From the NCBI GenBank assembly GCA_012439925.1, contig GCA_012439925.1_4519.1: a DNA stretch of 64,000 nt; one strand, written 5' to 3'. How positions within the stretch are numbered: the stretch's first letter is position 1; each line of letters begins with the position of its first letter. Below the pieces are notes generated by a model. That model made no database searches. It was not told where the DNA came from and saw nothing but the letters and a program-made list of their open reading frames with translations. Positions 1 through 64,000 of this stretch are shown here, one piece after another. Origin of the DNA: a phage. A program made the position numbers and the translations under genes.

Positions 1-2
1 AG

Positions 3-347
3 ATGTGGTGCCGTGGTATGAGCTTTGACTTCCCGATCTTGGTCGATTTGATTCGTGACCTCTATCGTGATGAAGGTGTTCTTGAACCAGATATTGATAC
101 TGATAAATTAGAACCGGTTAAATTCTGGGCTCAACGCGATATTCGTACGGCAATCGAAGCTTACTCGTTGACACGAGGATTAAGTATGTGTCCATTACCG
201 ATGGGTACGCTGAAAGGATTCGTTGCCCATGATAGTATTCACGATTGTGCTAAAGATATTTTGATGTTAAAATATGCTCAGCGTTATGCGCTTGGCCTTG
301 AAGATGTCCCTGAGAATCCTGACCCGATAAGTGTAAAACAGCGATAA
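3..347 (+). CDS. C-terminal part of a DEDDh-type exonuclease-like protein (dexA-like), partial at window edge
   Basis: ORF open to the window edge; AHDSIHD fits the H-x4-D exo III motif of DnaQ-family exonucleases; position upstream of the gene 39 region as for T4 dexA. Confidence 0.3.
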   Translation: MWCRGMSFDFPILVDLIRDLYRDEGVLEPDIDTDKLEPVKFWAQRDIRTAIEAYSLTRGLSMCPLPMGTLKGFVAHDSIHDCAKDILMLKYAQRYALGLEDVPENPDPISVKQR

Positions 348-352
348 AATCA

Positions 353-382
353 GTTTACAACCAAGGATGGTTGGAGTATAAT
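353..382 (+). promoter_or_regulatory. T4-type early promoter
   Basis: GTTTAC at 353-358, 18-bp spacer, TATAAT at 377-382; about 30 bp upstream of ORF 414. Confidence 0.55.
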
Positions 383-413
383 CTTTCTATCTTAACCAAA
401 CAGGAAAAACATT

Positions 414-908
414 ATGAATATCAATACTACGGCTACTTACATCCTGAAAGACGAAAAACAAATCAACTGGTACAGTGCTTCAGTGCGAGCTTACGAAAAG
501 TTTTGTGAAATTTTAGGTGCCACTCAAGGCAATAGTTTCACTATTGTTAACTTCATCAAACAAGCTGAAGGCCCTTGGTTATTCTTAGAAATTAAAAATT
601 CATATGGTACAATTTCTACTACCGCCCTTCCAAGCACAGACTTTGAACTGTTGATTGAAGAAGTAGAACCCGTTAAAGACATCTGTATTGATATGGATAT
701 CGCTTGTATGTACGGTACTCTGATTAAGCCTATTGAGCCTACTGATTTGTTGTGTAAATATGTTTCAATTCGACGTCCGTTCGCAGGTCCAGTAAATGGA
801 TGGGTAACTGACCAGTGGATTGAAGACGGTGTTGAACTTCTGAACGTTGTTCATGCAGGTGATTTTAGTGTAGTTCCACGTAGTGCTGTGGTTAATATCC
901 TTAATTAA
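414..908 (+). CDS. hypothetical protein, member A of a tandem paralogue family
   Basis: 164-aa ORF with RBS; C-terminal module WxxDQWIEDGxxLxNVVxxGDFxVV shared with the next two ORFs. Confidence 0.6.
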   Translation: MNINTTATYILKDEKQINWYSASVRAYEKFCEILGATQGNSFTIVNFIKQAEGPWLFLEIKNSYGTISTTALPSTDFELLIEEVEPVKDICIDMDIACMYGTLIKPIEPTDLLCKYVSIRRPFAGPVNGWVTDQWIEDGVELLNVVHAGDFSVVPRSAVVNILN

Positions 909-970
909 TGTTGTATATCCAAGGATGGATGGAGTATAATGAATTCAATTTAAACAAAGAGAGAGAAATT

Positions 971-1456
971 ATGAATCTTGGTATTATTGGTGAAATCGTT
1001 CGCGTATCTAACAAATCTCGTTCTAAAGCCGCAGGAAAATTGGTCGAAGTTGTAAGTATTCAACTTAAAGAAGGCGTTAAAGATGAAGATTCTGAGGTAA
1101 AAGTTCGTATTATTCCTAGTTTTGGGACACAGGAAACCAAATTTGCTTATGTTCGTGCAAAGTTCTTGGAAACGCCTGTGAGTAGTGCTTTTGCTTCAAG
1201 AGAAAAAGTTGAATCCACAGAGCATAATGTACAGTTCAAATGGGCCCTTTGCAAAGGCGTTGAATTCCAGACTGATAAAGAATTTGACTTCATCGATGAA
1301 TACGGTTATCCAAGCAAAACTGATACTATGTGTGGCTTCATTAGTGACCAATGGGTTGAAGATGGTGAAAAGTTATACAATATCGTATTCTTAGGTGACT
1401 TCAGAGTTGTTAAAGAATCCGAAATCACTCGTTATGTGTCTCCTCGTAAAGCTTAA
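971..1456 (+). CDS. hypothetical protein, paralogue B
   Basis: Start trimmed to MNLGIIGEI (RBS AAGAGAGAGA); shares SRSKxAGKLVEV, FKWxLC and GFISDxWVEDGxKLYNIVF motifs with ORF 1466-1885. Confidence 0.6.
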   Translation: MNLGIIGEIVRVSNKSRSKAAGKLVEVVSIQLKEGVKDEDSEVKVRIIPSFGTQETKFAYVRAKFLETPVSSAFASREKVESTEHNVQFKWALCKGVEFQTDKEFDFIDEYGYPSKTDTMCGFISDQWVEDGEKLYNIVFLGDFRVVKESEITRYVSPRKA

Positions 1457-1465
1457 GGAATTATT

Positions 1466-1885
1466 ATGAATATTGCAAATCTCTCTATTGGTGATTATGT
1501 ACACGTATCAGATGCTTCTCGCTCTAAAGTTGCTGGTAAGTTGGTTGAAGTTCTTTATGTAAGTGATCCGGTTTTTGGTCGCAATGAAGTTAAAGTTCGT
1601 GATGCTGATGGCAACATTGGTTATGTTAAAAGCCAATTCATTGAACCGGAAGAAAAATCGTTCAAATGGGGACTATGCAGATCAGTTTCTGTTGAAAAAG
1701 ACCATGAATTCACTATTGCTGCGGCAACTGATGGAACACCATGGAAAACTAAGCAAATCGCTGGATTTATTAGCGACCGTTGGGTAGAAGATGGTGTTAA
1801 GCTTTATAACATCGTTTTCGCTGGACAGTTCATGGTAGTTCCTGAATTCCAAATTAAAAAATATAGCCCGGCTGCTTTCGCATAA
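1466..1885 (+). CDS. hypothetical protein, paralogue C
   Basis: 139-aa ORF, RBS AAGGA; clear paralogue of 971-1456. Confidence 0.6.
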   Translation: MNIANLSIGDYVHVSDASRSKVAGKLVEVLYVSDPVFGRNEVKVRDADGNIGYVKSQFIEPEEKSFKWGLCRSVSVEKDHEFTIAAATDGTPWKTKQIAGFISDRWVEDGVKLYNIVFAGQFMVVPEFQIKKYSPAAFA

Positions 1886-1889
1886 AGTT

Positions 1890-1918
1890 GTTTACTTCTC
1901 CTCTGGTTTTGATATTAT
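1890..1918 (+). promoter_or_regulatory. T4-type early promoter with embedded inverted repeat
   Basis: GTTTAC 1890-1895, TATTAT 1913-1918; inverted repeat TCCTCTGGTT / AACCAGAGGA flanks the -10 and overlaps the RBS. Confidence 0.5.
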
Positions 1919-1944
1919 AACCATATCAACCAGAGGAGAATAAT

Positions 1945-2469
1945 ATGTTAGTTTACCGCGTAGAACGTAGTTTTTGTACTCAACGTGAATCATTACCAGG
2001 AATTGCCATCGAAGACGGTAAAGCCGTCAGAATTTGGGAAACCTCTTGGAATAAAGAACCTCGCTCACCTTACGGTTGGTCTGGCACTGACAACTCTGAA
2101 GAAACATGGGAGTTCCTTGATAAACATGGAATACTCTCAGGTAACTTCTACCATCACGGCGACAACTATAATGTCCCTAATCGTCCTACAGTAAATGAAG
2201 ACAAACTCCTTGAACAAAATATCTTAAGATACCATAGAATTGAGCACACATTTGAATTGAACAAAGATTGGGCTCAAGAGTTCTATTTTGGATTTGAAAG
2301 TGTTGACGCGGTTTATGCATGGTTTGATGACCAGGTGGATGTTGAACTCTTGAAAGCTAAAGGATACTACATCGCGGTCTATGAAGCACCTGATTTCATA
2401 CTCGGAAGTTGTCAATTAATGTTTAGACGTTCATTGGCAGAACAAGTTGATTTTATTTTGCTAAAATGA
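1945..2469 (+). CDS. hypothetical protein
   Basis: 174-aa ORF with strong RBS GAGGAG; no recognisable motif. Confidence 0.55.
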   Translation: MLVYRVERSFCTQRESLPGIAIEDGKAVRIWETSWNKEPRSPYGWSGTDNSEETWEFLDKHGILSGNFYHHGDNYNVPNRPTVNEDKLLEQNILRYHRIEHTFELNKDWAQEFYFGFESVDAVYAWFDDQVDVELLKAKGYYIAVYEAPDFILGSCQLMFRRSLAEQVDFILLK

Positions 2470-2526
2470 TGTACAACAACTATGGTCTATGATACTATAG
2501 ACCTATCAAAACAAGAGGAGAATATT

Positions 2527-2754
2527 ATGAAACGTCAAATCATTAAAAACGTAACTACTGATTCAAACATCGATGAGTTTGAAGATGTTCTGTTTAATCC
2601 TGATTTAGTTGTTGTACAGAAAAACTGGACCGAATTTTTATGCTACACCGAAGTGGTTTACGTTTACGAAAAACTTGGCGATGAAATGCCTATCTACGGT
2701 ATCTTCCGTGAAATCACTGAAAACGGTACAACTTATTGGAAGGAAACTTACTAA
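2527..2754 (+). CDS. hypothetical small protein
   Basis: Start trimmed to MKRQIIKN (RBS AAGAGGAG); the ORF-track start at 2482 lies inside a promoter-like hairpin. Confidence 0.5.
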
Positions 2755-3164
2755 TGGCTAATAAATTCCGCGTTAACTCATGGTACCAATTTAAAGATAA
2801 ACGTGCCCAAGAAGAGTTTATTAAGGACCACACCGATAATGGGATTTATGCACGACGTCTTGGCATGGAACCATTTAAAGTATTAGATGTTGACCATCTT
2901 GGTCGTCCTACTAAAATTGTGACATCTACTGGCATGGTTGGATACGCAACAGGCGGTGATATTCTTGATGAAAACTTTATCTGGCTCTCCACGAATGAAG
3001 CAGAGTTCTTTGACGAAGTTGGAAATCCATATCAAGCGTCTGAAGAGCAAGACTCTGGAGAACTTGATGAATTGTCTGAATTTCCGGTGATGACGATTAC
3101 TATCAAAAATAACGACCAGGCATGGTCGTTGTATCAAATGTTGAAAGCACATTTTAAGGAATAA
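2754..3164 (+). CDS. hypothetical protein
   Basis: Start at MANKFRV with GGAAGGA RBS, overlapping the previous stop (TAATG). Confidence 0.5.
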
Positions 3165-3166
3165 TA

Positions 3167-3346
3167 ATGCCGTTATACGACTATAAATGCCAATCTGAAG
3201 ATTGTGGTCATGAATATGAAAAAATTAAAAGGATTTCTGAACGAGAAAACGATGTTTGCCCTGAATGTCATTGTCTGTCTACTCGTCGGGTTTCTGCTCC
3301 TAAACATGTGAACGGTGGTTTTTACGACTTACTTAAAAAGGGTTAA
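3167..3346 (+). CDS. FmdB-like zinc-ribbon small protein (59 aa)
   Basis: Not in ORF track (<60 aa); MPLYDYKCxxxxCGH ... CPECH two-CxxC pattern typical of FmdB-type zinc ribbons; tightly packed between flanking ORFs. Confidence 0.5.
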   Translation: MPLYDYKCQSEDCGHEYEKIKRISERENDVCPECHCLSTRRVSAPKHVNGGFYDLLKKG

Positions 3347-3348
3347 TT

Positions 3349-3774
3349 ATGGCTTTTAAAGGTTTTGAAGTTGGTAAGAAATATCATATTATCAAAGGTC
3401 AAGAAGATAATTTCTTGAGAATTCTTAATACGACTGGTAAACGTCTTAATACTAATCTGCATACTACTTTATTGTCCAAAGATTTTATTGTGGAAGAGAT
3501 GATTGGTTACGGTGTTTCGGTTATTGCTGTAGAAGCCGTAGGCGATTATGGCCGAACTATTCATAGTATGCAAGGTGATATTCTGCTTTATGGTGCAGAA
3601 TTTAAATTCTTTGAAGAAGTTCAGGAACCAGATACAGCTGTCGATTTCAAAAAAGGCTCTATAGAATTTGTTGATGGTTCGGTGATCGTATCAGGCGATG
3701 TGGTCATTACAGTTAAAAGTGAACAAGGGCGTTTGGCTGCAATTGATGCACTTCAGAAAATTAAATTTAAATAA
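3349..3774 (+). CDS. hypothetical protein (occupies the goF-like position upstream of gene 39)
   Basis: 141-aa ORF; assignment is by position and size only. Confidence 0.45.
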   Translation: MAFKGFEVGKKYHIIKGQEDNFLRILNTTGKRLNTNLHTTLLSKDFIVEEMIGYGVSVIAVEAVGDYGRTIHSMQGDILLYGAEFKFFEEVQEPDTAVDFKKGSIEFVDGSVIVSGDVVITVKSEQGRLAAIDALQKIKFK

Positions 3775-3795
3775 GGGCTTCGGCCCTTTTTGCTT
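3775..3795 (+). terminator. intrinsic terminator
   Basis: GGGCttcgGCCC hairpin followed by TTTTT. Confidence 0.65.
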
Positions 3796-3837
3796 TAGAT
3801 TTCGGATGATAGAATACCTTCATAACGAGGAGACAAC

Positions 3838-5655
3838 ATGATTAAAAATGAAATTAAGGTATTGTCAGATGTAGAACATATTAAGAAACGTAGTGGTATG
3901 TATATTGGTTCTTCTGCTAAAGAAGCCCACGAGCGTTTTTTGTTTGGTAAATATCAACAAGTTGAATATGTTCCTGGTCTGGTTAAATTAATCGATGAGA
4001 TTATTGACAACTCGGTTGATGAAGCTATTCGTACATCATTTAAGTTTGCAAATAAAATTGATGTGCAAATTAAAAATAATCAAGTTTCGGTGGAAGATAA
4101 CGGACGTGGTATTCCTCAAGGTTTAGTTACCGACCAAACAGGTGAACAAATTCCTGGGCCTGTAGCAGCCTGGACTATTCCAAAGGCCGGTGGTAACTTT
4201 GGCGATGACTCTGAACGCAAGACTGGTGGTATGAACGGCGTCGGGAGTAGTTTAACTAATATCTTCTCCACGTTGTTTACAGGCATCACGTCAGATGGTG
4301 AAAATGAAATCACTGTTAACTGTTCAAACGGAATGGAAAACAAATCATGGTCTTCTAAGAAATCTAAAGGTAAAGGCACTAAAGTAATCTTCACTCCTGA
4401 TTTCACTTCATTTGAAGAGCATAATTTATCTCAAATTTATTTAGATATTACTTTAGACCGACTTCAAACATTGGCAGTCGTTTATCCTGATATCAAGTTC
4501 ACATTTAATGGTAAAAAGGTTGATGGTAATTTTAAACGATTTGCTAAACAATTTGGTGAAGATAACATCATTCAAGAAAATGATAAAGTCTCTATAGCAT
4601 TCACAACATCACCAGATGGCTTCCGTCATTTAACTTATGTGAATAACATCCATACTAAAAATGGTGGTCATCATGTTGAATGTGTAATGGATGATATCTG
4701 CGAACATCTTTTGCCCGGTATTAAAAAGAAATATAAGGGTATTGAAGTCACTAAAGCTCGTGTTAAAGAATGTCTCACAATGTTGATGTTTATTAGAGAC
4801 ATGAGCAACATGCGTTTTGATTCTCAGACTAAAGAACGTTTAACGTCAACGTATGGTGATATTCGTAATCATATCCAATTAGATGCTAAGAAAATTGCTC
4901 AGGCGCTTCTTAAAAACGAAGCCTTGATTATGCCTATTGTTGAAGCAGCATTAGCTCGTAAATTGGCGGCAGAAAAGGCTGCAGAAACTAAAGCAGCTAA
5001 AAAGGCAACTAAAGCTAAGGTTCATAAGCATATTAAAGCTAACCAATGTGGTAAAGATGCAGATACGACATTGTTCTTAACAGAAGGTGATTCGGCAATT
5101 GGATATCTCATTGATGTTCGTGACCGTGAACTACACGGTGGATTCCCATTACGTGGTAAGGTGATGAATAGCTGGGGTATGTCATATGCTGATATGATGA
5201 AGAACAAAGAGCTCTTTGATATCTGTGCTATCACAGGTCTTATTCTTGGTGAAAAGGCAGAGAATACGAACTATCGTAATATTGCAATTATGACTGATGC
5301 CGATCATGACGGCCTTGGAAGTATTTATCCTGCTTTGCTTGCTTTCTTTAGTAATTGGCCTGAATTGTTTGAACAAGGACGTATTCGCTTTGTTAAAACA
5401 CCTGTAATTATTGCACAAATTGGCAAAACTCAAAAATGGTTTTATACTGTAGCTGAGTATGAAGAAGTTAAAGATACGCTGCCTAAGCATAGTATTCGAT
5501 ACATCAAGGGATTAGGCTCCCTTGAAAAGTCAGAGTATCGTGAAATGATTCAGAACCCTGTGTACGACGTAGTTAAACTTCCTGAAAATTGGAAAGAACT
5601 CTTTGAAATGTTGTTGGGTGATGATTCAGAACTTCGTAAAGAATGGATGTCCTAA
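3838..5655 (+). CDS. 39: DNA topoisomerase II large subunit (GyrB-like ATPase plus Toprim), single fused ORF
   Basis: 605 aa; GHKL ATPase motifs (DNSVDEAI, VEDNGRGIP) and Toprim (TEGDSA, MTDADHDG); T4 gp39 plus gp60 equivalent in one ORF. Confidence 0.9.
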   Translation: MIKNEIKVLSDVEHIKKRSGMYIGSSAKEAHERFLFGKYQQVEYVPGLVKLIDEIIDNSVDEAIRTSFKFANKIDVQIKNNQVSVEDNGRGIPQGLVTDQTGEQIPGPVAAWTIPKAGGNFGDDSERKTGGMNGVGSSLTNIFSTLFTGITSDGENEITVNCSNGMENKSWSSKKSKGKGTKVIFTPDFTSFEEHNLSQIYLDITLDRLQTLAVVYPDIKFTFNGKKVDGNFKRFAKQFGEDNIIQENDKVSIAFTTSPDGFRHLTYVNNIHTKNGGHHVECVMDDICEHLLPGIKKKYKGIEVTKARVKECLTMLMFIRDMSNMRFDSQTKERLTSTYGDIRNHIQLDAKKIAQALLKNEALIMPIVEAALARKLAAEKAAETKAAKKATKAKVHKHIKANQCGKDADTTLFLTEGDSAIGYLIDVRDRELHGGFPLRGKVMNSWGMSYADMMKNKELFDICAITGLILGEKAENTNYRNIAIMTDADHDGLGSIYPALLAFFSNWPELFEQGRIRFVKTPVIIAQIGKTQKWFYTVAEYEEVKDTLPKHSIRYIKGLGSLEKSEYREMIQNPVYDVVKLPENWKELFEMLLGDDSELRKEWMS

Positions 5656-5683
5656 GCTCCTTAGGGAGCTTCATTTTAATTTT
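5654..5683 (+). terminator. stem-loop / weak terminator after gene 39
   Basis: AAGCTCC-ttag-GGAGCTT hairpin followed by T-rich tract. Confidence 0.4.
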
Positions 5684-5697
5684 AATAAGGCTTAATT

Positions 5698-6798
5698 ATG
5701 AAAGTTATGTTTATCCCATCTCGCGCAGTCCCATTTAACCCAGAACGTGTACAAGGTGGTCTTGAAGCAGTACATTTAAATGTGTTGAAATATCTTGTGT
5801 CCATCGGTGCTGATATTGATTATATCGGCTTTGATAATGACACATTTGGTGATTGGAAGGTTAATCATCATCCTGTTGGTCATCTGACTAAATTCAGTCT
5901 AGGTATGAGTTATACTATGGCTCGTAAGATTGTTGAACTAGCCGGCATTAATGAGTACGATTTCGTTGTTACAATGGAACCGACCAAACTAACCGTTCAG
6001 GCAATTAAAGACGCAGGTCTTTCTAAAGTTCATAAGAATTTTATGGCAACACCATTTGAACCAGTATCTCGTGGCATTGTTCAAATTTGGGACCAGACTA
6101 TTCAAATTCATAAGAACGGTGGTAAGAGTTATGCTCCTACTAAAGCCTTCCGTGAATTTGAACGTAAATATTGTTATATGACTTCAGGTCTGACTGACAA
6201 AATTGATTATGATTATTGGCGAGCAAATCCGTTGTTTGAAGCCGAAGATTATCCGGTTATTTGTTTGAATGAGAAACCTGAAGTTCTTCCGGCGACTGAT
6301 CTGATTATTAGTGCACAACGTTATGACACTAAAATGCGTCGTACTGATGTTGCTCTTGAAGCGATTAAAGCACTAGGCGAAAATGGTATTGGTTATTGTC
6401 CTAGTAAATGGGCACCACCGGCTAAGTATCCTGTTATTATTGATGCTCCACACGGTGAAATCATGGAACGTCTTAAAACAGCTAAAGCACTTATCAATAC
6501 GTGTCCTGACACGGGTACGGTAGAGAATAGTTCTATTGAAGCCATCTCTAAAGGTGTCCCTGTAATTCAGTTAGTTTTTAAGGATTATCCTCATGCGACA
6601 TTCGAATACGACCCAGATACTGTGCGTGTAGAAATTGATTCCTCTACTCCTAAGAAAGAAGTAGTTGCGCTTTACACAAAAGCTGTATTAGAATTCACTG
6701 ACACATACGAAGCTCGAGTTAAACGTGCTGAAGCAGTATGGAAGAAGTATAACCGAGATGCAGTTGTTGCGATGTGGGATAAAATCTTCACAGCGTAA
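5698..6798 (+). CDS. putative GT-B fold glycosyltransferase (candidate DNA hydroxymethylcytosine sugar transferase)
   Basis: 366 aa; N-terminal Rossmann-like MKVMFIP...GGLEAVHLNVLKYL and C-terminal E-x7-E-like ENSSIEAISKGVPVI resemble GT4-type glycosyltransferases; located between gene 39 and rIIA, where T4 has no glycosyltransferase. Confidence 0.5.
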   Translation: MKVMFIPSRAVPFNPERVQGGLEAVHLNVLKYLVSIGADIDYIGFDNDTFGDWKVNHHPVGHLTKFSLGMSYTMARKIVELAGINEYDFVVTMEPTKLTVQAIKDAGLSKVHKNFMATPFEPVSRGIVQIWDQTIQIHKNGGKSYAPTKAFREFERKYCYMTSGLTDKIDYDYWRANPLFEAEDYPVICLNEKPEVLPATDLIISAQRYDTKMRRTDVALEAIKALGENGIGYCPSKWAPPAKYPVIIDAPHGEIMERLKTAKALINTCPDTGTVENSSIEAISKGVPVIQLVFKDYPHATFEYDPDTVRVEIDSSTPKKEVVALYTKAVLEFTDTYEARVKRAEAVWKKYNRDAVVAMWDKIFTA

Positions 6799-6890
6799 AT
6801 CCTGAATAGCCTGAGGCACTATTACACATAAGATGATAGATTATATGGTCTTTAGTAATAGTGCCCTAGGAATCTACTGAAGAGAATATT

Positions 6891-7091
6891 ATGAGAACAT
6901 ATAACGTGGACTTGGAACTTTTTGATAAAGCAGTGCTCCGGGAATTCCGGCTTATCCAAAGATTTTTTGATATCGAGTCAGCAGAGTCCTTTAAAGAACG
7001 CTTTAAAGAAATTCGATATAAAATACAAACCGATACAGCTACTAAAGAAGAACTTCTTGAAGTAGCAGAAATTTTTAAACGTAACTTGTGA
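6891..7091 (+). CDS. hypothetical small protein (rIIA.1-like position)
   Basis: 66-aa ORF with RBS GAAGAGAA; the overlapping minus-strand ORF 6866-7165 is judged spurious. Confidence 0.45.
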   Translation: MRTYNVDLELFDKAVLREFRLIQRFFDIESAESFKERFKEIRYKIQTDTATKEELLEVAEIFKRNL

Positions 7092-7103
7092 TGAGAGAAA
7101 AAT

Positions 7104-9317
7104 ATGATTATTGAAACGGCTAAAGAAACGATTATTGGTTCAGGCGGTAAGAGCACAGCATTCACTATTCAAGGCAATAGCAAAGTTTATAAGATTTTGT
7201 CTAATGACCTTTATACAAACAAAGAATTGGCTTGTGTACGTGAATTAATTACAAACTGTATCGATGGGCAAATTCTTAATGGTTGCACTGATAAGTTTAT
7301 TGTTCAGGCTCCAGGTCGTTTAGACCCACGCTTTGTAGTTCGAGACTTTGGTCCTGGTATGAGCGATTTCACCATTAGAGGTAATGACGAAGAGCCAGGA
7401 ATCTATAACTCATATTTTGCTTCAACTAAAACATCGAGTAACGATTTCATCGGTGGATTCGGACTCGGCTCTAAAGCTCCGCTAGCATATACCGATACGT
7501 TTAACCTTACGTCTTATCACAACGGCGAAGTTCGTGGTTACGTAATCTACCAAGATGACACGGGTCCACAAATTAAGCCGACCTTTGTAGATAAGATGGG
7601 TCCTGATGACCGTACTGGTGTAGAAGTAGTTGTACCGGTTAACCCGGAAGATTTTGAAAAGTTCGCATCCGAAATTGCATATGTTATGCGTCCTCTAGGT
7701 GATATTGCAGAAGTTCGTGGTGTTAAAGATATTAAATACTTCCCTGAATTTGACGATGTATATTTGGCCAAGGAAGCTCCATGGGGTGAACGTGGTAATA
7801 TCATGGCTGTTTATGGCGGTATTGTATATCCAATCGGAAGTGTTATTAAAGAACAAACATGGATGATGACACGATGCACTACAGCTTATATTAAATTCCC
7901 TATGGGTGAACTAGATGTAGCCCCGTCTCGTGAAGCATTGTCATTTGACAAACGTACAGTAGCAAATATCCATAAACGCGTTGCAGAAATCGATGCTAAA
8001 TTGTTCGCTGAAGATTCTAAGAAATGGATTGATTGTAAATACCCACGTCATGTGTTCCGTGAAATTGATTCTCTTGGCTATACCGCTCGTAAATACATGG
8101 AAAAGGCCGGGTCTAATATTGAATCACTGAAATACTCTAAAGAACAACTAACTTATTCTGAGTTGTACAAACGTTTTAAAATGGGGCCTGAGTGGTGTAA
8201 TCTTGGCGTCGTATACGATATCGTTGAATCCCCTCGTCTTCGTCGTATTCGTGAAAGTGGTAGCTCATCATCAACTATTTCAATTAACAGCCTGATTGGC
8301 ATTAACATTAAAAACGTTGAAATTGTTATTGACGACGTTAAGGGACGCGTTCCATTAATGCGAGCTCTTAATTCAATTGAAATGTCTAAAGACGAGGTTA
8401 AATTAACCGGTAAAGTTCCACGCGGTTTTGGTAAAAGTGTACTATTCGTTGACCCTACAGACGAAGATGCAATGAAACTTCTGGAACGCCTTAAAGTTAT
8501 CTTTGATGGCGACAACATTAACATGTACAAGACTTCAGAGCTTTTACAAATCGTTAAGCCATGGATTGAAGTCAGGAAACGGACTAATGAGCCTCGTCCT
8601 AAATCGCCAAGTGCTCATCGATTCTTTAAGAATGAAAACGATGTTTGGGTATCAGAAGACCTCTTTATTCCGGCAAGTGAAGCAGATGAAATCCAAGGTT
8701 ATGCTATAGTTCGTAATCGTTCTAATGCTGAATGTCTTGACGCAGATAAAGGTTGGTTGAACTATGACTCCAATTTCTTGACCCGTATTGCTGATTTGTC
8801 AGGTATTAAAGAGTTCACTGTAGTTCGTCCACAGATTGCTAAGAAAGTTCGTAAACTTGGTGAAGTAGAATGCTTGTTCGAAAAATCAATTAATGACTAT
8901 ATTACGCTAATCGATAAAGTGGATTATGATGAGTATGTATCACCAAGTCGTAGAGCACAGCCTTATTTGAATCATATTACTCGTAATGAAGAGCTTAACT
9001 TCCTTAGTAAGTATTTTAGCTCTAAAAACAAAGAAATCAGTAAAGATTTTGCAAAACTCTCAACAGTAAATAATCGTTGGGGATGGAATCGATTCTCAGG
9101 TGCTACTAACAGAGAACTGAATAAAAAGTTAGAATTGTGTGCTAAAATTTTCGATAAGCTTAAAGATAATGCTTACGATAATGATGATAAAATGGTTATT
9201 GAATTCGAAACCAATTATCATATTGTGTCAGACTACATGGGACGACGTGGTACTCTTTCTAAAGAACAGGTCGCTCAAATTGTTAAATTCATGAAGGCCG
9301 TGGAAGCGGCCAAATAA
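7104..9317 (+). CDS. rIIA: rIIA membrane-associated protein
   Basis: 737 aa (T4 rIIA 725 aa); synteny gene 39 - rIIA - rIIB; N-terminal sequence closely matches T4 rIIA as recalled. Confidence 0.85.
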   Translation: MIIETAKETIIGSGGKSTAFTIQGNSKVYKILSNDLYTNKELACVRELITNCIDGQILNGCTDKFIVQAPGRLDPRFVVRDFGPGMSDFTIRGNDEEPGIYNSYFASTKTSSNDFIGGFGLGSKAPLAYTDTFNLTSYHNGEVRGYVIYQDDTGPQIKPTFVDKMGPDDRTGVEVVVPVNPEDFEKFASEIAYVMRPLGDIAEVRGVKDIKYFPEFDDVYLAKEAPWGERGNIMAVYGGIVYPIGSVIKEQTWMMTRCTTAYIKFPMGELDVAPSREALSFDKRTVANIHKRVAEIDAKLFAEDSKKWIDCKYPRHVFREIDSLGYTARKYMEKAGSNIESLKYSKEQLTYSELYKRFKMGPEWCNLGVVYDIVESPRLRRIRESGSSSSTISINSLIGINIKNVEIVIDDVKGRVPLMRALNSIEMSKDEVKLTGKVPRGFGKSVLFVDPTDEDAMKLLERLKVIFDGDNINMYKTSELLQIVKPWIEVRKRTNEPRPKSPSAHRFFKNENDVWVSEDLFIPASEADEIQGYAIVRNRSNAECLDADKGWLNYDSNFLTRIADLSGIKEFTVVRPQIAKKVRKLGEVECLFEKSINDYITLIDKVDYDEYVSPSRRAQPYLNHITRNEELNFLSKYFSSKNKEISKDFAKLSTVNNRWGWNRFSGATNRELNKKLELCAKIFDKLKDNAYDNDDKMVIEFETNYHIVSDYMGRRGTLSKEQVAQIVKFMKAVEAAK

Positions 9318-9326
9318 GGAAACATT

Positions 9327-10262
9327 ATGTACAATATCAAATGCTTGTCCCAAGAAGAACAGTTAGAAGCTTACGGACTGGTTAAATCAGGCCAATGGAC
9401 TCGTCAGGAAATTGCTGATTACTTCAATATTTCCACCGACACTCTTCGTAAGATTGTTAAGAATTTTAAAGCTGAAGAGAAAGCCGCTGAATTTGAAGAC
9501 GAAGAACAGGTCCCAGAAAATAATGAACCTATTATTACAGGTCATCGTCCAGAAATCGTATGGAACGCGTCATCTAAATTTATTTCAATCATTGAAGGAC
9601 GCGTAGCATACAATGCGACCCCATCAAGTCATGCAAATTTTGAAGAAATTAAAGCTAATCTGGTCGCAGGAAACCTTAGTAAAGCTGTCGAACTTATTAA
9701 CATCAAGAAAGCTATTACTAAGTTTGTTGACGGTAATGTTACTATTGAAGGTGGTAGTTTATTTTATCAAGGTATAGAAATTCGTTCAGGACTGGTTAAT
9801 CGTATTATTGATTCCATGGAAAAAGGCGAAGACTTTAAATTCTATCTGCCGTTCCTTGAAAACCTGTTAGAAAACCCAAGCGAAAAAGCTGTACAACGTT
9901 TATTCGACTTCTTGGTTGCAAACGATATTGAAATCACTGAAGATGGGTATTTCTATGCGTGGAAAGTAGTTCGTAAAGACTATTTAGACTGCTATAGTGG
10001 TACATTTGATAACTCCCCAGGTAAAGTTGTTTCAATGCCTCGCACTCGAGTTAACGACGATGATACTCAAACCTGTTCTCGCGGTCTCCACGTTTGTGCT
10101 AAATCTTATATTCGCCACTTTGGTTCAAGCTCAGATAAAGTTGTTAAGGTTAAAGTTCATCCACGTGATGTTGTATCCATCCCAGTTGACTATGGTGATG
10201 CTAAGATGCGTACTTGTCGTTATGAAGTAATTTCAGACGTTACTGAATTATTTGCAGAATAA
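9327..10262 (+). CDS. rIIB: rIIB protein
   Basis: 311 aa (T4 rIIB 312 aa) immediately downstream of rIIA. Confidence 0.85.
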   Translation: MYNIKCLSQEEQLEAYGLVKSGQWTRQEIADYFNISTDTLRKIVKNFKAEEKAAEFEDEEQVPENNEPIITGHRPEIVWNASSKFISIIEGRVAYNATPSSHANFEEIKANLVAGNLSKAVELINIKKAITKFVDGNVTIEGGSLFYQGIEIRSGLVNRIIDSMEKGEDFKFYLPFLENLLENPSEKAVQRLFDFLVANDIEITEDGYFYAWKVVRKDYLDCYSGTFDNSPGKVVSMPRTRVNDDDTQTCSRGLHVCAKSYIRHFGSSSDKVVKVKVHPRDVVSIPVDYGDAKMRTCRYEVISDVTELFAE

Positions 10263-10267
10263 TAATT

Positions 10268-10290
10268 GGGGACTTCGGTCCCCTTTTTCT
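10268..10290 (+). terminator. intrinsic terminator after rIIB
   Basis: GGGGACttcgGTCCCC hairpin followed by TTTTTCTTT. Confidence 0.7.
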
Positions 10291-10302
10291 TTAGGGGTAA
10301 TT

Positions 10303-10590
10303 ATGATTCATCCATTTGACGTATCAGAATCCAAAATTGCTAATCTTCGTGGTCATCATAAGTGTAAATCAGTTTATTGTGCTAAATTGGTAAAACATCC
10401 TGGTGATGCACACTACGGCTGGTTAGAATGCGACGAAGTTGTTATTGAAATCCCACCGGTAGATGCTAACTATCTTGAAGAAGGAGACCGCATTTATTTT
10501 GGCGAACTACACATCAGAGGTATCTATGGTAAAGACGAACTTGGGACTGTTGAGACTGAAGAATCTTCCGACATTTATCCTGTCGAATGA
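10303..10590 (+). CDS. hypothetical protein
   Basis: Start trimmed to MIHPFDV with RBS AGGGGTAA just after the terminator; 96 aa. Confidence 0.5.
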   Translation: MIHPFDVSESKIANLRGHHKCKSVYCAKLVKHPGDAHYGWLECDEVVIEIPPVDANYLEEGDRIYFGELHIRGIYGKDELGTVETEESSDIYPVE

Positions 10591-10606
10591 GTTTTTGACT
10601 AGTGAA

Positions 10607-11083
10607 ATGAAAGTGAAGATTGCTGACACCGCTCGGTATTCCCTGAGCCAAAATCCAGACCAAAACAAAGAAGATGTAGTTCGACGTTGTAAGGTTGCAG
10701 TCTTTGCAGAGTATGTAGTAGCAAATTGGCTAGACGGATATGTTAATAAAGGTATTGAAGATGTAGAAGACCCGTACACGTATGCATGGGACGTGTTAGC
10801 CCATCCCAAATATTGTGGAATTCGTGTAGAAGTCAAGACACATCAGATGGATTCTAAATGGATTTCTGTTACCACAGGATACAGTGGTGATTATCCGGGT
10901 GGCAACGGAATCAACATAGGGCCCTTCCTTAATCATCGAGTCGCTGACTGTATTATTATATTGAATGTCAAAGAAACCTCACCTGACGTCTTCTCTTATT
11001 CTATAAAGTTCGTGGGAGACCATGAAGACCTAAAGAAAATCGTCCGCAAGAGCAACTACAACGGGTGGTATCTTCATCTTTAA
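10607..11083 (+). CDS. hypothetical protein, possible denB-like (endonuclease IV) by position
   Basis: 158 aa from ATG 10607 (upstream part of the track ORF overlaps the previous gene); lies between rIIB and ndd as T4 denB does; no motif verified. Confidence 0.3.
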   Translation: MKVKIADTARYSLSQNPDQNKEDVVRRCKVAVFAEYVVANWLDGYVNKGIEDVEDPYTYAWDVLAHPKYCGIRVEVKTHQMDSKWISVTTGYSGDYPGGNGINIGPFLNHRVADCIIILNVKETSPDVFSYSIKFVGDHEDLKKIVRKSNYNGWYLHL

Positions 11084-11095
11084 TTTCATAAAAGT

Positions 11096-11125
11096 GTTTA
11101 CAACTAAGTAGGACTATGATATAGT
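11096..11125 (+). promoter_or_regulatory. T4-type early promoter with embedded inverted repeat
   Basis: GTTTAC 11096-11101; -10-like TATAGT near 11120; inverted repeat AGGACTA / TAGTCCT spans the -10. Confidence 0.5.
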
Positions 11126-11151
11126 AGTCCTATCTAAAAGAGGATAACATC

Positions 11152-11415
11152 ATGAAATTTAAATTTTTCTACGCAAAACATAAAGTAACAGGCGAATTTG
11201 TTTCAATGTACAACACCGCAGATGACGAAGGGATGATTTATACTCATTTAGGTCTATCTCATTGGGACTCAGACGTGCCTTATATGTCATCCGAAGCCGA
11301 AATAACTCGTTTAGTTAATGGACATATGAATGACCATTTTGGTGTTATTCTTTCTAAAGACCTTAAAGAGGTTATCAACAAAGGATATATGGAACTCACG
11401 GAAGTTGAGATATGA
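11152..11415 (+). CDS. hypothetical small protein
   Basis: 87-aa ORF with RBS AAGAGGA. Confidence 0.5.
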   Translation: MKFKFFYAKHKVTGEFVSMYNTADDEGMIYTHLGLSHWDSDVPYMSSEAEITRLVNGHMNDHFGVILSKDLKEVINKGYMELTEVEI

Positions 11416-11607
11416 GCTCTAAAATGTGGATAGGAATATGGTTGCTTAGTATCCCAATGATTTGTATAATATTTTCAATTGTGTTGAGGTACTTATGAAA
11501 AATGCACTTCTTATTGTACTAAGAACATTTTGTGATACGGTTTTTTACATTGCATGTTCGTTCACTGGAACATGGTTGGCTTTAACATATTTTAATGTAA
11601 TTTAATT

Positions 11608-11638
11608 GTTTACAACACAATAGGATTATGGTATAGTA
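11608..11638 (+). promoter_or_regulatory. T4-type early promoter-like element
   Basis: GTTTAC 11608-11613 followed by AGGATTATGGTATAGTAGTCCT, a variant of the cassette at 11096. Confidence 0.4.
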
Positions 11639-11666
11639 GTCCTACTTAAACATGAGGAATACAAAA

Positions 11667-11867
11667 ATGGCTAAGCTTTTTAAAGATGTTGAAATTGGTG
11701 AAAAATTTGTCCTGAATAATGGACAGCAGCTTATTCGTGTAGCTTCTATAGCTGGACAAACTCATAACTGCATCGCCCCAACGTGTTGGACCCGATTCTT
11801 TATCGAGGATGACACTGAATGTTTAACTGTCGAAGAGCTTTTTGAACGTTCTGATATGGCCGAATAA
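11667..11867 (+). CDS. hypothetical small protein
   Basis: Start MAKLFKD with RBS GAGGAA; 66 aa. Confidence 0.45.
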   Translation: MAKLFKDVEIGEKFVLNNGQQLIRVASIAGQTHNCIAPTCWTRFFIEDDTECLTVEELFERSDMAE

Positions 11868-11869
11868 AA

Positions 11870-11899
11870 TTGTACAAACTCTTGAGAGCAGAGTATAAT
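11870..11899 (+). promoter_or_regulatory. early promoter-like cassette with inverted repeat around TATAAT
   Basis: TTGTAC -35-like, TATAAT 11894-11899, flanked by GAGAGCA / TGCTCTC; near-identical cassette at 40193-40228. Confidence 0.45.
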
Positions 11900-11944
11900 G
11901 CTCTCATGGATTACAAAAAACATTAATCAATTGAGGAAATTAGC

Positions 11945-12391
11945 ATGTCCAAATATTTAACTCGTAAAGACCTTCTGGCAGTTGGCGGTGAAGTTGTTGC
12001 AGTAGTTCGTAATGGCGAATACGGTTCTGAAGTTTCTAAAGAGTTTCGTTCTCGTGAAGGTTTTTACTTCTTTGTTAAAGGTTCATCTGATTGGCGACAA
12101 GTGGCAGCACGATTCTTTGTAGGACGTCAACGTTCTAAACAAGGGTTGGATGCAATTCTTTCTCACATTCGTCAAGGCCGTTCGCAACTAGCCCGTACCA
12201 TGGGTACTAATAATATTGAATATGACGTAATCTTTGTTTCAGCCAAGAACATGAAACCCCTGACTACTGGTTATGGTAAAGGACAATTGGCTCTAGCGTT
12301 CACTCGCAACCATACATCAGAATATCAAACACTCACTGAAATGAACCGTCTTCTGGCCGATAATTTCAAATTTATTCTGCAGAGTTACTAA
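11945..12391 (+). CDS. ndd: nucleoid disruption protein
   Basis: 148 aa; strong similarity to T4 Ndd as recalled (FYVGxQRSKQG, SHIRQxRSQLART, [21 protein letters not shown], MNRxLADNFKF). Confidence 0.8.
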
Positions 12392-12397
12392 TTTATA

Positions 12398-12427
12398 CAG
12401 GCCTAACTTAATAGGCCTTTAATTTAT
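12398..12427 (+). terminator. stem-loop / terminator after ndd
   Basis: AGGCCT-aacttaat-AGGCCT hairpin followed by TTAATTT. Confidence 0.45.
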
Positions 12428-12443
12428 TTGTGAGGTAATTAAA

Positions 12444-12590
12444 ATGGTATCATGGATTATTGCATTGTTGTGTTGGTCGTTTTTATTCGTTAACACTTTA
12501 GTTACAGGCGAAACAACAGTATTTCAACAGGCCGTATCACAAGGCACCTTAGCGGTCTTAGCTCTTTTTAACGTGTTAAAAGGCGAGTAA
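12444..12590 (+). CDS. small hydrophobic membrane peptide (48 aa), ac/52.1-like position
   Basis: Not in ORF track; RBS GAGGTAA; predicted single transmembrane helix (WIIALLCWSFLFVNTLV). Confidence 0.4.
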   Translation: MVSWIIALLCWSFLFVNTLVTGETTVFQQAVSQGTLAVLALFNVLKGE

Positions 12591-12730
12591 TGATTAAGAA
12601 AATCTTAGCAGGAGCCTTCGGGCTCTTGTTGTTGCTTACGGTTCTGTACTATGGTGTGTTGTTTGGACTAATCCAAGTAGTGCTTTTCATTTCAGATGTT
12701 ATAATGGATATTCGTTCATTAATATGGTGA
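12590..12730 (+). CDS. small hydrophobic membrane peptide (46 aa)
   Basis: Not in ORF track; start overlaps previous stop (TAATG); hydrophobic core AGAFGLLLLLTVLYYGVLFGLIQVVLF. Confidence 0.4.
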   Translation: MIKKILAGAFGLLLLLTVLYYGVLFGLIQVVLFISDVIMDIRSLIW

Positions 12731-12734
12731 AAAT

Positions 12735-14060
12735 ATGCAATTGAATTCTCGTAATCTAAAAAGTATTATTGATAACGAAGCCTTAGCATATGCGATGTAC
12801 ACCGTTGAAAACCGTGCAATCCCAAACATGATTGATGGATTTAAGCCGGTTCAACGTTTTGTGGTTCATCGTGCATTAGATTTGGCTCGTGGTAATAAAG
12901 AAAAATTTCATAAACTTGCGTCAATTGCAGGCGGTGTTGCAGATTTAGGTTATCACCATGGTGAATCTTCTGCACAAGATGCAGGTGCATTGATGGCTAA
13001 CACATGGAACAACAACTATCCACTGTTAGATGGCCAAGGCAACTTTGGTTCTAGAACAGTCCAAAAAGCTGCAGCATCTCGTTATATTTTTGCTCGTGTA
13101 AGTAAAAATTTCTATAACGTATATAAAGATACTGAATATGCTCCAGCTCATGAAGATAAAGAACACGTTCCACCAAAATTCTATCTTCCTATTATTCCGA
13201 CAGTTCTTTTGAATGGTGTATCTGGTATTGCAACCGGTTACGCAACAAATATTCTGCCTCATAGTTTTAAATCGGTAAAAAAGGCTGTATTACAAGCTCT
13301 TCAAGGTAAAAATGTCACTAAGCCAAAAGTTGAATTCCCGGAATTCCATGGTGAAGTACATGAAGTTGATGGGCGTTATGAGATTCACGGAACATATAAG
13401 TTCACATCTCGCACTCAAATGCAGATAACTGAAATCCCATATAAATTCGACCGTGAAACGTATGTGAGTAAGGTTCTTGACCCGTTGGAAGACAAAGGTC
13501 TAATCTCATGGGAAGATGATTGTGGTGAACACGGCTTTGGGTTTAAGGTGAAGTTCCGTAAAGAGTACTCGCTTCCTGATGATGAAGAGCTACGTCATGA
13601 AAAAATCATGAAAGATTTTAGTCTCATCGAACGTCGTTCACAAAACATCACAGTGATTAATGAAAAGGGTAAATTAGCAGTCTACGATAACGTAGTGGAC
13701 TTAATCAAAGATTTTGTTGAAGTCCGTAAGACTTACGTTCAGAAACGTATTGACAACAAAATCCTTGAATCTGAAAAAGCATTTAAACTGGCTTTTGCTA
13801 AGGCACACTTCATCAAAAAAGTTATCAACGGTGAAATCGTGATTCAGGGCAAGACTCGTAAAGCTTTGACTGAAGAGCTAGCACAAATCGAAATGTACAA
13901 AGAACATGTCGATAAACTGGTGGGTCTTAACATCTTCCATATCACTTCCGACGAAGCACGTAAACTAGCAGAAGAAGCTAAAGCTAAGAAAGAAGAAAAT
14001 GAGTATTGGAAGTCTACTGATGTTGTGACAGAGTACACTAAAGACTTGGGGGCACTTTGA
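12735..14060 (+). CDS. 52: DNA topoisomerase II medium subunit (GyrA-like breakage-reunion domain)
   Basis: 441 aa (T4 gp52 441 aa); GyrA-like N-terminal motifs; synteny ndd - 52 - motA. Confidence 0.9.
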   Translation: MQLNSRNLKSIIDNEALAYAMYTVENRAIPNMIDGFKPVQRFVVHRALDLARGNKEKFHKLASIAGGVADLGYHHGESSAQDAGALMANTWNNNYPLLDGQGNFGSRTVQKAAASRYIFARVSKNFYNVYKDTEYAPAHEDKEHVPPKFYLPIIPTVLLNGVSGIATGYATNILPHSFKSVKKAVLQALQGKNVTKPKVEFPEFHGEVHEVDGRYEIHGTYKFTSRTQMQITEIPYKFDRETYVSKVLDPLEDKGLISWEDDCGEHGFGFKVKFRKEYSLPDDEELRHEKIMKDFSLIERRSQNITVINEKGKLAVYDNVVDLIKDFVEVRKTYVQKRIDNKILESEKAFKLAFAKAHFIKKVINGEIVIQGKTRKALTEELAQIEMYKEHVDKLVGLNIFHITSDEARKLAEEAKAKKEENEYWKSTDVVTEYTKDLGAL

Positions 14061-14136
14061 GTGCCCTAGCCTTAGGATTTCTCGGTGCAATAGCTGCACT
14101 AGTGATTTGGCTGTATTGGTTGGACAAACATGATTA

Positions 14137-14158
14137 GGGAGCTTCGGCTCCCTTTTGT
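14137..14158 (+). terminator. intrinsic terminator after gene 52
   Basis: GGGAGCttcgGCTCCC followed by TTTT. Confidence 0.7.
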
Positions 14159-14179
14159 GCATTTTTTTCTCACAAAACA

Positions 14180-14208
14180 GTTTACATGTGCTTCAAACAT
14201 GATATTAT
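14180..14208 (+). promoter_or_regulatory. T4-type early promoter
   Basis: GTTTAC 14180-14185, 17-bp spacer, TATTAT 14203-14208; downstream TATAGACCTATCAAAACAA also occurs at 2495-2515. Confidence 0.55.
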
Positions 14209-14247
14209 AGACCTATCAAAACAAAACAGCCAAATTGGAGAAATAAA

Positions 14248-14880
14248 ATGTCTAAAGTTACTTACATCATCAAAGCTTCTGAAAACGCTCTGAATGAAAA
14301 AACTGCTGCAATAATGGTTTATATCATTAAGAACAACTTCACCACTGCTGCCAATGTCCGTGAAGCTCTGGAAGCAGAATACAGTGCATCAGTTGTTAAC
14401 TCTAACATTGGTGTATTGATTAAGAAAGGTTTAGTCGAAAAATCCGGTGATGGACTTGTAGCAACAGGCGAAGCAATGGATATTATCCAAAAAGCTGCAG
14501 ACCTCTTTGCCCAAGAAAATGCTCCAGAACTTCTTCAGAAACGTAACACCAGAAAAGCACGTGGAGTTACTCCTGAAATGCATGAATTAGCAAACTTTGT
14601 TTTTGAAAATATTAAAGATAAAGTTGAAGTTAAAGAAATTGGTGAAAACCGTAGTAACTTAGAAGTTCGATTCGCTAAACGAGTTCTAGGCATTCGCCAA
14701 ATTGAAATTCGACGAGATGGCGCTCTTAGAATCTTTGCATACAACATGTCAGAAACTGAATCAAAGCTGTTTACTTCTCTTGAAAATGATGTTAAGATTA
14801 AGATCGGTGGTAAATATACTTACATTGACTTCCCTAATGTGTCTAAAGAAATCATTACCCTTGTAACTAACGTACTGTGA
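14248..14880 (+). CDS. motA: middle transcription activator MotA
   Basis: 210 aa (T4 MotA 211 aa); N-terminal MSKVTYIIKAS...VVNSNIGVLIKKGLVEKSGDGL matches T4 MotA as recalled. Confidence 0.85.
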   Translation: MSKVTYIIKASENALNEKTAAIMVYIIKNNFTTAANVREALEAEYSASVVNSNIGVLIKKGLVEKSGDGLVATGEAMDIIQKAADLFAQENAPELLQKRNTRKARGVTPEMHELANFVFENIKDKVEVKEIGENRSNLEVRFAKRVLGIRQIEIRRDGALRIFAYNMSETESKLFTSLENDVKIKIGGKYTYIDFPNVSKEIITLVTNVL

Positions 14881-14890
14881 GGAATACATA

Positions 14891-15220
14891 ATGAATAAGC
14901 TGAATATTATTAACGAACTTCGTAAATGTGCAGAACCTACTCAGGAAGGATGGGATATTTGGTACCACGGGGCTTATTTAGGGACAATTGTAAAGATTAA
15001 AGCAGGCCAATATACGGTTATTCGTGAAAATAATGACGCGCCATTTGGCCTTCGTAAAAACTACATGGCAGCGATCAGTTCATTTGTTGATGCAGCTTAC
15101 GAAATCTATAAAGAAGATTATAAAGAATATCAGCAGTCACAACCGGTTATTCGTTCGATTGGTGTAAATAAACAAGCACAAAAATCTATTTGGCAACGTA
15201 TTAAGGAATGGTTTAAATGA
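14891..15220 (+). CDS. hypothetical protein
   Basis: 109-aa ORF, RBS GAGGAA. Confidence 0.5.
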
Positions 15221-15678
15221 AAACTTTTAAAGAACGTTTAGCTCTGTTAGATAAAGCTTTGTCGCGTGAGACTCCGGAAAGTCTGGCTGCTAAATTAGCT
15301 TCTTACGGTGGTGAATATACAGAACAAAATGTTTTAGACGAAGTTCCTGAAATCTGTTGGCAGACTCTGTATTGGGATGAAAACCAAAAGTATCAACGAC
15401 GAATTGTCTGCGCAGCCAACCGTTTTAAATTAAAAGATGGACGAACTCTTATTATTCCAGGTGCTCGTCATTATTCTAAAGATATGGCAGAAGTTTTAGA
15501 TGTAGTTAAACCTCAATTAGTTACTCAACAAGTTTGTGATGATGACCAAGGGTTTATTGACCAATATAGTAATTATTGGACACGTGAAGAAGCAATGATT
15601 ATTGCAACTTACGCTGGACAAGTACGTATTGAACGTGGTGGTAATGAAAAAGAACTTTACTCTGAGGACCTTTACTAA
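15217..15678 (+). CDS. hypothetical protein
   Basis: 153-aa ORF, start overlaps previous stop; no recognised motif. Confidence 0.5.
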
Positions 15679-15959
15679 TGAATCTTAAACAACTCCAGAT
15701 TGATGCTATTGAAGCCCACATTAATCATATCAAACGCCTGAATGTTATGATGGAAGAAAATTATGGTATGTATGCTAATCAGCCTGGTTGGGATGCTTTA
15801 GATCATCCTTATTTGGTTAATTTATGTAAAGGTGATACGTTAGCAATTATTCGTGATGGGTTAAAACCTTTCTTGCGCGACATGTATATTAAAATGAACG
15901 AAGAAATTATTAGCTCGTTGCAATATCAATTAAGGAAATTAGATGATGAGAATAATTGA
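15678..15959 (+). CDS. hypothetical protein
   Basis: 93-aa ORF, start overlaps previous stop (TAATG). Confidence 0.45.
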   Translation: MNLKQLQIDAIEAHINHIKRLNVMMEENYGMYANQPGWDALDHPYLVNLCKGDTLAIIRDGLKPFLRDMYIKMNEEIISSLQYQLRKLDDENN

Positions 15960-16170
15960 TTCTAAAGCAGATTATTTTAATTCTGTTAATGATAAGAATA
16001 AAGCTTTAATTCGCCACTTTATTACTGAGATGGGTTATACTGACTCTAAAGATTTGAAAGAACACATCATCGAATGTTCTGTGGCTAAAAAGTTTTCTTT
16101 TACCGATAAATGTTTAAATGAGGTTATAAATCATTATGAACAATCTTGTAGCAAAACACGATTTCAATAA
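15943..16170 (+). CDS. hypothetical small protein
   Basis: 75-aa ORF overlapping the previous stop. Confidence 0.4.
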   Translation: MMRIIDSKADYFNSVNDKNKALIRHFITEMGYTDSKDLKEHIIECSVAKKFSFTDKCLNEVINHYEQSCSKTRFQ

Positions 16171-16244
16171 GGCTTCTGTCCATAAGGACAAGAAGAAAGT
16201 AGAACTCCAATCTAAACGTAAACAAAAACACAAGGGTAAAGACT

Positions 16245-16532
16245 ATGTTTACTAAAATCAAAGAGAATCCTGCTACTGAACTGGTTATTCGCTGCGAAGA
16301 ACTTGTAGAGCTCTATCACGTCAACAAGAACGTATATCGTAGTGTTGTTGCAGATATGGCAGATGAAGTTTGTTCTCGAATTCCATTTAGTGTTGATTTT
16401 GATCGTACAGCACCGGGAGAAATCACTATCGTCTTTGGTTCTGACTATACTGAAGAACGGGCTCTTAATGCCCTAGAATATGAAATGTCATTCTTTGACA
16501 TACAGGACTACATTGATAGTTATAAGGAATGA
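16245..16532 (+). CDS. small acidic protein, possible Arn-like anti-restriction protein
   Basis: 95 aa with about 20 acidic versus 9 basic residues; lies between motA and asiA where T4 arn lies; sequence identity not verified. Confidence 0.3.
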   Translation: MFTKIKENPATELVIRCEELVELYHVNKNVYRSVVADMADEVCSRIPFSVDFDRTAPGEITIVFGSDYTEERALNALEYEMSFFDIQDYIDSYKE

Positions 16533-16533
16533 T

Positions 16534-16695
16534 ATGAGCCATAATCTGCAGAACGTAGTAGAGGCAGAACGTGAGCGTGAGGCTTTAGTCTATAATGAAC
16601 TATTAGCCACGTTCTTGGCCTTACACTCGTATGAACAGGAAGACTACACTGATTACGTTAAAAGTGTAGAAAAAGCTGTTTACAATCAACACTGA
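16534..16695 (+). CDS. hypothetical small protein (53 aa)
   Basis: Start MSHNLQ chosen downstream of the previous stop. Confidence 0.35.
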   Translation: MSHNLQNVVEAEREREALVYNELLATFLALHSYEQEDYTDYVKSVEKAVYNQH

Positions 16696-16741
16696 TAATG
16701 GTACTATACTCATATCAACAAAATGGAATGAATAAAACGTT

Positions 16742-17014
16742 ATGAATAAAGATATTGAAATTGTACGTGAAATTATTACGGTTGCTTCTATTTTGATTAA
16801 ATTCTCTAGGGAAGATATTGTTGAAGACCGAGCAAATTTCATCGGATTCTTGAATGAGATTGGAATTAAAAAAGATGGTCGGCAGCTAAATCAGAATTCG
16901 TTCAGAAAACTAATTACAAATTTAACTGCCGAAGAAAAGAAAACACTGATTAGTGAATTCAATGAAGGTTTTGAAAATATTTATCGCCATTTGACGATGT
17001 ATTCTAACAACTAA
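16742..17014 (+). CDS. asiA: anti-sigma-70 factor AsiA
   Basis: 90 aa, identical in length to T4 AsiA; REIITVASILIKFSREDIVE and EFNEGFE motifs match T4 AsiA as recalled. Confidence 0.85.
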   Translation: MNKDIEIVREIITVASILIKFSREDIVEDRANFIGFLNEIGIKKDGRQLNQNSFRKLITNLTAEEKKTLISEFNEGFENIYRHLTMYSNN

Positions 17015-17674
17015 TTATTTAGCCCGCCCTAATATCCTTGCTGCTTGGTTGCATATTGCAGCCAAGCGTTCTTCATTTAATACATCCGACCCCTTATACC
17101 AATACATAGAAACAGTTCCCGCATATATGTTATCCAAATTGAAGTAAGGACAACTATACATATACGCCAGTTCAGGAGTTTTTGATTTGGTAGGTAAGAA
17201 AGCAAAATCTGTTTTAGAAGTAAAGTGAAGTCCACTTAAATGGACCGAATATTCTGCTGTCGTTTTATCGACAGGAAATCCTCCCATAGATTTTTCAGTT
17301 ACTGTGCTAGGTAACTTACCTTCATACGCAATAAGGTCGACGAAATAATTTAGATTTTTAGGTCTGAAAGAATACACCGAACTAAAATCCGCCCTTGATG
17401 TGACGTGGACTATTTGTAGTTGTTCTAAAGCCGCAGATTCAAATCGTGTATTTCTTTCTTTTTGAATTACTTCTGTGTAAGTATCATATTTCGACCTCAC
17501 GTAATAATCCATAAAAATATTCCCTTTGTACCATATTAGTGCCATTAGGAACAAAAGAACTACAACAGCAACTCTTGAAATAAGAATATTTCCAGAGGCG
17601 TTATCTTTGAAAATGCGGTCTAGCAACCCAAATAAAATATCACTAGGCGAAAATGATACTTTTGGTGCTGCCAT
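17015..17674 (-). CDS. t: holin
   Basis: Start trimmed to MAAPKVSFSPSDILFG (T4 T begins MAAPRISF); 219 aa; single N-terminal transmembrane segment and large periplasmic domain; SD GGGAGG. Confidence 0.9.
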   Translation of the reverse strand: MAAPKVSFSPSDILFGLLDRIFKDNASGNILISRVAVVVLLFLMALIWYKGNIFMDYYVRSKYDTYTEVIQKERNTRFESAALEQLQIVHVTSRADFSSVYSFRPKNLNYFVDLIAYEGKLPSTVTEKSMGGFPVDKTTAEYSVHLSGLHFTSKTDFAFLPTKSKTPELAYMYSCPYFNLDNIYAGTVSMYWYKGSDVLNEERLAAICNQAARILGRAK

Positions 17675-17693
17675 ATTACCTCCCATTTATCAA

Positions 17694-17701
17694 TATTTAT
17701 A
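17694..17701 (-). promoter_or_regulatory. late promoter TATAAATA for gene t
   Basis: TATAAATA on minus strand, about 20 bp upstream of the trimmed t start codon. Confidence 0.55.
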
Positions 17702-17719
17702 ATTGAGAGGTATTATCGT

Positions 17720-18493
17720 TTAAATCCAGGAGCCGTAGATTGTGCCTGTAGCACCCCATGACGGTGAACTTCCGAATACTGCTCTGCCAGGAGCACCACC
17801 GCCAGATCTAGATAAGTGATTACCCCATCCATCTCCGCCCCGACCCCCAGCATCGCCACCATTACCACCGCCGAATTGGGAAGTGTAACCGGCACCACCA
17901 GGCGCGTCATAACTAGCATTACCACCCGGCCAATTAACGCCACCTCCGCCGATGCCAAATGGTCTACCACCACCGCCACCTGCTGTAGCATTTGGCGCCC
18001 AGCTATTCTGTAATGACACTGCACCACCTCCGCCACCGCCTGATGCAATAACACCATAGTTCCAAATACGAAGTCTTCCGCCGATATCATTTTGGATTAC
18101 ATCGCCACCATTAGTGCCTGGGTTTCCGTTTACAGTACCGTTACCACCTCGTCCCCACATATGAACTCCACCATGAATATTCAAAGTAACATATTCATTT
18201 GGCGTATCGCCATACATAAAGAATAATGGAACATCTTTACTATATGATACCAAATTTCCGGTGATATTAAACACTATAGGTGCACTACCCGCCTCAAAAC
18301 ATCTATCTCGGAACCATTGACCGTTGAAGTTATGGTCTGCTCCAAGTGTGTGAATTATTTCAACAGATCGACCTATCATATTACTCATCCAAAACGGAAT
18401 TCCCATTCTCAATCTCTGCGCGGCACCACCCATCCAATTTTGTCCTGTATTAACTACTGCAGACGATCCTACCCACGGTCCTGTTACTGCCAT
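17720..18493 (-). CDS. 38: T2-type gp38 tail fibre adhesin with glycine-rich motifs
   Basis: Start [13 protein letters not shown]; 257 aa (T2-type gp38 about 260 aa, T4 chaperone-type gp38 183 aa); multiple poly-Gly motifs separated by variable segments. Confidence 0.85.
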
Positions 18494-18505
18494 ATAAACC
18501 TCCAA

Positions 18506-18519
18506 GGGGCCGAAGCCCC
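18506..18519 (-). other. TTCG-loop hairpin immediately upstream of the gene 38 Shine-Dalgarno
   Basis: Minus-strand GGGGCttcgGCCCC followed by TTGGAGG-N7-ATG; no U-tract, so not a classical terminator. Confidence 0.5.
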
Positions 18520-18524
18520 TCTTA

Positions 18525-21500
18525 TTATTTTAACAATGATTTAACTAATGCTTTAAGTTCTTCAATTTCTGATTTAAGTTCCGCAATTTCTGCAGTATGC
18601 TCATTGATTGCAGCTGTATTTAAACCAATTACACCGTTATAGTTCAAACGAAGTAAAGCTTCACCATCCGGGTCGCCTTCAACTAATTCTGGTAAAATAG
18701 CTTGAACTTCTTGAGCAATTAAACCGGCGTTAGGTTCCCATTTCTGATTGCCTTCTTCGTCCGTTCCACGTTTCTGCATATAAGTGTAACCGTTAATTTT
18801 AGAAAGCTTCTGAGAAGCATTTTCAAATTTAACGAGGTCTTTTTTAACACGAATATCAGAGCGGACATAAACATCACGGACAAACGTTGAATAGCTGTCA
18901 TTCGCCTGAACGAGATGCCCATGAGAAACGATAGCTCTTCCAACTTCTGTCCAAAAAGCACCGGTTGAATCCCAAAGCCCAGGATGAGATTGATAGCCTG
19001 CTCCCCAGTTTGCAATATGTATACCATTGGCAACCATATTGATTCGGCCGTCACCACCATGAACTAATCCAGTATCATTATCGCCAATAACAAGACATGG
19101 TCCAGTCCACACCGGGTCACCACCGCCAGCCGATAATCTTGCTCCAGTTTGTACCATGTTAGGAGCATACATAACTCCATTGTGGTGGAATTCATAGATA
19201 GCTTGTGGATCGCTAGCATTTTCCTGGTTACCAACACGAATAATAGCCTGAGCCCATTGGTTAGTGGTACGGCGCATACCAAAATCAACACCAGATACGT
19301 ATCCTTCATTCGTAATAACAGATTTTCCTTTGATAATTGGATAATAACTATCATTACCGACATAGCCAAAATCCACAAATACGGGGGCTTCTAAGCCCCA
19401 TTGGTCGCCCCAAGCGCCAGATTTATGTGCAACCCATTGACTAGCATTTATATAAAGGCGGTCTCTATTAAAATTAAATGTTCCTTGTCCTTGAGGAGAA
19501 AGCGATATTTCACCGGTATTTGTTATGTATACACCGCCTTGTGTAATGTAACTGTAAAAACCTAGACCATTGTCGGCACCGCCTTTACCAATATACCAAT
19601 TATTGGCCCCGGCCGTATCAGAACGAATAAATGATGAATCACTGGTCAAAGGAGGATTAAGAACTATTCCAGCGGCATCTTTATTAATCCAAAGAGTGCC
19701 GGTCATCGTGTCGCCTTCTTTCGAAACACGAGTCGCAATAGCATCGCGAATATTTGTAGTATCACCGGCAGAAGTAAACGTTTTCCAGATATCAGACCAG
19801 ATATTACCATTGCGAGCAATAGTAGCTTCACCGCCGCCAACAGCAACGTTATCTGGGAAGTTAACAGTACCGTCTTGATTAAAACGAGACGTATGGCCTT
19901 GTGAACCATCTTCTTTCAGATGATGAATAACGAATGTACCCGAATTAATTTCAGTACCTAAAGACCAAACGGCTTTACCATTTAAAAACTTCTGTTTAAC
20001 AATAGGATAATATTTGCTTACAGCATCATCATCAATTTCCTGGAAAATAGGAGCCGCTTGGGCATATTGAATATCATATCCACCTGCGCCAGCGCCATGA
20101 CCAACAAATTTAATATAGCCGTTCGCTGCGAACGTATTGTAACTTGATTGTAAATCTGGAATAGTAACTTTACCGGTATCTAAAGCCATACTAAACGGGC
20201 GAAGTGGACCGATATCACCATTTTTGCCTTCACCGTAAGCAGTTGGAATAATATGAAGACTACCTTCTGAACGTCTAAAAATGGCTCCATAATCTGCATT
20301 CCAAATGCGAAGTGCATTCACTGCTCCAGATGAAATTTCACCTGTTGTGTGAACTCCTCTATCTCCAGCAGTAACACCAGATGATTCAAATGAACCATTA
20401 ACGTTCATTTCTACTTCGCCAGTAGTAAGTCTTTGAATATAGCTCATCCAGCTAGTTGCATCAGAAATTTCCATAATGTTTTTACGGATACCTCCGCTTG
20501 GATCAACAAACGTATTACCCCAAACTTTAATATCCATATTATCAACCGAGCTGTATCCTGTTGTGTTGCCTCTAAACATTAGTGTAGAAGAATTATTTCT
20601 ACCATCTATATTTACAGAACCGCCAATAACGTCAATATTACCAGGAGTAACTAACAAACCGCCGTGAGTATTAATGTTTGTAGTACCCTTGCCGCGGAAA
20701 TAATGATGATAGTTACCGCCTTGATAATATCCCAAAAGAGTCTGACCATCTCCAAACGCGTTATTATCGTGATATGTCACAACAGTAGCAAGAGCATAGT
20801 TTTCAGTTGGAGGAGTAGTTAAATCGGTTCCATTAGTAGAATATCCAGCTACAAATTTTCTTAGGCTAGTTGTTTCGCTAGGATTAAATAAAAACGTTTT
20901 TGTTCCATTATTAACGCTGAAATAATATCCGTCTTGATGCCATTTAAATCCAGTATCATTATCTCCTAAAGCAATGCTAGATGGTCCTAATATTGAATAA
21001 TCTTTATTACCTGGTGTTAAACCGATAGAAATTGAGTGACTTGATTTAATTCCGCCGCTCCAGGTAAATGACCAAAGATAAGCATCTAATCCATCTCCAC
21101 TATACCAAGTTATTCCATCATTATCTTTAACTTCATGGAAAATACCAGAACCAACGGCATTACGCATGACACGAAGATGATTAATAGCAGTAGTGCTTTC
21201 AGACAATGGAACATTGTCTGCCATCGAATAGATGTCATAATCACCCGTAGATTTATTATTAGTAATGACTTTGTTGGTTAGAATTTGTGGAGACGAAATA
21301 GATTTCCATGCTGATACTTCAGGTGAAGTAAATAGTCCACTGCCTGAAAATGCATAAGTGCTTTCGCTACCAGCGGCATAGTCTTGAACCCTGATATTAA
21401 GTACTTGTGTAGTTAAACCATCATTAGCCGGGGCATAAATGATTCCGCGTTCGCGACTATTGTTATCGAAAAAACGAACATGTGCTGTGCCTGAACTTTT

Positions 21501-21839
21501 TGTAATAAGTTCACCGCCTTCAGTCATAATCTGCCCGGCGGCAAAAATATCGCGAGTTACTCGAGCAATACCAGTTAAATTAAAATTACCCGTCTGTGTG
21601 AAGACGCCATTTAAAGTATAATCACCAGTTTGGTTGTAATTGCCAGTATGAATAACATTCCCGTCAATACTACCACCTTTAGCAAAACCTAGATCAATAA
21701 TATTTCCTTGGTCATCTTTAGTAAAAAGTACACGGTCTTTTAAGTTTATAGCCAATTCACCTTCGGCTAATACTGAAGCGGCAGGACGTGCTCCTGCAGT
21801 TTTGCTTCTTTTAAATTGTATTTGTTTTAAAGTAGCCAT
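18525..21839 (-). CDS. 37: long tail fibre distal subunit with C-terminal intramolecular chaperone domain
   Basis: 1104 aa; N-terminus [13 protein letters not shown]...[18 protein letters not shown] matches T4 gp37 as recalled; C-terminal about 100 aa resemble the self-cleaving chaperone domain of tail fibre and endosialidase proteins. Confidence 0.9.
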
Positions 21840-21847
21840 AAGTCCTC

Positions 21848-22504
21848 TTAATAATAGCCGAAATCTTGAACAGAATCCTTAATAACAATTTGGTCAAATC
21901 GTGGAACATGCGATGGTTGAGATGCAGGATTCTGTGAGAAAAAGTTTGGGGCGGTTAGCGCGCCGGTCATCGTATCTCCTGAACGGAGTACACGACTGTT
22001 TGCATTAGCATTAACTGTATTTATTTGACTATCAACATAATCTTTGCGAGTAAGGTCGTAATTATTTAAAGGTGCTAACGTTGTGGCTCTGAATTGAGAT
22101 GCTTCAATAACGCCTTTAGAACTTATATTACCGGTGCGAGTATCAATTACAGCAGTTCTTTCACCTGTACCTTGAGATGATTTAAACCCAATACCATACC
22201 ACGAAACAATATCCATGTTTGTTTGGTCGAATGTCGCGGCGTCACCACCACCAGAAAAAATACCATTCGTTTGGTCATCTGCTGTTTTGACTGCAACACC
22301 TTCGTTAAAGATTACCTTTTTGAGATATGTCCCACCGTTTGCTTTAGATACGAAATCGTTATCAGCCGCTTTTGGCTTGTTATATTCGGTGTATAATTTA
22401 AATGTTTTATATAGGATGTCATCGCCAGCTGGCATTAAAGGAAAATTGCCTTGATGCCATATGACGGAACCACCAACTGTACTTCCGGCTTTTAAATCGG
22501 CCAT
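21848..22504 (-). CDS. 36: long tail fibre hinge/distal connector
   Basis: 218 aa (T4 gp36 221 aa); N-terminus MADLKAGSTVGGSVIWHQGNFPL matches T4 gp36. Confidence 0.9.
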   Translation of the reverse strand: MADLKAGSTVGGSVIWHQGNFPLMPAGDDILYKTFKLYTEYNKPKAADNDFVSKANGGTYLKKVIFNEGVAVKTADDQTNGIFSGGGDAATFDQTNMDIVSWYGIGFKSSQGTGERTAVIDTRTGNISSKGVIEASQFRATTLAPLNNYDLTRKDYVDSQINTVNANANSRVLRSGDTMTGALTAPNFFSQNPASQPSHVPRFDQIVIKDSVQDFGYY

Positions 22505-22530
22505 TTCGTGTCTCCTTATTAATATTAAAG

Positions 22531-22538
22531 TATTTATA
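22531..22538 (-). promoter_or_regulatory. late promoter TATAAATA for gene 36
   Basis: TATAAATA on minus strand between genes 35 and 36. Confidence 0.55.
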
Positions 22539-22540
22539 CG

Positions 22541-22562
22541 CGAAAAGGAGACCGAAGTCTCC
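22541..22562 (-). terminator. intrinsic terminator after gene 35
   Basis: Minus-strand GGAGACttcgGTCTCC followed by TTTTCG. Confidence 0.6.
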
Positions 22563-22563
22563 T

Positions 22564-23688
22564 TTATTCTGTGTACTCTTTAAATTCCTGCCCAAATACC
22601 TTACCTGTGTCGTTAGATAACTGAGTAGGCAAGTCCATTATATCATTACCGATTAATGATTCATCGATGTAATTAGCACGAATACCGTTTAGGCCAAACT
22701 CGGCGGGTTTTGCTATACTTCCGTTACATGATACTTCAGTGAAAATAACATTTCTTAGTCCACCTTGACCGACTGGGGCCGTACGGTAACAATATACTGT
22801 AAAGCCATCGGCTTCAGCTGGTATTTCAACATATTCTTCATATAGCTTCCACACCCCGGCAGTTCCGTCAAAGTTTATATCTTTAGATGATATAGGAGAG
22901 CTAGATGGAGACTTAAAGAAACGAATTGAAAGTCTTGTGGTTCCTTCCTCTAGTAATGCTTCATCAGCCATTAATTGAAATTTCAAATAAAGAAAATCTG
23001 TAGGCTTTAATCCATAGTTTGCGATAGGAGTAACAAGGGATGATGTAGGCACCCTTTTTATTTCATTGTTAGTTCCTCCAACAGGAGATAAAAACGTTTC
23101 TAGAGCTTCATATGTACGTCTAGGATAGCCGGTAGCACCTATATCAGCAATAGAGTCATATACAATATCTAATGGAGTTGAGTAATCAGAAATTGTTTTC
23201 TTATTACTGTATTTTATGTGTTCTAATGCAATAGTATTTTTACCTGAAACATAAAACGCTGAATATGAAATATCAACAAGACTAGCAACTTCAATTGACG
23301 GTATAACTGAACTCCCAGCAGCTTTAAACCATTCAATTATTTCTGGCGGCAAATTAAATTTGTTATTAGAAATAAATGCGAAAATGAAATTATCTGCGTA
23401 TGTATTAACAAACGAAATAAATGCAGCTGAAGTTGCATTATTTGTAGGCGCAAAATTGTATAATTTACTATCAACTATAGTTCCATTTTCCGGATTTATT
23501 ACCCTAACATTTAGTCCAATACCAAAAGACTGCAACCCTAAAGGCTCATTTTGGAACAAAATATACGGATTAGTTGTTGAAAGCGGGCATGAACCCGCTA
23601 TACTTAGCTTAAATCTAACTGAATTGCTTTCCGATAAAAACGGCGTTTGGACGTATCCTTGTCCAAACCTTGCCATAAATTTTTCCAT
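22564..23688 (-). CDS. 35: long tail fibre proximal connector (hinge)
   Basis: 374 aa (T4 gp35 372 aa), position between 34 and 36. Confidence 0.85.
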   Translation of the reverse strand: MEKFMARFGQGYVQTPFLSESNSVRFKLSIAGSCPLSTTNPYILFQNEPLGLQSFGIGLNVRVINPENGTIVDSKLYNFAPTNNATSAAFISFVNTYADNFIFAFISNNKFNLPPEIIEWFKAAGSSVIPSIEVASLVDISYSAFYVSGKNTIALEHIKYSNKKTISDYSTPLDIVYDSIADIGATGYPRRTYEALETFLSPVGGTNNEIKRVPTSSLVTPIANYGLKPTDFLYLKFQLMADEALLEEGTTRLSIRFFKSPSSSPISSKDINFDGTAGVWKLYEEYVEIPAEADGFTVYCYRTAPVGQGGLRNVIFTEVSCNGSIAKPAEFGLNGIRANYIDESLIGNDIMDLPTQLSNDTGKVFGQEFKEYTE

Positions 23689-23696
23689 ATAACCTC

Positions 23697-26600
23697 TTAT
23701 TCAACCCATATAAATTTAACTGTTTTGTTAACCGGGTCTGGAACAATTCTCACATTTCCTAATTGTAAGAAGTCTCGAACAGTAAGGTTTCCAATCACAG
23801 CATTATCGGACGGGATAGCACCGACATCGCTAGGTGAAGGTGGGTTGCCACTATCAAATACCATTGCAAATGAGGTCCAAGCATCTTTATTTTTCTGCCA
23901 GGTACGAGTATAACGAATACTACCACCATTTGCACCTGTAGGATAACAAATCCAATCCTGATAAAGCGAATCTAAGCTATTACCAAATTGAGTCAAAGTA
24001 CCAGGATATTTAATTTCTTGGTCACGGTTACCTTTGTTATCACGCGTCCAGTATCCAGGGAATTGGCTATATACAGCAGAATCGTTAATGTCAATAGACC
24101 AAAAACCTACAGTAGAAGCTGTTGGTTTATCGGTATAAACCGTGGCAGTTTTAACGCCGTTAGAAATAATCCTGTTATTTACAGTTAACCCACCGGTAGT
24201 TATTGTTGCACCACTTGTGATTTGAACACCGTTGTCAAGACGAACTAGGCCTGTGGCATTGTTAATCGTGATCGGGCGTAAGTTATTAAACGTCCCTGTC
24301 TGGTCACCTGAGTTAGTTAATGCAATATAAGAACTGTTACCAGCATTATAAAGCATAACACCATAGTTACCGTTAATAGCTCTGAATGCAATAGGAGAAC
24401 TAGAAACAATTTCGCCTGTAGCACTAATAGGCCCGGTAAAGGTAGAAACACCTGTAACGTTTAATCCATTTGTAGAAACAATGCCTGTTGAATAAAGTGT
24501 TCCATTAATATTAAATGATACTTTATTATCAGAAGCGCGCTGAGAATAGAAATGGTATCCAGTTTCGTCACCCGCTTCAAATACTGTATCACGGGCACCA
24601 TCTGTAGCGCTATTACCCCATGCTCTAACAACGAAATTCTCTTTATTACTAAGAGATTGAGTTCCTTTAGTGAAAACTATTTCGGAACCGCTAGAGTCAT
24701 TAAGAGTTAATCTACGAGTAACAGATGCTTCGGAACCAAAAGAAGCAGTGCTTGTAGATACTAAAGGAGCACTCAGGTTGGTCTGTTTAGTAAGACTTAA
24801 AGAACCATTAACAGTCTGGTCGATGTCTCTACGGATGAACTGAAGAGAATCTAGACCATCTAACAGATTACTATCTACGGCTTTAGCTTTCAATGGCAAA
24901 TAGTTAGCAAGTACACGGTTTAATTCATATGGAGAAATAGCATAACTATTTTTCTCGTAAAGATTCAGGTCCTGGGTACTACCTTGAGTATCGTCACCAA
25001 CGAATGTAATAGAACCAGATGAAGTTTTAACGAATCCACGAATTGCCGTAGTAGCAGCCCATGTTGGTTCATCCTGGACAATCCATTTTAAATTCTTAGG
25101 CGATACAGCAGTATTAGCAGAAGTTCCTGTTACAGTTTCAGCCTGAGTAGCAACCTTAATCACGCCTTCAGACGTTTCAGTGGACTTAGTCCCTAAAAGT
25201 TTTTTAGGAGTAATAAGAACATCATCTAAAGTTCCGGCATTAGATTCTGCCTGAGTCGCTACGCGAAGTGTACCACGTTGTGTTTCATTTGCTTTAGAAA
25301 TATCAAGAGTATAATGGTTCCACAAGGTTCCTTCTTCAATAAGTCCGGAATCAGAATTAACACTGGTACGGTCAGAAGAATCAAAATGAGTTTTAATTTT
25401 CAGTGGAGACGAGATACGAGTATCGTCAGTTCCAGTATCAAATTCAACTTGCGTAGCAATTTCGGCTATGCCGGATAATCCTTCCGTAGCTTTCCTATCA
25501 TTTAACGTCTTAGGCGTTACTGCTCTAGTATAATCAGTTCCAGTGTTAGTTTCTGCTTGCGTAGCAATTTCAATTAAACCAATACGTCCATCAGTAGAAG
25601 TTTTCTTATGTAGTGTTTCAGGGGTCACTACAGCATTAGCCCAACCGGCTTGTGATTCACCAGCGATAACTTCACTTTCAATAGCAAGAATTACTGCGCC
25701 CTGTTGAGTAGGGGTAGCTTTATACTGGTCAAGAGCCTTTGGAGAAATAGTTAAATTATCTACGGCTTTGTTATAAACGTTAGTCCCAGCATTACCACGA
25801 ACAGTAGCCGCTGTAGTACCAGTCGTAGATGTGTATTTTACAATACCAGATAAAACTTCAGAACCTTGACGGGCATCCAATTTCTTAGGAGTAATAATAG
25901 TGGTATCATCTATGCCAGCATTAGTTTCATCCTGAGTTGCAACTTCAGCAACACCTCTACGGGTTTCAGTTGCTGTACGTTCGTTCAATTTCTTAGGAGA
26001 AATAATCAAGTCGTCTTGGAATGCAAAATCGGTATTCTGGTTAACTTGTGCAGTTGTTGCAATACGAGCAATACCACGACGAGTTTCAGTTGCTGTACGA
26101 TTTGCTAATGTTTCCGGAGTAATAGCAAGTTCTTTACCAGGAGCATTTTCTAAATCGACATTTGCTTGCGCTTGAGAAGCAAGAGCAATAACACCTAAAC
26201 GAGCTCGAGTTGTATTGCTCGATGCATCGACTCGTTCGACGGTTACAGTGTTTTGTTGAACTACCCAATATTTTGTTTCAGATGAATAATCTTCTATATA
26301 AGCTAACTCAAGTACAGGTACATACGAAGTATCGCCATTAAATTCCAGCTCACTAACAGAAACCCATTGTGCATCAGGTGGATACTCTGAACGTTTTGGG
26401 AACTGTAATAAAGAAATACTGCTAGCAATTGTATCGCCTTCAGCAGCTTTAATTTTTACAGTTTGCCCTTTACGCATATAATTCAACGATATTTTAACAG
26501 TATCACCAGACAAAATATCTGTAGGCAAAGTAAGATTTACCGTCGAGATTGTATCATTATTAGTTCCAAAAACAAGAACTTCTTCATTAGGGCGTAAATC

Positions 26601-27530
26601 AGTATCATTACGAACTATACGTAAACGAGATTTCTGGTCACCTTCCCAAACACGCCATAAGCTATTAGCAGAATCATAAACAAAGAATGCTTCCGCAGTA
26701 TTACGTCCTTCTGCTACATGAACACCGGCTTCTCGTATAGAAGTTGTATCATCGTAAGTTTTGACAATTGTGTGATATAACGGGTTTAATTTGTCTAAAT
26801 CAACTAAATTAATAATATCACCATTATTAGCATTACGAGGCAATGTAATATTAATAGGAGCGGCTGATGTAAAACGTCGAATGATAAAATCATTAGGTTG
26901 CGCCTGATACGGCTTAGCAGGAGTTACTGTGACTGCATTACGTTCGTAATCAGAAACATACATTTGCCATAGGCGGTTGCTAAAAATGAAGACCATTTTA
27001 GATTTTGGGTGCGTCATTAAAACTGAACGAACCTGTTGTCCTCTAAAGTTTACAATACTTTGAGCCTCTGCAGTAATTTGAACTTTTACATAGCCTACTC
27101 TACCGCCAATATCAGACAAAATAACTGTATCGCCATTTAAAGGATTTTTAGGCAAAGTGAAATTAATATCAGTGCCAGCTGAAGTATCAACCACAATAGA
27201 GTTACCTACTGATAATTGGAAATCTCCGCCTTGAACTGTAATCCATTCTGCATCTGTACGAGTTGCCTTCCATTTAGCCAAAGAGAAAGGGCCTGCCGGA
27301 GCTGGAATATCGCTTAAAGCTTGATAAAAACGATTATCATAAAGAACAATAAAATCTTTTGTATACGCGCGCGTATCGTCATAATTCTGTACGGTGTTTT
27401 CTTGCACCAAAAAGTCAACGTTCACGCCATCGGTGCCAACTGTGCGGTCAGCAAGCGCAACGTTAACTATCTTATCACCGCCTGCGTCAAGACCATCTTC
27501 GGCCCTGAACTTACGTTTGATGTCAACCAT
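23697..27530 (-). CDS. 34: long tail fibre proximal subunit
   Basis: 1277 aa (T4 gp34 1289 aa); internal repeats of about 40 aa of the phage-fibre type; synteny. Confidence 0.9.
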   Translation of the reverse strand: MVDIKRKFRAEDGLDAGGDKIVNVALADRTVGTDGVNVDFLVQENTVQNYDDTRAYTKDFIVLYDNRFYQALSDIPAPAGPFSLAKWKATRTDAEWITVQGGDFQLSVGNSIVVDTSAGTDINFTLPKNPLNGDTVILSDIGGRVGYVKVQITAEAQSIVNFRGQQVRSVLMTHPKSKMVFIFSNRLWQMYVSDYERNAVTVTPAKPYQAQPNDFIIRRFTSAAPINITLPRNANNGDIINLVDLDKLNPLYHTIVKTYDDTTSIREAGVHVAEGRNTAEAFFVYDSANSLWRVWEGDQKSRLRIVRNDTDLRPNEEVLVFGTNNDTISTVNLTLPTDILSGDTVKISLNYMRKGQTVKIKAAEGDTIASSISLLQFPKRSEYPPDAQWVSVSELEFNGDTSYVPVLELAYIEDYSSETKYWVVQQNTVTVERVDASSNTTRARLGVIALASQAQANVDLENAPGKELAITPETLANRTATETRRGIARIATTAQVNQNTDFAFQDDLIISPKKLNERTATETRRGVAEVATQDETNAGIDDTTIITPKKLDARQGSEVLSGIVKYTSTTGTTAATVRGNAGTNVYNKAVDNLTISPKALDQYKATPTQQGAVILAIESEVIAGESQAGWANAVVTPETLHKKTSTDGRIGLIEIATQAETNTGTDYTRAVTPKTLNDRKATEGLSGIAEIATQVEFDTGTDDTRISSPLKIKTHFDSSDRTSVNSDSGLIEEGTLWNHYTLDISKANETQRGTLRVATQAESNAGTLDDVLITPKKLLGTKSTETSEGVIKVATQAETVTGTSANTAVSPKNLKWIVQDEPTWAATTAIRGFVKTSSGSITFVGDDTQGSTQDLNLYEKNSYAISPYELNRVLANYLPLKAKAVDSNLLDGLDSLQFIRRDIDQTVNGSLSLTKQTNLSAPLVSTSTASFGSEASVTRRLTLNDSSGSEIVFTKGTQSLSNKENFVVRAWGNSATDGARDTVFEAGDETGYHFYSQRASDNKVSFNINGTLYSTGIVSTNGLNVTGVSTFTGPISATGEIVSSSPIAFRAINGNYGVMLYNAGNSSYIALTNSGDQTGTFNNLRPITINNATGLVRLDNGVQITSGATITTGGLTVNNRIISNGVKTATVYTDKPTASTVGFWSIDINDSAVYSQFPGYWTRDNKGNRDQEIKYPGTLTQFGNSLDSLYQDWICYPTGANGGSIRYTRTWQKNKDAWTSFAMVFDSGNPPSPSDVGAIPSDNAVIGNLTVRDFLQLGNVRIVPDPVNKTVKFIWVE

Positions 27531-27564
27531 GGTAGTCCTCTTATCATTATGTGTTCTATTTTAC

Positions 27565-27572
27565 TATTTATA
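27565..27572 (-). promoter_or_regulatory. late promoter TATAAATA for gene 34
   Basis: TATAAATA on minus strand about 35 bp upstream of the gene 34 start. Confidence 0.55.
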
Positions 27573-27587
27573 AATGAGTAAAAGACT

Positions 27588-27617
27588 ATTTACGCTTTCG
27601 AACTAGTATGTTACTAT
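27588..27617 (+). promoter_or_regulatory. early promoter-like element upstream of rnh
   Basis: ATTTAC 27588-27593, 18-bp spacer, TACTAT 27612-27617. Confidence 0.35.
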
Positions 27618-27650
27618 AGTCCAAGTTGACTAACTGAACAAGAGGTTCAT

Positions 27651-28568
27651 ATGGATTTAGAAATGATGTTGAATGAAGATTACAAAGAAGGTATTGCACT
27701 TGCCGACTTTAGTAACATTGCATTGGCAGCTGCATTAAACAACTTTGAAGACGGTGATAAAATTACTGTTCCGATGGTTCGCCATGTAGTCTTGAATTCA
27801 ATTCGTAAAAACGTAGTGATGTTCCGTAAGCAAGGTTATACAAAATTTGTATTGTGCATGGATAACGCTACTTCTGGATATTGGCGTCGTGACTTTGCTT
27901 ACTATTATAAGAAAAATCGTAAAACCGATCGTGAAGCTTCAAAGTGGGATTGGGAAGGATATTTTACTGCACTTCATCAAGTTGTTGATGAGATTAAGAA
28001 ATATATGCCATACGTTGTAATGGATATTGACAAATACGAAGCGGATGACCATATCGGTGTATTAACTAAATATTTGTCATTAGCTGGTCATAAGGTATGT
28101 ATTGTTGCATCAGATGGTGACTTTACACAATTACACAAATATCCTAACGTTAAACAGTGGTCGCCACCACAGAAAAAATGGGTTAAAATTAAGAATGGTT
28201 CTGCTGAAATTGATTGCATGACTAAAATTCTTAAAGGCGACCGTAAGGATGGTGTTGCATCTGTTCGAGTTCGTGGTGACTTCTGGTTTACTCGAGTTGA
28301 AGGTGAACGAACTCCAAGCATGAAAACATCAATTATTGAAGCAATTGCTAACGACCGTTCTCAAGCTGAAGTATTATTAAGTGCAGAAGAATATAAACGG
28401 TATCAAGAAAATTTGGTTCTCATTGATTTTGATTATATCCCTGATAATATTGCTTCAACCATTATAGAGTATTATAACTCGTATAAACAACAACCTAAAG
28501 GCAAGATTTATTCATACTTTGTAAAATCTGGTCTTTCTAAATTAACAAGTGTAATTAATGAATTCTGA
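27651..28568 (+). CDS. rnh: RNase H (5'-3' exonuclease, FEN family)
   Basis: 305 aa, same length as T4 RNase H; conserved acidic FEN motifs (DGDF, YEADD). Confidence 0.9.
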   Translation: MDLEMMLNEDYKEGIALADFSNIALAAALNNFEDGDKITVPMVRHVVLNSIRKNVVMFRKQGYTKFVLCMDNATSGYWRRDFAYYYKKNRKTDREASKWDWEGYFTALHQVVDEIKKYMPYVVMDIDKYEADDHIGVLTKYLSLAGHKVCIVASDGDFTQLHKYPNVKQWSPPQKKWVKIKNGSAEIDCMTKILKGDRKDGVASVRVRGDFWFTRVEGERTPSMKTSIIEAIANDRSQAEVLLSAEEYKRYQENLVLIDFDYIPDNIASTIIEYYNSYKQQPKGKIYSYFVKSGLSKLTSVINEF

Positions 28569-28575
28569 GGTAAAC

Positions 28576-28845
28576 ATGGCTAAGAAAGAAGCAGTTGAAT
28601 TTAATCAAGATGTGCATGGTGAAGAACTGGCTAAACTAGTCAAGGAAGCTTCCGATAACAAACTTAAAATTTCTGGTTATAATGAACTGATTAAAGACAT
28701 TCGTACTCGTGCTAAAGAAGAGCTTGGTGTCGATGGAAAAATGTTTAATCGTTTGTTAGCTCTTTATCATAAAGATGCTCGTGACCAATTTGAAGCTGAA
28801 AACGAAGAGGTAGTCGAGCTTTATGACACAGTTTTCACTAAGTGA
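28576..28845 (+). CDS. dsbA: dsDNA-binding protein DsbA (late transcription enhancer)
   Basis: Start MAKKEAVEF with RBS GAGGT; 89 aa as in T4; synteny rnh - dsbA - 33. Confidence 0.8.
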   Translation: MAKKEAVEFNQDVHGEELAKLVKEASDNKLKISGYNELIKDIRTRAKEELGVDGKMFNRLLALYHKDARDQFEAENEEVVELYDTVFTK

Positions 28846-29161
28846 TATTAAACCGGTTGATGAGGCCGGTTTATCTGAACAAGAATTAGCAGTAAAACAT
28901 GATAAAGATGATATCGCTAAATTGCTTGACCGCCAAGAAAACGGATTCATTATCGAATCTATGGTTGAACAATTTGGTATGTCTTATTTAGAAGCAACAA
29001 CTGCTTTCTTAGAAGAAAATTCTATTCCAGAAACACAATTTGCTAAATTTATTCCTACAGGAATTGTTGAAAAAATTACAAGCGAAGCAATTGACGAAAA
29101 CATGCTTCGCCCGTCAGTTGCTCGTGGTGAAAAAACTAATACGTTAGATTTCTTATTATGA
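28823..29161 (+). CDS. 33: late transcription co-activator gp33
   Basis: 112 aa as in T4; synteny. Confidence 0.8.
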   Translation: MTQFSLSDIKPVDEAGLSEQELAVKHDKDDIAKLLDRQENGFIIESMVEQFGMSYLEATTAFLEENSIPETQFAKFIPTGIVEKITSEAIDENMLRPSVARGEKTNTLDFLL

Positions 29162-29811
29162 TTAAAATACGCATGCCTCCTGATGGAGAACGTTATATTA
29201 ACGGAAAATCGGTATACAAACTATACTTGATGTGCAAAAACCATTTTGGTGGTCGGTATGACGTAATCAAATATAACTGGTGCATGCGTGTTTCGGATAA
29301 TGCGTATCAAAAACGTCGAGATAAATATTTCTTTGAAAAACTAGCAGAGAAATATAAGTTAAAGGAACTCACTTTGATATTCATCAGTAACTTAGTTGCT
29401 AACCAAGATGCATGGATTGGTGAGATATCAGACGCTGATGCATTAGTTTTCTATAGGGAATATATTGGACGTCTCAAACAAGCCAAGGAGACGTTTGCTG
29501 AAGATGTACGTAACATCTACTATTTCAGTAAGAAAGTGGAAGTTAGTGCGCTTCAAGAGATATTTGATTATAATAATAAAGTTCAGTCGAGCTACATATT
29601 TAAATTGCTACAAAGCAATATAATTTCGTTTGAAACCTTCTTGTTGTTGGATTCATTCTTGAATATTATAGATAAGCACGACGAACTCACCGACAATTTA
29701 GTCTGGCAAAATTATTCTACCAAATTAAAGGCATATCGAAAAATACTTCAAATCGATGGAAATGCTGCTAAGAAATTGTTCATAGAAACAATCAAATCAT
29801 GTAAGTATTAA
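29158..29811 (+). CDS. 59: helicase loader gp59
   Basis: 217 aa as in T4; directly upstream of gene 32. Confidence 0.85.
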   Translation: MIKIRMPPDGERYINGKSVYKLYLMCKNHFGGRYDVIKYNWCMRVSDNAYQKRRDKYFFEKLAEKYKLKELTLIFISNLVANQDAWIGEISDADALVFYREYIGRLKQAKETFAEDVRNIYYFSKKVEVSALQEIFDYNNKVQSSYIFKLLQSNIISFETFLLLDSFLNIIDKHDELTDNLVWQNYSTKLKAYRKILQIDGNAAKKLFIETIKSCKY

Positions 29812-29840
29812 GCTTTATTTCTTGTGTGTTAAAATTACTT

Positions 29841-29848
29841 TATAAATA
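29841..29848 (+). promoter_or_regulatory. late promoter TATAAATA upstream of gene 32
   Basis: TATAAATA about 80 bp upstream of the gene 32 ATG. Confidence 0.45.
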
Positions 29849-29858
29849 AATCATACCA

Positions 29859-29927
29859 GCTACGAGGTATAAGTGTCGTAGCAACCAACTGTAAATAAAT
29901 TAAATAATCTAAATAAAGGTAAATATA
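29859..29927 (+). promoter_or_regulatory. gene 32 translational operator (hairpin/pseudoknot candidate plus A/U-rich tract)
   Basis: GCTACG-N12-CGTAGC hairpin followed by an unstructured A/T-rich leader, consistent with the T4 gene 32 autoregulatory leader. Confidence 0.5.
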
Positions 29928-30827
29928 ATGTTTAAACGTAAATCTACTGCTGACCTCGCTGCTCAAATGGCTAAACTGAATGGTAACAAAGGTTTCTCTT
30001 CAGAAGATAAAGGCGAATGGAAGCTGAAGCTAGATGCATCAGGTAATGGTCAAGCGGTAATTCGTTTCTTGCCAGCAAAAACTGATGATGCACTACCATT
30101 TGCAATTCTTGTTAACCACGGTTTCAAGAAAAATGGTAAATGGTATATTGAAAATTGCTCTTCTACACATGGTGATTACGACTCTTGTCCTGTATGTCAG
30201 TACATTAGTAAAAATGACCTGTACAATACCAACAAAACTGAATATTCTCAACTGAAACGTAAAACTTCTTATTGGGCTAATATTCTGGTTGTTAAAGACC
30301 CTCAAGCTCCAGATAATGAAGGTAAAGTATTTAAATATCGTTTCGGTAAAAAGATTTGGGACAAAATCAATGCAATGATTGCAGTTGATACCGAAATGGG
30401 TGAAACTCCAGTTGATGTTACTTGTCCGTTTGAAGGTGCTAACTTCGTTCTGAAAGCTAAGCAGGTTTCCGGTTTTAGCAACTATGACGAATCTAAATTC
30501 TTGGGTCAATCTGAAATTCCTCGTATTAATGACGAAGCATTCCAGAAAGAACTATACGACCAGATGGTAGACCTTACTACTTTGACGGCTAAAGACCAGT
30601 TCAAATCCTTTGAAAAATTAAATGAATCTTTCGCTAAGGTTCTTGGTACTGCCGCTCTTGGCGGTGCAGCAGCTGCCGCAGCTTCTGTCGCAGATAAAGT
30701 TGCTTCCGACCTTGACGATTTTGATAAAGACATGGAAGCCTTTAGTTCTGCAAAAACTGAAGATGACTTCATGAGTTCCTCGTCTTCTGACGATGGCGAC
30801 CTCGATGACCTGTTAGCTGGTCTATAA
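29928..30827 (+). CDS. 32: single-stranded DNA-binding protein gp32
   Basis: 299 aa; near-identical to T4 gp32 as recalled, including zinc-binding Cys/His cluster and acidic C-terminal tail. Confidence 0.95.
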
Positions 30828-30833
30828 TAAATT

Positions 30834-30857
30834 GGGAGACTTCGGTCTCCCTTTTGA
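30834..30857 (+). terminator. intrinsic terminator after gene 32
   Basis: GGGAGACttcgGTCTCCC followed by TTTT; identical hairpin at 45849. Confidence 0.7.
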
Positions 30858-30883
30858 GTATCTGTAAATTGCCGAAAAAAGTT

Positions 30884-30912
30884 GTTTACTTCTTCCCTGG
30901 ATGTGTTAGTAT
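30884..30912 (+). promoter_or_regulatory. T4-type early promoter
   Basis: GTTTAC 30884-30889, 17-bp spacer, TAGTAT 30907-30912. Confidence 0.55.
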
Positions 30913-30941
30913 AGACTTATCAACAACATGAGGAAATCAAA

Positions 30942-31334
30942 ATGGAAATCGGAAAATCTTATATCATTAACCCTTTATTTAAAGATGACTTTGTTCAAGA
31001 AGCACCACACAATAATGCTAAGATGTTAAAATTGATTGAACTCCACGGGCCTAGTTTTGTTGTAAACGGAATGGAACCTGATTATGATAGCGATACGTCA
31101 AACGTAGTAAGTGTAACTATGGAAGATGGTACGGTATGTTCTGCCGGTGGTGAAATTGAAACTTATTTTGAGATTTATCCTGACGAGTTCAAATACTTTA
31201 CTGAGGTAGATTTAGTAAAGCCTCAACCTACTAACGAAGGTATAACTTTAGGTGTAACAAAAATCCATTGTATCGTAGATGAAACCAACGTCGACGAAAT
31301 CATCAAACTTTTGCAAAAAACTTTTAAAAAGTAG
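30942..31334 (+). CDS. hypothetical protein (frd.x-like position)
   Basis: 130-aa ORF with RBS GAGGAAA. Confidence 0.5.
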   Translation: MEIGKSYIINPLFKDDFVQEAPHNNAKMLKLIELHGPSFVVNGMEPDYDSDTSNVVSVTMEDGTVCSAGGEIETYFEIYPDEFKYFTEVDLVKPQPTNEGITLGVTKIHCIVDETNVDEIIKLLQKTFKK

Positions 31335-31364
31335 TTTATAACAAGATAGGGCTATGTTATAGTA
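31334..31364 (+). promoter_or_regulatory. early promoter-like cassette with inverted repeat
   Basis: GTTTAT 31334-31339 followed by TAGGGCTATGTTATAGTAGTCCTA. Confidence 0.45.
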
Positions 31365-31386
31365 GTCCTATCAAATCAAAAGTGAA

Positions 31387-31641
31387 ATGGAGAATAAAAT
31401 GAGATTGCAACGTCAGAGCATCAAAGATTCGGAAGTTAGAGGTAAATGGTACTTCAACATCGTTGGTAAAGATGCTGAACTCCTTGAACAAGCTGAAGAA
31501 GCTTTACGTGAAATGGGTTGGAACGAAGAATGTGATGGATGTCCACTCTACGAAGATGGTATATCATCCGGATTCTGGATTTATCACTCGGATGTCGACC
31601 AATTTAAAGCTGATTGGAAAATTGTGAAAAAGTCTGTTTGA
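31387..31641 (+). CDS. hypothetical small protein
   Basis: 84-aa ORF. Confidence 0.45.
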   Translation: MENKMRLQRQSIKDSEVRGKWYFNIVGKDAELLEQAEEALREMGWNEECDGCPLYEDGISSGFWIYHSDVDQFKADWKIVKKSV

Positions 31642-31650
31642 GGAAATACA

Positions 31651-31902
31651 ATGAAAACACTAAATTTACTTAAGGTTGGGGAAGACATAGATATTGCTGA
31701 TATCTACAAAAATCTAACTTATTATGATAATTTATTTGTCGTTCAAACCTTAAATGGCGATTATTACACGGTTTCTTTAGTGCGAAATAAATTTAAAAAC
31801 AAATTTTACTTTTGTATTTATAATTATCATGGCCAACGCTCTAGCAATTATATTGAACCGTCTGACATATTTTATATTGAGGAATTAAAATGCTTAAATT
31901 AG
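31651..31902 (+). CDS. hypothetical small protein
   Basis: 83-aa ORF, RBS GAGGAAA. Confidence 0.45.
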   Translation: MKTLNLLKVGEDIDIADIYKNLTYYDNLFVVQTLNGDYYTVSLVRNKFKNKFYFCIYNYHGQRSSNYIEPSDIFYIEELKCLN

Positions 31903-32477
31903 TATTCGCATGCGCACCATCTAAAACAGTTGATGATAAACTGGAATATGCTTTTGGATTAGGTGATGGACTTCCATGGAAGCATATCAAACAAGATATG
32001 AGTAACTTTGTTGCTCGCACTAAAAACACTGTAATGGTTATGGGTGCTAAGACTTTTGCATCATTACCTCGTCTACTCCCAGATCGTACTCATGTAGTTG
32101 TCACCGATATGTCTAGAAAACTGCCTAGGACTAAAAGCGACGAACTTGCACGGTTCTATATCACCCAAGCAGAATTTATTACCCTGGTGACTGGTAGTGA
32201 AATTAACTTGTTCGGCCCTTCAACAGACGTACCATTTAAACTTTCTACTGAACATGTTGATGTATCTGTTATCGGTGGCCCGGCTCTATTAAAACAAGCA
32301 CTGCCTTATGCTGATGAAATTGTGATGACTAAAATCATTAAGAAATGTCGTGTTAATTCAGACGTTCAACTTGATAAAGATTTCATCCAAGATATTATGC
32401 TTCAACGTTCTATGGTAGAATCTCATTACTACAGAATCGATGAACTCACCGAAATTACTGAGAGCGTATATAAATGA
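31890..32477 (+). CDS. frd: dihydrofolate reductase
   Basis: 195 aa (T4 Frd 193 aa); AFGLGDGLPW, VMGAKTF and VIGGPALL motifs. Confidence 0.9.
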   Translation: MLKLVFACAPSKTVDDKLEYAFGLGDGLPWKHIKQDMSNFVARTKNTVMVMGAKTFASLPRLLPDRTHVVVTDMSRKLPRTKSDELARFYITQAEFITLVTGSEINLFGPSTDVPFKLSTEHVDVSVIGGPALLKQALPYADEIVMTKIIKKCRVNSDVQLDKDFIQDIMLQRSMVESHYYRIDELTEITESVYK

Positions 32478-33334
32478 AACAATACCAATACCTGATTAAT
32501 GATATCCTAGAAAATGGCTACGAAACAGACGACCGTACAGGCACAGGAACAATTGCCCTGTTCGGAACTAAATTACGTTGGGACCTGACTAAAGGATTCC
32601 CTGCAGTAACAACTAAGAAATTAGCATGGAAAGCTTGTATTGCCGAGTTACTGTGGTTCATGTCTGGTTCTACCAATGTTAATGATTTACGTATTCGTAC
32701 TCACGGTAGTCTTATTCAAGGTAAAACTATTTGGGACGACAACTATGAAAATCAGGCAAAAGACCTTGGATATCATAGCGGCGAACTTGGTCCTATTTAT
32801 GGTAAGCAATGGCGTGATTTTGGCGGTGTAGACCAATTGGTCAAAACTATCGACCGCATTAAAGCTCTTCCTAATGATCGTCGTCAAATAGTTTCTGCAT
32901 GGAATCCGGCCGAAATAAATCAAATGGCTCTTCCTCCTTGCCATATGTTCTATCAGTTCAATGTGCGTAATGGTCATCTTGATTTACAATGGTACCAGAG
33001 AAGTGTTGATGTTTTCTTGGGTTTGCCATTCAACATTGCCTCGTACGCTGCCTTGACTCATATTGTAGCTAAGATGTGTAATCTTATCCCGGGCGATTTA
33101 GTGTTCTCAGGCGGCAACACGCATATCTACAGCAATCATGTAGAACAATGCAAAGAAGTTCTTCGTCGTGAGCCTAAAGAACTGTGTGAACTTAAAATTG
33201 ATTGGCCTGAAGGATTCTCTGATTGGAGCACGACACTACAGCTTCATTGGGTAACAGAGCATATGAATCCGAGTGATTTCATTCTTAAAAATTACGAATC
33301 ACATCCAGCTATCAAAGCTAAAATGGCGGTATAA
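32474..33334 (+). CDS. td: thymidylate synthase, uninterrupted (no intron)
   Basis: 286 aa as in T4; active-site region LPPCHMFYQF; continuous ORF. Confidence 0.95.
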   Translation: MKQYQYLINDILENGYETDDRTGTGTIALFGTKLRWDLTKGFPAVTTKKLAWKACIAELLWFMSGSTNVNDLRIRTHGSLIQGKTIWDDNYENQAKDLGYHSGELGPIYGKQWRDFGGVDQLVKTIDRIKALPNDRRQIVSAWNPAEINQMALPPCHMFYQFNVRNGHLDLQWYQRSVDVFLGLPFNIASYAALTHIVAKMCNLIPGDLVFSGGNTHIYSNHVEQCKEVLRREPKELCELKIDWPEGFSDWSTTLQLHWVTEHMNPSDFILKNYESHPAIKAKMAV

Positions 33335-33335
33335 A

Positions 33336-33590
33336 ATGATTTTACGTTTTATTAATTCATATGGCACCACAATTTTTGAAATGAAAAATCCAAGTGAACT
33401 GGATATCCCTTCACCGAATAGTGAAATCACAGTTAAAGGTGAACGATTCATTTGTCATTCACACGAACGAATTTATGAATATCGTGAATTTTGTGGTGGT
33501 TACGGTATGGAAAAAGAACCGTTGGTTTATTTCAATATCACAGTCTTAACACCTAAAGAATACAAAGAAATTATTGCTAAGAATAATTAA
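33336..33590 (+). CDS. hypothetical small protein (nrdA.x-like position)
   Basis: 84 aa from ATG overlapping the td stop (TAAAATG). Confidence 0.4.
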   Translation: MILRFINSYGTTIFEMKNPSELDIPSPNSEITVKGERFICHSHERIYEYREFCGGYGMEKEPLVYFNITVLTPKEYKEIIAKNN

Positions 33591-33614
33591 CGCTTCAGTT
33601 TAAAAGTGTATAAT
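33589..33614 (+). promoter_or_regulatory. promoter-like element upstream of nrdA (MotA-box-like plus TATAAT)
   Basis: AACGCTTCA (imperfect MotA box) 11 bp upstream of TATAAT 33609-33614; followed by inverted repeat AACGGGATA / TATCCCGTT. Confidence 0.3.
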
Positions 33615-33677
33615 AAATTAACGGGATAAATACTATCCCGTTTGGAGTAATGTCTATCAACCTATACTGAGGAATAT

Positions 33678-35933
33678 ATGCAAGTAACTAAGAGCAGTGG
33701 GGTATCCCAAAATTTTGATGCACAGAAAATTATTCAAGTCTTAACTTGGCAGTGTGAAGGAACACAAATCGACCCATACGAATTGTATGAAGAAATTAAG
33801 ACTCATCTGGTTGATGGGATGAGCACCAAAGATATCCAGAAGATTTGTATTAAAGTTGCAGCTAACTCGATTTCTGTCGAAGAACCTGATTATCAATATG
33901 TTGCCGCTAAAGGATTAATGTTTGCACTTCGTAAAGATGTGTATGGACAGTTTGAACCTCCTGCTTTTATCGACCATATCTCGTATTGTGTTAATGAAGG
34001 CAAATATGATCCTGAGTTGTTGTCTAGATATTCTGCAGAAGAAATCATTTATCTTGATTCTCGGATTAAACATGAGCGAGATTTTGATCTGACTTATGCT
34101 GGTGCTATGCAGCTTAAAGAAAAATACCTGGTTAAAGATAAAACAACTGGGAAGATTTATGAAACTCCACAGTTTGCTATCATGGCCATTGGTATGGCCT
34201 TACATCAAGACGAAACTCATGACCGTTTGAAACATATTATTCGTTTTTATGATGCCGTTTCTACTCATCAAGTTTCGTTGCCTACTCCAATTATGGCAGG
34301 TGCTCGTACTCCAACTCGCCAGTTCTCTAGTTGTGTAGTTATTGAAGCTGGTGATTCGTTAAAATCTATTAACAAAACTTCAGCATCAATTATTGAATAT
34401 ATTTCTAAACGAGCTGGTATCGGTATCAACGTTGGTATGCTTCGTGCAGAAGGTTCTAAGATCGGTATGGGTGAAGTTCGACATACGGGTGTTATTCCAT
34501 TCTGGAAACATTTCCAAACTGCAGTAAAATCTTGTTCTCAAGGTGGTATTCGTGGTGGTGCTGCTACAGCGTATTATCCGATGTGGCACTTAGAAGTAGA
34601 GAACCTATTAGTTCTGAAAAATAACAAAGGCGTGGATGAAAACCGTATTCGACATATGGACTATGGAATTCAGATTAATGACCTCATGATGGAACGCCTT
34701 GGTAAAAATGATTATATTACTTTATTTAGCCCTCACGAAATGTCAGGCGAACTATACTACTCGTTCTTTGAAGATCAAGATAAATTCCGTGAGCTTTATG
34801 AGAAAGCTGAAAAAGACCCAACAATCAGAAAGAAAAGAATCAAAGCACTAGAACTCTTTGAATTGTTCATGACTGAACGTTCTGGCACTGCTCGAATTTA
34901 TCCACAGTTTGTTGATAACACGAATAACTACACTCCATTTATTCGTGAAAAAGCTCCAATTCGTCAGAGTAACTTATGTTGTGAAATCGCTATTCCAACT
35001 AATGATGTGAATGGCCCTGATGCTGAAATTGGTTTATGCACGTTATCTGCTTTTGTATTAGATAAATTTGATTGGCAAGACCAAGATAAAATTAATGAAC
35101 TTGCTGAAGTACAAGTACGTGCACTTGATAACCTGTTAGACTATCAAGACTATCCGGTTCCAGAAGCTTTAAAAGCCAAAAAGCGTCGAAACCTAGGTGT
35201 CGGTGTGACGAACTATGCTGCATGGTTAGCTTCTAACTTTGCTTCATATGAAGACGCTAACGATTTGACTCATGAATTGTTTGAGAGATTGCAATATGGC
35301 CTTATCAAAGCTTCAATCAAACTCGCCAAAGAAAAAGGATGTTGCGAGTATTATTCAGACACTAAATGGTCTAGAGGCGAATTACCTATCGACTGGTACA
35401 ATAAAAAGATTGACCAAATCGCAGCCCCGAACTACGTCTGCGACTGGGAAGAACTTCGAGCTGAACTCAAAGAACACGGAATTCGTAACTCAACGTTGTC
35501 TGCACTCATGCCATGCGAATCAAGCAGCCAGGTCTCAAATAGCACAAACGGTATTGAACCACCTCGTGGCCCAGTAAGTATTAAAGAATCTAAAGAAGGT
35601 AATTTCCGTCAAGTAGTTCCTAATATTGAACACAACATGGGTCTTTATGACTATGCGTGGAAACTTGCTAAGAAAGGTAATAAACCTTATTTGACCCAAG
35701 TTGCTATCATGTTGAAATGGGTGTGCCAATCTGCTTCTGCTAATACTTACTATGACCCTGCAGTATTTGAGAAAGGTAAAGTGCCAATGTCAGTAATGCT
35801 TGACGATCTGCTTTACTTCTGGTACTTTGGCGGAAAAAACCTCTACTATCATAACACTCGTGATGGGTCAGGTACAGATGACTATGAATTAGAAACGCCT
35901 AAAGCTGAAGATTGTTCTGCTTGTAAGCTTTAA
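33678..35933 (+). CDS. nrdA: aerobic ribonucleotide reductase large subunit
   Basis: 751 aa (T4 NrdA 754 aa); class I RNR motifs including catalytic region NLCCEIA and C-terminal Cys pair. Confidence 0.95.
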   Translation: MQVTKSSGVSQNFDAQKIIQVLTWQCEGTQIDPYELYEEIKTHLVDGMSTKDIQKICIKVAANSISVEEPDYQYVAAKGLMFALRKDVYGQFEPPAFIDHISYCVNEGKYDPELLSRYSAEEIIYLDSRIKHERDFDLTYAGAMQLKEKYLVKDKTTGKIYETPQFAIMAIGMALHQDETHDRLKHIIRFYDAVSTHQVSLPTPIMAGARTPTRQFSSCVVIEAGDSLKSINKTSASIIEYISKRAGIGINVGMLRAEGSKIGMGEVRHTGVIPFWKHFQTAVKSCSQGGIRGGAATAYYPMWHLEVENLLVLKNNKGVDENRIRHMDYGIQINDLMMERLGKNDYITLFSPHEMSGELYYSFFEDQDKFRELYEKAEKDPTIRKKRIKALELFELFMTERSGTARIYPQFVDNTNNYTPFIREKAPIRQSNLCCEIAIPTNDVNGPDAEIGLCTLSAFVLDKFDWQDQDKINELAEVQVRALDNLLDYQDYPVPEALKAKKRRNLGVGVTNYAAWLASNFASYEDANDLTHELFERLQYGLIKASIKLAKEKGCCEYYSDTKWSRGELPIDWYNKKIDQIAAPNYVCDWEELRAELKEHGIRNSTLSALMPCESSSQVSNSTNGIEPPRGPVSIKESKEGNFRQVVPNIEHNMGLYDYAWKLAKKGNKPYLTQVAIMLKWVCQSASANTYYDPAVFEKGKVPMSVMLDDLLYFWYFGGKNLYYHNTRDGSGTDDYELETPKAEDCSACKL

Positions 35934-35988
35934 GACTTTTGATTATAATTTACTCATGGATGAGTTAATAACTAAGTGAGAAAATATA

Positions 35989-37167
35989 ATGAGTACAGTT
36001 TTTAACACGCAACAAGTCGATGTTTTGAATGAACCGATGTTCTTTGGTTCTGGTCTTGGCCTCGCACGGTATGATATTCAGCGTCATAAAGTTTTCGAAG
36101 AACTTATAGAAAAATCCTTGTCATTTTTCTGGCGTCCAGAAGAGGTAAACTTGATGTTGGACTCTGCGCAGTTCAATAAGCTTCCTCAGTTCCAACAGGA
36201 CATCTTTACAAACAATCTTAAGTATCAATCATTATTAGATTCTATCCAAGGCAGGGCCCCATCTGCGGTACTTATGGCACTGATTTCTGACCCTTCATTA
36301 GATACATGGGTCGCAACATGGACATTCAGTGAAACTATTCACTCTCGTTCGTATACTCATATTATGCGAAATCTTTATACCGATCCATCGAAGGTATTTG
36401 ATGAAATTGTATTAGATGAAGCTATTATGAAACGCGCTGAATCCATTGGACGTTATTATGATGACGTTCTGATTAAAACCCGTGAATGGGAAAATGCTAA
36501 AGAAATTTTTAAGTGTTTTTCCGAAAATGAATATGATTTAGATGCATATTCAAATAGTCTTATGCACATGGAAGAATGTAAACATGACCTAATGAAGTCT
36601 CTTTATCTCTGTTTGCATGTTATCAACGCCTTAGAAGCTATTCGTTTTTACGTATCATTTGCATGTACTTTCAACTTCCATAAAAATATGGAAATTATGG
36701 AAGGCAATGCAAAGATTATGAAGTTCATTGCTCGTGACGAACAACTCCATCTCAAGGGTACTCAGTACATTATCCGTCAACTTCAATCTGGTACTGACGG
36801 TGATGAGTGGGTTCAAATTGCTAAAGAATGTGAACAAGAAGCAGTTGACATTTTTATGGAAGTAAATAGTCAAGAGAAGGAATGGGCTGCACACCTTTTT
36901 AAAGATGGTACATGTCCAGGTATCAATACGCAGAGTATGTGTGCTTTTGTTGATTACTTGACCGTGTCTCGTATGAAACAGTGTGGTTTGCCATGCCCAA
37001 TCACTGATGCTCCGACCAAGCATCCGTATCCTTGGATTCGTGAATATCTGAACTCTGATTTAGTTCAAGCAGCTCCTCAGGAAGTTGAAATCAGTTCTTA
37101 TCTTGTTGCACAAGTTGATAATGACGTAGACCAAAATGTAATCAATTCATACAAAAAATATTTCTAA
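35989..37167 (+). CDS. nrdB: aerobic ribonucleotide reductase small subunit, uninterrupted (no intron)
   Basis: 392 aa; di-iron ligand helices typical of R2; continuous ORF. Confidence 0.9.
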   Translation: MSTVFNTQQVDVLNEPMFFGSGLGLARYDIQRHKVFEELIEKSLSFFWRPEEVNLMLDSAQFNKLPQFQQDIFTNNLKYQSLLDSIQGRAPSAVLMALISDPSLDTWVATWTFSETIHSRSYTHIMRNLYTDPSKVFDEIVLDEAIMKRAESIGRYYDDVLIKTREWENAKEIFKCFSENEYDLDAYSNSLMHMEECKHDLMKSLYLCLHVINALEAIRFYVSFACTFNFHKNMEIMEGNAKIMKFIARDEQLHLKGTQYIIRQLQSGTDGDEWVQIAKECEQEAVDIFMEVNSQEKEWAAHLFKDGTCPGINTQSMCAFVDYLTVSRMKQCGLPCPITDAPTKHPYPWIREYLNSDLVQAAPQEVEISSYLVAQVDNDVDQNVINSYKKYF

Positions 37168-37171
37168 GGAC

Positions 37172-37192
37172 GGGACTTCGGTCCCACTTTAT
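37172..37192 (+). terminator. stem-loop / terminator after nrdB
   Basis: GGGACttcgGTCCC followed by ACTTTATT. Confidence 0.5.
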
Positions 37193-37193
37193 T

Positions 37194-37604
37194 ATGAAAG
37201 ATATTGCCGCCGAATATTCCTTTATTAAATATATAGAATTGGAGCTATTAGAAGATGCAACAATTAAAACCATTGATGCCCCTAATAAGAAAAATGTCAT
37301 ATACGCTATTGCTATAGATGACGAACTTGTGTATATTGGTAAAACCAAGAATTTAAAGAAACGCATTAACTATTATCGAACAGCCATAAATCGAAAAGAC
37401 CAGACTTCAGATTCAAGAAAATCACTTATGATTTTGGATGCCTTAATGCAAGGCAAAAAGGTTGAATTCTGGGCCCGCCAATGTTTTGACCTTTCAGTCA
37501 CTAACGAACTTGGTTCAATGACCATTGCAACAATGGACCTTGAAGAACCACTTTTTATCAAAAAGTTCAACCCGCCTTGGAATATCCAACATAAGAAAAA
37601 GTAG
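37194..37604 (+). CDS. denA: endonuclease II (GIY-YIG family)
   Basis: 136 aa as in T4; GIY-YIG motif VIYAIAIDDELVYIGKT...R. Confidence 0.85.
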   Translation: MKDIAAEYSFIKYIELELLEDATIKTIDAPNKKNVIYAIAIDDELVYIGKTKNLKKRINYYRTAINRKDQTSDSRKSLMILDALMQGKKVEFWARQCFDLSVTNELGSMTIATMDLEEPLFIKKFNPPWNIQHKKK

Positions 37605-37633
37605 TTTACATACCACAAGGATTGTGGTACAAT
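37604..37633 (+). promoter_or_regulatory. T4-type early promoter with embedded inverted repeat
   Basis: GTTTAC 37604-37609, TACAAT 37628-37633; inverted repeat CCACAA / TTGTGG. Confidence 0.55.
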
Positions 37634-37650
37634 TTAAAAAAACTAACTGA

Positions 37651-38784
<1,134 letters not shown>

Positions 38785-38786
38785 TG

Positions 38787-38816
38787 GTTTACAAACACCA
38801 AGGATGGTGTTACTAT
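38787..38816 (+). promoter_or_regulatory. T4-type early promoter
   Basis: GTTTAC 38787-38792, 18-bp spacer, TACTAT 38811-38816. Confidence 0.55.
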
Positions 38817-38846
38817 GGCTTTTATCAACAACACGAGGAGAAAATT

Positions 38847-39347
38847 ATGAATATGCAATTGATTACTAACGATATGGTTGTGGCAGCATTTGGTGATTCT
38901 ACAGATGGAATCCGAGTCTTTAAGAAAGGCCGTGCAGTCGGTTATCTTACAGACCTTCGTACTACTCTAGCGAAAAATGCTAAAAAGAAGTTAAAGCAAA
39001 AGGAATATTCAACACGTTACACCGAAGAGAAACGTGAAGCAATGCCGGAAGCAGTTAATGCTATGGTAGAATTTCTTCAAAACAATTTGACTAAATATGA
39101 CGCTAATGTGTTCATTAATATTAGTCAACCAAACGTACATATCGCAGGTATAAAATTCTACATTATTTGCGACCCTCTTACCGACAAATTCAACCGCCTC
39201 GGAATCTCAAGCCCGTATCATACAGCAGAAGAGTTGTGTGTATTGTTTGAATCGTACAAAATCCAGTGTGATGGTTTGAAAACCGTTCTTATCAATGGAT
39301 TATCCCGAGATGAAATCATTGAGATTATTAAAACATGCTTAAAGTAA
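38847..39347 (+). CDS. alc: Alc-like transcription termination factor (host transcription shutoff)
   Basis: Start trimmed to MNMQLITNDMVV with RBS GAGGAG; 166 aa (T4 Alc 167 aa); position between rnlA and pseT. Confidence 0.6.
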   Translation: MNMQLITNDMVVAAFGDSTDGIRVFKKGRAVGYLTDLRTTLAKNAKKKLKQKEYSTRYTEEKREAMPEAVNAMVEFLQNNLTKYDANVFINISQPNVHIAGIKFYIICDPLTDKFNRLGISSPYHTAEELCVLFESYKIQCDGLKTVLINGLSRDEIIEIIKTCLK

Positions 39348-39691
39348 ATCCGATTTATGCTATAGTAGCAGCTTTTGCTCTAGTTTCTACGGTAACAATA
39401 GTTGTCTTAAACAACAAAGTTGATTCGTTGAATACTGAATTAGCTTCTGTTAAAAAGACCGCTAAAAACAATGCTAAAGTATTAGACGACTTCAAAGCTC
39501 AATATCAGTCAATCGAAGAAATGACTTACAAGAATCGTGTTTTAGTTGACCAACTTAAGGCCGAAAATGAAAAGCTCCGTAAGGATTCGAAGAAGAAGAA
39601 CGTGGTGGCAAGTAAACCAGGATTGGTCGAAAAACAAATCAACAAGTCCTTCGATTCCTTTGCAGAAGACCTCAGGAAGCTCTCAGAATGA
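39335..39691 (+). CDS. i-spanin (inner-membrane spanin, pseT.3-like)
   Basis: N-terminal transmembrane helix followed by coiled-coil periplasmic domain; immediately precedes a lipoprotein ORF. Confidence 0.7.
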   Translation: MLKVNPIYAIVAAFALVSTVTIVVLNNKVDSLNTELASVKKTAKNNAKVLDDFKAQYQSIEEMTYKNRVLVDQLKAENEKLRKDSKKKNVVASKPGLVEKQINKSFDSFAEDLRKLSE

Positions 39692-39978
39692 TTAAATTAA
39701 CCGCAGTTGTATTATCTATTGGTATTTTGGCTGGATGTGCCCAGGATGTGCCCTTAAGCCCTAAAGAAACTTTACATCCGCCATGGCCTGAATCTATTGT
39801 TGAATATAACCAGAAATGGCAAGTAAAGGTTATTGATGGTAATCCATGGGTTGGAATGCCATTTGAAGACTCTCAAGAATTTCGTATCTGGTTAAACGAC
39901 GTAAAAAGATATGTACATGACCAGAAGACTATGATATGTTATTATCGTAGTGGTTTAAAAGAGGAAAAATGCCAATGA
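39688..39978 (+). CDS. o-spanin (outer-membrane lipoprotein, pseT.2-like)
   Basis: Signal peptide with lipobox LAGC; small proline-containing periplasmic domain; overlaps the i-spanin stop. Confidence 0.7.
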   Translation: MIKLTAVVLSIGILAGCAQDVPLSPKETLHPPWPESIVEYNQKWQVKVIDGNPWVGMPFEDSQEFRIWLNDVKRYVHDQKTMICYYRSGLKEEKCQ

Positions 39979-40193
39979 CTAAAGAACAGCATGAATACAT
40001 TAAAGGGCTTATCTATGAATCTGAAATGGCGGCTATGATTTATGGGCGCCAGATTCAACGATTAGAATCTTTGCCTCCGACTAATGACCGCTTGTTAGTT
40101 CAGTCTCGTGCTAATCTGAAAAATGAATATCAGAATAAGTGGGCAGTAGCGACTAAAGCTCTTCACGAGTATATTGAATCTTTAGTAAAATAG
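39969..40193 (+). CDS. hypothetical small protein
   Basis: 74-aa ORF overlapping the o-spanin stop. Confidence 0.45.
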   Translation: MPMTKEQHEYIKGLIYESEMAAMIYGRQIQRLESLPPTNDRLLVQSRANLKNEYQNKWAVATKALHEYIESLVK

Positions 40194-40228
40194 TTTACAA
40201 ACTCTCAGGAGCAGAGTATAATGCTCCT
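40193..40228 (+). promoter_or_regulatory. T4-type early promoter with inverted repeat around TATAAT
   Basis: GTTTAC 40193-40198, TATAAT 40217-40222, inverted repeat AGGAGCA / TGCTCCT; near-copy of 11870-11906. Confidence 0.55.
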
Positions 40229-40250
40229 ATGGATAATTGAGGAAATCTAA

Positions 40251-40549
40251 ATGAAAACATTACTAGAGAATTACATCAAACGGTCTGATGAGTATATTGA
40301 TATCTGCCGTGGAATGTCACTTGGCAATTATGACAAAGATGCAGCAAAGGCACTAGATGAAGCAGGTAAAGCTCTTCGTAAAGCTGCTAAAGAAAAAGGG
40401 TTGGATTTGCAACAACTCAAAAGTCATATGATTAAATTTATTTCTTCAAACGTTAGAAGTACGTCAATTAATAAAAACGTTGCTGAAATTAATAAAGACC
40501 GGCGCGAGCATAACATTCGTATTCTTGAAATTTTCTTAGGAATAAAATA

Positions 40550-40550
<1 letters not shown>
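40251..40550 (+). CDS. hypothetical protein
   Basis: 99-aa ORF, RBS GAGGAAA. Confidence 0.45.
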
Positions 40551-41636
<1,086 letters not shown>

Positions 41637-41637
<1 letters not shown>

Positions 41638-41828
41638 TGAAACGATTATATGAAGTGATTGAGGCCATAGAACAGCATAAAGAATATTTGTTTGTAGCCT
41701 GGCCTTTAGTAAATGGACAGTTCGGTATTGATGTGCTGGACTATGAGCATGAAGAACGTTTGGACGGTGGTATATTTGATAACGTCGACCAGGCAATTGA
41801 ATGGTTAAATGAAAACTATGTACGATAA
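41637..41828 (+). CDS. hypothetical small acidic protein
   Basis: 63-aa ORF, net charge about -9. Confidence 0.4.
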
Positions 41829-42033
41829 ACATCATGAAATCGAAGATGAAGCATACAAAATGCTTCGTAAACTAGTGGGACTTAATATGAGTCCTACATT
41901 AATCAACAAACTCGCAGGAATTCGTAATGATCTGAATACTCGTTACAAAGGCGAATATCATGTAGAGTTTGTTCCTGTAGGTGAACCGACCGAGCGATTT
42001 GTTGTTCGAGTTAAAGTAAATACTGTACACTGA
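41809..42033 (+). CDS. hypothetical small protein
   Basis: 74-aa ORF. Confidence 0.4.
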   Translation: MKTMYDKHHEIEDEAYKMLRKLVGLNMSPTLINKLAGIRNDLNTRYKGEYHVEFVPVGEPTERFVVRVKVNTVH

Positions 42034-42040
42034 GGTAATT

Positions 42041-42316
42041 ATGTTCCCAACTTATTCTGAAATTGTAAAGGTAGTCTTCAGTCAGATTATTGCTAATAAT
42101 ATGTTTGAAGTGCTTGATAATGCAGCCGAACTCAGAGTTCATGCTCAACTAACTCATGTACTCAATGCTTTGCTCCCAGACCAAGTAGATTCTATTGCTA
42201 TTACTCTTCTCCCTGGGTCTGCACACGTCATAGTGGTATTTGATCTTGACGGCGATTTAGTTATCCAATGTGATATCAATTTCGGTACACAAAAAATTGA
42301 ATGCAAAGCAATTTAA
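42041..42316 (+). CDS. hypothetical small acidic protein
   Basis: 91-aa ORF with RBS GAGGTAA. Confidence 0.45.
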   Translation: MFPTYSEIVKVVFSQIIANNMFEVLDNAAELRVHAQLTHVLNALLPDQVDSIAITLLPGSAHVIVVFDLDGDLVIQCDINFGTQKIECKAI

Positions 42317-42318
42317 TG

Positions 42319-42348
42319 GTTTACAACATGGTGGAGTTGTGATACTAT
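42319..42348 (+). promoter_or_regulatory. T4-type early promoter
   Basis: GTTTAC 42319-42324, 18-bp spacer, TACTAT 42343-42348. Confidence 0.55.
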
Positions 42349-42376
42349 AACTCTACCAACAAATGAGGAAATAGAA

Positions 42377-42613
42377 ATGCTAAGTGAAAACCCAATTACA
42401 GTACACGAATTTCAGATTAAAGTAAAAGAATTTGCTCAAGCACTCATCAATAAAGTGTCTGAACGTTTCCAAGATGCAACATTACGAGTTATTCAAGAAT
42501 CTCCACGTTCTTTTCTCATAATCGTTAATCCTAAAGATGGTGACCAAATTACTAATCTTAAATTAGGCAGTGATGGTCTTGTTGAAGCAACTCGAGTATA
42601 TGGAACACTATAA
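42377..42613 (+). CDS. hypothetical small protein
   Basis: 78-aa ORF, RBS GAGGAAA. Confidence 0.45.
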   Translation: MLSENPITVHEFQIKVKEFAQALINKVSERFQDATLRVIQESPRSFLIIVNPKDGDQITNLKLGSDGLVEATRVYGTL

Positions 42614-42733
42614 TGAGAGCTATCTCATTACTATCGAGAATGGTCATAAATCTGAGCACTACCAACTTAGCCTATCTAATCCGGTTAAAGGTATTGTTGA
42701 ATCAGAATCTGTTTATATCTCCTAAGGATTGTT

Positions 42734-43726
42734 ATGTTACCTGTCATCAGAAAACTTATTTCTCCAAAAGAACTGGCTGAGATTATTCCTTTGTCGGAAG
42801 CTTACGCATCACAAGTGGCTTCTCATCGCGAACAAGTTAATTCGATTATGAACGGTGAAGACCCACGCAAACTTATTGTTGTAGGTCCTTGTTCAATTCA
42901 TGACCCTATTGCTGCTGTTGAATACGGCAAACGTCTGGCTGAACTTCAAACTCGTCTTCCTAATGTTCTGTTAGTGATGCGCGTTTATTTTGAAAAGCCT
43001 CGAACTACCGTAGGTTGGAAAGGTCTTGTAAATGATCCATATCTTGACGGAAGTTTTGATATGAACCACGGTCTTATAGTTGCACGAACATTGTGTCGTA
43101 AACTTCTACGTATGGGACTTCCATTAGCAACTGAAGTATTAGACCCATTCACGATTAAGTATCTTTCTGGTATTTTCTCATGGGTTGCTATTGGCGCCCG
43201 TACGACTGAAAGTCAGACACATCGTGAAATTGCTTCAGGTCTACCGATGTGCGTAGGCTTCAAGAACGCAACCAATGGTTCTATTAAAGTAGCTACAGAC
43301 GCGATGTATAGTGCCGCCTGGCCTCATCGGTATATGGGTATGGACGTCGATGGTACTGTAGGCATTGTTGAAGCTGAAGGTAATCAGAATACGCATATCG
43401 TATTGCGTGGCGGGACCAACGGCCCGAACTATCATTCTTCTGATATTCAAGAAGCTTCTAACAAAGCAAGGGCAGTAGGTCTGAATCATTATGTAATGGT
43501 TGACTGTAGCCATGCAAACGCTGATGGGCATTATAGCAATCAAATTGGTATTGGTAAAAATTTAGCAGCTAATGATTTGGTCAAAGGAATTATGATAGAA
43601 TCATTCCTACATGAAGGAAATCAAAAAATTTCCGATAATATGTCCTATGGCGTTTCCGTTACCGATGCGTGCATCAGTTGGGAACAAACTAAAGAGCTGT
43701 TAACTTATATTAATAAGGTTCAATAA
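42734..43726 (+). CDS. class I 3-deoxy-D-arabino-heptulosonate-7-phosphate (DAHP) synthase, AroG/AroF/AroH-like
   Basis: 330 aa; signature motifs GPCSIHD, RVYFEKPRTTVGWKGL, GARTTESQ, DCSHAN, ESFLHEGNQ and DACISWE, with metal ligands (Cys, His, Glu, Asp) in place; shorter than E. coli AroG (350 aa), including at the N-terminus. Confidence 0.8.
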   Translation: MLPVIRKLISPKELAEIIPLSEAYASQVASHREQVNSIMNGEDPRKLIVVGPCSIHDPIAAVEYGKRLAELQTRLPNVLLVMRVYFEKPRTTVGWKGLVNDPYLDGSFDMNHGLIVARTLCRKLLRMGLPLATEVLDPFTIKYLSGIFSWVAIGARTTESQTHREIASGLPMCVGFKNATNGSIKVATDAMYSAAWPHRYMGMDVDGTVGIVEAEGNQNTHIVLRGGTNGPNYHSSDIQEASNKARAVGLNHYVMVDCSHANADGHYSNQIGIGKNLAANDLVKGIMIESFLHEGNQKISDNMSYGVSVTDACISWEQTKELLTYINKVQ

Positions 43727-44307
43727 TGAAAGCTAGCACATACCTTCAGATTGCATATCTGATTTCTCAAGAATCAAAATGTTGTTCATGGAAAGTTGGC
43801 GCAGTCATTGAAAAAGATGGGCGCATTATTTCTACTGGGTATAACGGTTCACCTGCAGGTGGCGTTAACTGTTGCGAACATGCATCTGAAAATGGTTGGT
43901 TGAAGAATAAACCAATCCCAGTCATCGTTGCTGGGCATAAAGAAGGCACTACAGCATTTGGACGGGCCGATAATTTTGTTTTGGCTAAAGAACATCGGGC
44001 TGCTCATAGTGCATGGTCTGCCAATAACGAAATCCATGCGGAACTGAATGCAATTTTGTTTGCAGCTCGTAAAGGTAATTCTATTGAAGGTGCTACGTTG
44101 TATACGACACTTTCTCCATGTCCTGATTGCACTAAAGCTATTACACAGTCAGGTATTAAAAAGGTTGTATATGCAGAATTATATGACCGATCTCCTGAAA
44201 ATTGGGCAGACATTCTTAAACAAGCTGGTATTGAAGTAATTCAGTACTCTCGTAATAATCTTCGTTCTCTGAATTGGGAACAAATCCGAAACTTTTGTGG
44301 TGAATAA
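43726..44307 (+). CDS. cd: dCMP deaminase
   Basis: 193 aa as in T4; zinc-binding HAE and SPCPDC motifs. Confidence 0.95.
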   Translation: MKASTYLQIAYLISQESKCCSWKVGAVIEKDGRIISTGYNGSPAGGVNCCEHASENGWLKNKPIPVIVAGHKEGTTAFGRADNFVLAKEHRAAHSAWSANNEIHAELNAILFAARKGNSIEGATLYTTLSPCPDCTKAITQSGIKKVVYAELYDRSPENWADILKQAGIEVIQYSRNNLRSLNWEQIRNFCGE

Positions 44308-44308
44308 T

Positions 44309-44605
44309 ATGATTTTAACTGAACAAGAAACTATGGTTCTTCGTGAACGTATTAAAACTATTCTGTCTGTAGGCGTTCATTGTGTTGTATTTGAAAAGGC
44401 TAACGGTGATGTTCGTACGATGTTTGCCTCCCGTGATGAACTTGAAGTCAAATACGAAAATAACAATCCGGCAACAGAAGTTCGTTCTGAACCTCGTGAA
44501 TCAGTTCGAGCATTCGATACCAAGTTAGGTCAGTGGCGTTCTTTCCGCCTTGATAAAGTAATTTCGGTTGATGGTACTCCGGTAGAACGTTTGCTTCTTA
44601 TGTAA
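44309..44605 (+). CDS. hypothetical protein
   Basis: 98 aa from ATG just after the cd stop. Confidence 0.45.
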   Translation: MILTEQETMVLRERIKTILSVGVHCVVFEKANGDVRTMFASRDELEVKYENNNPATEVRSEPRESVRAFDTKLGQWRSFRLDKVISVDGTPVERLLLM

Positions 44606-44662
44606 TATGCTTTACGAATAGTATGGTATTATTAATCTATCGTCAAACAACAAGGAAATAAG

Positions 44663-44995
44663 ATGTCTGAAGTACAACTCCCAATTCGTGCTGTTGGTGA
44701 ATATGTCATTCTGGTTTCTGAACCCGCTCAAGCAGGTGATGAAGAAGTTACCGAATCAGGACTTGTGATTGGTAAACGTGTTCAAGGTGAAGTTCCTGAA
44801 CTATGTATAGTTCATTCTGTAGGTCCTGATGTTCCTGAAGGTTTTGTTGAAGTCGGTGATTTGACTCCACTACCAGTTGGACAAATTCGAAATGTTCCAC
44901 ATCCATTTGTGGCTTTAGGACTTAAACAACCTAAAGAAATTAAACAGAAATTCGTAACATGCCACTATAAAGCTATTCCGTGTCTTTATAAGTGA
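44663..44995 (+). CDS. 31: co-chaperonin gp31 (GroES analogue for capsid folding)
   Basis: 110 aa; near-identical to T4 gp31 as recalled. Confidence 0.9.
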
Positions 44996-45119
44996 TATAA
45001 ATAACTATATGAAGAGAACACTCTTCTAAGCGGTAGCCTACAACTGAGAGACTTGTCGAAAGAAGGTGAAATTCAGACGAACGTGGCTACTAAATATTAT
45101 CTCGAATTGAGAATTTAAA

Positions 45120-45368
45120 ATGATTAAACAATTACAACACGCTCTTGAACTGCAACGAAACGCATGGAATAACGGTCACGAAAACTACGGCGCGTCAATT
45201 GATGTTGAAGCCGAAGCACTGGAAATCCTGCATTATTTCAAACATCTGAACCCGGTACAGGCAGCTTTGGCCTCTGAACTGGAAGCAAAAGATGAACTGA
45301 AATATGCTAAGCCTTTGGCTTCTGCAGCTCGTAAAGCAGTACGTCATTTTGTTATTACCCTTAAATAA
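45120..45368 (+). CDS. rIII: lysis inhibition accessory protein rIII
   Basis: 82 aa as in T4; MIKQLQxALELQRNAWNNGHENYGASIDVEAEALEIL matches T4 rIII as recalled. Confidence 0.85.
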   Translation: MIKQLQHALELQRNAWNNGHENYGASIDVEAEALEILHYFKHLNPVQAALASELEAKDELKYAKPLASAARKAVRHFVITLK

Positions 45369-45663
45369 GTTTTAGGTGATTCGCTACCTTAAGTGCGGCT
45401 AGAAAATCGAGGAGCCGTCGAACTGTCTGATTAATGATTTGCGAATCATTATAGTTTTAAGGCCCCGGCAGTTTTACGGTGTACCTCTTGAATGTATTTT
45501 GTACTATCACGCGTCAGAAAAAGGTTATCTGTCTAAGTCGTGGTTGGTATGATGACGGGTTTATGGTTATCCTGTCGTTAAATATCCAAAACCTATGTTC
45601 CCCTTGAGGGCTTGCGCAGGCAATGTCAATAAGTCCTGCATTTTCATTTAAAGAGAATTTATA

Positions 45664-45843
45664 ATGGCAAAACAAGCTAAAGCAAAGAAAGCAGTTGAAA
45701 AGAAAGTTGATGGTACCTCTAAACGCGCTGGATACAAGCGTGGGTCGAACTCTCGTATTAATCAAACAGTTGAGAAGATCATGCGCAGAGCACGTGCAGT
45801 TCTTCGAGATGATGCTTCTCGTTTTGGAAAGGTTGTTGCATAA
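45664..45843 (+). CDS. small highly basic protein (59 aa)
   Basis: Not in ORF track; Lys/Arg-rich (MAKQAKAKKAVEKKVDGTSKRAGYKRGSNSR...); ends 5 bp before a strong terminator. Confidence 0.45.
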   Translation: MAKQAKAKKAVEKKVDGTSKRAGYKRGSNSRINQTVEKIMRRARAVLRDDASRFGKVVA

Positions 45844-45848
45844 TTTTA

Positions 45849-45872
45849 GGGAGACTTCGGTCTCCCTTTTGT
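45849..45872 (+). terminator. intrinsic terminator
   Basis: GGGAGACttcgGTCTCCC followed by TTTT; identical to the hairpin at 30834. Confidence 0.7.
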
Positions 45873-45903
45873 GCGTTTAGGGCAGAAAAAGTTTAAAAAA
45901 GAT

Positions 45904-45932
45904 GTTTACTCTCCTGTAGGATGTGTTACTAT
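45904..45932 (+). promoter_or_regulatory. T4-type early promoter
   Basis: GTTTAC 45904-45909, 17-bp spacer, TACTAT 45927-45932; shares GGATGTGTTA-TATAGACTT with the cassette at 30884. Confidence 0.55.
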
Positions 45933-45974
45933 AGACTTGTACCACCTAATCAATAAAACAACCTGGAGAACAAA

Positions 45975-46343
45975 ATGAAAATCAATCTGAACTCATACAT
46001 CAAATGTAAAGACCACGATGGTTATAAAGCTATCGAAATTAAAGAATTCCAGTGGATGTTATACAAAGAGCAATTTGAGTTCGTAGGTTGTATGACCCCT
46101 GAAGGTCCTTCTGATGATTTCTCTTGGAAAATTGTGTTAGCAAACTTTTTCACAGGTGACACATACGAATTAAAAACTATTATTACAGGTAAAATTCGCT
46201 CAGAAACATATGTTGACGAAGAAACTGGTTACTCTGAAGATGTCACATGGTATCAAAATGGACGCATTACAGCAGATAACCTGATCGAAAAAATGAAAGC
46301 CAAAGGTGTTTTAAATTTAGACAATTGGATTAAAGTTGCATAA
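45975..46343 (+). CDS. hypothetical protein
   Basis: 122-aa ORF with RBS GGAGAA. Confidence 0.5.
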   Translation: MKINLNSYIKCKDHDGYKAIEIKEFQWMLYKEQFEFVGCMTPEGPSDDFSWKIVLANFFTGDTYELKTIITGKIRSETYVDEETGYSEDVTWYQNGRITADNLIEKMKAKGVLNLDNWIKVA

Positions 46344-46347
46344 AACA

Positions 46348-46376
46348 GTTTACTTTGGTACAGGTTATGTTATTAT
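46348..46376 (+). promoter_or_regulatory. T4-type early promoter with embedded inverted repeat
   Basis: GTTTAC 46348-46353, TATTAT 46371-46376; inverted repeat GGTACAGG / CCTGTACC flanks the -10. Confidence 0.55.
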
Positions 46377-46417
46377 AGACCTGTACCAACAAACAACTTA
46401 AACATCTGGAGAATAAA

Positions 46418-46783
46418 ATGAACTACATCAACTTCGAACGTAAATATGTTTCTAACGGTATCGCTGGTTCTTCTGAAGTTATTTGCTTATGGAAACATAA
46501 AAATGGTTCAGTATGTGAAATTGAGCAGTATATGACTCCTAATTACGTTTATATGCGATTTGAAAATGGCATCACGGTTTCAATCACGATGGAAGGTTCC
46601 AACTTCAAAATTGCATTAGATGACGATTTCCGTCAACGTGATTTAGGTACTCATCCTTGCTGGAACGGTGTTAATCGTAAACTTCTGGTTAAAACTTGGA
46701 TTCGTCATATCCTGAGTAACCGAGCTAAACCTGAACACCTGGAAGCAATCTTTGATGTAGTTCTGAACGAATTCGATATCTAA
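46418..46783 (+). CDS. hypothetical protein
   Basis: 121-aa ORF with RBS GGAGAA. Confidence 0.5.
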   Translation: MNYINFERKYVSNGIAGSSEVICLWKHKNGSVCEIEQYMTPNYVYMRFENGITVSITMEGSNFKIALDDDFRQRDLGTHPCWNGVNRKLLVKTWIRHILSNRAKPEHLEAIFDVVLNEFDI

Positions 46784-46790
46784 TTTAATT

Positions 46791-46806
46791 GGGAGCTTCG
46801 GCTCCC
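46791..46806 (+). other. TTCG-loop hairpin directly upstream of an RBS (no U-tract)
   Basis: GGGAGCttcgGCTCCC followed by ACTGAGGAAATT-ATG. Confidence 0.5.
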
Positions 46807-46818
46807 ACTGAGGAAATT

Positions 46819-47433
46819 ATGTTTAAAGTTAATACTTTTTATAAAATGAATTTTAAAAATGGGGATATTACTCCACGCCTTAAAAACATGTTCTCATATG
46901 ACCTTATCGAGCCTTTTGAAGTTTTAGAAGTTACTGATGCTGGCTCAGTTTGTGAAATTAGAACTTCTGAAGGTAAAATTTATCAGGCTGGTGTTGGTAA
47001 ATTCAGTAATTGTTTTACTTTAATATTCTCGACTGATTTAGATGAGCATTTTATTGAATGTCCTAACCCTAAGGTCCATGAAGTTCCACAACAAGAAACT
47101 AAGAAAAATGGCCCGCATGAATATACGAAGGTTGAAACTCCTCACGGCGATATGTGGCGTCATAACTCTCCTTTCGGAAGTAAAGGAACATTTGCTCAAC
47201 TGCCTAAACCGTATGACGATGAAAAATACATCGTCGCCTTTTTATCTGAACAGGGTACTCAAGACCGTGGATGTCAACGAAGTGGTTTACTAAGTGAACT
47301 TGAAGCTCATAACCAAGCACGTGAATTCGTTGAGAAAAATCCTGGTTCTGAAGCTCTAGTCATGAAAGCAATTACTCAATATATCACTGCTCAACCTGTT
47401 GTTCATCCGGTAGAAATTAATTTCATTAAGTAG
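46819..47433 (+). CDS. hypothetical protein
   Basis: Start trimmed to MFKVNTFYK (RBS GAGGAAA); 204 aa. Confidence 0.5.
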   Translation: MFKVNTFYKMNFKNGDITPRLKNMFSYDLIEPFEVLEVTDAGSVCEIRTSEGKIYQAGVGKFSNCFTLIFSTDLDEHFIECPNPKVHEVPQQETKKNGPHEYTKVETPHGDMWRHNSPFGSKGTFAQLPKPYDDEKYIVAFLSEQGTQDRGCQRSGLLSELEAHNQAREFVEKNPGSEALVMKAITQYITAQPVVHPVEINFIK

Positions 47434-47463
47434 TTTACATCCAAGGACGGATTAGAGTATAAT
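47434..47463 (+). promoter_or_regulatory. T4-type early promoter
   Basis: GTTTAC 47434-47439, 18-bp spacer, TATAAT 47458-47463; similar to the cassette at 353. Confidence 0.55.
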
Positions 47464-47487
47464 GATTTCTTTAGTAAGTGGAAAAAT

Positions 47488-47685
47488 ATGAAATTTTTAA
47501 TAGCACAAACAGTCCAATTAAAAGGTGTTGGAATTCCTGGGGTGATTTTTAAAGTTCTCCCTGAATTTAAAACCGCCGCTGGAATTATCAATGAAGCGTA
47601 TGCTGTTCAATGGGTTGATTGGACTTCTGACATACGTATGGGTAAAGAGTTATCTCCTATTAAAGGGTTGAAACATGTTGAATAA
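47488..47685 (+). CDS. hypothetical small protein
   Basis: 65-aa ORF. Confidence 0.4.
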   Translation: MKFLIAQTVQLKGVGIPGVIFKVLPEFKTAAGIINEAYAVQWVDWTSDIRMGKELSPIKGLKHVE

Positions 47686-47887
47686 ATTAATCCAGAAATT
47701 GTTAGGTATAGAAATGGTTGAAGTTACGTATCGTGTGACTGATGTAAGCCCATGGGCCCGAAAAGTTGAACCATATACTAAAACAATTAAAATGCTGAAA
47801 TATGACGGTGGATTATCTATCAAAGACCGTCTACCGGCTTATGGTCATTGGGCTGATGTTGAAATTATAAGTGTTAAAGATGTCTGA
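47675..47887 (+). CDS. hypothetical small protein
   Basis: 70-aa ORF overlapping its neighbours. Confidence 0.4.
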   Translation: MLNKLIQKLLGIEMVEVTYRVTDVSPWARKVEPYTKTIKMLKYDGGLSIKDRLPAYGHWADVEIISVKDV

Positions 47888-48338
47888 GTTAGAGATTAGA
47901 AGCAATTTTAGATGGCCGTCATGTGCATTAAGTAATTTTGCCCAGTGGCCTTTCGTTATGGATGGTATTCAATTCGGAGGTCTTGAAGGATTTCTCCAAG
48001 GATGTAAGGTGAAAAATGTTGAACAACAAAGACGTATATTTAGGCTGTCAGGACTGGCCGCACAGCAAGCTGGAAGGTCTTATGCAAGAGCTCAGGACCA
48101 TGGGACTCTCTTCTGGTTAGGAGTTCCATTTTCAAGATACTCTGAAGCATGGAAAGAATTATATACAAATGCATATTTTGAAGCAGCGATCCAAAACAAG
48201 GGGTTTCGCGATGCCTTACAAGCCTCTAAAGGAAAAATTTTGAAGCACAGCATGGCCAGCCACCTAACAAAAGATGATACAATATTAACTGAAGCTGAAT
48301 TTATTGATGTGTTAAACCTATTAAGAGACTCTTTATGA
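47871..48338 (+). CDS. NADAR (YbiA/DUF1768-like) domain protein
   Basis: 155 aa; LSNFAQWPFVMDG...GLEGFLQ resembles the E. coli YbiA core FSNFAAWPIKVDG...SEHYFQ. Confidence 0.5.
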   Translation: MLKMSELEIRSNFRWPSCALSNFAQWPFVMDGIQFGGLEGFLQGCKVKNVEQQRRIFRLSGLAAQQAGRSYARAQDHGTLFWLGVPFSRYSEAWKELYTNAYFEAAIQNKGFRDALQASKGKILKHSMASHLTKDDTILTEAEFIDVLNLLRDSL

Positions 48339-49159
48339 AGCCTACTATTTTGACTGATATTGATGGTGTATGTTTAAGCTGGCAATCTGGACTTCCTTAT
48401 TTTGCCCAAAAATATAATCTTCCATTAGAACATATTTTAAAAATGATTCAGGACGAAAAATTTATTTCTCCTGGTAAACTATTCAATACCGATGATAACC
48501 TCGGTAAACAATTAATAGAAAAATATAATCGCTCTGATTTTATTCGTTACTTAGCGCCTTATTCGGATGCTCTTCGAGTTATCAATAAACTAAAAGAAGA
48601 CTATAATTTTGTAGCCGTGACGGCGCTAGGTGATTCAATTGATGCTCGATTGAATAGACAATTTAATTTGAATGCTTTGTTCCCAGGCGCTTTCTCTGAA
48701 GTAATGATGTGTGGTCATGATTCTTCAAAGGAACAATTATTCGAACTAGCTAAAACAAAATACAACGTGATTTGTTACGTTGACGATTTAGCTCATCACT
48801 GTGACCATGCGGCAGAAATTCTTAATGTACCGATTTATTGGTTGGCTCGTGGTGAACGTGATGCTATTCCTCGTACTGCACAACGTGTACACACGTGGGA
48901 TGATATTGAATCTCGTTTGGTTCTGCCTAAGAATAATTCAGATTCAGATCGTGAAGACCTTTTAAAACGATTGGCGGATTTGCTTAAAGAATCTGGTGCA
49001 ACAAGTCCAGGTGCATGGCCTAATCAAATTGGTGGCCCCTCGACAACACGTACTCCATATACCTGGCGAACCCCAGGACCAACTGATATGCAGCCGTGGT
49101 GGACGATTCAAAACTTTCCTTTAGATTCGTCTAAATGGACTTGGTCTATAAATTGTTAA
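48335..49159 (+). CDS. HAD-superfamily hydrolase, possible 5'(3')-deoxyribonucleotidase, with unusual C-terminal extension
   Basis: 274 aa; HAD motif I ILTDIDGV and motif IV-like CYVDDL; C-terminal 80 aa are low-complexity and W/P-rich. Confidence 0.5.
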   Translation: MKPTILTDIDGVCLSWQSGLPYFAQKYNLPLEHILKMIQDEKFISPGKLFNTDDNLGKQLIEKYNRSDFIRYLAPYSDALRVINKLKEDYNFVAVTALGDSIDARLNRQFNLNALFPGAFSEVMMCGHDSSKEQLFELAKTKYNVICYVDDLAHHCDHAAEILNVPIYWLARGERDAIPRTAQRVHTWDDIESRLVLPKNNSDSDREDLLKRLADLLKESGATSPGAWPNQIGGPSTTRTPYTWRTPGPTDMQPWWTIQNFPLDSSKWTWSINC

Positions 49160-49168
49160 GGGTTAATT

Positions 49169-49438
49169 ATGTTTGTAGTTCATGATATTACAGATGGCAA
49201 AAATACCACACGTGACTACGGTCACGTTAACATGTTCTTTCGAGACTGGCCGGTGTTTCGTTCAGTAAAAGACGCAGAAATATTTAAAGAGTGTGTTGAA
49301 CAAGGGTTCATCTACATTTCAGAATATTATGTTGAAGGACTCGGTAAATGGATTACCACTTATCAGAAAACGCTGAAATCGCTTCTAGATGAAGTGGCTT
49401 ATAATAGAACCGTAACCAAAATCGAGGATATCAAATGA
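49169..49438 (+). CDS. hypothetical protein (30.x-like)
   Basis: 89-aa ORF whose stop overlaps the ligase start. Confidence 0.45.
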   Translation: MFVVHDITDGKNTTRDYGHVNMFFRDWPVFRSVKDAEIFKECVEQGFIYISEYYVEGLGKWITTYQKTLKSLLDEVAYNRTVTKIEDIK

Positions 49439-50928
49439 TTTTAGATATTTTAAACCAAATAGCTGCGATCGGTTCTACTAAAACAAAACAAGAAATCCTT
49501 AAGAAAAATAAGGACAACAAATTACTTGAACGTGTGTATCGTTTAACATATGCACGTGGTATCCAGTATTATATTAAGAAATGGCCAGGACCAGGTGAAA
49601 GGTCCCAAGCGTATGGTCTTCTTGAATTAGATGACATGTTGGATTTTATTGAGTTCACATTGGCCACTCGTAAACTCACCGGTAATGCTGCAATTAAAGA
49701 GCTCATGGGTTATATCGCTGATGGTAAACCTGATGATGTAGAAGTCCTTCGTCGTGTAATGATGCGCGACCTTGAAGTAGGTGCTTCAGTGTCTATCGCG
49801 AATAAGGTGTGGCCTGGACTTATTCAATTGCAACCACAGATGTTAGCATCTGCATATGACGAGAAATTGATTACTAAAAATATTAAATGGCCTGCATTTG
49901 CTCAATTAAAAGCAGATGGTGCTCGTTGTTTCGCTGAAGTTCGCGATGATGGTGTTCAATTCTTTTCTCGTGCCGGTAACGAATATCATGGTCTTACTCT
50001 ATTAGCGGATGAACTAATGGAAATGACTAAAGAAGCTCGTGAAAGACACCCTAATGGGGTTTTAATCGATGGTGAATTAGTTTATCATTCATTTGATATT
50101 AAAAAGGCTGTGAGCTCAGGAAATGACCTGTCGTTCTTATTTGGTGATAATGAAGAATCCGAAGAAGTACAAGTTGCAGACCGTAGCACTTCAAATGGTT
50201 TAGCAAATAAATCTCTTCAAGGGACTATTTCTCCTAAAGAAGCGGAAGGTATGGTTCTTCAAGCCTGGGACTATGTTCCTTTAGATGAAGTCTATTCTGA
50301 TGGCAAAATTAAAGGTCAGAAATACGATGTTCGTTTTGCTGCTCTTGAAAATATGGCTGAAGGCTTTAAGCGAATTGAACCAATTGAAAATCAGTTAGTT
50401 CGTAATCTTGACGAAGCTAAAGTGGTTTATAAAAAATATGTTGACCAAGGTCTTGAAGGTATTATCCTTAAAAACCGTGATTCATATTGGGAAAACAAAC
50501 GCTCTAAGAACCTAATTAAATTTAAAGAAGTTATTGATATCGCTTTAGAAGTTGTAGGATACTATGAACACTCTAAAGACCCTAACAAATTAGGTGGTGT
50601 CGAACTCGTATCACGTTGTCGTCGTATTACAACCGATTGTGGTTCAGGGTTTAAAGATACAACTCATAAAACAGTTGACGGTGTAAAGGTTCTTATTCCT
50701 TTAGACGAGCGTCATGATTTAGACCGTGAACGATTAATGACCGAAGCTCGTGAAGGTAAATTAATTGGACGTATCGCTGATTGTGAATGTAATGGTTGGG
50801 TTCATTCTAAAGGCCGTGAAGGTACTGTAGGTATTTTCCTTCCAATTATTAAAGGGTTCCGTTTTGATAAAACAGAAGCGGATTCATTTGAAGACGTATT
50901 TGGACCGTGGTCCCAGACAGGTTTATAA
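49435..50928 (+). CDS. 30: ATP-dependent DNA ligase
   Basis: 497 aa (T4 ligase 487 aa); adenylation motif region KADGARC; N-terminus matches T4 gp30 as recalled. Confidence 0.95.
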   Translation: MILDILNQIAAIGSTKTKQEILKKNKDNKLLERVYRLTYARGIQYYIKKWPGPGERSQAYGLLELDDMLDFIEFTLATRKLTGNAAIKELMGYIADGKPDDVEVLRRVMMRDLEVGASVSIANKVWPGLIQLQPQMLASAYDEKLITKNIKWPAFAQLKADGARCFAEVRDDGVQFFSRAGNEYHGLTLLADELMEMTKEARERHPNGVLIDGELVYHSFDIKKAVSSGNDLSFLFGDNEESEEVQVADRSTSNGLANKSLQGTISPKEAEGMVLQAWDYVPLDEVYSDGKIKGQKYDVRFAALENMAEGFKRIEPIENQLVRNLDEAKVVYKKYVDQGLEGIILKNRDSYWENKRSKNLIKFKEVIDIALEVVGYYEHSKDPNKLGGVELVSRCRRITTDCGSGFKDTTHKTVDGVKVLIPLDERHDLDRERLMTEAREGKLIGRIADCECNGWVHSKGREGTVGIFLPIIKGFRFDKTEADSFEDVFGPWSQTGL

Positions 50929-51116
50929 TGAAAGCTTATTTAGAAACAGTTATTGTAGCTAAGAAGGATGGTGGAGATGTTTCCACCTCTTGCTCTCAGA
51001 TTATATTAGATTTTCCTAATAACGATTCCTATAATATTTTTATGGACAATTTTGATAAGTACGAAAAAGGCCCTAATTTTGAAGTTTATCGTACTTTGCT
51101 TCCGATTGTGGATTAA
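50928..51116 (+). CDS. hypothetical small protein
   Basis: 62 aa from ATG overlapping the ligase stop (TAATG); followed by a terminator. Confidence 0.4.
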   Translation: MKAYLETVIVAKKDGGDVSTSCSQIILDFPNNDSYNIFMDNFDKYEKGPNFEVYRTLLPIVD

Positions 51117-51137
51117 GAGCCTTCGGGCTCTTTTTGG
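51116..51137 (+). terminator. intrinsic terminator
   Basis: GAGCCttcgGGCTC followed by TTTTT. Confidence 0.65.
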
Positions 51138-51151
51138 CATAAATATAAATT
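51138..51151 (+). promoter_or_regulatory. late promoter-like element upstream of alt
   Basis: CATAAATATAAATT contains near-consensus TATAAATA variants about 20-30 bp upstream of the alt ATG. Confidence 0.35.
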
Positions 51152-51171
51152 ATTACTAAAAGGAAAACACT

Positions 51172-53259
51172 ATGTCTGAACAAATAAACGAAGTGTTTGA
51201 ATCTGAAGGCAGTCTTCCTGTCGTCAATTTGAACCCTAAAGCTAAAGTTCCACAAGTCTGGAAAATTGGTGATATCGATACAAATATTGTAGTTCGTTTA
51301 TTCTCTTACCTTTCCGAAGGCGATGCTGTAAAACAAGTTAAACTCGGCGACAAATACGCTCATGTTGTTATTATGAGTCTGTCTGAAAAGGGTAATCTCG
51401 CTGAATTGAAAAATGGCCTTGGTCCTGCTCCTATTGATGCAATCAACACCATTTTCAATACAGTATATGAACAGGTTAAAGCTCTTCGTATGGATGCAGT
51501 TTTGTTCCGATTCCCTACCAAGAAATTGAAAGGACGTGGACAACAACTTCAAACTCTTCTTGCTCGTTTAGTTTCTACTAAAACTGGTGGTCGTTTTAAA
51601 GTATTGTCTGCAATGTATCAATTCACAGGTAAACACACATATGTGATGATGGTTCGTAAAAATGCCAACATTGAAGATATTAAAGGCATCCCTAACATTA
51701 ACACAGAGTTGTACACGAAAGTAGATTCTGATGTTGGTGAAGTTTATGTGAGTAAAAAGACTGGCGAAAAGGTCACCAAAGAAACGGCTATCGCTGGTTC
51801 TATTGCTGCTGTAGAAGAAAAACGTAAAGATAAGCCTGTTATTGCTCGTACTAAAATTTCTCGTCGCGCTATTGCCGCAAGTCAATCTTTAGAAGCTGAC
51901 CGCCAAGAAGGTGAGCTATTCCAGAAATACGAAAATTCTGCTAAAGAAGTTAGTGGCCCAGCTACAGCTGAATTACTTCCTGAAGCATATGAAATCGTAC
52001 TAGCCCAAGCATCGTCTACAGCAAAAGGCACTTTAGTTGCTGATATCGAAAATAAGATTTATAATCGTATTGATGAATCCTTTAGATTTGCTGATGAAGT
52101 TTCTTATGGTAGTGTTATTAAGCCGACTTTAGAAAAGTTTGCTAAGAAAATTAAAACCGAAAAAACAACATCTGTTAAAGCATTAGCTGCTTTTGTTGAA
52201 GCTGCAAACGAAATTGCAGACTCTATTAGAGACGAATGGTTTGAAGATTTTAGACGAGATAATTTCCAACTGGCTGATGACGTTTTAGCTGAAGTATCTG
52301 AAAAAACTTGGAAACAACGTAAATCAGCGTTCTTGACTAATGTGATGTATACTTATGCACGAGAATCGGCCAGAGGCACCTTTAATATAACAATGAATCG
52401 GGACCCTAAACAATACTCTATTGCCGAAAAACGAGCTATTCGTGAATATGCCTCTTCTGCATATACTGATATCAATAATATGTTGTTAGGACGTTATAAA
52501 CCGGATTTTTATGATGTTGCAGATGAAGATGAAGTTAAACGCGCTATTGATGGTCTTGATTCGGCGTTTTTAAATGGAGACCGTTTACCTGAAGGACTAA
52601 CGTTGTATAGAGCTCAGTCTATCAGAATGCCTATTTACGAAGCAATGGTTAAAAATAAGGTATTCTACTTCAGAAACTATGTTTCTACTTCACTAGCTCC
52701 TATTATTTTCGGCGGGTTTAAAGAGAACGTTGCCCTTGGACTTGCTCCTGAAGAAGTTCGCAAAGAGCTTAACATTGACAATAATGACGAAGGTGTTACT
52801 ATTTCTCCTAGTCAAGTAAGAACAGCTATGTATGCACCAGAACAAATCCGTGTTAACGTTGGATGGGCTATTGACGGCGCCCATAAAGTTAACGTGATTT
52901 ATCCAGGACAGTTGAGTAATCACCCTAATGAGCAAGAAATTATTTTGCCTAGAGGCATTCTCTTGCAGATAAATAAAATTACAGATGCGTCATCTGACAC
53001 TGGTGCAGGTTTAGAATCCAACCTTAAATTTATTCAAGCTGAAGTCATGTCCTCAGACCAGTTGGATGAAGCTGTCATTTACGATGGTGATGTTCTCATG
53101 GAAACAGGCGAGGTGGTTGCTATGACTGGTGAAATCGAATCGGATGAGCCGGTATCGTTCTCCTCATTTGTAGAAAAAACTAGTGCTCCTAAAGGATTGA
53201 AACTGTTAGCATCTTTAATGGATTTAGAATCGGTTCCGTTTAAATTTGTTCAAGGATAG
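51172..53259 (+). CDS. alt: Alt ADP-ribosyltransferase (virion-packaged)
   Basis: 695 aa (T4 Alt 682 aa); similarity to T4 Alt over the N-terminal half as recalled; ART-like C-terminal region. Confidence 0.85.
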   Translation: MSEQINEVFESEGSLPVVNLNPKAKVPQVWKIGDIDTNIVVRLFSYLSEGDAVKQVKLGDKYAHVVIMSLSEKGNLAELKNGLGPAPIDAINTIFNTVYEQVKALRMDAVLFRFPTKKLKGRGQQLQTLLARLVSTKTGGRFKVLSAMYQFTGKHTYVMMVRKNANIEDIKGIPNINTELYTKVDSDVGEVYVSKKTGEKVTKETAIAGSIAAVEEKRKDKPVIARTKISRRAIAASQSLEADRQEGELFQKYENSAKEVSGPATAELLPEAYEIVLAQASSTAKGTLVADIENKIYNRIDESFRFADEVSYGSVIKPTLEKFAKKIKTEKTTSVKALAAFVEAANEIADSIRDEWFEDFRRDNFQLADDVLAEVSEKTWKQRKSAFLTNVMYTYARESARGTFNITMNRDPKQYSIAEKRAIREYASSAYTDINNMLLGRYKPDFYDVADEDEVKRAIDGLDSAFLNGDRLPEGLTLYRAQSIRMPIYEAMVKNKVFYFRNYVSTSLAPIIFGGFKENVALGLAPEEVRKELNIDNNDEGVTISPSQVRTAMYAPEQIRVNVGWAIDGAHKVNVIYPGQLSNHPNEQEIILPRGILLQINKITDASSDTGAGLESNLKFIQAEVMSSDQLDEAVIYDGDVLMETGEVVAMTGEIESDEPVSFSSFVEKTSAPKGLKLLASLMDLESVPFKFVQG

Positions 53260-53288
53260 TTTACAAGCACATGGATGTGTGATACTAT
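53259..53288 (+). promoter_or_regulatory. T4-type early promoter
   Basis: GTTTAC 53259-53264, 18-bp spacer, TACTAT 53283-53288. Confidence 0.55.
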
Positions 53289-53317
53289 CATCCTATCAAC
53301 AACATGAGGAAAACGTT

Positions 53318-53611
53318 ATGAAATCTATGCTTCGCTTTAATGGTCAAGAACTAGTAGTTGAAGATGCTATCCCAGCGGATGATGTTTTTAACGAAGCTGT
53401 GATTGACGAATTGAATCGAGTATTCCCAGGTGCATTCCATATTGCTATGGAACCTCTTAAAAACTTTCGTGACCCTGAACACACTGATCAAATTTTTATC
53501 GGTGTACTGACAGGTCATTTAGAAACAGAGGTACCAATGGTCGTATTAGTTAAATACTCTAAAGATGATACTCCATTCCGAGCACCAGCATTTCTTTCAT
53601 TCCGTAAATAA
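53318..53611 (+). CDS. hypothetical protein
   Basis: Start trimmed to MKSMLRFNG (RBS GAGGAAA); 97 aa; followed by a terminator. Confidence 0.5.
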   Translation: MKSMLRFNGQELVVEDAIPADDVFNEAVIDELNRVFPGAFHIAMEPLKNFRDPEHTDQIFIGVLTGHLETEVPMVVLVKYSKDDTPFRAPAFLSFRK

Positions 53612-53620
53612 ACCCCTAAA

Positions 53621-53645
53621 GGGAGACGTTGTCTCCCTTTTTCTT
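53621..53645. terminator. bidirectional stem-loop terminator between convergent genes
   Basis: GGGAGACgttGTCTCCC followed by TTTTT on plus strand; lies between plus-strand ORF 53318-53611 and the minus-strand gene 54 end. Confidence 0.6.
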
Positions 53646-54606
53646 ATAGACCTAAAACTCTTGATGTAGAATTCACCATACCTGTCATTGTGTTTATATT
53701 AGACACACCTCCAGCAGTCCCACCTAATCTAGAAAGTCTTGATACTGCACTTCCTAGCCCAGAATCATTTTGATTATTCCCAAACATTCCTGAAACACTA
53801 CTAATAAGTCCTGATTCCAGCCATTCTAAAGCGGCCTGTCTATTTACAGCACCTGATTGCATAACGCGATAAGCAAATGTTACGTCAAAAACTGTTATCT
53901 GATTATCACCATCATACGTTAACTCAGGAGAAGAGACACTAACAGGAATACATCCAGTGAACATGACGGCGGTATGTGGTAAACCATTTCGTGCATGTAA
54001 ATTAACCTGAATATCTGCTTCGACGTCTTGTGGTAAAGCACGAAGACCTGTTACAGGGTCTTGGACAGAGTTTACCCAGTCTTGCATTGCTCTAAAGTTA
54101 GATGCTTCGGAATCCATTCTAAAGCTTATTACTAACGGGTCCATTTCACGACCGGTAATTCGGATGTTCGGTGAGTTATAGTTGAAATCTGTTTCATAAG
54201 ATAATCGGTTCTCAGGCATTTTTACAGAATAAATCATTAAACCTGTATTATTATATGCCATATTGAAGAAGTCTATCAGATAAGCTCCTACTGTGAACTC
54301 ACCTAACAAGCTTTGTACCGTACGTTGACTCATTGCTCCAATCAGATATTTACTTACACCTGATTTTCGAATTAATTTTTGTGTTCCTGCTGTAATCAGG
54401 GTTGTTACGCCCTGATTGATATCACCTTGAGTCAAGCCTAGCCAATCGGAATCCAACCCTAAGTTATTATAAGCAAAACTACCAATTGACGAAATTAGTG
54501 AAGACGATTTGGTCGACGGTGTAGTAGCAAATACACAACTAAACATATTGTTTCGTTGGAAATCTGCATTTATAGCTTGGTTATTAAATTCTTCTAAAGA
54601 GTACAT
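53644..54606 (-). CDS. 54: baseplate tail-tube initiator
   Basis: 320 aa as in T4 gp54; synteny 29-48-54. Confidence 0.85.
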   Translation of the reverse strand: MYSLEEFNNQAINADFQRNNMFSCVFATTPSTKSSSLISSIGSFAYNNLGLDSDWLGLTQGDINQGVTTLITAGTQKLIRKSGVSKYLIGAMSQRTVQSLLGEFTVGAYLIDFFNMAYNNTGLMIYSVKMPENRLSYETDFNYNSPNIRITGREMDPLVISFRMDSEASNFRAMQDWVNSVQDPVTGLRALPQDVEADIQVNLHARNGLPHTAVMFTGCIPVSVSSPELTYDGDNQITVFDVTFAYRVMQSGAVNRQAALEWLESGLISSVSGMFGNNQNDSGLGSAVSRLSRLGGTAGGVSNINTMTGMVNSTSRVLGL

Positions 54607-55715
54607 TAGAAAGTCCCCGCATAAAGTGAAGAACGGTTTAATGTAATAATTTCTCGCATTGTTATCTCTAACGTAAATGTTGATGGTAAGTTAGGAGCAA
54701 CGGCGAGACCATTAAATTGTCCATTTGGAGTTTTATCAAAACGTACGCTTTGAATTTGACATGGGCCAAATACATCAGTTAACCCGTCAAATTTAGATGT
54801 GTGTCCAAAGTTTTTAACCATCCAAATCGTAGGGTTGCTTACAACTAATACATTTGTTAATGACGCAGTAATCTTTTCAAATAATGTCTTATTTTTTACA
54901 GCATCGTCTGGTGTCATAGGCTCAATAAACGTTGAACGGTACCATTCGTCTAAATAACTTTTAATCTCTTGGGCGTATTGTGATTTACCAGTCTCACCAT
55001 AAGAGAAATAGTTAAAATACTGGTAAATGTTTATAATAGCCATAAGGTCTTCAGTTGAACGTGGAGTTAAATCCCATGTAAAGACTTTAGTACGGTTCTC
55101 AGCCCCGCCATACATACTACGAGAAGTCGTATAAATCTGTTCGTTATTATCGGCCATAAGCCCTTGAGTAATAGAATCTAATGCACCAAAAACTGCAGTA
55201 GAAGCAATGTTACTTAAAACACCTGTAGCAGTACCTCCACCTTTAGTAATAAGGCTATCACCGATATCATTAAAACGATGTGAAGTTGTATCAACGTCAG
55301 ATTTGGAACGTGGCAAAAGGATATTGGCAACAGGAGTTTTATTTATAGTAGATTTATTAGCTCCAGCAGGAAGCAATCCATTTGAGAATTTAGTCACTGC
55401 ATCTTTCACATTATCAGTTAAATCTGATATGATACCATTAGATGAAGTCCCGGCGTATGCCGGACGTAAATTTCTTAGGGATCCTGAATCGCGTGCAGAC
55501 ATATTGTACGCGGTAAATAATAATCCGTTCTTATAAAGGTCTGTTACCTGGAAGTCTCCTGTGGAGTCATTTCCGGCTGCTCTTCCTGTAGGAAATTGAG
55601 CAACATAAGTTTTAGTAGTTGTTTCGGTTTTAGTGCTTTGCCCAGCACTTTCTGAGACTGGGATTGCTTTATTTAAATCCTTTGCATCTACTACTATTTC
55701 TTTTACACTAATCAT
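54606..55715 (-). CDS. 48: baseplate tail-tube junction protein
   Basis: 369 aa (T4 gp48 364 aa); synteny. Confidence 0.85.
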   Translation of the reverse strand: MISVKEIVVDAKDLNKAIPVSESAGQSTKTETTTKTYVAQFPTGRAAGNDSTGDFQVTDLYKNGLLFTAYNMSARDSGSLRNLRPAYAGTSSNGIISDLTDNVKDAVTKFSNGLLPAGANKSTINKTPVANILLPRSKSDVDTTSHRFNDIGDSLITKGGGTATGVLSNIASTAVFGALDSITQGLMADNNEQIYTTSRSMYGGAENRTKVFTWDLTPRSTEDLMAIINIYQYFNYFSYGETGKSQYAQEIKSYLDEWYRSTFIEPMTPDDAVKNKTLFEKITASLTNVLVVSNPTIWMVKNFGHTSKFDGLTDVFGPCQIQSVRFDKTPNGQFNGLAVAPNLPSTFTLEITMREIITLNRSSLYAGTF

Positions 55716-55723
55716 AATAATCC

Positions 55724-57496
55724 TTAATTAACACCGGTGGCATGGAAAATTCCAGGAGCCGTTGTACTTGTTACAGGGGTCATATTCTGGACTACGGTAT
55801 TCTTTTTGACGACATTATTTGTGTTACTAATCGCCGCTACCGGTTGCTGTTGTTTAGATTCAGAAGCACGTCCTTTCTCTATTGACTGAACTTGTTTTGC
55901 TTCTGGAGATTTAGTCGAAGATTCAGGCTTAACTGTTGTCTGAGCTTTTTTGGCTTCAGCCATTTTATTATTTAGCTTTTCAAATCTAGCATCTAATTCC
56001 TTTTTAACAACAGGAGTTTTATTAAGTTCAGGGTCTTTAATAAGTTTACTTAAATCGGCATAAGACTTCTCAACGTTTTTAGCATTTTCCGGATTAGTCA
56101 TATCGATTTTATCGATATAATCCTCAAATCTAACTAAGGCTGCCCGAGTTTCATTAGCTTTTATATATGCCTCTTTACGTTCCTCTTCAGGTAACTCTTT
56201 TAATTTTGCCGATTCTGCAGCACGCTCATCGCTTGTACTAAACTCTTCTTTATTGTCATTACCACGAACCCAGTTAGTAACGAATGTTTTGCCGCGTTGT
56301 AACATATCAAGACCTTTAGAAACGGTTCCTAATTCCCCATCGTCACGCTTCATTTGATATTTAGCGACTTTCTCTTGGTCTTCTTTCTTTAATTTGTTCC
56401 CAGTAGTTTCTTGGAATCCTTCTAAAGCACGTCCTTCTATTTCGTCCGCGGTATCACCAAAACCTATAGCACGCAATATAGACGCGGAGAGTTTAGCCAT
56501 TCCTAATTGAATTAGTTCACCTAAGTTCATTAATGCTGTTCCTACACCTTTGACAATAGCAACGGTTAAACCACCCCAGTCTCCAGCTTCCCACAATTGT
56601 TTTATCGAGTCAATAGAAGTGAATATATCGCTTAAGAATTTACCCCACTCTTTAGCTTCATCGGAGAATTTAGTAAAGTTTTCATCAAATAAATCCCAGG
56701 CAGAAGTGAACTTGTCTGTCCAATATTTGAAATGGACTATCAATAAATCAATACCGATAACAATACCAAGAATAAGTGCGGCCATTTTTGCTGCTTCAAT
56801 AGCAGCCGTTATAGTGTATTTGAAAAGCATTCCAGCAATTCTGTCTGAAATTGATATTGATTTATTAAACCCGGTTTGAACTGTTTTAGTGAGCATTGCA
56901 ATTTTATCGCTCAATTTAAAGCTAATACCGCCTTTAGAATCGGAAGTAGAATTAGCACTTTCTTGAACCGGGACCGGGAAGAAATCTTCGTCTGGCTTAT
57001 TATCAATCTTTTCAGGTGTAGGTAATGCTTTAAACAACTCATCAGAAGTTTCGTTCTCAACCACTTTAACAGGTATCGCGTTCTCAATTACTTCAAGAGA
57101 GGTGCCTCCTGTATTTTGAATAGCGGTAGATGTTTGTAATTTTTGCTCTAATAATGTAGCTAATCGGTCTAACTTAGAGCTTATTGCACTAGAAACTTCG
57201 TTTATACTTTTAGTGACTTCAGTTTGTTTTTCAATAACTTCTGCGATAAGCTCTGTGCCTTCAGCAGTGTTATCTGTCGAATTCTTTAAGTCTCCAATTG
57301 ATTCAATAATTCCATTGCCTTTATCTTCTACACTTTGCGATGTGAGTTCAGACGCGGCTTGGACATCGTCTAGTTTTGATGAAATATCATTCAATGCTTC
57401 TAATGAATCGGTAGCTGCATCAGCAGCTACTTTTTGTGGTTTATTATCGGCAATGACCTTATTTCTACGCATGGATTTCATTTCTTCAGGTTTCAT
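55724..57496 (-). CDS. 29: tail length tape-measure / baseplate hub protein
   Basis: 590 aa as in T4 gp29; synteny. Confidence 0.85.
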   Translation of the reverse strand: MKPEEMKSMRRNKVIADNKPQKVAADAATDSLEALNDISSKLDDVQAASELTSQSVEDKGNGIIESIGDLKNSTDNTAEGTELIAEVIEKQTEVTKSINEVSSAISSKLDRLATLLEQKLQTSTAIQNTGGTSLEVIENAIPVKVVENETSDELFKALPTPEKIDNKPDEDFFPVPVQESANSTSDSKGGISFKLSDKIAMLTKTVQTGFNKSISISDRIAGMLFKYTITAAIEAAKMAALILGIVIGIDLLIVHFKYWTDKFTSAWDLFDENFTKFSDEAKEWGKFLSDIFTSIDSIKQLWEAGDWGGLTVAIVKGVGTALMNLGELIQLGMAKLSASILRAIGFGDTADEIEGRALEGFQETTGNKLKKEDQEKVAKYQMKRDDGELGTVSKGLDMLQRGKTFVTNWVRGNDNKEEFSTSDERAAESAKLKELPEEERKEAYIKANETRAALVRFEDYIDKIDMTNPENAKNVEKSYADLSKLIKDPELNKTPVVKKELDARFEKLNNKMAEAKKAQTTVKPESSTKSPEAKQVQSIEKGRASESKQQQPVAAISNTNNVVKKNTVVQNMTPVTSTTAPGIFHATGVN

Positions 57497-58026
57497 TCAA
57501 GCAATCCAATAATTTCTGCTATACCCTTAATAGGACCATTAGGGCCTGGAATAGCAATAGTTGTCGAAAGGTCTTCTGCCCATTTGATTACAAAAGCAGG
57601 CATCTCAAGGAAAGAAATTTCTTTCTCTTCGTCATTAACTTTTATTAAGCAATTTGATAACATTTCACTGATTGTAGCGAATTGTTCAAATTTGCCTGGA
57701 GGTCTAAAATAAAAAGTATTGCCTTGGAATTGGAATTCTGTTCGTTGGCATACATAGACGTCATCTAGTTTATATGTGAATCCGTCTTTTTCAACTTCAG
57801 ACTTAAGTTTGTTATTAAATTCCAATATATGTAGACATGCAAAATCAAAATCAGCAGGACTCATATTTTTACAAATAGAATCAGCTAAGATTTTCATGTT
57901 TTCATCAGGACCTTTAACATCCTTTAAAAGATTATAATGTTTGAGCCCTAATTTGGGAATCATTACCTTTTTATTAGACTGTGGTAGAATTATTTTCTTT
58001 AGAGGTAGAATCAGATTTAAGTTCAT
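57493..58026 (-). CDS. 28: baseplate hub distal subunit
   Basis: 177 aa as in T4 gp28; start may lie at a downstream Met because of overlap with gene 27. Confidence 0.75.
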
Positions 58027-59146
58027 TTTTAACCTTAACTGGGTTAACAGGTTCTAACACCATTGAGTTGGTAAACATGTACAGATGAGTTTGTGAGTTG
58101 TTATTTGATAACTCATGAATAACTTCATCCACGTAAAATTCGGATTTGAATTGGTTCTTTTGGTCAACAAATATAATTTTAGTAGCAGGCGTTATGTTAA
58201 AATTACCTGTAGTAGTGCATTTAGCATAACCGTCGTATTGAGCCATTGTCTGAAGACGACTTGCTTCTTCAAATCCGTTACGATAGGTCATTTCGGAATA
58301 TCCGCCGGATCTTGACACAAGAATAGCATTATCGCCGTCGCCAGTAACAATAACTGGAATAGATGTATCTAAAAATGAATGGGCGAATATTGTGGCGTTT
58401 TTAATAGGGTCTCTTGTAAATTGGTTGGCTTTAGTCATCCAGGTAAAATCCCATACTAATGGATACTCAAGCTCTTGAATATACTGACCTACAGTATTTG
58501 GCTCACCTACAATCATCTTAATGCCTTCTTGACCAATAAGAGTATCGTAGTCAATCATGTTTACGCCTAAAATATCTTGCCATACGAATACGAACTTATC
58601 ACTCGCTGTAGCAAGTCCTAATTCTCTGACATATGCCAAATAATCATCAAATGTGCTTGTCCAAGGAATATCAGGAACATAAGCATTAATAGTGTTTATT
58701 GGCGGAGTAATTAACGTACGGTCTTTATATATGACACCTAACATTTCACGTATAGATTCGCCTGCGTCCGGGAAGAACGGACGCCCAAATTTAAGGTTCT
58801 CTATAGAATGTATTGTTCCAAGCTCAATTGCAATAATATTGTCACCTTTTGAGTCCACAGACACAGAATAATGTCTACATCCGTAAATTCGAGTTCTAAC
58901 TTGGAGAGGTGTGTTTGAATTTGAAACAGAGATTTGGACTATCTGCCTACCATCCATTTTAGTGTGGATGTTTTTAGTGTCATAAAATTGAAGAATCCCT
59001 TCATTTCTTCCATATAGCGAATCTCGCATGGTTAAAGTTGTTATTGTTGCAGCGAGTTCAACGTATCTATTTTCTTGCCAAGCCGAATAATCTTGATATA
59101 ATTTAACGCTTAAGTTAGGATATCCTGGACGTTGGAATACTGTCAT
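57974..59146 (-). CDS. 27: baseplate hub subunit
   Basis: 390 aa (T4 gp27 391 aa); synteny 51-27-28. Confidence 0.85.
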
Positions 59147-59895
59147 TTTTTATGGTCCTTTTCTACTAATGTTAAAGCAATACCACGTTCAACAGGAATC
59201 ATTTGCATAATAGAATCCAACGTGTATTGACTCTTTACTAGTGAATGGTTTATCTGATAGAATGTAAAAATCTCATCAGGGTTAACTAACAATTTAAAAA
59301 CCTCTAAGATATCAGTATATGTTTTAACATGGCGTTCACAACAACCTAATCTAAGGGTCAAATTAATAGGGTTCATAGAAGCAATAACCTTCTCGAGAGA
59401 GTCAATGTCTATTGCTTCTATTACTTGGATTTGGTTCTCTTCAGTCAAATCATTCCATGGGTACCATTCATCATTATAATATATTTCTTTTATGTTTTCA
59501 CTTATCATTAATGCTTTATTGTCATAAAACTTTTCAGGGAAAGAAAAACGTATTTTTATACCAGCAACATCAAGTTCAGGTTCGACTAGTTCTTTTTGAT
59601 ATATCTCAAATGGTGCAGTTTTTTCTTTAGAGCATTTAGGGCAAGTGAAAATAACGGGAACTTTTGTTTTGCCTATAGAGCCTGCAAAAACTTGCAGGAA
59701 TATAAATGGTTGCCATGTTTTAGGGTACTCGCCAAAATAATCATCAATCAGATCGGCAATTATTTCTTTTTGTTCTTGTGGCGAACGATGTTCGATATCA
59801 TTTCTAACTAGTAAAAAGTCTCTATAATCCGCCACGGTGAACGGCTTGAAACGATGAACACCATCCGGTAATTTACAACGAATTATATTAGCCAT
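59143..59895 (-). CDS. 51: baseplate hub assembly catalyst
   Basis: 250 aa (T4 gp51 249 aa); synteny. Confidence 0.8.
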
Positions 59896-59912
59896 AATTA
59901 CTCCTTTTCTAT

Positions 59913-59920
59913 TATTTATA
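59913..59920 (-). promoter_or_regulatory. late promoter TATAAATA for gene 51 operon
   Basis: Minus-strand TATAAATA about 18 bp upstream of the gene 51 ATG. Confidence 0.55.
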
Positions 59921-59924
59921 AATA
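59917..59924 (+). promoter_or_regulatory. late promoter TATAAATA for genes 26-25
   Basis: Plus-strand TATAAATA about 19 bp upstream of the gene 26 ATG; overlaps the divergent minus-strand promoter. Confidence 0.55.
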
Positions 59925-59942
59925 CACAATAAAGGAGTTAAC

Positions 59943-60569
59943 ATGTACAAATATACGTTTACCGTACGTTTAGGCGATAAAGAAGTGAATTGTAGAGCCT
60001 TTACTTTAAAAGAATATTTAGGACTCATAGGTGCGCGGGCTACCGGTACTATTGAATCAGCAGTGAACAATATTATCACTAATTGCTCTAATGCTAAAAA
60101 CTTGACTAAACAAGAAGCCGAGCTATTGTTGGTAAATCTGTGGGCACATTCATTAGGTGAAGTGAATCAAGAACACACCTGGAATTGTTCCTGTGGGCAT
60201 TCATTTCAAGTCTATATGAATTTATTGCACACTCAATTAGATGAACAGGCGGATCCCTGGTATTCGTTCAGTGGTATTAAAATTAAGTTCCGTCAACCTA
60301 AATTATTTGATGATAAAAATATCGCATTAATGATTGCTTCATGTATTGAGGCTGTTTTTGTCAATGGAGAGTCCATCCCTGTTGAAGATTTAACTGAAGC
60401 AGAAATAAACGACCTTTACGGCCTTATAACAGAAGATGACATGATTAATATTAAAAATCTTTTGGTATCACCGTCAATTTATCTGGCAACCCCTATTAAA
60501 TGTCCCAAATGTGGGGCGTCACACGTTCACACAATACGAGGCCTCAAAGAATTCTTTGAGTTACTATAA
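59943..60569 (+). CDS. 26: baseplate hub subunit
   Basis: 208 aa as in T4 gp26; divergent from gene 51. Confidence 0.8.
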   Translation: MYKYTFTVRLGDKEVNCRAFTLKEYLGLIGARATGTIESAVNNIITNCSNAKNLTKQEAELLLVNLWAHSLGEVNQEHTWNCSCGHSFQVYMNLLHTQLDEQADPWYSFSGIKIKFRQPKLFDDKNIALMIASCIEAVFVNGESIPVEDLTEAEINDLYGLITEDDMINIKNLLVSPSIYLATPIKCPKCGASHVHTIRGLKEFFELL

Positions 60570-60967
60570 TGTCTAATATCAATAAACTTTATTCAGATAT
60601 CGACCCAGAAATGCGTATGGATTGGAACAAGGACGTTGCTCGTTCTGTAGGACTTCGTTCTATTAAAAATAGTCTTCTTGGTATAGTGACAACTAGAAAA
60701 GGCTCACGCCCCTTCGACCCTGAATTTGGATGCGATTTGGTTGATGAACTTTTCGAGAACATGACACCACTTACAGCCGATACGATTGAGCGTAATATCC
60801 AGGCAGCTGTTCGTAACTATGAGCCACGCATCGACAAACTTTCTGTAAGTGTAACGCCAGTATATGATGACTATACAGTTATAGTAGAGATTAGATTTTC
60901 GGTCGTAGACAACCCTGATGATATCGAACAAATCAAACTTCAGTTAGCGTCAAGCAATAGAGTGTAA
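60569..60967 (+). CDS. 25: baseplate wedge subunit (sheath-binding)
   Basis: 132 aa; near-identical to T4 gp25 as recalled. Confidence 0.95.
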   Translation: MSNINKLYSDIDPEMRMDWNKDVARSVGLRSIKNSLLGIVTTRKGSRPFDPEFGCDLVDELFENMTPLTADTIERNIQAAVRNYEPRIDKLSVSVTPVYDDYTVIVEIRFSVVDNPDDIEQIKLQLASSNRV

Positions 60968-60992
60968 TGCTTCAAGGCAACCTATGTATAAT
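60966..60992 (+). promoter_or_regulatory. MotA-dependent middle promoter for uvsY
   Basis: MotA box AATGCTTCA 60966-60974, 12-bp spacer, TATAAT 60987-60992. Confidence 0.6.
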
Positions 60993-61047
60993 GGTTTTAG
61001 GTCCTTCCGATACAGCCGGGAGATTATTAGTTAAAAGAGAGAACATT

Positions 61048-61461
61048 ATGAAGCTGGAAGATTTACAGGAAGAGTTAGACGCAGACTTAGCTATTGATAC
61101 GACAAAGTTGCAATATGAGACGGCGAATAATGTTAAGTTATACAGCAAATGGCTACGTAAGCACTCATTTATTCGTAAAGAAATGTTGCGTATAGAGACT
61201 CAGAAGAAAACTGCTCTAAAAGCAAGATTAGACTACTACTCGGGACGAGGTGATGGTGATGAATTCAGTATGGACCGATATGAGAAATCTGAAATGAAAA
61301 CTGTCCTGGCTGCAGATAAAGATGTGCTTAAAATAGAGACTACTTTACAATACTGGGGAATTTTACTTGAGTTCTGTAGTGGTGCACTTGATGCAGTCAA
61401 GTCTCGTAGTTTTGCACTTAAACATATTCAAGATATGCGAGAATTTGAAGCGGGGCAATAA
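61048..61461 (+). CDS. uvsY: recombination mediator UvsY
   Basis: Start trimmed to MKLEDLQEEL; 137 aa as in T4 UvsY; near-identical as recalled. Confidence 0.9.
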   Translation: MKLEDLQEELDADLAIDTTKLQYETANNVKLYSKWLRKHSFIRKEMLRIETQKKTALKARLDYYSGRGDGDEFSMDRYEKSEMKTVLAADKDVLKIETTLQYWGILLEFCSGALDAVKSRSFALKHIQDMREFEAGQ

Positions 61462-61685
61462 TGCGTTATTCAATTGAAGATGCCTTTAATAATGATGAAG
61501 AATTTGAAACTGAAATTAAATTCTTAATGGAAAAGTATCGTCTACGACGTCAGGATATTCGTATCCTGACAGACCATCCTTGTGGCGAAGACGTCCTTTA
61601 TATTAAAGGGAAGTTTGCTGGGTATATCGACGAGTATTTTTATACAAAAGATATGGGTATCGATATGTGCATGCGAGTGGTATAA
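61461..61685 (+). CDS. hypothetical small protein (uvsY.-1-like)
   Basis: 74-aa ORF overlapping the uvsY stop. Confidence 0.5.
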   Translation: MRYSIEDAFNNDEEFETEIKFLMEKYRLRRQDIRILTDHPCGEDVLYIKGKFAGYIDEYFYTKDMGIDMCMRVV

Positions 61686-61688
61686 ATA
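61681..61688 (+). promoter_or_regulatory. late promoter TATAAATA
   Basis: TATAAATA about 30 bp upstream of small ORF 61718. Confidence 0.45.
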
Positions 61689-61717
61689 GATATGTAATTT
61701 CAACTTAGGAGGCAATC

Positions 61718-61885
61718 ATGTCAGATAAGATTTGTGTTGTCTGTAAAACTCCAATCGATTCTGCATTGGTTGTTGAAACAGACAAAGGTCCAGCACATCC
61801 TGGTCCTTGTTATAATTATGTACAACAATTGCCGGTTTCAGAAAGTTCAGAAGAGCAATTGAACGAAACCCAACTTTTACTATAG
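61718..61885 (+). CDS. small Cys-containing protein (55 aa, uvsY.-2-like)
   Basis: Not in ORF track; strong RBS AGGAGG; CVVC ... PGPC pattern suggests a metal-binding knuckle. Confidence 0.45.
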   Translation: MSDKICVVCKTPIDSALVVETDKGPAHPGPCYNYVQQLPVSESSEEQLNETQLLL

Positions 61886-61904
61886 TGTTACCTTTTTTGC
61901 CTAT

Positions 61905-61942
61905 GGTTTTTGGCCCTTCCAAAAAGGTCGGGCCTTTTTTTT
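61905..61942 (+). terminator. intrinsic terminator at convergent junction
   Basis: GGCCC-N13-GGGCC hairpin followed by TTTTTTTT. Confidence 0.6.
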
Positions 61943-61944
61943 AA

Positions 61945-62178
61945 TTAGAAGTCTTCTTCCACATCCTCATCATCGTCGCCTTCAAGTTCGGCACGCTTAC
62001 CTGCTAAGGCATCCCTGACAGAAATATCATCTGTATCTTTTAATTCCGTTTCTTTTATACGTTTCTTATAATAAGCTTCCAATTCTTCAAGCCCTTCTAG
62101 GGTATGACAACTAGCAATTTTACCCATGAATTCGTCAATAGATGCTTCGTATAAAAATTGTTTAAATTCAAGTACCAT
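61945..62178 (-). CDS. uvsW.1: UvsW.1 small acidic protein
   Basis: 77 aa, acidic; immediately downstream of uvsW as in T4. Confidence 0.7.
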   Translation of the reverse strand: MVLEFKQFLYEASIDEFMGKIASCHTLEGLEELEAYYKKRIKETELKDTDDISVRDALAGKRAELEGDDDEDVEEDF

Positions 62179-62191
62179 TTTTATCTCCTAA

Positions 62192-62203
62192 GGGCCGAAG
62201 CCC
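62192..62203 (-). other. TTCG-loop hairpin immediately upstream of the uvsW.1 Shine-Dalgarno
   Basis: Minus-strand GGGCttcgGCCC followed by TTAGGAGAT-N5-ATG. Confidence 0.45.
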
Positions 62204-63718
62204 TTATAAATTAATTGTTTTCATTACATAGTTAAATTTCTCATCAGCGTAACGCTGGATACGATCAATACCGTGTTTTAACAAGTAATTAAGATGAGTA
62301 TACTTCTTTTTAGTATTTAATGATTTAGGTTTTACACCTGCGTCATCGATGAGATCCCAAACTGTAGCAACAGCTTTAGAACCATGCTTACGAAGCACAC
62401 GACCTACTGTTTGAAGTACGATAATTTTTGATTTAACACCATGGGCAAAAATAACATGATGAAGATTCTTGACTGAAATACCGGTAGAGAATACTCCATA
62501 TGATGCGACAATAATAATGCCTTTACCATTTTCTGCCATGACTTTAAGTGCGTTACGTGTTTCAGTATCAACTTCACCTGATACGTAATAAACTTTTTCG
62601 TATCCAAGCTCTTTAATAGCTTCAAATATTTCTTTACCGTGTGTAACATGTTTAAACATTACAAAGGCGTTCTCGTCTTTCTTAGCCAATTTGACCGAAA
62701 GTTGAGCAATCCACTTTGTACGACGTTTTAGTCCGGTAATAATTTTAACTTCTTCTTGGTATGTTTTACCTTTTAATTTGGTGGCGAATTCGTCTGGATA
62801 ACGAAGGAAAATACTATTAATCTTAAGCTCAGTTACCTGTCCGTCTTCCATTAATTTAGACGTGCTAACAGGACGGAAGATTTCACCGAACATGCCTACG
62901 TACTGCATTACATTGGCTTTTCCGTCTCTTAATGAGCCAGATAAACCGAATTTAAACATGCAATTATTTAATCCTGAGATGATTGAAGAAATACTTTTGC
63001 CTGTTGCTAAGTGGCATTCATCGTTCATCATCATACCGAACTGAGAGAACCATTCTTTAGGCTGCTTAACTACCGTTTGCCATGTGCCAACAATAATCGG
63101 AGCGTCGTTTTTAGATTTGTCTGCTTTATCAGCACCACCGCCAATTTTCTTAATCATCGAATGACTAAACAAGCGATAATCAACAAAATCATTAGCCATT
63201 TGGGTTGTCAATGCTGTTGTAGGGACGATAATGAGAATTTTACCTTCATAGTTCTCTAGATAATACCGAGCTAAAAGTGCTTGGATTAGTGATTTACCTG
63301 CTGATGTCGGAAGGTTTAAAATTCGACGACGATTAACCAGACCTTCATATACTGCATCTTTTTGATACCAATGTGGTTCGATTTTGGCGTTGCCTGAATA
63401 AATTTCTTGTTTAGAAAGCCACGCGTCAAAATCTTCCCTGGTAAGGTCTTCAGTCTCAAAGATTTTAGGGTCAATCCATACAGAATAACTCATATTGTTA
63501 CAGAACTTTTTTATTTGACCTACAAGACCATATGGTAACAAACGATTGTAATCTAAAAGTCGAATTCTACCATCCCAGTTTCCATATTTGTAGCGAGGGT
63601 TAAATTTATACCCGTCAGCTTCAAAGCTAAAAAAGTCACGAAGTTCGTAAAACGTACTTTCGTCGCATTCAATGCGCACGTGACTAAAATCATGAAAATG
63701 TACTTTAATGTCAGTCAT
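62204..63718 (-). CDS. uvsW: UvsW SF2 DNA/RNA helicase
   Basis: 504 aa (T4 UvsW 503 aa); helicase motifs including Walker A SAGKS and DEAH-like NDECH. Confidence 0.9.
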   Translation of the reverse strand: MTDIKVHFHDFSHVRIECDESTFYELRDFFSFEADGYKFNPRYKYGNWDGRIRLLDYNRLLPYGLVGQIKKFCNNMSYSVWIDPKIFETEDLTREDFDAWLSKQEIYSGNAKIEPHWYQKDAVYEGLVNRRRILNLPTSAGKSLIQALLARYYLENYEGKILIIVPTTALTTQMANDFVDYRLFSHSMIKKIGGGADKADKSKNDAPIIVGTWQTVVKQPKEWFSQFGMMMNDECHLATGKSISSIISGLNNCMFKFGLSGSLRDGKANVMQYVGMFGEIFRPVSTSKLMEDGQVTELKINSIFLRYPDEFATKLKGKTYQEEVKIITGLKRRTKWIAQLSVKLAKKDENAFVMFKHVTHGKEIFEAIKELGYEKVYYVSGEVDTETRNALKVMAENGKGIIIVASYGVFSTGISVKNLHHVIFAHGVKSKIIVLQTVGRVLRKHGSKAVATVWDLIDDAGVKPKSLNTKKKYTHLNYLLKHGIDRIQRYADEKFNYVMKTINL

Positions 63719-63747
63719 GTCAAATTACCATGTAATAAATATAGTTA

Positions 63748-63755
63748 TATTTATA
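63748..63755 (-). promoter_or_regulatory. late promoter TATAAATA for uvsW
   Basis: Minus-strand TATAAATA about 30 bp upstream of the uvsW ATG. Confidence 0.5.
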
Positions 63756-63768
63756 ATGAGGAAATACT

Positions 63769-64000
63769 ATGATCGATAAAGACTATATTGAAGAGTTACG
63801 TGCTCTTTCCGATAAAAAGGAAGCCAAAGCTAAACTGTTCGAATATGCGGAACAATTTGGCATTAGTGTTAAGAAAACAAAATCATTCGATAATATTGTT
63901 GTTGATATCGAAGAAGCTCTTAACGCACTGGCTGATGAACCATTACCTGAAACTGATGGATTATCTATAACCGATTTAATTACTGCCGCAGATGATGTGG
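63769..64000 (+). CDS. hypothetical protein, N-terminal fragment running off the window
   Basis: ATG with RBS GAGGAAA; open to the window end; N-terminal region resembles a helix-extended-helix (Rho-N/SAP-like) motif. Confidence 0.4.
   Translation, partial: MIDKDYIEELRALSDKKEAKAKLFEYAEQFGISVKKTKSFDNIVVDIEEALNALADEPLPETDGLSITDLITAADDV

Follow-up and report, generated by a model that had tools for sequence, protein, structure and literature searches.

The interval between rIIB and topoisomerase gene 52 in the 64,000-nucleotide stretch of phage DNA analysed here (the window) is very probably the usual set of early accessory genes of a T-even phage of the RB69-like group (Mosigvirus), one that has been catalogued before, and stp is not among its genes. 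Nothing in the block is new, the RB69 record of 2003 having an identical gene order. Positions 10263-12734 share 96-98% nucleotide identity with more than 150 deposited phage genomes, and the annotations of RB69, ATK47 and CAU_ECP01 display the same gene order as the window, which in RB69 (AY303349) reads RB69ORF272c, denB, RB69ORF270c, ndd.1, ndd, ac and 52.1 on the same strand. The RB69-type block differs from that of the window by point substitutions only (93.6% nucleotide identity between RB69 and the window over 11380-11660), and RB69 and more than 150 other Mosigvirus genomes resemble it both in being without stp and in the positions of promoters and terminators. The RB69 record leaves two ORFs of 28 and 36 aa unannotated and uses a short denB start. 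Every plus-strand ORF of the block matched a PHROG or Pfam family, and all the ORFs described in an earlier note on this DNA were found on that strand; minus-strand ORFs of 109, 53, 46 and 43 aa were without PHROG match and were treated as antisense artefacts. A search of positions 10000-13000 against Rfam returned a single match (E 0.68), far under the gathering score.

The earlier note had equated the interval with the denB-ndd-stp-ac region of T4, and T4 homologues bear out the underlying synteny (rIIB-denB-ndd-stp-ac-52), the full T4 order being rIIB-denB.1-denB-ndd.6...ndd.1-ndd-stp-ac-52.1-52. In tblastn searches of the window, T4 DenB, Ndd.6, Ndd.1, Ndd, Ac and gp52.1 matched the corresponding ORFs and nothing else (72%, 54%, 45%, 59%, 37% over 35 aa and 70% identity, respectively), and T4 Ac, gp52.1, Ndd.6 and Ndd.1 share PHROGs with their respective counterparts. 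Conversely, denB.1, ndd.2, ndd.2a, ndd.3, ndd.4, ndd.5 and stp are present in T4 and have no homologue in the window by tblastn, whereas the window carries a 36-aa orphan and intact versions of a DUF7418 ORF and of ORF87, of which only remnants exist in T4. Both blocks are rich in early promoters and non-essential (PMC6071114): the T4 sa-delta-9 deletion, in which 52.1 through denB are gone, is viable and has lost the stimulation of phospholipid synthesis (PMC6071114).

The ndd-ac junction and stp

Stp is a basic, hydrophilic 26-mer with 18 almost invariant N-terminal residues and acts as an activator of PrrC (PMC3014915); T4 Stp is thus 26 aa long, and not 29 aa as the earlier note had it. 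The ndd-ac spacer of the window (12392..12443, plus strand) holds a terminator hairpin (12399-12418, -10.5 kcal/mol) and the ribosome-binding site of ac. No ORF fits into its 52 nt, in which no stp remnant is detectable, and the region from ndd to ac encodes no product of about 26 aa that carries the conserved Stp motif (phrog_6763) at its N-terminus. The earlier note's failure to find stp was upheld by homology searches. With T4 Stp, tblastn found no homologue in the interval and at best E 0.14 on the window as a whole, at 58943-59005 (minus strand); this segment is in frame inside the gene of baseplate hub gp27, the same sequence is present in the gp27 of a relative, and we regard the match as chance similarity. 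A hidden Markov model of four Stp homologues reached at best 10.7 bits on the window and the whole CAU_ECP01 genome, as against about 70 bits for true positives. Beyond the 64 kb, the absence of stp rests on the complete genome of this 96-98% identical relative (CAU_ECP01). The junction was also without stp in 30 listed relatives, each of which matched in one uninterrupted alignment, and in the annotated records of RB69, ATK47 and CAU_ECP01.

The earlier note had related stp loss to the avoidance of PrrC, which is reasonable biology (PMC3014915) but is not specific to this phage, and a loss is indistinguishable from a gene never acquired. We consider it possible, albeit doubtful, that the Mosigvirus ancestor had stp and that losing it was an adaptation by which the phage no longer triggered the PrrC anticodon nuclease. 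In keeping with such a loss, stp directly follows ndd at this same junction in T4, in a Dhakavirus and in a Gaprivervirus, the window keeps the flanks (the ndd stop, the hairpin and the GTGAGG ribosome-binding site of ac), and stp mutations rescue T4 pnk/rli mutants on prr+ hosts (PMC3014915). However, stp looks mobile, since it is 94.9% identical in nucleotide sequence between T4 and the Dhakavirus where the adjacent ndd is 69% identical, and Tlsvirus U136B and further siphoviruses have it as well; its presence elsewhere may therefore reflect gains and not ancestry. The spacer without a detectable stp remnant also argues against a loss, as does the retention of the tRNA-repair pair formed by Rnl1 (rnlA, 37660-38784) and Pnk (40738-41637), which already neutralise PrrC. 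As the junction is without stp in all inspected relatives, the event, if it took place, would be old.

Small hydrophobic peptides

The two tandem peptides that precede gene 52 are the orthologues of T4 Ac and gp52.1. The first (12444..12590, plus strand, 48 aa) belongs to phrog_2501 (E 4.5e-22), the family of the acridine resistance/sensitivity membrane peptide in which T4 Ac is also found (E 2.2e-25); it is matched by T4 Ac in tblastn (E 5e-5), carries its hydrophobic helix at the N-terminus and bears the name Ac in the RB69 and ATK47 annotations. The second (12590..12730, plus strand, 46 aa) lies directly before gene 52, which starts at 12735, and overlaps the end of ac by its start codon (TAATG). 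It belongs to phrog_3595 and to Pfam PF24129 (DUF7396; E 2.4e-22, 79.2 bits for a cut-off of 27) and is 69.6% identical to T4 gp52.1 (tblastn, E 2e-17). Both are hydrophobic, with maximal 19-residue Kyte-Doolittle averages of 2.06 and 2.34 that place them at the 96th-97th percentile of a background formed by the window's 233 small ATG-ORFs. The earlier note had given exact coordinates for this pair and had recognized its hydrophobic character, but had left both peptides as unknowns; ac is thus present. By analogy with T4, whose genetics are the only source of this phenotype, the 48-aa peptide may take part in acridine uptake or sensitivity. Even for T4 itself, the roles of Ac, gp52.1, Ndd.1 and Ndd.6 are ill defined.

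Two micro-ORFs are located further upstream. The first (11412..11498, plus strand) encodes a 28-aa, single-helix peptide that aligns with T4 Ndd.6 over 28/28 residues (53.6% identity, tblastn E 2e-8) and shares phrog_8851 with it. Its ATG overlaps the ORF87 stop (ATGA), it differs by only two conservative substitutions among 9 Mosigvirus genomes, and a database-wide tblastn gave matches in 747 phage records, most of them weak (E 0.02-0.6). It ranks as strongly hydrophobic on the same scale (2.62, 99th percentile). The second micro-ORF (ORF36; 11495..11605, plus strand) falls into phrog_18561 (E 1.4e-26) and was found in 153 phage records, all of them relatives of the window; among 1.84 billion representatives it forms one cluster only, with no homologue outside Mosigvirus. 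Its hydrophobicity is unexceptional (1.71, 89th percentile); with 38% G+C in the window, the threshold of 1.6 is exceeded by 14% of the small ORFs, all frames included. Both micro-ORFs of the earlier note therefore exist, albeit at other coordinates: its 36-codon ORF was shifted by 6 nt, and its 24-codon ORF, if counted from the second methionine, was likewise misplaced by 6 nt (18 nt from the annotated 11412). It had also left the first of them unassigned, now an Ndd.6 orthologue, and its description of both as hydrophobic holds for the 28-aa peptide but singles out nothing exceptional in the 36-aa one.

That the micro-ORFs, and the 36-codon one especially, are chance open frames in an A+T-rich intergenic stretch running from ORF87 to the promoter that follows appears improbable. 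We estimate that about 7% of random 36-codon frames would stay open at the composition of the window, 14% of its small ORFs have the look of a transmembrane segment, and the RB69 and ATK47 records annotate neither of the two micro-ORFs. ORF36 in particular shows no third-position excess in its substitutions (6/5/6 across codon positions in 9 genomes) and, as stated above, is confined to Mosigvirus. The identity of the 28-aa peptide to T4 Ndd.6 persists, however, despite diverged surrounding DNA. ORF36 for its part has a GAGG Shine-Dalgarno sequence at ideal spacing and an ATGA overlap, exactly fills 110 nt that would otherwise be empty, and keeps its frame in the 9 genomes, including a 3-nt in-frame codon deletion in two relatives. 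It moreover occupies the position that ndd.5, likewise a small hydrophobic ORF coupled to ndd.6, holds in T4. Position is all that the two have in common: T4 Ndd.5 gave a best tblastn E of 1.4, elsewhere in the window, and belongs to another family (phrog 5011 as opposed to 18561), and we rejected ORF36 as a diverged ndd.5. Taken as a Mosigvirus-only orphan, ORF36 is weakly suggested to be coding by its start signals and its conserved frame.

DenB, Ndd and the small soluble proteins

The earlier note had assigned denB by position only, to an ORF at 10607-11083. The guess was right, and homology now carries the assignment: this ORF belongs to phrog_1360 (E 8.6e-82), and residues 1-185 of T4 DenB align end to end with 10526-11080 (tblastn, 72.4% identity, E 3e-94), which extends the alignment upstream of the annotated start. 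Mosigvirus records annotate a 158-aa DenB from 10607. The true start is most likely 81 nt upstream at 10526, as judged from conservation, giving a 185-aa endonuclease IV (10526..11083, plus strand). A GAGG lies 5 nt upstream of the ATG at 10526, both the Shine-Dalgarno sequence and the start codon are conserved in Klebsiella phages and a Dhakavirus, and the long form scores 298.8 bits against phrog_1360 (E 3.1e-89, profile positions 1-188), compared with 274.4 bits for the short form. Residues G71, S176, G180 and W181 of the 185-aa form are all identical to those of T4; S176 is tied to dC-specific cleavage (PMC2175332), and G71, G180 and W181 are retron Eco2 escape sites (PMC12916289). Comparison of DenB with PDB sequences gave only matches to DHFR (E about 0.05), which we consider spurious.

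The final 65 nt of the preceding gene are shared with denB. This ORF (10303..10590, plus strand, 95 aa, RB69ORF272c) belongs to Pfam PF24193 (DUF7418; E 1.4e-37) and phrog_2237 (E 1.5e-35), and tblastn detected homologues in 670 phage records of several genera. Its AF2 model (pLDDT 75) is all-beta with a disordered tail at residues 81-95 and has no fold match in the PDB. ORF87 (11152..11415, plus strand, 87 aa, RB69ORF270c) belongs to phrog_2390 and was modelled with a pLDDT of 85.5. Fold searches with the two models assigned no function, and neither protein has a sequence match in the PDB or a match in NCBIfam. The invariant GELHIRGIYG motif of DUF7418 encodes the Shine-Dalgarno sequence and start codon of denB, and the overlap is kept in at least four groups of T-even-like phages, T4 retaining only a remnant of the upstream gene. 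It nevertheless seems very unlikely that the DUF7418 protein serves DenB, a toxic nuclease, as its dedicated partner or regulator, whether as an immunity, timing or anti-retron factor. If it did, this role might partly account for the escape of the Mosigviruses Bas46 and Bas47 from retron Eco2 despite the presence of denB in both (PMC12916289); the mere presence of DUF7418 as the explanation of this escape is weakened by divergent homologues in many Tequatrovirus genomes.

Downstream, the ndd.1 orthologue (11667..11867, plus strand, 66 aa) belongs to phrog_2183 (E 6e-31), the family of T4 Ndd.1, and is 44.6% identical to the T4 protein (tblastn, E 5e-12); the start at 11667 has a better Shine-Dalgarno sequence than another ATG upstream at 11652. 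The nucleoid disruption gene ndd (11945..12391, plus strand, 148 aa), which the earlier note had correctly recognized, is matched by Pfam PF06591 over the whole profile (E 2e-89, 297.7 bits for a cut-off of 25) and is 58.7% identical to T4 Ndd (tblastn, E 5e-52). That one of the DUF7418 ORF, ORF87, Ndd.1 or ORF36 is an unrecognisable functional analogue of Stp is hardly credible, even though these four block ORFs are without known function, anti-restriction peptides evolve fast and fold searches gave no excluding assignment: none of the four resembles Stp in length, charge or sequence, and Ndd.1 coexists with stp in T4, as does DUF7418 in the Dhakavirus, which argues against redundancy.

Early transcription signals and the role of the block

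Transcription signals are interspersed with these genes. An intrinsic terminator hairpin follows rIIB (10268..10283, plus strand; GGGGACTTCGGTCCCC and then a T run, predicted folding energy -12.0 kcal/mol) and is an annotated terminator in phage ATK47. At 11079..11138 (plus strand), a first putative PeSL-like element combines the denB stop codon, an early promoter (TTTACA-17-TATAGT with TG, scoring 10/12 in the promoter scan) and a stem-loop over the -10 box (-13.5 kcal/mol). These 60 nt recur as a direct repeat with 80% identity at 11591..11650 (plus strand), where the hairpin has a predicted energy of -11.0 kcal/mol. Upstream of ndd, a further early promoter (TGTACA-17-TATAAT; 11871..11899, plus strand) also has a hairpin over its -10 box (-13.9 kcal/mol). 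The cassettes fit the definition of PMC2839356, namely a sigma-70-like promoter and a stem-loop after an upstream stop, repeated within a hyperplastic region. Like the PeSLs of T4-type phages, they have the upstream stop in an A+T-rich stretch, a promoter of the TTTACW-N17-TAYWAT type, a stem-loop overlapping the -10 box and repeats that flank small ORFan-type genes (PMC2839356; PMC4122927). The predicted stem of the window (TAGGACTA/TAGTCCTA) is unlike the G-rich stems of the RB49 and phi1 PeSLs.

We propose that the block is the Mosigvirus counterpart of a non-essential early region, termed "hyperplastic", which in T-even phages lies between rIIB and topoisomerase gene 52. It would be transcribed rightward by read-through past the rIIB terminator and from the three strong early sigma-70 promoters, each with its PeSL-like stem-loop, and many of its small genes would be translationally coupled through ATGA or TAATG overlaps and, for denB, through a start within the 3' end of the DUF7418 ORF. 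If the biochemical roles of the T4 orthologues apply, its products would include two proteins of host-DNA takeover, namely DenB as a dC-specific single-strand DNA endonuclease IV and Ndd in nucleoid disruption, next to three probably soluble small proteins (the DUF7418 ORF product, ORF87 and Ndd.1) and four small hydrophobic peptides (the Ndd.6 orthologue, the 36-aa ORF product, Ac and gp52.1) that most likely enter the inner membrane. A phage of this type, which does not encode stp and keeps the Pnk and Rnl1 repair pair, would possess no inhibitor of the Stp type against type Ic restriction enzymes, and PrrC would not be triggerable through Stp.

The block matters little beyond correct annotation, for which three corrections follow: the "unknown TM peptides" are Ac and gp52.1, one of the micro-ORFs is Ndd.6, and Mosigvirus denB is probably annotated 27 codons short. 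Since DenB is the trigger of retron Eco2, the exact form of the Mosigvirus enzyme and the gene that overlaps it upstream could merit a targeted experiment. As the Mosigvirus junctions inspected are without stp, these arabinosyl-hmC phages should not trigger PrrC via Stp, and the absence of the gene is relevant to predicting which defence systems restrict Mosigviruses.

Gene content and regulatory elements of the interval

Megablast of the stretch between rIIB (9327-10262, itself preceded by rIIA at 7104-9317) and topoisomerase gene 52 (12735-14060) matched positions 10263-12734 to 165 phage records, 153 of which cover at least 80% of the query in one place. Coverage is complete at 96-98% identity in each of the 30 matches listed, the best being Mosigvirus phages of Escherichia and Shigella (ATK47, Shf125875, RB69 and others), and phage CAU_ECP01 is collinear with the entire window at 96-98% identity. 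The finding therefore falls in a well-sampled, already annotated phage group. As an accessory region the block is known, annotated and typical of the genus, and it leaves only three loose threads: a denB start that is probably mis-annotated, the conserved placement of that start within a DUF7418 gene, and the gene status of a 36-aa orphan ORF. An earlier note had described this block as a set of unknown ORFs, ndd and hydrophobic micro-ORFs; the observation is real, its reading right only in part.

Apart from denB, the plus strand carries a 95-aa ORF corresponding to RB69ORF272c (10303-10590; Pfam DUF7418, E 1.4e-37; phrog_2237), the 87-aa ORF87 corresponding to RB69ORF270c (11152-11415; phrog_2390), a 28-aa ORF of the Ndd.6 family (11412-11498; 54% identity to T4 Ndd.6, E 2e-8, both in phrog_8851), the 36-aa ORF36 (11495-11605; phrog_18561), a 66-aa Ndd.1 orthologue (11667-11867; phrog_2183, 45% identity to T4), Ndd as previously proposed (11945-12391; Pfam PF06591, E 2e-89), and orthologues of Ac (12444-12590; phrog_2501, common to T4 Ac; tblastn with T4 Ac, E 5e-5) and gp52.1 (12590-12730; Pfam DUF7396, 70% identity). 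No family was matched by the minus-strand ORFs of the interval, and tblastn detected no homologue in the window for T4 denB.1, ndd.2, ndd.2a, ndd.3, ndd.4 or ndd.5. AlphaFold2 models of the DUF7418 ORF (pLDDT 75, all-beta) and ORF87 (pLDDT 85.5) returned no informative structural neighbour.

In T4 (NC_000866), two genes that the window has in full survive only as deletion scars on the minus strand, both missing from the T4 annotation. At about 6150-6245, 37 codons of the DUF7418 ORF are left (MIYMNIGDSDIKESLNAENESWVTETISDSDIYPIEQ), and they overlap the start of denB; at about 5495-5525, only the terminal 8 codons of the ORF87 family remain (MKIAEIEL), in coupling with ndd.6. In a metagenomic protein, P0014, an ORF87 homologue continues in frame into an Ndd.6-like peptide (…AEIGTMSSLWWCFVWLISIPLICLTFTFVMRLL); the fusion may be genuine, or it may stem from an error of sequencing or gene calling where the ATGA junction lies. 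Additionally, a 26-aa hydrophobic ORF (14057-14137; MSALALGFLGAIAALVIWLYWLDKHD) begins at the gene 52 stop codon, in the position of T4 motA.1.

Strong early-type promoters are predicted at 11097-11125, 11609-11637 and 11871-11899 (the last within the element 11860-11915), all three with a stem-loop over the -10 box, and terminator hairpins after rIIB (10268-10283) and ndd (12399-12418). The first two promoters belong to direct repeats of 60 nt that are 80% identical and spaced by 512 nt (11079-11138 and 11591-11650). Both copies begin at the upstream gene's stop codon and carry TTTACA-17-TATAGT, with stem-loops of -13.5 and -11.0 kcal/mol. This architecture is that of the promoter-early stem-loop (PeSL) cassettes of T4-type phages (PMC2839356; PMC4122927), and between the copies lie ORF87 and both micro-ORFs, an arrangement as in PeSL-mediated modular shuffling.

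The start of denB

The ORF at 10607-11083, previously proposed as a possible denB equivalent by position, matches phrog_1360 ("DenB-like DNA endonuclease IV", E 8.6e-82), but only from profile position 28. Its identity was thus borne out, its start was not: tblastn aligned the full length of T4 DenB (185 aa) to 10526-11080 (72.4% identity, E 3e-94), and the 185-aa form matches phrog_1360 from position 1 with a gain of 24 bits over the shorter form. GAGG lies 5 nt before ATG 10526; no equivalent Shine-Dalgarno sequence precedes ATG 10607. Klebsiella phages share the long N-terminus (MVKTN.GL.RL), the CAGAGG context and the overlap with an upstream DUF7418 ORF; in a Dhakavirus the long N-terminus and the overlap are present, the annotated start lacking the CAGAGG context. 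Furthermore, residue numbers in the literature (S176 in PMC2175332; G71, G180 and W181 in PMC12916289) fit a 185-aa protein, and all four residues are conserved in the window. From these sequence comparisons we conclude that denB most likely extends over 10526-11083, with a 65-nt overlap with the preceding DUF7418 gene; the records of RB69, ATK47 and CAU_ECP01, which give it 158 aa, probably annotate it too short.

The denB Shine-Dalgarno sequence and ATG (within 10516-10590; CAGAGGTATCTATG) lie inside the invariant GELHIRGIYG motif of the DUF7418 ORF. One frame of the overlap encodes the predicted disordered acidic tail of the DUF7418 protein, whose disordered part in the model is exactly the denB-overlapping part, and the other the conserved DenB N-terminus. 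Annotated overlaps of this pair measure 68 nt in Klebsiella phi1_146043, 53 nt in Kpn BM7 and 29 nt, as annotated, in Dhakavirus vB_EcoM_005.

Retron Eco2 is triggered by DenB in T2, yet the BASEL Mosigviruses Bas46 and Bas47 carry denB and are not restricted by it (PMC12916289; bioRxiv 10.1101/2024.04.04.588119). All three Eco2 escape-site residues are kept in the window DenB, so that either a different enzyme behaviour or a phage counter-measure is indicated.

Hydrophobic peptides and the status of ORF36

The maximal 19-residue Kyte-Doolittle values of the 28-aa peptide (2.62), Ac (2.06) and gp52.1 (2.34) fall in the 96th-99th percentile of 233 ATG-ORFs of 24-50 aa from all six frames of the window; the two tandem peptides previously described as transmembrane are indeed hydrophobic, and now have identities. 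Against the same background ORF36 (1.71) stands no higher than the 89th percentile, the usual threshold of 1.6 being exceeded by 14% of the background ORFs; hydrophobicity alone is therefore no proof that ORF36 is a gene. Matches to it come only from 153 records, each of them a relative of the window, and within 1.84 billion representative proteins it belongs to one cluster only. In favour of a gene, ORF36 has a GAGG Shine-Dalgarno sequence, overlaps the 28-aa ORF at ATGA, exactly fills 110 nt that would otherwise be empty, has lost a codon in frame in two relatives and takes a position analogous to that of T4 ndd.5; against it, the 17 variable sites in 9 genomes are distributed 6/5/6 over codon positions. 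This orphan is a putative gene.

T4 with the sa-delta-9 deletion, which takes out everything from 52.1 to denB inclusive, is viable, although its burst is half of normal, and it has lost the post-infection stimulation of phospholipid synthesis (PMC6071114). By analogy, some of the small peptides may have a membrane-directed role, which would fit this phenotype.

Absence of stp and retention of tRNA repair

In T4, a Dhakavirus and a Gaprivervirus, the stp frame (26 aa in T4) opens on or beside the stop codon of ndd and closes shortly before the ribosome-binding site of ac. The ndd-ac junction of the window is a 52-nt spacer holding a hairpin and the ac ribosome-binding site, and the RB69 annotation has no stp there. 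In agreement with the earlier note, no recognisable stp was found: tblastn with T4 Stp gave a best E of 0.14 in the window, and an HMM built from T4, Dhakavirus, Gaprivervirus and Tlsvirus peptides scored at most 10.7 bits, versus about 70 for true positives, on six-frame peptides of the window and the complete CAU_ECP01 genome. The E 0.14 match was rejected, being an in-frame segment of gp27.

Unannotated stp genes directly follow ndd at 701-778 of L018 (Dhakavirus vB_EcoM_005) and 701-781 of L019 (VR7). Mosigvirus may have lost stp or may never have gained it. The shared position in three other genera speaks for loss; however, stp is 94.9% nucleotide-identical between T4 and the Dhakavirus as compared to 69% for the adjacent ndd, and Stp homologues also occur in siphoviruses, both of which indicate horizontal exchange. 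This difference in identity suggests that the stp cassette was exchanged horizontally in recent times. In the T1-like siphovirus Tlsvirus U136B, a Stp homologue (1501-1581 of L020) precedes a polynucleotide kinase/phosphatase gene (2151-2714) by about 600 nt; trigger and repair thus travel together outside T-even phages. Similar N-terminal Stp matches were seen by tblastn in many Drexlerviridae-type genomes.

By inhibiting type Ic restriction enzymes, Stp unmasks the anticodon nuclease PrrC; the cut tRNA is repaired by Pnk and Rnl1 (PMC3014915). The window encodes both RNA ligase 1 (37660-38784; Pfam T4_Rnl1_C and RNA_lig_T4_1) and polynucleotide kinase-phosphatase (40738-41637; HAD_PNKP and AAA_33), and thus this stp-less phage keeps the tRNA-repair pair that counters anticodon nucleases. 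In Mosigvirus the DNA is arabinosyl-hydroxymethylated, and restriction-modification systems are largely ineffective against it (PMC6024577; PMC8594841); an anti-restriction peptide may therefore be dispensable.

Follow-up and report, generated by a model that had tools for sequence, protein, structure and literature searches.

The stretch of DNA analysed here (64,000 nucleotides, hereafter the window) is assigned to the genome of a Mosigvirus, i.e., an RB69-like T4-type coliphage, and the 2-kb stretch around the cassettes described below showed 97–99% identity with many Mosigvirus (RB69-like, Tevenvirinae) coliphages. Its early genes run on the + strand. The gene content near position 11870 comprises rIIB, denB, small ORFs, ndd, ac and gp52, and that near position 40193 nrdB, denA, rnlA, alc, pseT.3-.1, pseT and cd. 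An Rfam search of the window gave zero family matches.

Both positions hold a cassette lying in a short intergenic gap, with the stop codon of an upstream ORF on one side and the Shine-Dalgarno (SD) sequence and ATG of the next ORF on the other. Each cassette is predicted to be a strong early promoter of the T4 type, with a stem-loop of 7–8 bp encoded in the same spacer, −10 box and discriminator (Table 1), and cassettes of this kind are packed into the ~55–75 nt between an early-gene stop codon and the SD/ATG of the following gene. At 11870 (cassette 1), the −35 box starts 2 nt past the stop codon of ORF 11652..11867 and is non-consensus, so that an earlier note on this DNA, made from the letters alone, was wrong in reading GTTTAC there. 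At 40193 (cassette 2), the pseT.1-like ORF 39969..40193 overlaps the −35 box by one base, the end of its stop codon being the first base of the box. The 20 nt that precede the −35 box have an A+T content of 65% at 11870 (…gaataaaa) and 85% at 40193 (…tagtaaaata). The five leading bases of the cassette 1 −10 box occupy the loop and its final T opens the 3′ arm, and the ndd SD falls outside the stem. The predicted folds have energies of −13.9 kcal/mol (z = −3.0) for cassette 1 and −12.2 kcal/mol (z = −2.6) for cassette 2.

Along the 39-nt stretch that starts with the TAC of the −35 box and runs to ATGGAT, five positions distinguish the two copies, every one of them in an arm. Four of these differences make up two compensated pairs, whereas the fifth disrupts the outermost pair. 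The copies are alike again from the SD (AATTGAGGAAAT), and the proteins encoded after them are unrelated: Ndd in one case and, in the other, a 99-aa ORF which, like the 63-aa ORF next to it, has no T4 counterpart between pseT.1 and pseT. We read the two sites as dispersed paralogous copies within one Mosigvirus genome. The near-identity of the copies and the paired arm substitutions that keep the stem around the −10 box, both pointed out in the earlier note, were thus recovered.

Table 1. Promoter cassettes, their parts and canonical terminators in the window.
Feature	Sequence	Position	Strand	Remarks
Cassette 1, −35 hexamer	TTGTAC	11870–11875	+	two mismatches to GTTTAC
Cassette 1, 5′ arm	TGAGAGCA	11883–11890	+	within the promoter spacer
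Cassette 1, loop	GAGTATAA	11891–11898	+	8 nt
Cassette 1, −10 hexamer	TATAAT	11894–11899	+	18-nt spacer from −35
Cassette 1, 3′ arm	TGCTCTCA	11899–11906	+	
SD and ATG (11945) of ndd	TTGAGGAAAT	11929..11947	+	PF06591, E=2e-89
Cassette 2, −35 hexamer	GTTTAC	40193–40198	+	
Cassette 2, 5′ arm	AGGAGCA	40207–40213	+	
Cassette 2, −10 hexamer	TATAAT	40217–40222	+	inside the loop; N18 spacer
Cassette 2, 3′ arm	TGCTCCT	40222–40228	+	
SD and ATG (40251) of 99-aa ORF	TTGAGGAAAT	40238..40253	+	
Paralogous cassette, member 1	GTTTAC...TAGGACTA atga TATAG TAGTCCTA	11096..11140	+	8-bp stem round −10
Paralogous cassette, member 2	TAGGATTA / TAGTCCTA	11608..11650	+	8 bp, one T·G
Cassette with stem round −10	GGTCTA/TAGACC	2469..2510	+	
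Cassette with 11-bp stem round −10		42319..42365	+	two G·U; orthologue of T4 Pe133295
Cassette with 11-bp stem round −10	TTGGTACAGGT/ACCTGTACCAA	46348..46395	+	−19.5 kcal/mol, z=−4.4
Cassette with 13-bp stem	TTCTCCTCTGGTT/AACCAGAGGAGAA	1890..1947	+	−23.9 kcal/mol, z=−5.95
Terminator	GGGAGC-TTCG-GCTCCC-TTTT	14137–14152		followed by a promoter without embedded hairpin
Terminator (two copies)	GGGAGAC-TTCG-GTCTCCC-TTTT	30834–30851 and 45849–45866		followed by a promoter without embedded hairpin

The exact motif GTTTAC-N17-18-TAnnAT occurs 13 times on the + strand of the window and never on the − strand, for 0.67 occurrences expected. With relaxed hexamers or spacing we curated 18 promoter sites, so that the count of at least 17 plus-strand promoters given previously holds for relaxed criteria but not for the strict motif. 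We also fetched 86 loci from diverse T4-type phages, taken from the surroundings of cd and gp52 and totalling 1.55 Mb; in this wider set the early strand carries 384 occurrences of the relaxed motif and the opposite strand 45. The sites are located in front of genes and the T4 orthologue of the 42319 site is the promoter annotated as Pe133295 in the T4 record. Strand bias and orthology alike support the prediction, already advanced from the letters, that these cassettes are T4-type early promoters. In RB69, 57 early promoters have been predicted, with hairpins unmentioned (Nolan et al. 2006).

A repeat flanking the −10 box is present at 8 of the 18 window promoters (1890, 2469, 11096, 11608, 11870, 40193, 42319 and 46348), in agreement with the initial remark that many of them carry a repeat enclosing this box. 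We evaluated these repeats with a mismatched-partner control in which the spacer of each promoter was compared with the 25 nt downstream of other promoters, a control that preserves composition and any position-specific conservation. Within the window, pairing each spacer with the 25 nt downstream of its own promoter gave a longest Watson-Crick run of 5.78 on average, compared with 4.12 for the downstream regions of other promoters (permutation p<5e-5), and the predicted fold z-scores of the hairpins ranged from −2.6 to −5.95. Perfect repeats of 7 bp or longer across the −10 box were found in 33% of 237 unique cassettes versus 4.5% of mismatched pairs. At the level of clusters (95 clusters, 86 loci), such a repeat was found in 26%, versus 4% in the null, whose maximum was 13%.

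Copies of the focal cassette (the one at 11870 and 40193) occur at 2–4 places per Mosigvirus genome, with related copies in four other genera. We collected a family of 16 distinct sequences from IMG/VR, searched with a pattern in which the arms were left free, and from GenBank phages, and aligned them without gaps. The family spans five genera, with Mosigvirus, Dhakavirus, Gaprivervirus, Tequatrovirus and unclassified Tevenvirinae named, and its members have different genes downstream. Five of the eight stem pairs have changed on both sides. Paired cells amount to 96.1%, whereas shuffles give 85.2±1.5 and sliding the partner gives no more than 59%, and the covariation score of 0.476 (versus 0.238) was reached by none of 500 shuffles. 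Among the inner seven pairs, every non-Watson-Crick cell is a G·U, bridging G-C and A-U states. Multi-member clusters of the wider set show alternatives on both sides at 36 of 183 stem positions. Together, the covariation in the focal family and the both-side changes in the wider clusters indicate that the predicted stem is maintained by compensatory substitution; what had been proposed from two copies, with an alignment of all cassettes as the suggested check, therefore extends to the 16 members of the family. An alternative hairpin within the spacer of the focal cassettes (ACTCT/AGAGT) was discarded: the family does not preserve the pair that closes it (columns 13 and 21), which makes the stem embracing the −10 box the preferred one.

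The cassettes at 11096 and 11608 are direct repeats 512 nt apart with a small ORF between them, and the 11870 cassette follows 262 nt after the latter, which places three cassettes in less than 800 nt beside ndd. Some promoters contain 7-bp hairpins wholly within the spacer, with short G/A-rich loops, such as TACCACA-agga-TGTGGTA (37604–37633) and AACACCA-agga-TGGTGTT (38787–38816), and a GGA-type motif recurs mid-spacer in many promoters. As a general class, these spacer-internal hairpins (353, 37604 and 38787) were rejected, their enrichment being weak (12.7% versus 7.5%, with a null maximum of 16.8%). In the T4 record (NC_000866), positions 133300–133313, which are positions 9381–9394 of the locus that we fetched, are flagged as "inverted complement of previously reported sequence". 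This 14-nt stretch is exactly the loop of Pe133295, TTGTGATATTATAG, which holds the −10 box between the arms GGTAGAG and CTCTACC. The flag could reflect an old sequencing artefact or a flipped variant.

Taking the usual transcription start as 6–8 nt past the −10 box, the start expected for these promoters is the last base of the 3′ arm or a position just past it; in cassette 1 (~7 nt past the box) it is the final base of the arm. A transcript initiated there would lack the hairpin, which could accordingly be present only in DNA or in transcripts that arrive from upstream, and the exclusion of the hairpin from the promoter's own mRNA deduced in the earlier note remains the expectation.

The presence of the hairpin depends on the architecture of the junction. 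The window contains three near-identical canonical terminators (followed by TTTTG), each ~50 nt upstream of an early promoter, and these terminator-plus-promoter units also seem to be repeated. The embedded hairpin is absent from all three promoters with a canonical terminator upstream and from the sole window promoter without an upstream gene on the same strand, these four having folds of only −3 to −5.5 kcal/mol. It is present at 10–11 of the 13 promoters that abut an upstream stop codon, with −8 to −24 kcal/mol; the abutting promoters 47433 and 53259 have weak folds only. We extended this comparison to 236 cassettes, counting as embedded the folds of −8 kcal/mol or stronger. They were found in 38.5% of 135 abutting cassettes, in 0% of 42 terminator-preceded ones and in 13.6% of the remainder, and the dependence was retained at cluster level (Mann-Whitney p=0.004, Fisher p=0.007). 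Embedded hairpins are almost restricted to junctions that abut a stop codon and have no separate upstream terminator. A separate upstream terminator and a promoter-embedded hairpin at a compact junction are thereby suggested to be alternative layouts.

The focal cassettes belong to a class already described, the promoter-early stem-loops (PeSLs), so that their kind is known. PeSLs were reported in the pseudo-T-even coliphages RB49 and phi1 as intergenic elements in which an early promoter is combined with a stem-loop, with five subclasses according to the position of the latter, overlap with the −10 box ranking among the two most frequent (Arbiol et al. 2010, PMC2839356). This agrees with the resemblance to PeSLs that the earlier note had pointed out. 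The focal cassettes have the same intergenic place, an A/T-rich stretch upstream, boxes with ~17 nt spacing, a stem overlapping the −10 box and repeated copies. Also shared with the RB49/phi1 elements are the order of the parts (stop codon, A/T-rich stretch, −35/−10, stem-loop, SD and ATG), the G·T pairs in the stems, the repetition before unrelated small genes in hyperplastic regions and the variable ORFs flanked by direct repeats of the cassette. However, the promoters are T4-type (GTTTAC...TAnnAT) here and near-perfect sigma-70 promoters (TTGACA...TATAAT) in RB49 and phi1, and the stems are of mixed composition (GAGAGCA, AGGAGCA and similar) instead of polyG/polyC. Since the focal cassettes have neither the polyG...polyC stem nor the near-consensus pair of TTGACA and TATAAT boxes, they are analogues of the T-even type and not homologues of the RB49 elements. 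PeSLs have subsequently been extended to T4/PST and KVP40/nt-1 (Comeau et al. 2014, PMC4122927). The T4/PST elements share with those of the window the consensus TTTACW-N17-TAYWAT, a proposed dual promoter-terminator role and their genome neighbourhoods, the ndd region being an example of exchange there, whereas the published drawings place their stems immediately upstream of the promoter instead of around the −10 box (PMC4122927). Our literature search found no paper that joins PeSL and RB69 or describes PeSLs in RB69-like phages.

Extended early transcripts of T4 have historically been called delayed-early RNA. It has been reported that T4 early transcripts extend through downstream genes (PMC2988021), and an embedded hairpin would form only in RNA that reads through in this way from upstream early promoters. 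It would be transcribed, and hence selectable, only where upstream transcription has not already been terminated, and the observed distribution suggests that it acts on RNA reading through from upstream rather than on DNA. In such RNA, the hairpin would mark the 3′ side of the upstream cistron and do the work that terminator hairpins do at roomier junctions. It might attenuate the read-through, as has been demonstrated for one RB49 PeSL stem-loop, which cut reporter expression as strongly as rrnB T1 (PMC2839356); the stem in that assay was a G/C-rich one from RB49 and none of those in the window. Alternatively, it might block 3′-to-5′ decay after a cleavage in the downstream leader. The hairpins resemble rho-independent terminators in being short stem-loops at the end of a cistron and in a distribution complementary to that of true terminators, but their stems are weaker and A/T-richer. 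A classical rho-independent terminator was rejected as a reading: none of the stems is followed by a U-tract (ATGGAT follows at the focal cassettes), which makes classical intrinsic termination unlikely, and a consensus terminator scan of positions 36000–48500 found no terminator-like site at any promoter hairpin. A literature search for transcript-end maps of this phage, T4 or RB69 found none. Overall, we consider that these elements are probably paralogous PeSL-type cassettes whose hairpin acts on read-through RNA.

The earlier note had left the choice between read-through RNA and a role at the DNA level, and the second deserves attention. The repeat could work independently of RNA, as a cruciform or as a fold in single-stranded DNA during replication or recombination, modulating promoter melting or recombination/inversion. 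An inverted repeat without mismatches folds just as well on either strand, and as DNA, and the arms are indeed perfect on both strands. Wobble asymmetry, which we considered as a way of telling RNA from DNA, had to be abandoned, since it was neutral when all clusters were pooled (18 G·T versus 19 A·C; 3 versus 4 in an earlier strict version) and exclusively G·U in the focal family alone; the pooled symmetry is what would be expected if both strands matter. A DNA-level role would also accommodate the loop of Pe133295 once reported inverted in T4, the ORF insertion flanked by cassettes in the phage UGJNEcP1 (see below) and the RB49 PeSL crossovers mapped in or next to the stem-loop (PMC2839356). 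Nevertheless, it gives no reason for hairpins to disappear where a terminator lies upstream (0% versus 38.5%), and this dependence on junction type favours read-through RNA. Moreover, all the inner mismatches of the focal family are G·U on the sense strand, synteny breaks are not enriched at cassette junctions (0.56 versus 0.54, p=0.40), and none of 80 hairpin cassettes in the 1.55 Mb of related loci had an inverted-loop variant. Stems of 7–8 bp with 8-nt loops would be expected to form cruciforms poorly, which also counts against a DNA-level role. We therefore give this role a small though real chance, so that of the two options only read-through RNA retains our preference. It could still be that the arms occasionally flip the −10 loop and switch the promoter off, as the note in the T4 record hints.

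The hairpin might also have no function. Cassettes would spread by duplication and recombination and their arms would be matched by templated (quasipalindrome) correction, a mutational mechanism known from T4, instead of by selection. Several observations would fit: the cassettes clearly recur and move, the compensated changes sit side by side in clusters, and pooling gave equal numbers of G·T and A·C. We find such a by-product quite improbable, because arms of unrelated sequence have arisen at the same place in no fewer than 20 independent cassette clusters, hairpin presence is tied to junction architecture, and the G·U intermediates fit stepwise compensation and not one-step templating. A palindromic operator, bound over the −10 box by a dimeric phage or host protein that would shut early promoters off, is very improbable: the repeat is centred on that box and the shut-off mechanism of T4 early promoters is incompletely understood (PMC3014915), but the arms differ completely between cassettes (GGTCTA, TAGGACTA, TGAGAGCA, TTGGTACAGGT and others), covary within the focal family instead of staying conserved, and vary in length, with loops from 8 to more than 30 nt.

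In the cassette at 1890, the stem encloses both the −10 box and the start site, and its 3′ arm is the SD of the gene 1945..2469. In read-through RNA, this SD has a predicted unpaired probability of 0.00, and in RNA started at the promoter of the cassette itself, of 0.85. Translation-occluding leader hairpins with an internal promoter have been described for the T4 genes e, soc, 49 and I-TevI (Uzan & Miller 2010, PMC3014915), and their logic is matched exactly by the 1890 cassette and by several clusters in relatives, where the 3′ arm holds the SD: the promoter lies inside the hairpin, the long RNA folds and the RNA of the internal promoter lacks the 5′ arm. However, the internal promoter is early here and late (or middle) in the known cases, and the SD is not sequestered at 11870 and 40193. 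At 11870, the SD has a predicted unpaired probability of 0.53 whether or not the upstream part of the RNA is included. The cassettes of one cluster (cluster 10), located ~5 kb upstream of cd in other genera, covary and have the same design as the 1890 cassette; their position corresponds to the alc/rnlA junction of the window.

A global occlusion of the SD in read-through RNA was rejected, as the means were 0.366 and, in mismatched controls, 0.357. Extreme cases of SD occlusion are enriched (21 clusters versus 13.5±2.7) and anti-SD motifs are about twofold enriched in spacers. A general junction code can be imagined, by which the promoter would be written as a hairpin insulating the upstream cistron wherever there is no room for a terminator and, in ~15–20% of clusters (e.g., 1890), the 3′ arm would be the SD, so that translation of the gene would be confined to its own immediate-early transcript, and extended early or middle transcripts running across the gene would leave it silent. 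We regard this generalization as doubtful; if it holds, early genes would be subject to a previously undescribed layer of temporal control.

These results extend the PeSL concept to RB69-like phages, which find wide use in phage therapy and as models for polymerase and replication. With respect to the original PeSL papers, they add quantitative covariation evidence for the maintenance of the stem, the RB49/phi1 paper containing no covariation analysis (the word "compensatory" appears in it 0 times), as well as the either/or relation between embedded hairpins and canonical terminators. The ~60-nt junctions of T4-type genomes are dense and multi-purpose, which matters for annotation and engineering, and edits to an early promoter's spacer or discriminator may also have consequences for the gene upstream. 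The biology is otherwise that expected for the T4-type phage group.

The recurrence of the same ~40–85 nt cassette before unrelated genes would, as a side effect, provide short homology for the occasional gain or loss of the genes that it flanks. In RB49 and phi1, PeSL cassettes recombined and excised ORFs as mini-circles; promoter activity, terminator activity and mini-circles have been demonstrated in these two phages only, by reporter assays and inverse PCR (PMC2839356). The earlier note had also suggested that the cassettes may mark recombination hotspots. Across genera, a tblastn test of synteny breaks at 56 junctions gave the non-enrichment already mentioned, 0.56 being the value for cassette junctions and 0.54 that for the others, in a test that is probably saturated because small ORFs lose detectable similarity. 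Among 11 Mosigvirus loci we distinguished nine breaks, two of which fall at cassettes, including a replacement that ends at the 16678 cassette. The other seven involve homing endonucleases, an intron, a tail fibre, small replacements or deletions away from cassettes and a DAHP synthase gene. The association among close relatives is thus anecdotal, and with so small a sample we do not call the cassettes hotspots.

The second break at a cassette is found in the Escherichia phage UGJNEcP1 (positions 14470–14880 of the fetched locus). Between gp52 and motA there is an additional ORF of 71 aa with a direct copy of the ~85-nt 14180 cassette on each side, the SD and ATGTCTAAA (the first three codons) included. 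The insertion site corresponds to positions 14171–14256 of the window. This matches the PeSL-plus-ORF architecture exactly and clearly exemplifies a gene insertion flanked by cassettes. The DAHP synthase gene (window 42734–43726, 330 aa, PF00793, E=5e-75), an auxiliary metabolic gene between cd.2 and cd, is missing in Shigella phage JK36 through a 1.1-kb indel located away from any promoter cassette.

Follow-up and report, generated by a model that had tools for sequence, protein, structure and literature searches.

Arn of bacteriophage T4 is one of the few phage DNA mimics that have been structurally characterised, and it is proposed to fill the site with which host DNA-binding proteins contact DNA. 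McrBC is a type IV restriction enzyme that attacks hydroxymethylcytosine DNA lacking glucose. A review citing Ho 2014 describes T4 Arn as inhibiting McrBC and as binding H-NS, thereby blocking DNA binding by H-NS (PMC12707154); the genetic evidence on T4 Arn is given there as anti-McrBC. PUA-Cal-HAD is also blocked by T4 Arn, through residue N70, and T2 Arn, which carries the substitution N70S, lacks this inhibition (PMC12871103). In the T4 genome arn belongs to a run of small genes placed between motA and asiA, in the order 52 - motA - arn.4 - arn.3 - arn.2 - arn.1 - arn - asiA.1 - asiA - t - 38.

The window analysed here, a stretch of 64,000 nucleotides of phage DNA, has a gene order that matches that of T4: gp52 (12735-14060), motA, small ORFs and asiA, followed by holin t and gp38 on the minus strand. 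On the left border of the interval, motA (14248-14880, plus strand) matches Pfam MotA_activ (E 2e-39) and MotCF (E 2e-8) and encodes a product 51% identical to T4 MotA; on the right, asiA (16742-17014, plus strand) matches Pfam AsiA (E 3e-33) and is 75% identical to T4 AsiA. The closest relatives are RB69-like T-even phages of the genus Mosigvirus (CAU_ECP01, SHSML-52-1 and mar005P1), which share 96-97% identity over 2.9 kb around the cassette, and the window itself is from a Mosigvirus, an RB69-like T-even phage. The synteny is common to T4, RB69 and JS10. The motA-asiA interval is the standard T-even arn cassette, with seven small genes rather than six: the first-pass annotation had listed six ORFs, all of which are present where it placed them, but it missed a seventh gene at 16136-16255. 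The cassette encodes Arn.4, Arn.3, Arn.2, Arn.1, a basic DUF7230 protein of 39 aa, an Arn and AsiA.1. Overall, the likely reading is that of an arn cassette, seemingly co-transcribed with motA, in which the fifth listed ORF (ORF5) encodes the Mosigvirus Arn, a presumed DNA mimic by extension from T4 Arn.

Each of the six listed ORFs is matched by a PHROG family (E 5e-31 to 1e-72). In comparison with T4 or JS10, synonymous changes greatly outnumber non-synonymous ones in proportion (pN 0.10-0.53, pS 0.20-0.93), and dN/dS is 0.06-0.45 for the ORFs with computable dS. Because of these strong family matches and the scarcity of non-synonymous relative to synonymous changes, the ORFs are genes and not chance ORFs, and purifying selection acts on them. 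The homology searches assigned no ORF a housekeeping role. The ORFs other than ORF5 had been described as devoid of recognisable motifs, which is true only in part. Pfam families of unknown function now exist for the first four: PF26821 (Y16F), PF26092 (Y16D), PF26819 (Y16C) and PF26827 (Y16B), all of them hits that were precomputed with a more recent release of Pfam.

ORF5 (16245-16532, plus strand) encodes a product of 95 aa and is a divergent Arn homologue of the RB69ORF259c type, as judged by fold, profile and synteny, and a candidate DNA-mimic inhibitor. It occupies the same slot as arn in T4, between arn.1/DUF7230 and asiA.1. The net charge of about -11 calculated in the first-pass annotation is exact (D+E 20, K+R 9), with a pI of 4.35; T4 Arn has 92 aa, a net charge of -9 and a pI of 4.55. 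Direct tests of the relationship are nevertheless negative or marginal, and bridging sequences were needed for this reason. Pfam DM_Arn (PF22134, gathering score 26 bits) leaves ORF5 unmatched even at E values up to 10, while it scores T4 Arn, the positive control, at 186.7 bits and one of the bridging sequences (P0011) at 16 bits. BLASTP of ORF5 against T4 Arn gives a marginal match (24% over 38 aa, E 0.004-0.011). In searches of the PDB, the T4 Arn structure 3WX4 was found neither by phmmer with ORF5 nor by a narrow profile of its family (A1), and hhalign of the ORF5 family against Arn reaches a probability of only 7% when the bridges are left out.

The ORF5 family is narrow: clustering at 90% identity yields 6 clusters, and two further small relatives, P0007 and P0011, came from an exhaustive HMM search over 1.84 billion representatives. 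Four other matches from that search are long repetitive proteins and were set aside as compositional; P0010 and P0012, whose sequences were read, are internally repeated. P0011 connects the two families: its identity is 34% to ORF5 (E 4e-20) and, over 90 aa, 33% to T4 Arn (E 7e-11). The gene for P0011 is followed directly by a 42-aa ORF, asiA and holin t. The JS10 protein in the matching position provides an additional link between ORF5 and Arn. With the bridges included, a profile of the ORF5 family (A6) has 3WX4 as its sole PDB match (E 7.4e-6, residues 7-91 against 5-92), and hhalign of this profile against the Arn family gives a probability of 89.9% (E 1.7e-6). An alignment of five sequences contains one position that is always acidic (T4 E36) and retains a C-terminal ...(E/Q/H)DY motif.

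The predicted structure independently points in the same direction. The AlphaFold2 monomer model of ORF5 (pLDDT 88, pTM 0.77) has T4 Arn, 3WX4, as its best Foldseek match in the PDB (TM 0.75/0.73, probability 1.00), with 94 aligned columns at 17% identity. The next-ranked matches have a TM of about 0.35, and the highest besides 3WX4 is 0.49. The idea that ORF5 and Arn merely converged on a small acidic alpha/beta protein draws on the insignificance of their direct pairwise similarity and on the recurrence of small alpha/beta folds, but it is disfavoured and very improbable in light of the transitive ORF5-P0011-Arn chain with its significant E-values, the single PDB match of the family profile, and a full-length colinear alignment with identical synteny and a shared C-terminal motif. 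The identification of ORF5 as a highly diverged Arn homologue thus has good support from the sequence chain, the profile, the fold and the synteny, and the suggestion in the first-pass annotation that this ORF is Arn-like has been borne out by structure, profile and profile-profile comparison as well as by T4 synteny. A weak match between ORF5 and the coat protein of PP7 (6n4v), with E values of 0.04 and 0.0015 but a per-domain E of about 9, was rejected: it was lost with the broader profile, and this protein is absent among the listed fold matches of the ORF5 model.

A comparison of ORF5 with T4 Arn (3WX4; PF22134) reveals what has been kept and what has changed. The two share genomic slot, length (95 versus 92 aa), acidity (-11 versus -9), fold (TM 0.75), profile-level homology and the C-terminal acidic-DY motif. 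They differ in that ORF5 is only about 17-24% identical to T4 Arn, falls below the DM_Arn threshold, has a threonine in place of N70 and carries an extra acidic C-terminal tail, DSYKE, to which its relatives add QYEP or similar. Like T4 Arn, ORF5 would act as a protein mimic of DNA; by analogy, it may also form a homodimer with acidic side chains that imitate the DNA backbone, and it may be directed at McrBC, H-NS or another target. The residue equivalent to T4 N70 is T69 in the hhalign alignment, so anti-PUA-Cal-HAD activity should not be assumed, and the extreme divergence of ORF5 means that its preferred target may differ from that of T4 Arn. The resemblance to Ocr (T7 gp0.3) and ArdA is of another kind. 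These are also small, strongly acidic, early proteins that block DNA-binding defence enzymes, and ORF5 probably works in their manner, as the analogy suggests, but there is no sequence or fold relation to them among the listed fold matches of ORF5 or in the PDB searches with ORF5 and its family profiles. DNA-mimic families are described as non-homologous in a review of the subject (PMC12707154).

The location of the ORF5 gene in an interval bordered by motA and asiA, both transcription takeover factors, also raises the question of whether its product serves mainly in host takeover, countering H-NS or other nucleoid proteins and altering transcription, instead of in anti-restriction. Such a role would agree with the binding of T4 Arn to H-NS and the resulting block of H-NS-DNA binding, both described in the review from Ho 2014 (PMC12707154). 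The two roles are compatible with each other, however, the genetics of T4 Arn are anti-McrBC (PMC12707154), and an ArcZ-dependent defect of T2 is suppressed by deletion of mcrC (preprint 10.64898/2026.06.19.733364). A principal function in host takeover is quite unlikely, and an anti-restriction DNA mimic of the Arn type is the preferred reading of ORF5.

The evolution of the locus bears on the question of target. At the nucleotide level ORF5 is 88-89% identical to its close relatives, while most of the neighbouring genes are 97-100% identical to those of CAU_ECP01; correspondingly, dS is 0.47-0.52 for ORF5 and 0-0.17 for its neighbours (CAU_ECP01). Its dN/dS within Mosigvirus is 0.12-0.14, which indicates purifying selection. 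Since the divergence is mainly synonymous, it points to replacement of the allele through recombination and not to positive selection. Signs of exchange are present elsewhere in the cassette. In arn.3, a T4-like recombinant patch of 300 bp (15348-15647, plus strand) has 97.6% nucleotide identity to T4 and 80% to RB69, whereas the adjacent arn.4 has the opposite pattern, with 99.4% identity to RB69 and 77% to T4. From these identities the arn cassette reads as a recombination mosaic.

These data can be set against the proposal that ORF5 is an Arn fold retargeted in the phage-host arms race, for example against another modification-dependent nuclease, a PUA-domain system or a nucleoid protein. 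Its identity to T4 Arn of merely 17-24% would fit such a change, as would the ability of single substitutions to flip Arn specificity (T4 versus T2, N70S; PMC12871103) at a position where ORF5 has a threonine. Within the cassette, ORF5 is also the gene that differs most between close relatives, indicating allele exchange. The excess divergence, with a dN/dS of about 0.13, is nevertheless mainly synonymous and suggests an older allele acquired by recombination instead of positive selection, leaving retargeting a tentative and somewhat doubtful proposal. Recognition of this family as Arn makes natural variants at about 20-35% identity available, which could be used for mapping the determinants of target specificity.

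The arn cassette appears to be expressed as part of a larger unit. A promoter-like site of the sigma-70/T4-early type lies upstream of motA (14181-14208, plus strand; TTTACA-16-TATTAT with a TG before the -10, 10/12 consensus), and a second lies just upstream of asiA (16679-16707, plus strand; TTTACA-17-TACTAT with TG, a consensus match only). Both are consensus matches of a kind whose regional frequency is not above shuffle expectation, and the site at 14181-14208 is a candidate start of a motA-arn-asiA transcription unit. The cassette would be co-transcribed with motA from this site, a view that rests on the presence of the site, on packed and overlapping reading frames and on the lack of a terminator-like hairpin that clearly separates the genes; the one plus-strand hairpin of this kind in the interval, at 15790-15809 within arn.2, is weak. 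A search of 14000-17100 found no middle promoter with a MotA box, and an Rfam scan of 13900-17200 returned nothing credible. A Shine-Dalgarno-like motif precedes each ORF start and is weak for the 39-aa ORF. The T2 genes from arn.4 to arn are carried on a single abundant transcript (preprint 10.64898/2026.06.19.733364). An ArcZ pairing site has been reported in T2 arn.2 (CCAGGGAAAT, found in T4 also), and the homologous position in the window reads GATGAGAATA; the ArcZ duplex energy over the whole region is no better than that of shuffles.

The four genes at the motA side of the cassette are ordinary members of the T4 Y16B, Y16C, Y16D and Y16F families (Arn.1, Arn.2, Arn.3 and Arn.4, respectively), just as the 39-aa ORF is an ordinary member of DUF7230. 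ORF1 (14891-15220, plus strand) encodes the Arn.4 homologue, a basic protein of 109 aa with a pI of 9.2, which matches phrog_1594 over its full length (E 2e-52) and PF26821 (Phage_T4_Y16F). Its C-terminal 67 aa are 75% identical to T4 Arn.4 (BLASTP), its dN/dS is 0.14 and its ATG is preceded by GAGG. ORF3 (15678-15959, plus strand) encodes the 93-aa Arn.2 homologue, with matches to phrog_1844 (E 9e-42) and PF26819, 40% identity to T4 Arn.2 (BLASTP) and a dN/dS of 0.11 against JS10. ORF4 (15943-16170, plus strand) encodes the full-length form of the Arn.1 homologue, 75 aa, which matches phrog_4452 over its full length (E 4e-40) and PF26827 and is 74% identical to T4 Arn.1 over 42 aa (BLASTP). 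Arn.4 and Arn.1 are full-length here (109 and 75 aa), whereas the T4 annotations are truncated to 68 and 43 aa. The T4 annotation of Arn.1 covers the last 43 aa only, and the in-frame T4 sequence upstream of it is homologous to the N-terminus encoded in the window; a long T4 Arn.1 would start at a TTG.

ORF2 (15217-15678, plus strand) encodes the Arn.3 homologue, 153 aa, which is 83% identical to T4 Arn.3 over 153 aa (BLASTP); an identical 153-aa Arn.3 product carries PF26092 (T4_Y16D). An alignment of 46 relatives shows that the polar residues R61, R84, H85, Q111, D115, Y120, R123 and Q135 are invariant, as are A66, A67, G112, F113 and A126, and that the C-terminal L[FY]SEDLY is near-invariant. 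The predicted model of Arn.3 is confident (pLDDT 87.6) and lacks a solved structural relative. In a viral structure library the same fold is found in phages of Erwinia, Serratia, Klebsiella, Pseudomonas, Acinetobacter and Agrobacterium, as well as inside three proteins annotated as 'large polyvalent protein associated domain-containing'. Its recurrence in polyvalent proteins, as modelled, is no more than a hint that Arn.3 might have a conflict-related role, and it is the sole hint bearing on the suggestion in the first-pass annotation that the genes next to the takeover regulators are anti-defence candidates. The functions of the arn.1-arn.4 products are unknown, according to a 2026 preprint (10.64898/2026.06.19.733364).

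The seventh gene (16136-16255, plus strand) encodes a lysine-rich basic protein of 39 aa with a pI of about 10, MNNLVAKHDFNKASVHKDKKKVELQSKRKQKHKGKDYVY, and its frame overlaps the 3' end of arn.1 by 35 nt and the start of ORF5 by 11 nt. It scores 47.4 bits against Pfam DUF7230 (PF23876), above the gathering cut-off of 27, and matches phrog_1359 (E 3e-21); the same Pfam family is matched at 35.7-49.9 bits by six homologues from other genera. The ORF is intact in phages of the seven genera examined (Mosigvirus, Tequatrovirus, Dhakavirus, Jiaodavirus, Winklervirus, Bragavirus and Slopekvirus). By tblastn it is present in 1,214 phage records, and its pS and pN against T4 are 0.78 and 0.13. The T4 copy is intact yet unannotated in NC_000866. 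NCBIfam has no model for the protein. A resemblance of the peptide to ArfA (alternative ribosome-rescue factor A) was not supported, with an hhalign E of 0.16 over 8 columns only; a profile of the 39-aa protein (A5) found no PDB chain at E values up to 10, even though ArfA chains are present there. A broader proposal makes the whole cassette a multi-component counter-defence module, in which an ORF5 retargeted to a defence other than McrBC would be joined by Arn.3, whose invariant polar residues form an enzyme-like set and whose fold recurs in polyvalent proteins, as a second anti-defence effector and by the DUF7230 peptide as a new takeover factor that binds nucleic acid or the ribosome. This proposal is unlikely. 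Outside ORF5, the cassette genes are ordinary, well conserved and of unknown function.

The assignment of ORF5 has consequences for the annotation of related phages. ORF5 belongs to the phrog_8202/RB69ORF259c family (E 8e-50), with 91% identity to RB69ORF259c, and this family of hypothetical proteins from Mosigvirus and Dhakavirus is without a functional label in PHROGs or RB69. Among the listed rows of 179 phage records that match ORF5, 'hypothetical protein' is the sole label. With RB69ORF259c/phrog_8202 recognised as Arn, the Arn family now reaches into Mosigvirus and Dhakavirus and includes an intermediate from metagenomic data, and the identity of ORF5 explains the apparent absence of arn from RB69-like genomes. 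It also corrects a widespread mis-annotation, in which arn.1-arn.4 are named 'anti-restriction nuclease' and the real Arn homologue is named hypothetical; the former label, found in many GenBank records, is a product of name propagation from gene symbols and is not evidence. The link between ORF5 and Arn is new here and extends a known family, alongside the annotation corrections. The DUF7230 gene and the longer forms of Arn.1 and Arn.4 suggest that the T4 reference annotation of the interval needs revision, which would bear on how the ArcZ/RNase E regulation reported for an 'intergenic region' upstream of arn.1 is interpreted.

The last gene of the cassette requires a correction of its own. 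ORF6 encodes the AsiA.1 homologue, an acidic protein of 53 aa with a net charge of -6 that matches phrog_5245. It had been listed at 16480-16695; the gene is real, but its start is almost certainly 16534, which places it at 16534-16695 on the plus strand and gives a product that begins MSHNLQ. Several features of the sequence favour this start. The phrog_5245 profile covers only residues 19-71 of the long form that begins at 16480, and relatives of ORF6 are annotated or called as 53-aa products. Upstream of 16534 there is an AAGGA, a type of motif that is lacking ahead of 16480. T4 AsiA.1, which is 32% identical to ORF6 (BLASTP, E 1e-4), begins with MSHNLE.

Among phages of different genera, the small-gene cassette between motA and asiA is variable in content on sequence comparison. 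In JS10, an additional 116-aa ORF lies between arn.4 and arn.3 (1295-1645 of the JS10 sequence of the region, L005) and arn.1 is absent, while the 39-aa DUF7230 gene is retained. A 300-bp T4-like patch within arn.3 (window 15348-15647) has 97.6% nucleotide identity to T4 and only 80% to RB69, whereas the adjoining arn.4 matches RB69 at 99.4% and T4 at 77%. These opposite affinities indicate a patch of recent inter-genus recombination. No phage-database protein exceeds 91.6% identity to ORF5, the divergent Arn homologue at 16245-16532, in contrast to the DNA flanking it, which is mostly 97-100% identical to that of the close relative CAU_ECP01. This allele ends in ...SYKE at 95 aa, whereas its counterpart in RB69 and most relatives runs on with QYE(S/P) to 99 aa.

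The 39-aa lysine-rich ORF (window 16136-16255, plus strand; Pfam DUF7230, phrog_1359) overlaps both the 3' end of arn.1 and the start of arn. Phage records containing it number 1,214, the reading frame is unbroken in phages of the seven genera examined, and it is under strong purifying selection. T4 carries a copy on the minus strand (NC_000866, 161580-161699) that is missing from the reference genome annotation. A likeness of the protein to the ribosome-rescue factor ArfA gained no support when tested.

Two further T4 genes appear to be annotated too short: arn.1 (43 aa) and arn.4 (68 aa). For both, the upstream in-frame sequence is free of stops and homologous to the N-termini of the window's 75-aa and 109-aa proteins, respectively. 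The arn.1 extension corresponds to window 15943-16030 and the arn.4 extension to 14891-15016 (3603-3695 and 2542-2667, respectively, in reverse-complement coordinates of L003, the T4 sequence of the region). At the start position of arn.1, the window phage has ATG and T4 has TTG; at that of arn.4, ATG stands against isoleucine codons in T4 (translated II, hence ATT, ATC or ATA).

A pairing site for the sRNA ArcZ, CCAGGGAAAT, has been reported in T2 arn.2 at +285 to +294, along with a 70-nt 'intergenic region' that in T2 and T4 carries an RNase E site (preprint 10.64898/2026.06.19.733364). The pairing site occurs in T4 too, and corresponds roughly to codons 2-5 in the extended arn.1 frame. Its counterpart in the window, at the arn.2 3' end and arn.1 start (15940-15960), reads GATGAGAATA and has no complementarity to ArcZ, and the counterpart of the 70-nt region is coding sequence. 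The ArcZ/RNase E control described in that preprint may therefore not apply to the window phage.

A G+C-rich hairpin (AGGGAGC-TTCG-GCTCCCT, 14136-14153) followed by a T-run separates gene 52 from the motA promoter. Although the scan placed it on the minus strand, its stem is palindromic. This structure is probably the terminator of the upstream unit.

Follow-up and report, generated by a model that had tools for sequence, protein, structure and literature searches.

An adhesin-capped fibre tip, a self-cleaving chaperone domain and CUUCGG hairpins all belong to textbook T-even biology and are already known. Processing of gp37 followed by capping with gp38 has been documented for phages S16, T2 and T6 (PMC7917993, PMC3157838, PMC6851490). 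The tryptophans of the gp38 attachment domain dock into pockets of gp37 (PMC6851490), and S16 gp37 is cleaved at DLNVS^SDRRIKK (PMC7917993), where the caret marks the scissile bond. Ser/Lys dyads have been described elsewhere, at S911/K916 in endoNF and at S587/K592 in MyRF (PMC8326128). The CUUCGG hairpins of T4 were documented by Tuerk et al. (1988), as cited in PMC7165471 and PMC8948821. Here we follow up a sequence-only reading of a tail-fibre region in a 64,000-nucleotide stretch of phage DNA (contig GCA_012439925.1_4519.1 of assembly GCA_012439925.1), referred to below as the window; the coordinates of its features are collected in Table 1.

The gene order on the minus strand of the window is g34-g35-g36-g37-g38-t, with gp38 encoded directly 3' of gene 37 and 5' of the holin gene t. 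This architecture is identical to that of the modules of the Tequatrovirus RB51 and the Mosigvirus phages RB69 and FL31, and the locus very probably encodes, in an RB69-like Mosigvirus, the distal tip of a long tail fibre of the adhesin-capped T2 type, which would operate by the mechanism proposed in the last section. The same three phages have a spacer hairpin of the same sequence as the window and a nearly identical chaperone domain, and their gp38 proteins are 99.2% (RB51 and FL31, as well as RB68) or 97.3% (RB69) identical to the gp38 of the window. FL31 gp38 is two residues off, with I181L falling in a glycine-rich motif. Near-identical sequences are already in public records.

The gp38 adhesin and the gp37 chaperone domain

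A mechanical list of open reading frames begins gp38 at TTG 18505, giving 261 aa. We rejected this start in favour of the ATG at 18493-18491, which gives 257 aa, because the TTG codon falls within the stem of the hairpin upstream, the ATG lies 5 nt past a GGAGG (18503-18499), and the homologues of RB69, RB51 and FL31 are annotated at equal length (774 nt). Two Pfam models of the adhesin family match the protein above their curated cutoffs: GP38 (PF05268), as a whole model, at residues 45-257 (3.3e-83, 279.2 bits, cutoff 25), and Gp38_N (PF21721) at residues 1-40 (1.7e-21, 76.3 bits, cutoff 25). Adhesin families were the only Pfam matches of gp38 at E<=0.01, the T4-type chaperone family being absent. 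Among PDB entries, gp38 matches the S16 adhesin over its full length (6F45_D, 1.8e-50) and the PP01 receptor-binding domain at residues 37-256 (9V85, 5.9e-74), the latter being its best match to a solved structure. These matches support the earlier proposal that gp38 is of the adhesin type of about 260 aa, unlike the 183-aa chaperone type of T4, and they suggest that the protein is present at the fibre tip of the virion.

Like the adhesin in the S16 tip complex, (gp37)3-gp38 (6F45), the window gp38 has a predicted order of three-tryptophan attachment helices, beta-helix and polyglycine sandwich. The tryptophans W7, W20 and W35 are invariant in an alignment of ten sequences (window, RB51, RB69, FL31, ECP52, PECP20, Bas47, T2, T6 and S16), and the attachment domain differs in subtype, with MAVVGVPGWIG in T2 and T6 and an S16-like MAVTGPWVG in the window. 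All four glycine motifs quoted in the sequence-only reading were found in the translation, where we locate GGGGGGA at 152-158, GGGGG at 172-176, GIGGGG at 180-185 and a fourth motif at 209-222; glycine makes up 25% of gp38 and 34% of residues 110-257. The same reading described glycine-rich motifs that separate variable segments, and the alignment agrees: GRGG 114-117, G152-G157, G172-P178, G210-G213 and G232-A234 are invariant with respect to S16, T2 and T6, whereas the segments in between differ among T2, T6, S16 and the window group. Protein family, gene position and the alternation of glycine-rich and hypervariable stretches are shared with gp38 of T2 (FadL/OmpF) and T6 (Tsx).

At the amino acid level, the window gp37 is 90-95% identical to gp37 as annotated in many phages of Tequatrovirus and Mosigvirus. 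Its C-terminus had been likened to self-cleaving chaperone domains, and this likeness holds: Peptidase_S74 (PF13884) matches residues 994-1053 (1.9e-12, 47.7 bits, cutoff 22) over model positions 1-57 of 58, and residues 915-1104, cleavage motif included, align with S16 gp37 (6F45_A, 6.6e-43). The serine at the scissile bond and the lysine five residues on that mark a chaperone domain of this family are both present in the conserved motif, forming a predicted catalytic dyad, Ser994/Lys999, with a spacing of +5 (S994-D-I-R-V-K999). Two positions had been given for this C-terminus, of which 18525-18830 is right, while 21839-21540 covers the start of the gene and encodes the N-terminus. The cleavage motif is kept in RB69, RB51, FL31, PECP20, Bas47, T2 and T6, reading ...VYIR^SD.R.K in the last two. 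S16 gp37 carries the same domain and motif, although the residue ahead of the cleaved serine is Ser in S16 and Arg in the window. Endosialidase-type chaperones (K1F endoNF, the T5 L-shaped fibre pb1, K5 lyase and the MyRF ICA) share with the window the Pfam family, the Ser/Lys pair at +5 and a C-terminal helical segment; unlike in those cases, the window domain belongs to the long tail fibre of a T-even phage, where its removal would open a docking site for a separate adhesin. The data support the identification of this C-terminus as an intramolecular chaperone of the Peptidase_S74 family, homologous to its counterpart in S16 gp37, and suggest that gp37 cleaves itself in the window phage.

Table 1. 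Features of the tail-fibre tip region (positions are those of the window; all on the minus strand)
Feature	Position	Strand	Details and basis
Gene 38, T2-type tail-fibre tip adhesin (assigned by homology)	17720..18493	(-)	257 aa plus stop; Pfam, PDB and homologue matches
gp38 specificity region, residues 110-257	17723..18166	(-)	glycine-rich motifs and hypervariable loops in alternation; alignment
gp38 codon 206, CAA (Gln), OmpF-state residue	17876..17878	(-)	third hypervariable loop; sequence
Mosaic segment	18350..19548	(-)	gp37 residues ~765-1104, hairpin, gp38 residues 1-48; sliding-window identity and mismatch maps
gp38 N-terminal attachment domain, residues 1-40	18374..18493	(-)	W7/W20/W35; Pfam Gp38_N
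gp38 Shine-Dalgarno, GGAGG	18499..18503	(-)	1 nt past the 6-bp stem, 5 nt ahead of ATG; sequence
C(UUCG)G tetraloop hairpin	18505..18520	(-)	6-bp stem (7 bp with the G18521-U18504 wobble); sequence, fold, conservation
Gene 37, long tail fibre distal subunit	18525..21839	(-)	1104 aa; ORF; Pfam Gp34_trimer and Peptidase_S74
gp37 intramolecular chaperone domain (Peptidase_S74), residues 994-1104	18528..18860	(-)	final heptad-like helix; Pfam; S16 alignment
Predicted autocleavage site, R993^S994	18858..18863	(-)	in DVYVR^SDIRVKK; aligned to the S16 site
Late-promoter motif TATAAATA	22531..22538	(-)	ahead of gene 36; motif search

Receptor specificity of gp38

A comparison of the gp38 variable segments with those of related adhesins had been suggested as a way to predict the receptor, and it gave a clear candidate. 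Residues 47-257 of the window protein are identical to those of RB69 and PECP20. RB51 differs from it only by I46V and N80D, neither of which lies in the loops; ECP52, like RB51, adds just N80D within residues 47-257, and residue 46 is either I or V among members of the group. The variable loops contain none of these differences and are the same in the window, RB51, RB69, PECP20 and ECP52, and Bas47 AlbertHofmann departs from the window by two residues in the 47-257 region. OmpF is required by RB69 and RB51 (PMC3157838), OmpF binding of RB51 was found by RB-TnSeq (bioRxiv 10.64898/2026.04.02.716166), Bas47 is OmpF-dependent, with complementation (PMC8594841), and fPS-2, with a gp38 that is 91.5% identical, uses OmpF plus LPS. 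In RB51 gp38, Q206 binds OmpF and the change to Q206L, as in RB68, leads to OmpW (bioRxiv 10.64898/2026.04.02.716166). The window gp38 has the loops of the OmpF-specific subgroup (RB51/RB69/Bas47 type), Q206 included. Since Q206 is retained and the same loops are found in phages for which OmpF has been assigned by experiment, we predict that the primary receptor of this gp38 is almost certainly the E. coli porin OmpF.

OmpW was considered as the receptor, RB68 gp38 being as similar to the window protein as that of RB51, and was rejected, as codon 206 encodes Gln as in RB51. In tblastn output, the GenBank record of RB68 itself apparently has the residues of RB51. The published L206 of RB68 may belong to a particular laboratory stock.

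The window adhesin might nevertheless use another receptor (OmpW, OmpC, Tsx, OmpA, FadL or TolC), or OmpF might be one of several redundant ones. Plating of FL31 goes down by just one log on ompF and tolC mutants (PMC12032242), and Trojet et al. listed FhuA and LPS core beside OmpF for RB69 and RB51, which are also dependent on them (PMC3157838); OmpF may therefore be neither the sole nor a strictly essential receptor. The specificity of gp38 also appears fragile, given that the single change Q206L suffices to move RB51 gp38 to OmpW. Against this stand the loops identical to RB51 and RB69, the retained Q206 and four independent studies that assigned OmpF to the gp38 type of RB51, RB69 and Bas47. 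The loops of T2 (FadL), T6 (Tsx) and the OmpC binders S16 and PP01 are, moreover, clearly unlike those of the window. Overall gp38 identity is 49% to T2, 63% to T6 and 50% to S16, which has other loops and binds Salmonella OmpC; PP01 shares the scaffold, but its hypervariable loops diverge in the 9V85 alignment, notably past residue ~200, and its receptor is OmpC of E. coli O157, not OmpF (PMC12892980). We consider a different or redundant receptor quite unlikely. It is extremely improbable that gp38 is a T4-like assembly chaperone absent from the virion, with gp37 itself bearing the receptor-binding tip. T4 gp38 has the same name and the same position 3' of gene 37, and the RB69, ECP52 and JS10 homologues of the window protein are labelled 'assembly catalyst' or 'assembly chaperone'. 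However, these labels are inherited from T4 gene names, and the RB69 record itself names the unrelated T2-subfamily 'gp38' as adhesin. The T4 protein is unrelated to that of the window, with no Pfam or PDB match, and we rejected a T4-type identity on the Pfam and PDB results, the window gp38 matching adhesin families and solved adhesin structures over its full length. T4 gp37 has its own receptor-binding needle tip and is without an S74 domain, whereas the window gp37 ends in such a domain, which is a removable chaperone and not a needle tip. The reading we retain is that of a tip adhesin predicted to recognise primarily OmpF.

The g37-g38 hairpin and transcription of the module

A TTCG hairpin had been noted between the two genes, directly before the gp38 Shine-Dalgarno, and it lies exactly there: in a spacer of 31 nt, the double stop of gp37 (TAA TAA) is followed by AGGGGC-TTCG-GCCCCT at 18520-18505 and then, 1 nt past the stem, by GGAGG. 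The hairpin is kept at the same place in eight relatives, among them RB69, RB51, FL31, ECP52, PECP20, Bas47 and T2, while in T6 a variant with a UUU triloop takes its place. Compensatory changes occur at three of the six pairs, with 97% of cells paired (six distinct sequences). The window contains 12 intergenic CUUCGG hairpins on the sense strand, this one included, against ~0.8 expected; in all 12, UUCG forms the loop on the strand that is sense for the neighbouring genes, which indicates selection on the sense RNA. The CUUCGG hairpins of T4 likewise have a C(UUCG)G loop on a short G+C stem, are intergenic, lie on the sense strand and are highly over-represented, and the window hairpin corresponds to the T4-type intercistronic hairpin in loop, stem, intergenic location, sense-strand orientation and compensatory changes. 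The 81-nt context of the hairpin folds no better than shuffled sequence (z = -1.15), an unremarkable score, so it is covariation and genome-wide enrichment, not thermodynamics, that argue for the hairpin. A Rfam scan of 16500-23000 gave nothing relevant, with one sub-threshold miRNA match (E = 0.13), and the hairpin is outside the curated RNA families.

Motifs of the form TATAAATA lie upstream of g34, g36 and t; the motif is absent from the g37-g38 spacer, and none lies upstream of g38. By analogy with what is known of T4 late promoters, the copy ahead of gene 36 likely starts a g36-g37-g38 transcript. A hairpin with a G+C-rich stem could also be a transcription terminator, either ending a g36-g37 transcript or blocking opposite-strand early antisense transcription into the late tail-fibre genes. 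The plus-strand reading with its tail CTTATTATTT was flagged as terminator-like by a consensus scan, and the tail is more T-rich on this reading of the palindrome, in keeping with an antisense terminator. On the sense strand, however, UUGGAGGUUUAUAUG comes after the stem and makes a poor U-tract, and because g38 is without a late-promoter motif of its own, termination in the spacer would silence an essential gene. The sense-strand placement of the UUCG loop in every CUUCGG hairpin of the window also argues against termination; the complementary CGAA loop is not known to be unusually stable. A terminator is accordingly unlikely, and the most likely role of the hairpin is to protect the polycistronic late mRNA or to punctuate it.

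Proposed tip assembly and the mosaic segment

We propose that genes 36, 37 and 38 are co-transcribed, probably from the late promoter ahead of gene 36, with the hairpin putatively shielding the g37 message from 3' exonucleases and setting a structured boundary immediately ahead of the gp38 ribosome-binding site. The gp37 protein would trimerise aided by its 111-residue C-terminal intramolecular chaperone domain. Once the trimer has folded, the Ser994/Lys999 dyad would cut the Arg993-Ser994 bond and so free the chaperone domain, baring a hydrophobic, triangular gp37 tip that ends in ...DVYVR. A single gp38 monomer would then cap this tip via its N-terminal three-helix domain by inserting Trp7, Trp20 and Trp35, and its C-terminal polyglycine sandwich, formed from the conserved glycine-rich motifs, would display the hypervariable loops that are predicted to bind OmpF as primary receptor.

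The nearest relative of the window is PECP20, and the sole local peculiarity with respect to it is an allele swap of ~1.2 kb, in which the mosaic segment of Table 1 carries an RB51/FL31-like allele between flanks that are ~100% PECP20-like. The segment covers the distal shaft and tip of gp37, the chaperone domain, the spacer hairpin and the gp38 attachment domain. Over its full length, gp37 is a new mosaic to which no record exceeds 94.9% amino acid identity, with its N-terminal ~760 aa PECP20-like and its distal part RB51/FL31-like; in the distal stretch 18860-19560, no catalogued phage is more than 91% identical.

In practical terms, the analysis offers a confident annotation together with a receptor call made from sequence, with OmpF as the predicted primary receptor. 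Q206 marks a known one-step route to OmpW, which is useful to know in the design of phage-therapy cocktails, and the 'assembly catalyst' labels that persist on database records of window-type gp38 could be corrected from the present annotation. It is about as likely as not that 18350-19548 moves between Tequatrovirus and Mosigvirus lineages as one co-adapted 'docking cassette', independent of the receptor-binding loops. If it does, the window would be a fresh natural recombinant in which a PECP20-like fibre and an OmpF-binding head are joined via an RB51/FL31-type interface. The mosaic junctions of the window offer a further natural example of a gp37-gp38 docking interface and receptor loops being exchanged separately.

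The gp38 adhesin and its predicted receptor

Comparison of gp38, encoded next to the distal long tail fibre subunit gp37, with Pfam, PDB and homologous sequences identifies it as a tip adhesin, as the sequence-only reading had proposed, and detected no resemblance to the 183-aa T4 chaperone. The protein matches the Pfam families GP38 (3.3e-83) and Gp38_N (1.7e-21), and aligns in its entirety with the adhesin of the S16 tip complex (6F45_D, 1.8e-50) and over residues 37-256 with the receptor-binding domain of PP01 (9V85, 5.9e-74). The "assembly catalyst" labels on some homologue records are inherited gene names, as the RB69 record itself states. A mechanical ORF list placed the gp38 start at a TTG at 18505, which was ruled out because this codon sits within the preceding hairpin; the start is the ATG at 18493, 5 nt past GGAGG (18503-18499), and the resulting 257-aa product agrees in length with the RB69, RB51 and FL31 annotations. 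In an alignment of gp38 from the window, RB51, FL31, RB69, ECP52, PECP20, AlbertHofmann (Bas47), T2, T6 and S16, the docking tryptophans (W7, W20 and W35) and every glycine-rich motif are invariant, and the segments between motifs vary from one receptor group to another. All four glycine motifs originally quoted are present in the translation. Trojet et al. (PMC3157838) described this alternating modular design, for which the S16 structure supplies an explanation (PMC6851490).

Alignment of the variable segments, put forward as a route to the receptor, points to OmpF. Residues 47-257 are the same as in RB69 and PECP20, and the only differences are I46V and N80D relative to RB51, and N80D and I181L relative to FL31. 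Besides FhuA and the LPS core, RB69 and RB51 require OmpF (PMC3157838), RB-TnSeq maps RB51 to OmpF (bioRxiv 10.64898/2026.04.02.716166), AlbertHofmann is OmpF-dependent with complementation of the mutant (PMC8594841), and fPS-2 and fPS-90 use OmpF plus LPS (PMC7917993); the dependence of FL31 on OmpF and TolC is weak, at one log (PMC12032242). A single Q206L substitution, the RB68 state, shifts RB51 to OmpW (bioRxiv 10.64898/2026.04.02.716166), and codon 206 in the window (17876-17878) is CAA, encoding Gln. Based on this residue and near-identity to OmpF-assigned phages, the primary receptor is predicted to be OmpF, with the caveat that in certain hosts the phage may depend on it only in part. 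The GenBank gp38 sequences of RB51 and RB68 are equally identical to that of the window (99.2%); RB68 differs from RB51 by Q206L according to the 2026 preprint, a change that may be missing from the RB68 sequence as deposited.

The C-terminal domain of gp37

A self-cleaving chaperone domain had been suggested at the gp37 C-terminus, and this resemblance is borne out by a Peptidase_S74 match (residues 994-1053, 1.9e-12) and by alignment of residues 915-1104 with the S16 gp37 fragment 6F45_A, cleavage region included (6.6e-43). Its placement at the 3' end of the gene was right (see table), but the interval 21839-21540, also assigned to it, encodes the N-terminus, the one error in that reading. 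In S16 gp37, cleavage separates the two serines of DLNVS^SDRRIKK, freeing the last 113 residues and exposing the gp38 docking surface (PMC7917993). Since DVYVR^SDIRVKK of the window aligns with this site, a cut is predicted between R993 and S994, which would free 111 residues as opposed to 113 in S16. Ser994 and Lys999 have the same +5 spacing as the dyads of endoNF (S911/K916) and MyRF (S587/K592) (PMC8326128), and the motif VY(V/I)R^SD.R.K also occurs in gp37 of RB69, RB51, FL31, ECP52, PECP20, Bas47, T2 and T6. The final ~30 residues probably form the coiled-coil helix in which domains of this kind typically end. In T2 and T6, gp37 is proteolytically processed and then capped by gp38 (PMC3157838); from close homology we infer cleavage, capping and receptor use in this phage also. 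Elsewhere in gp37, residues 453-550 (20189-20482) match the proximal half-fibre domain Gp34_trimer (Pfam, 5.9e-7; PDB 4UXE and 5NXH, ~5e-12), indicative of a module common to gp34 and gp37.

The g37-g38 spacer hairpin and late transcription

Downstream of the double stop (TAA TAA) closing gp37, the TTCG hairpin reported immediately ahead of the gp38 Shine-Dalgarno was found in the sequence as described. The stem-loop is predicted in both minimum-energy and centroid folds, and the stability of its 81-nt context is not unusual (z = -1.15). The hairpin sequence is identical at this position in RB69, RB51, FL31 and ECP52, the stem is GGGCC/GGCCC in PECP20 and Bas47 and GAGGGC/GCCCTC in T2, and T6 has a UUU triloop instead. 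In the alignment 97% of cells pair, with double compensatory changes at three of six pairs among only six distinct sequences; comparative evidence for the hairpin is better than the folding evidence. With a threshold of at least 5 bp, the window contains 12 C(UUCG)G tetraloop hairpins (stems of 5-11 bp) versus ~0.8 expected from shuffles, all of them intergenic or overlapping a stop codon and, relative to the flanking genes, on the sense strand. T4 has a known class of CUUCGG hairpins, to which they belong (Tuerk et al. 1988, as cited in PMC7165471 and PMC8948821).

Features of the tail-fibre locus and C(UUCG)G hairpins of the window
Feature	Coordinates	Strand	Remarks
gp34	23697-27530	-	ORF; Pfam Gp34_trimer + Gp34_2nd
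gp35	22564-23688	-	ORF; proximal hinge connector
gp36	21848-22504	-	ORF; Pfam Phage_T4_gp36
gp37	18525-21839	-	ORF, 1104 aa; Pfam Peptidase_S74
gp37 C-terminal domain	18528-18860	-	Peptidase_S74 + S16 alignment
gp38	17720-18493	-	ORF; Pfam GP38 + Gp38_N
Holin t	17015-17686	-	ORF; Pfam Phage_holin_T
TATAAATA late-promoter motif	27565-27572	-	just upstream of g34
TATAAATA late-promoter motif	22531-22538	-	just upstream of g36, directly downstream of g35-g36 hairpin
TATAAATA late-promoter motif	17694-17701	-	just upstream of t
g35-g36 hairpin	22544-22565	-	C(UUCG)G class
g37-g38 hairpin, AGGGGC-TTCG-GCCCCT	18520-18505	-	in spacer, immediately ahead of gp38 Shine-Dalgarno
C(UUCG)G hairpins	3773, 10268, 12606, 14136, 30834, 37172, 45848, 46790, 51115	+	
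C(UUCG)G hairpins	18504 and 22544 (the g37-g38 and g35-g36 hairpins above), 62189	-	

The late-promoter motif TATAAATA occurs 11 times in the window, a total not above chance, so that positions alone are informative. None was found in the g37-g38 spacer and g36 has one upstream, hence g38 is most likely read from a g36-g37-g38 transcript, with the hairpin internal to that mRNA. A role as mRNA stabiliser or processing barrier is favoured. Transcription termination is less likely, as the U-tract on the sense strand is poor and a stop in this spacer would silence g38; the T-tail is better in the plus-strand reading, through which the hairpin may act on antisense early transcripts.

Affiliation and mosaic structure

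Megablast affiliates the window with the RB69-like genus Mosigvirus (~97% identity to ATK47 and relatives over 24 kb), and all genes of the tail-fibre operon lie on the minus strand in the order gp34-gp35-gp36-gp37-gp38-t. Residues 58-131 of gp35 match Pfam ILEI (interleukin-like EMT inducer, PF15711; E = 6.5e-7, 30.2 bits, cutoff 27). The start of holin t is ambiguous, either the ATG at 17686 (223 aa, RB69 annotation) or GGGAGG followed by ATG at 17674-17672 (219 aa, as annotated in FL31, PECP20 and Bas47). Glycine GGN codons of gp38 account for the elevated G+C (0.47-0.51 versus ~0.36 in the flanks) and strongly negative plus-strand GC skew at 17500-18250, a stretch that also yields spurious long ORFs at 17713-18090 (-) and 17816-18013 (+).

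The fibre locus is 93-96% identical to those of PECP20, FL31, PTE-Eco05 and RB69. An identical gp37 protein is recorded only in one SRA-derived assembly, and the top catalogued gp37 is 94.9% identical. By sliding window, t, the receptor-binding part of gp38, gp37 codons 1 to ~760, gp36 and gp35 are ~100% identical to PECP20, whereas 18350-19548 diverges sharply from it. This interval is an allele swap relative to PECP20, the nearest relative, with RB51/FL31-like sequence in the distal third of gp37, the chaperone domain, the spacer hairpin and the gp38 attachment domain; within it, 18359-18662 (gp38 attachment domain, hairpin and distal half of the chaperone domain) is exactly RB51 and 18904-19055 exactly FL31, and identity to any catalogued phage is at most 91% across 18860-19560.

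The sequence-only observation is thus confirmed and its interpretation supported: by sequence gp38 is an adhesin of the OmpF subgroup and falls outside the T4-type gp38 chaperone class, gp37 carries an S74 chaperone domain, and the hairpin is of the CUUCGG class. The gp37-gp38 module is already known, and with modular exchange well documented in T-even fibres, the allele swap is a detail rather than a discovery. The gp37 tip and chaperone subtype changes together with the gp38 attachment subtype (MAVTGPWVG... versus MAVVGIPGWIG...), as expected of a docking interface.
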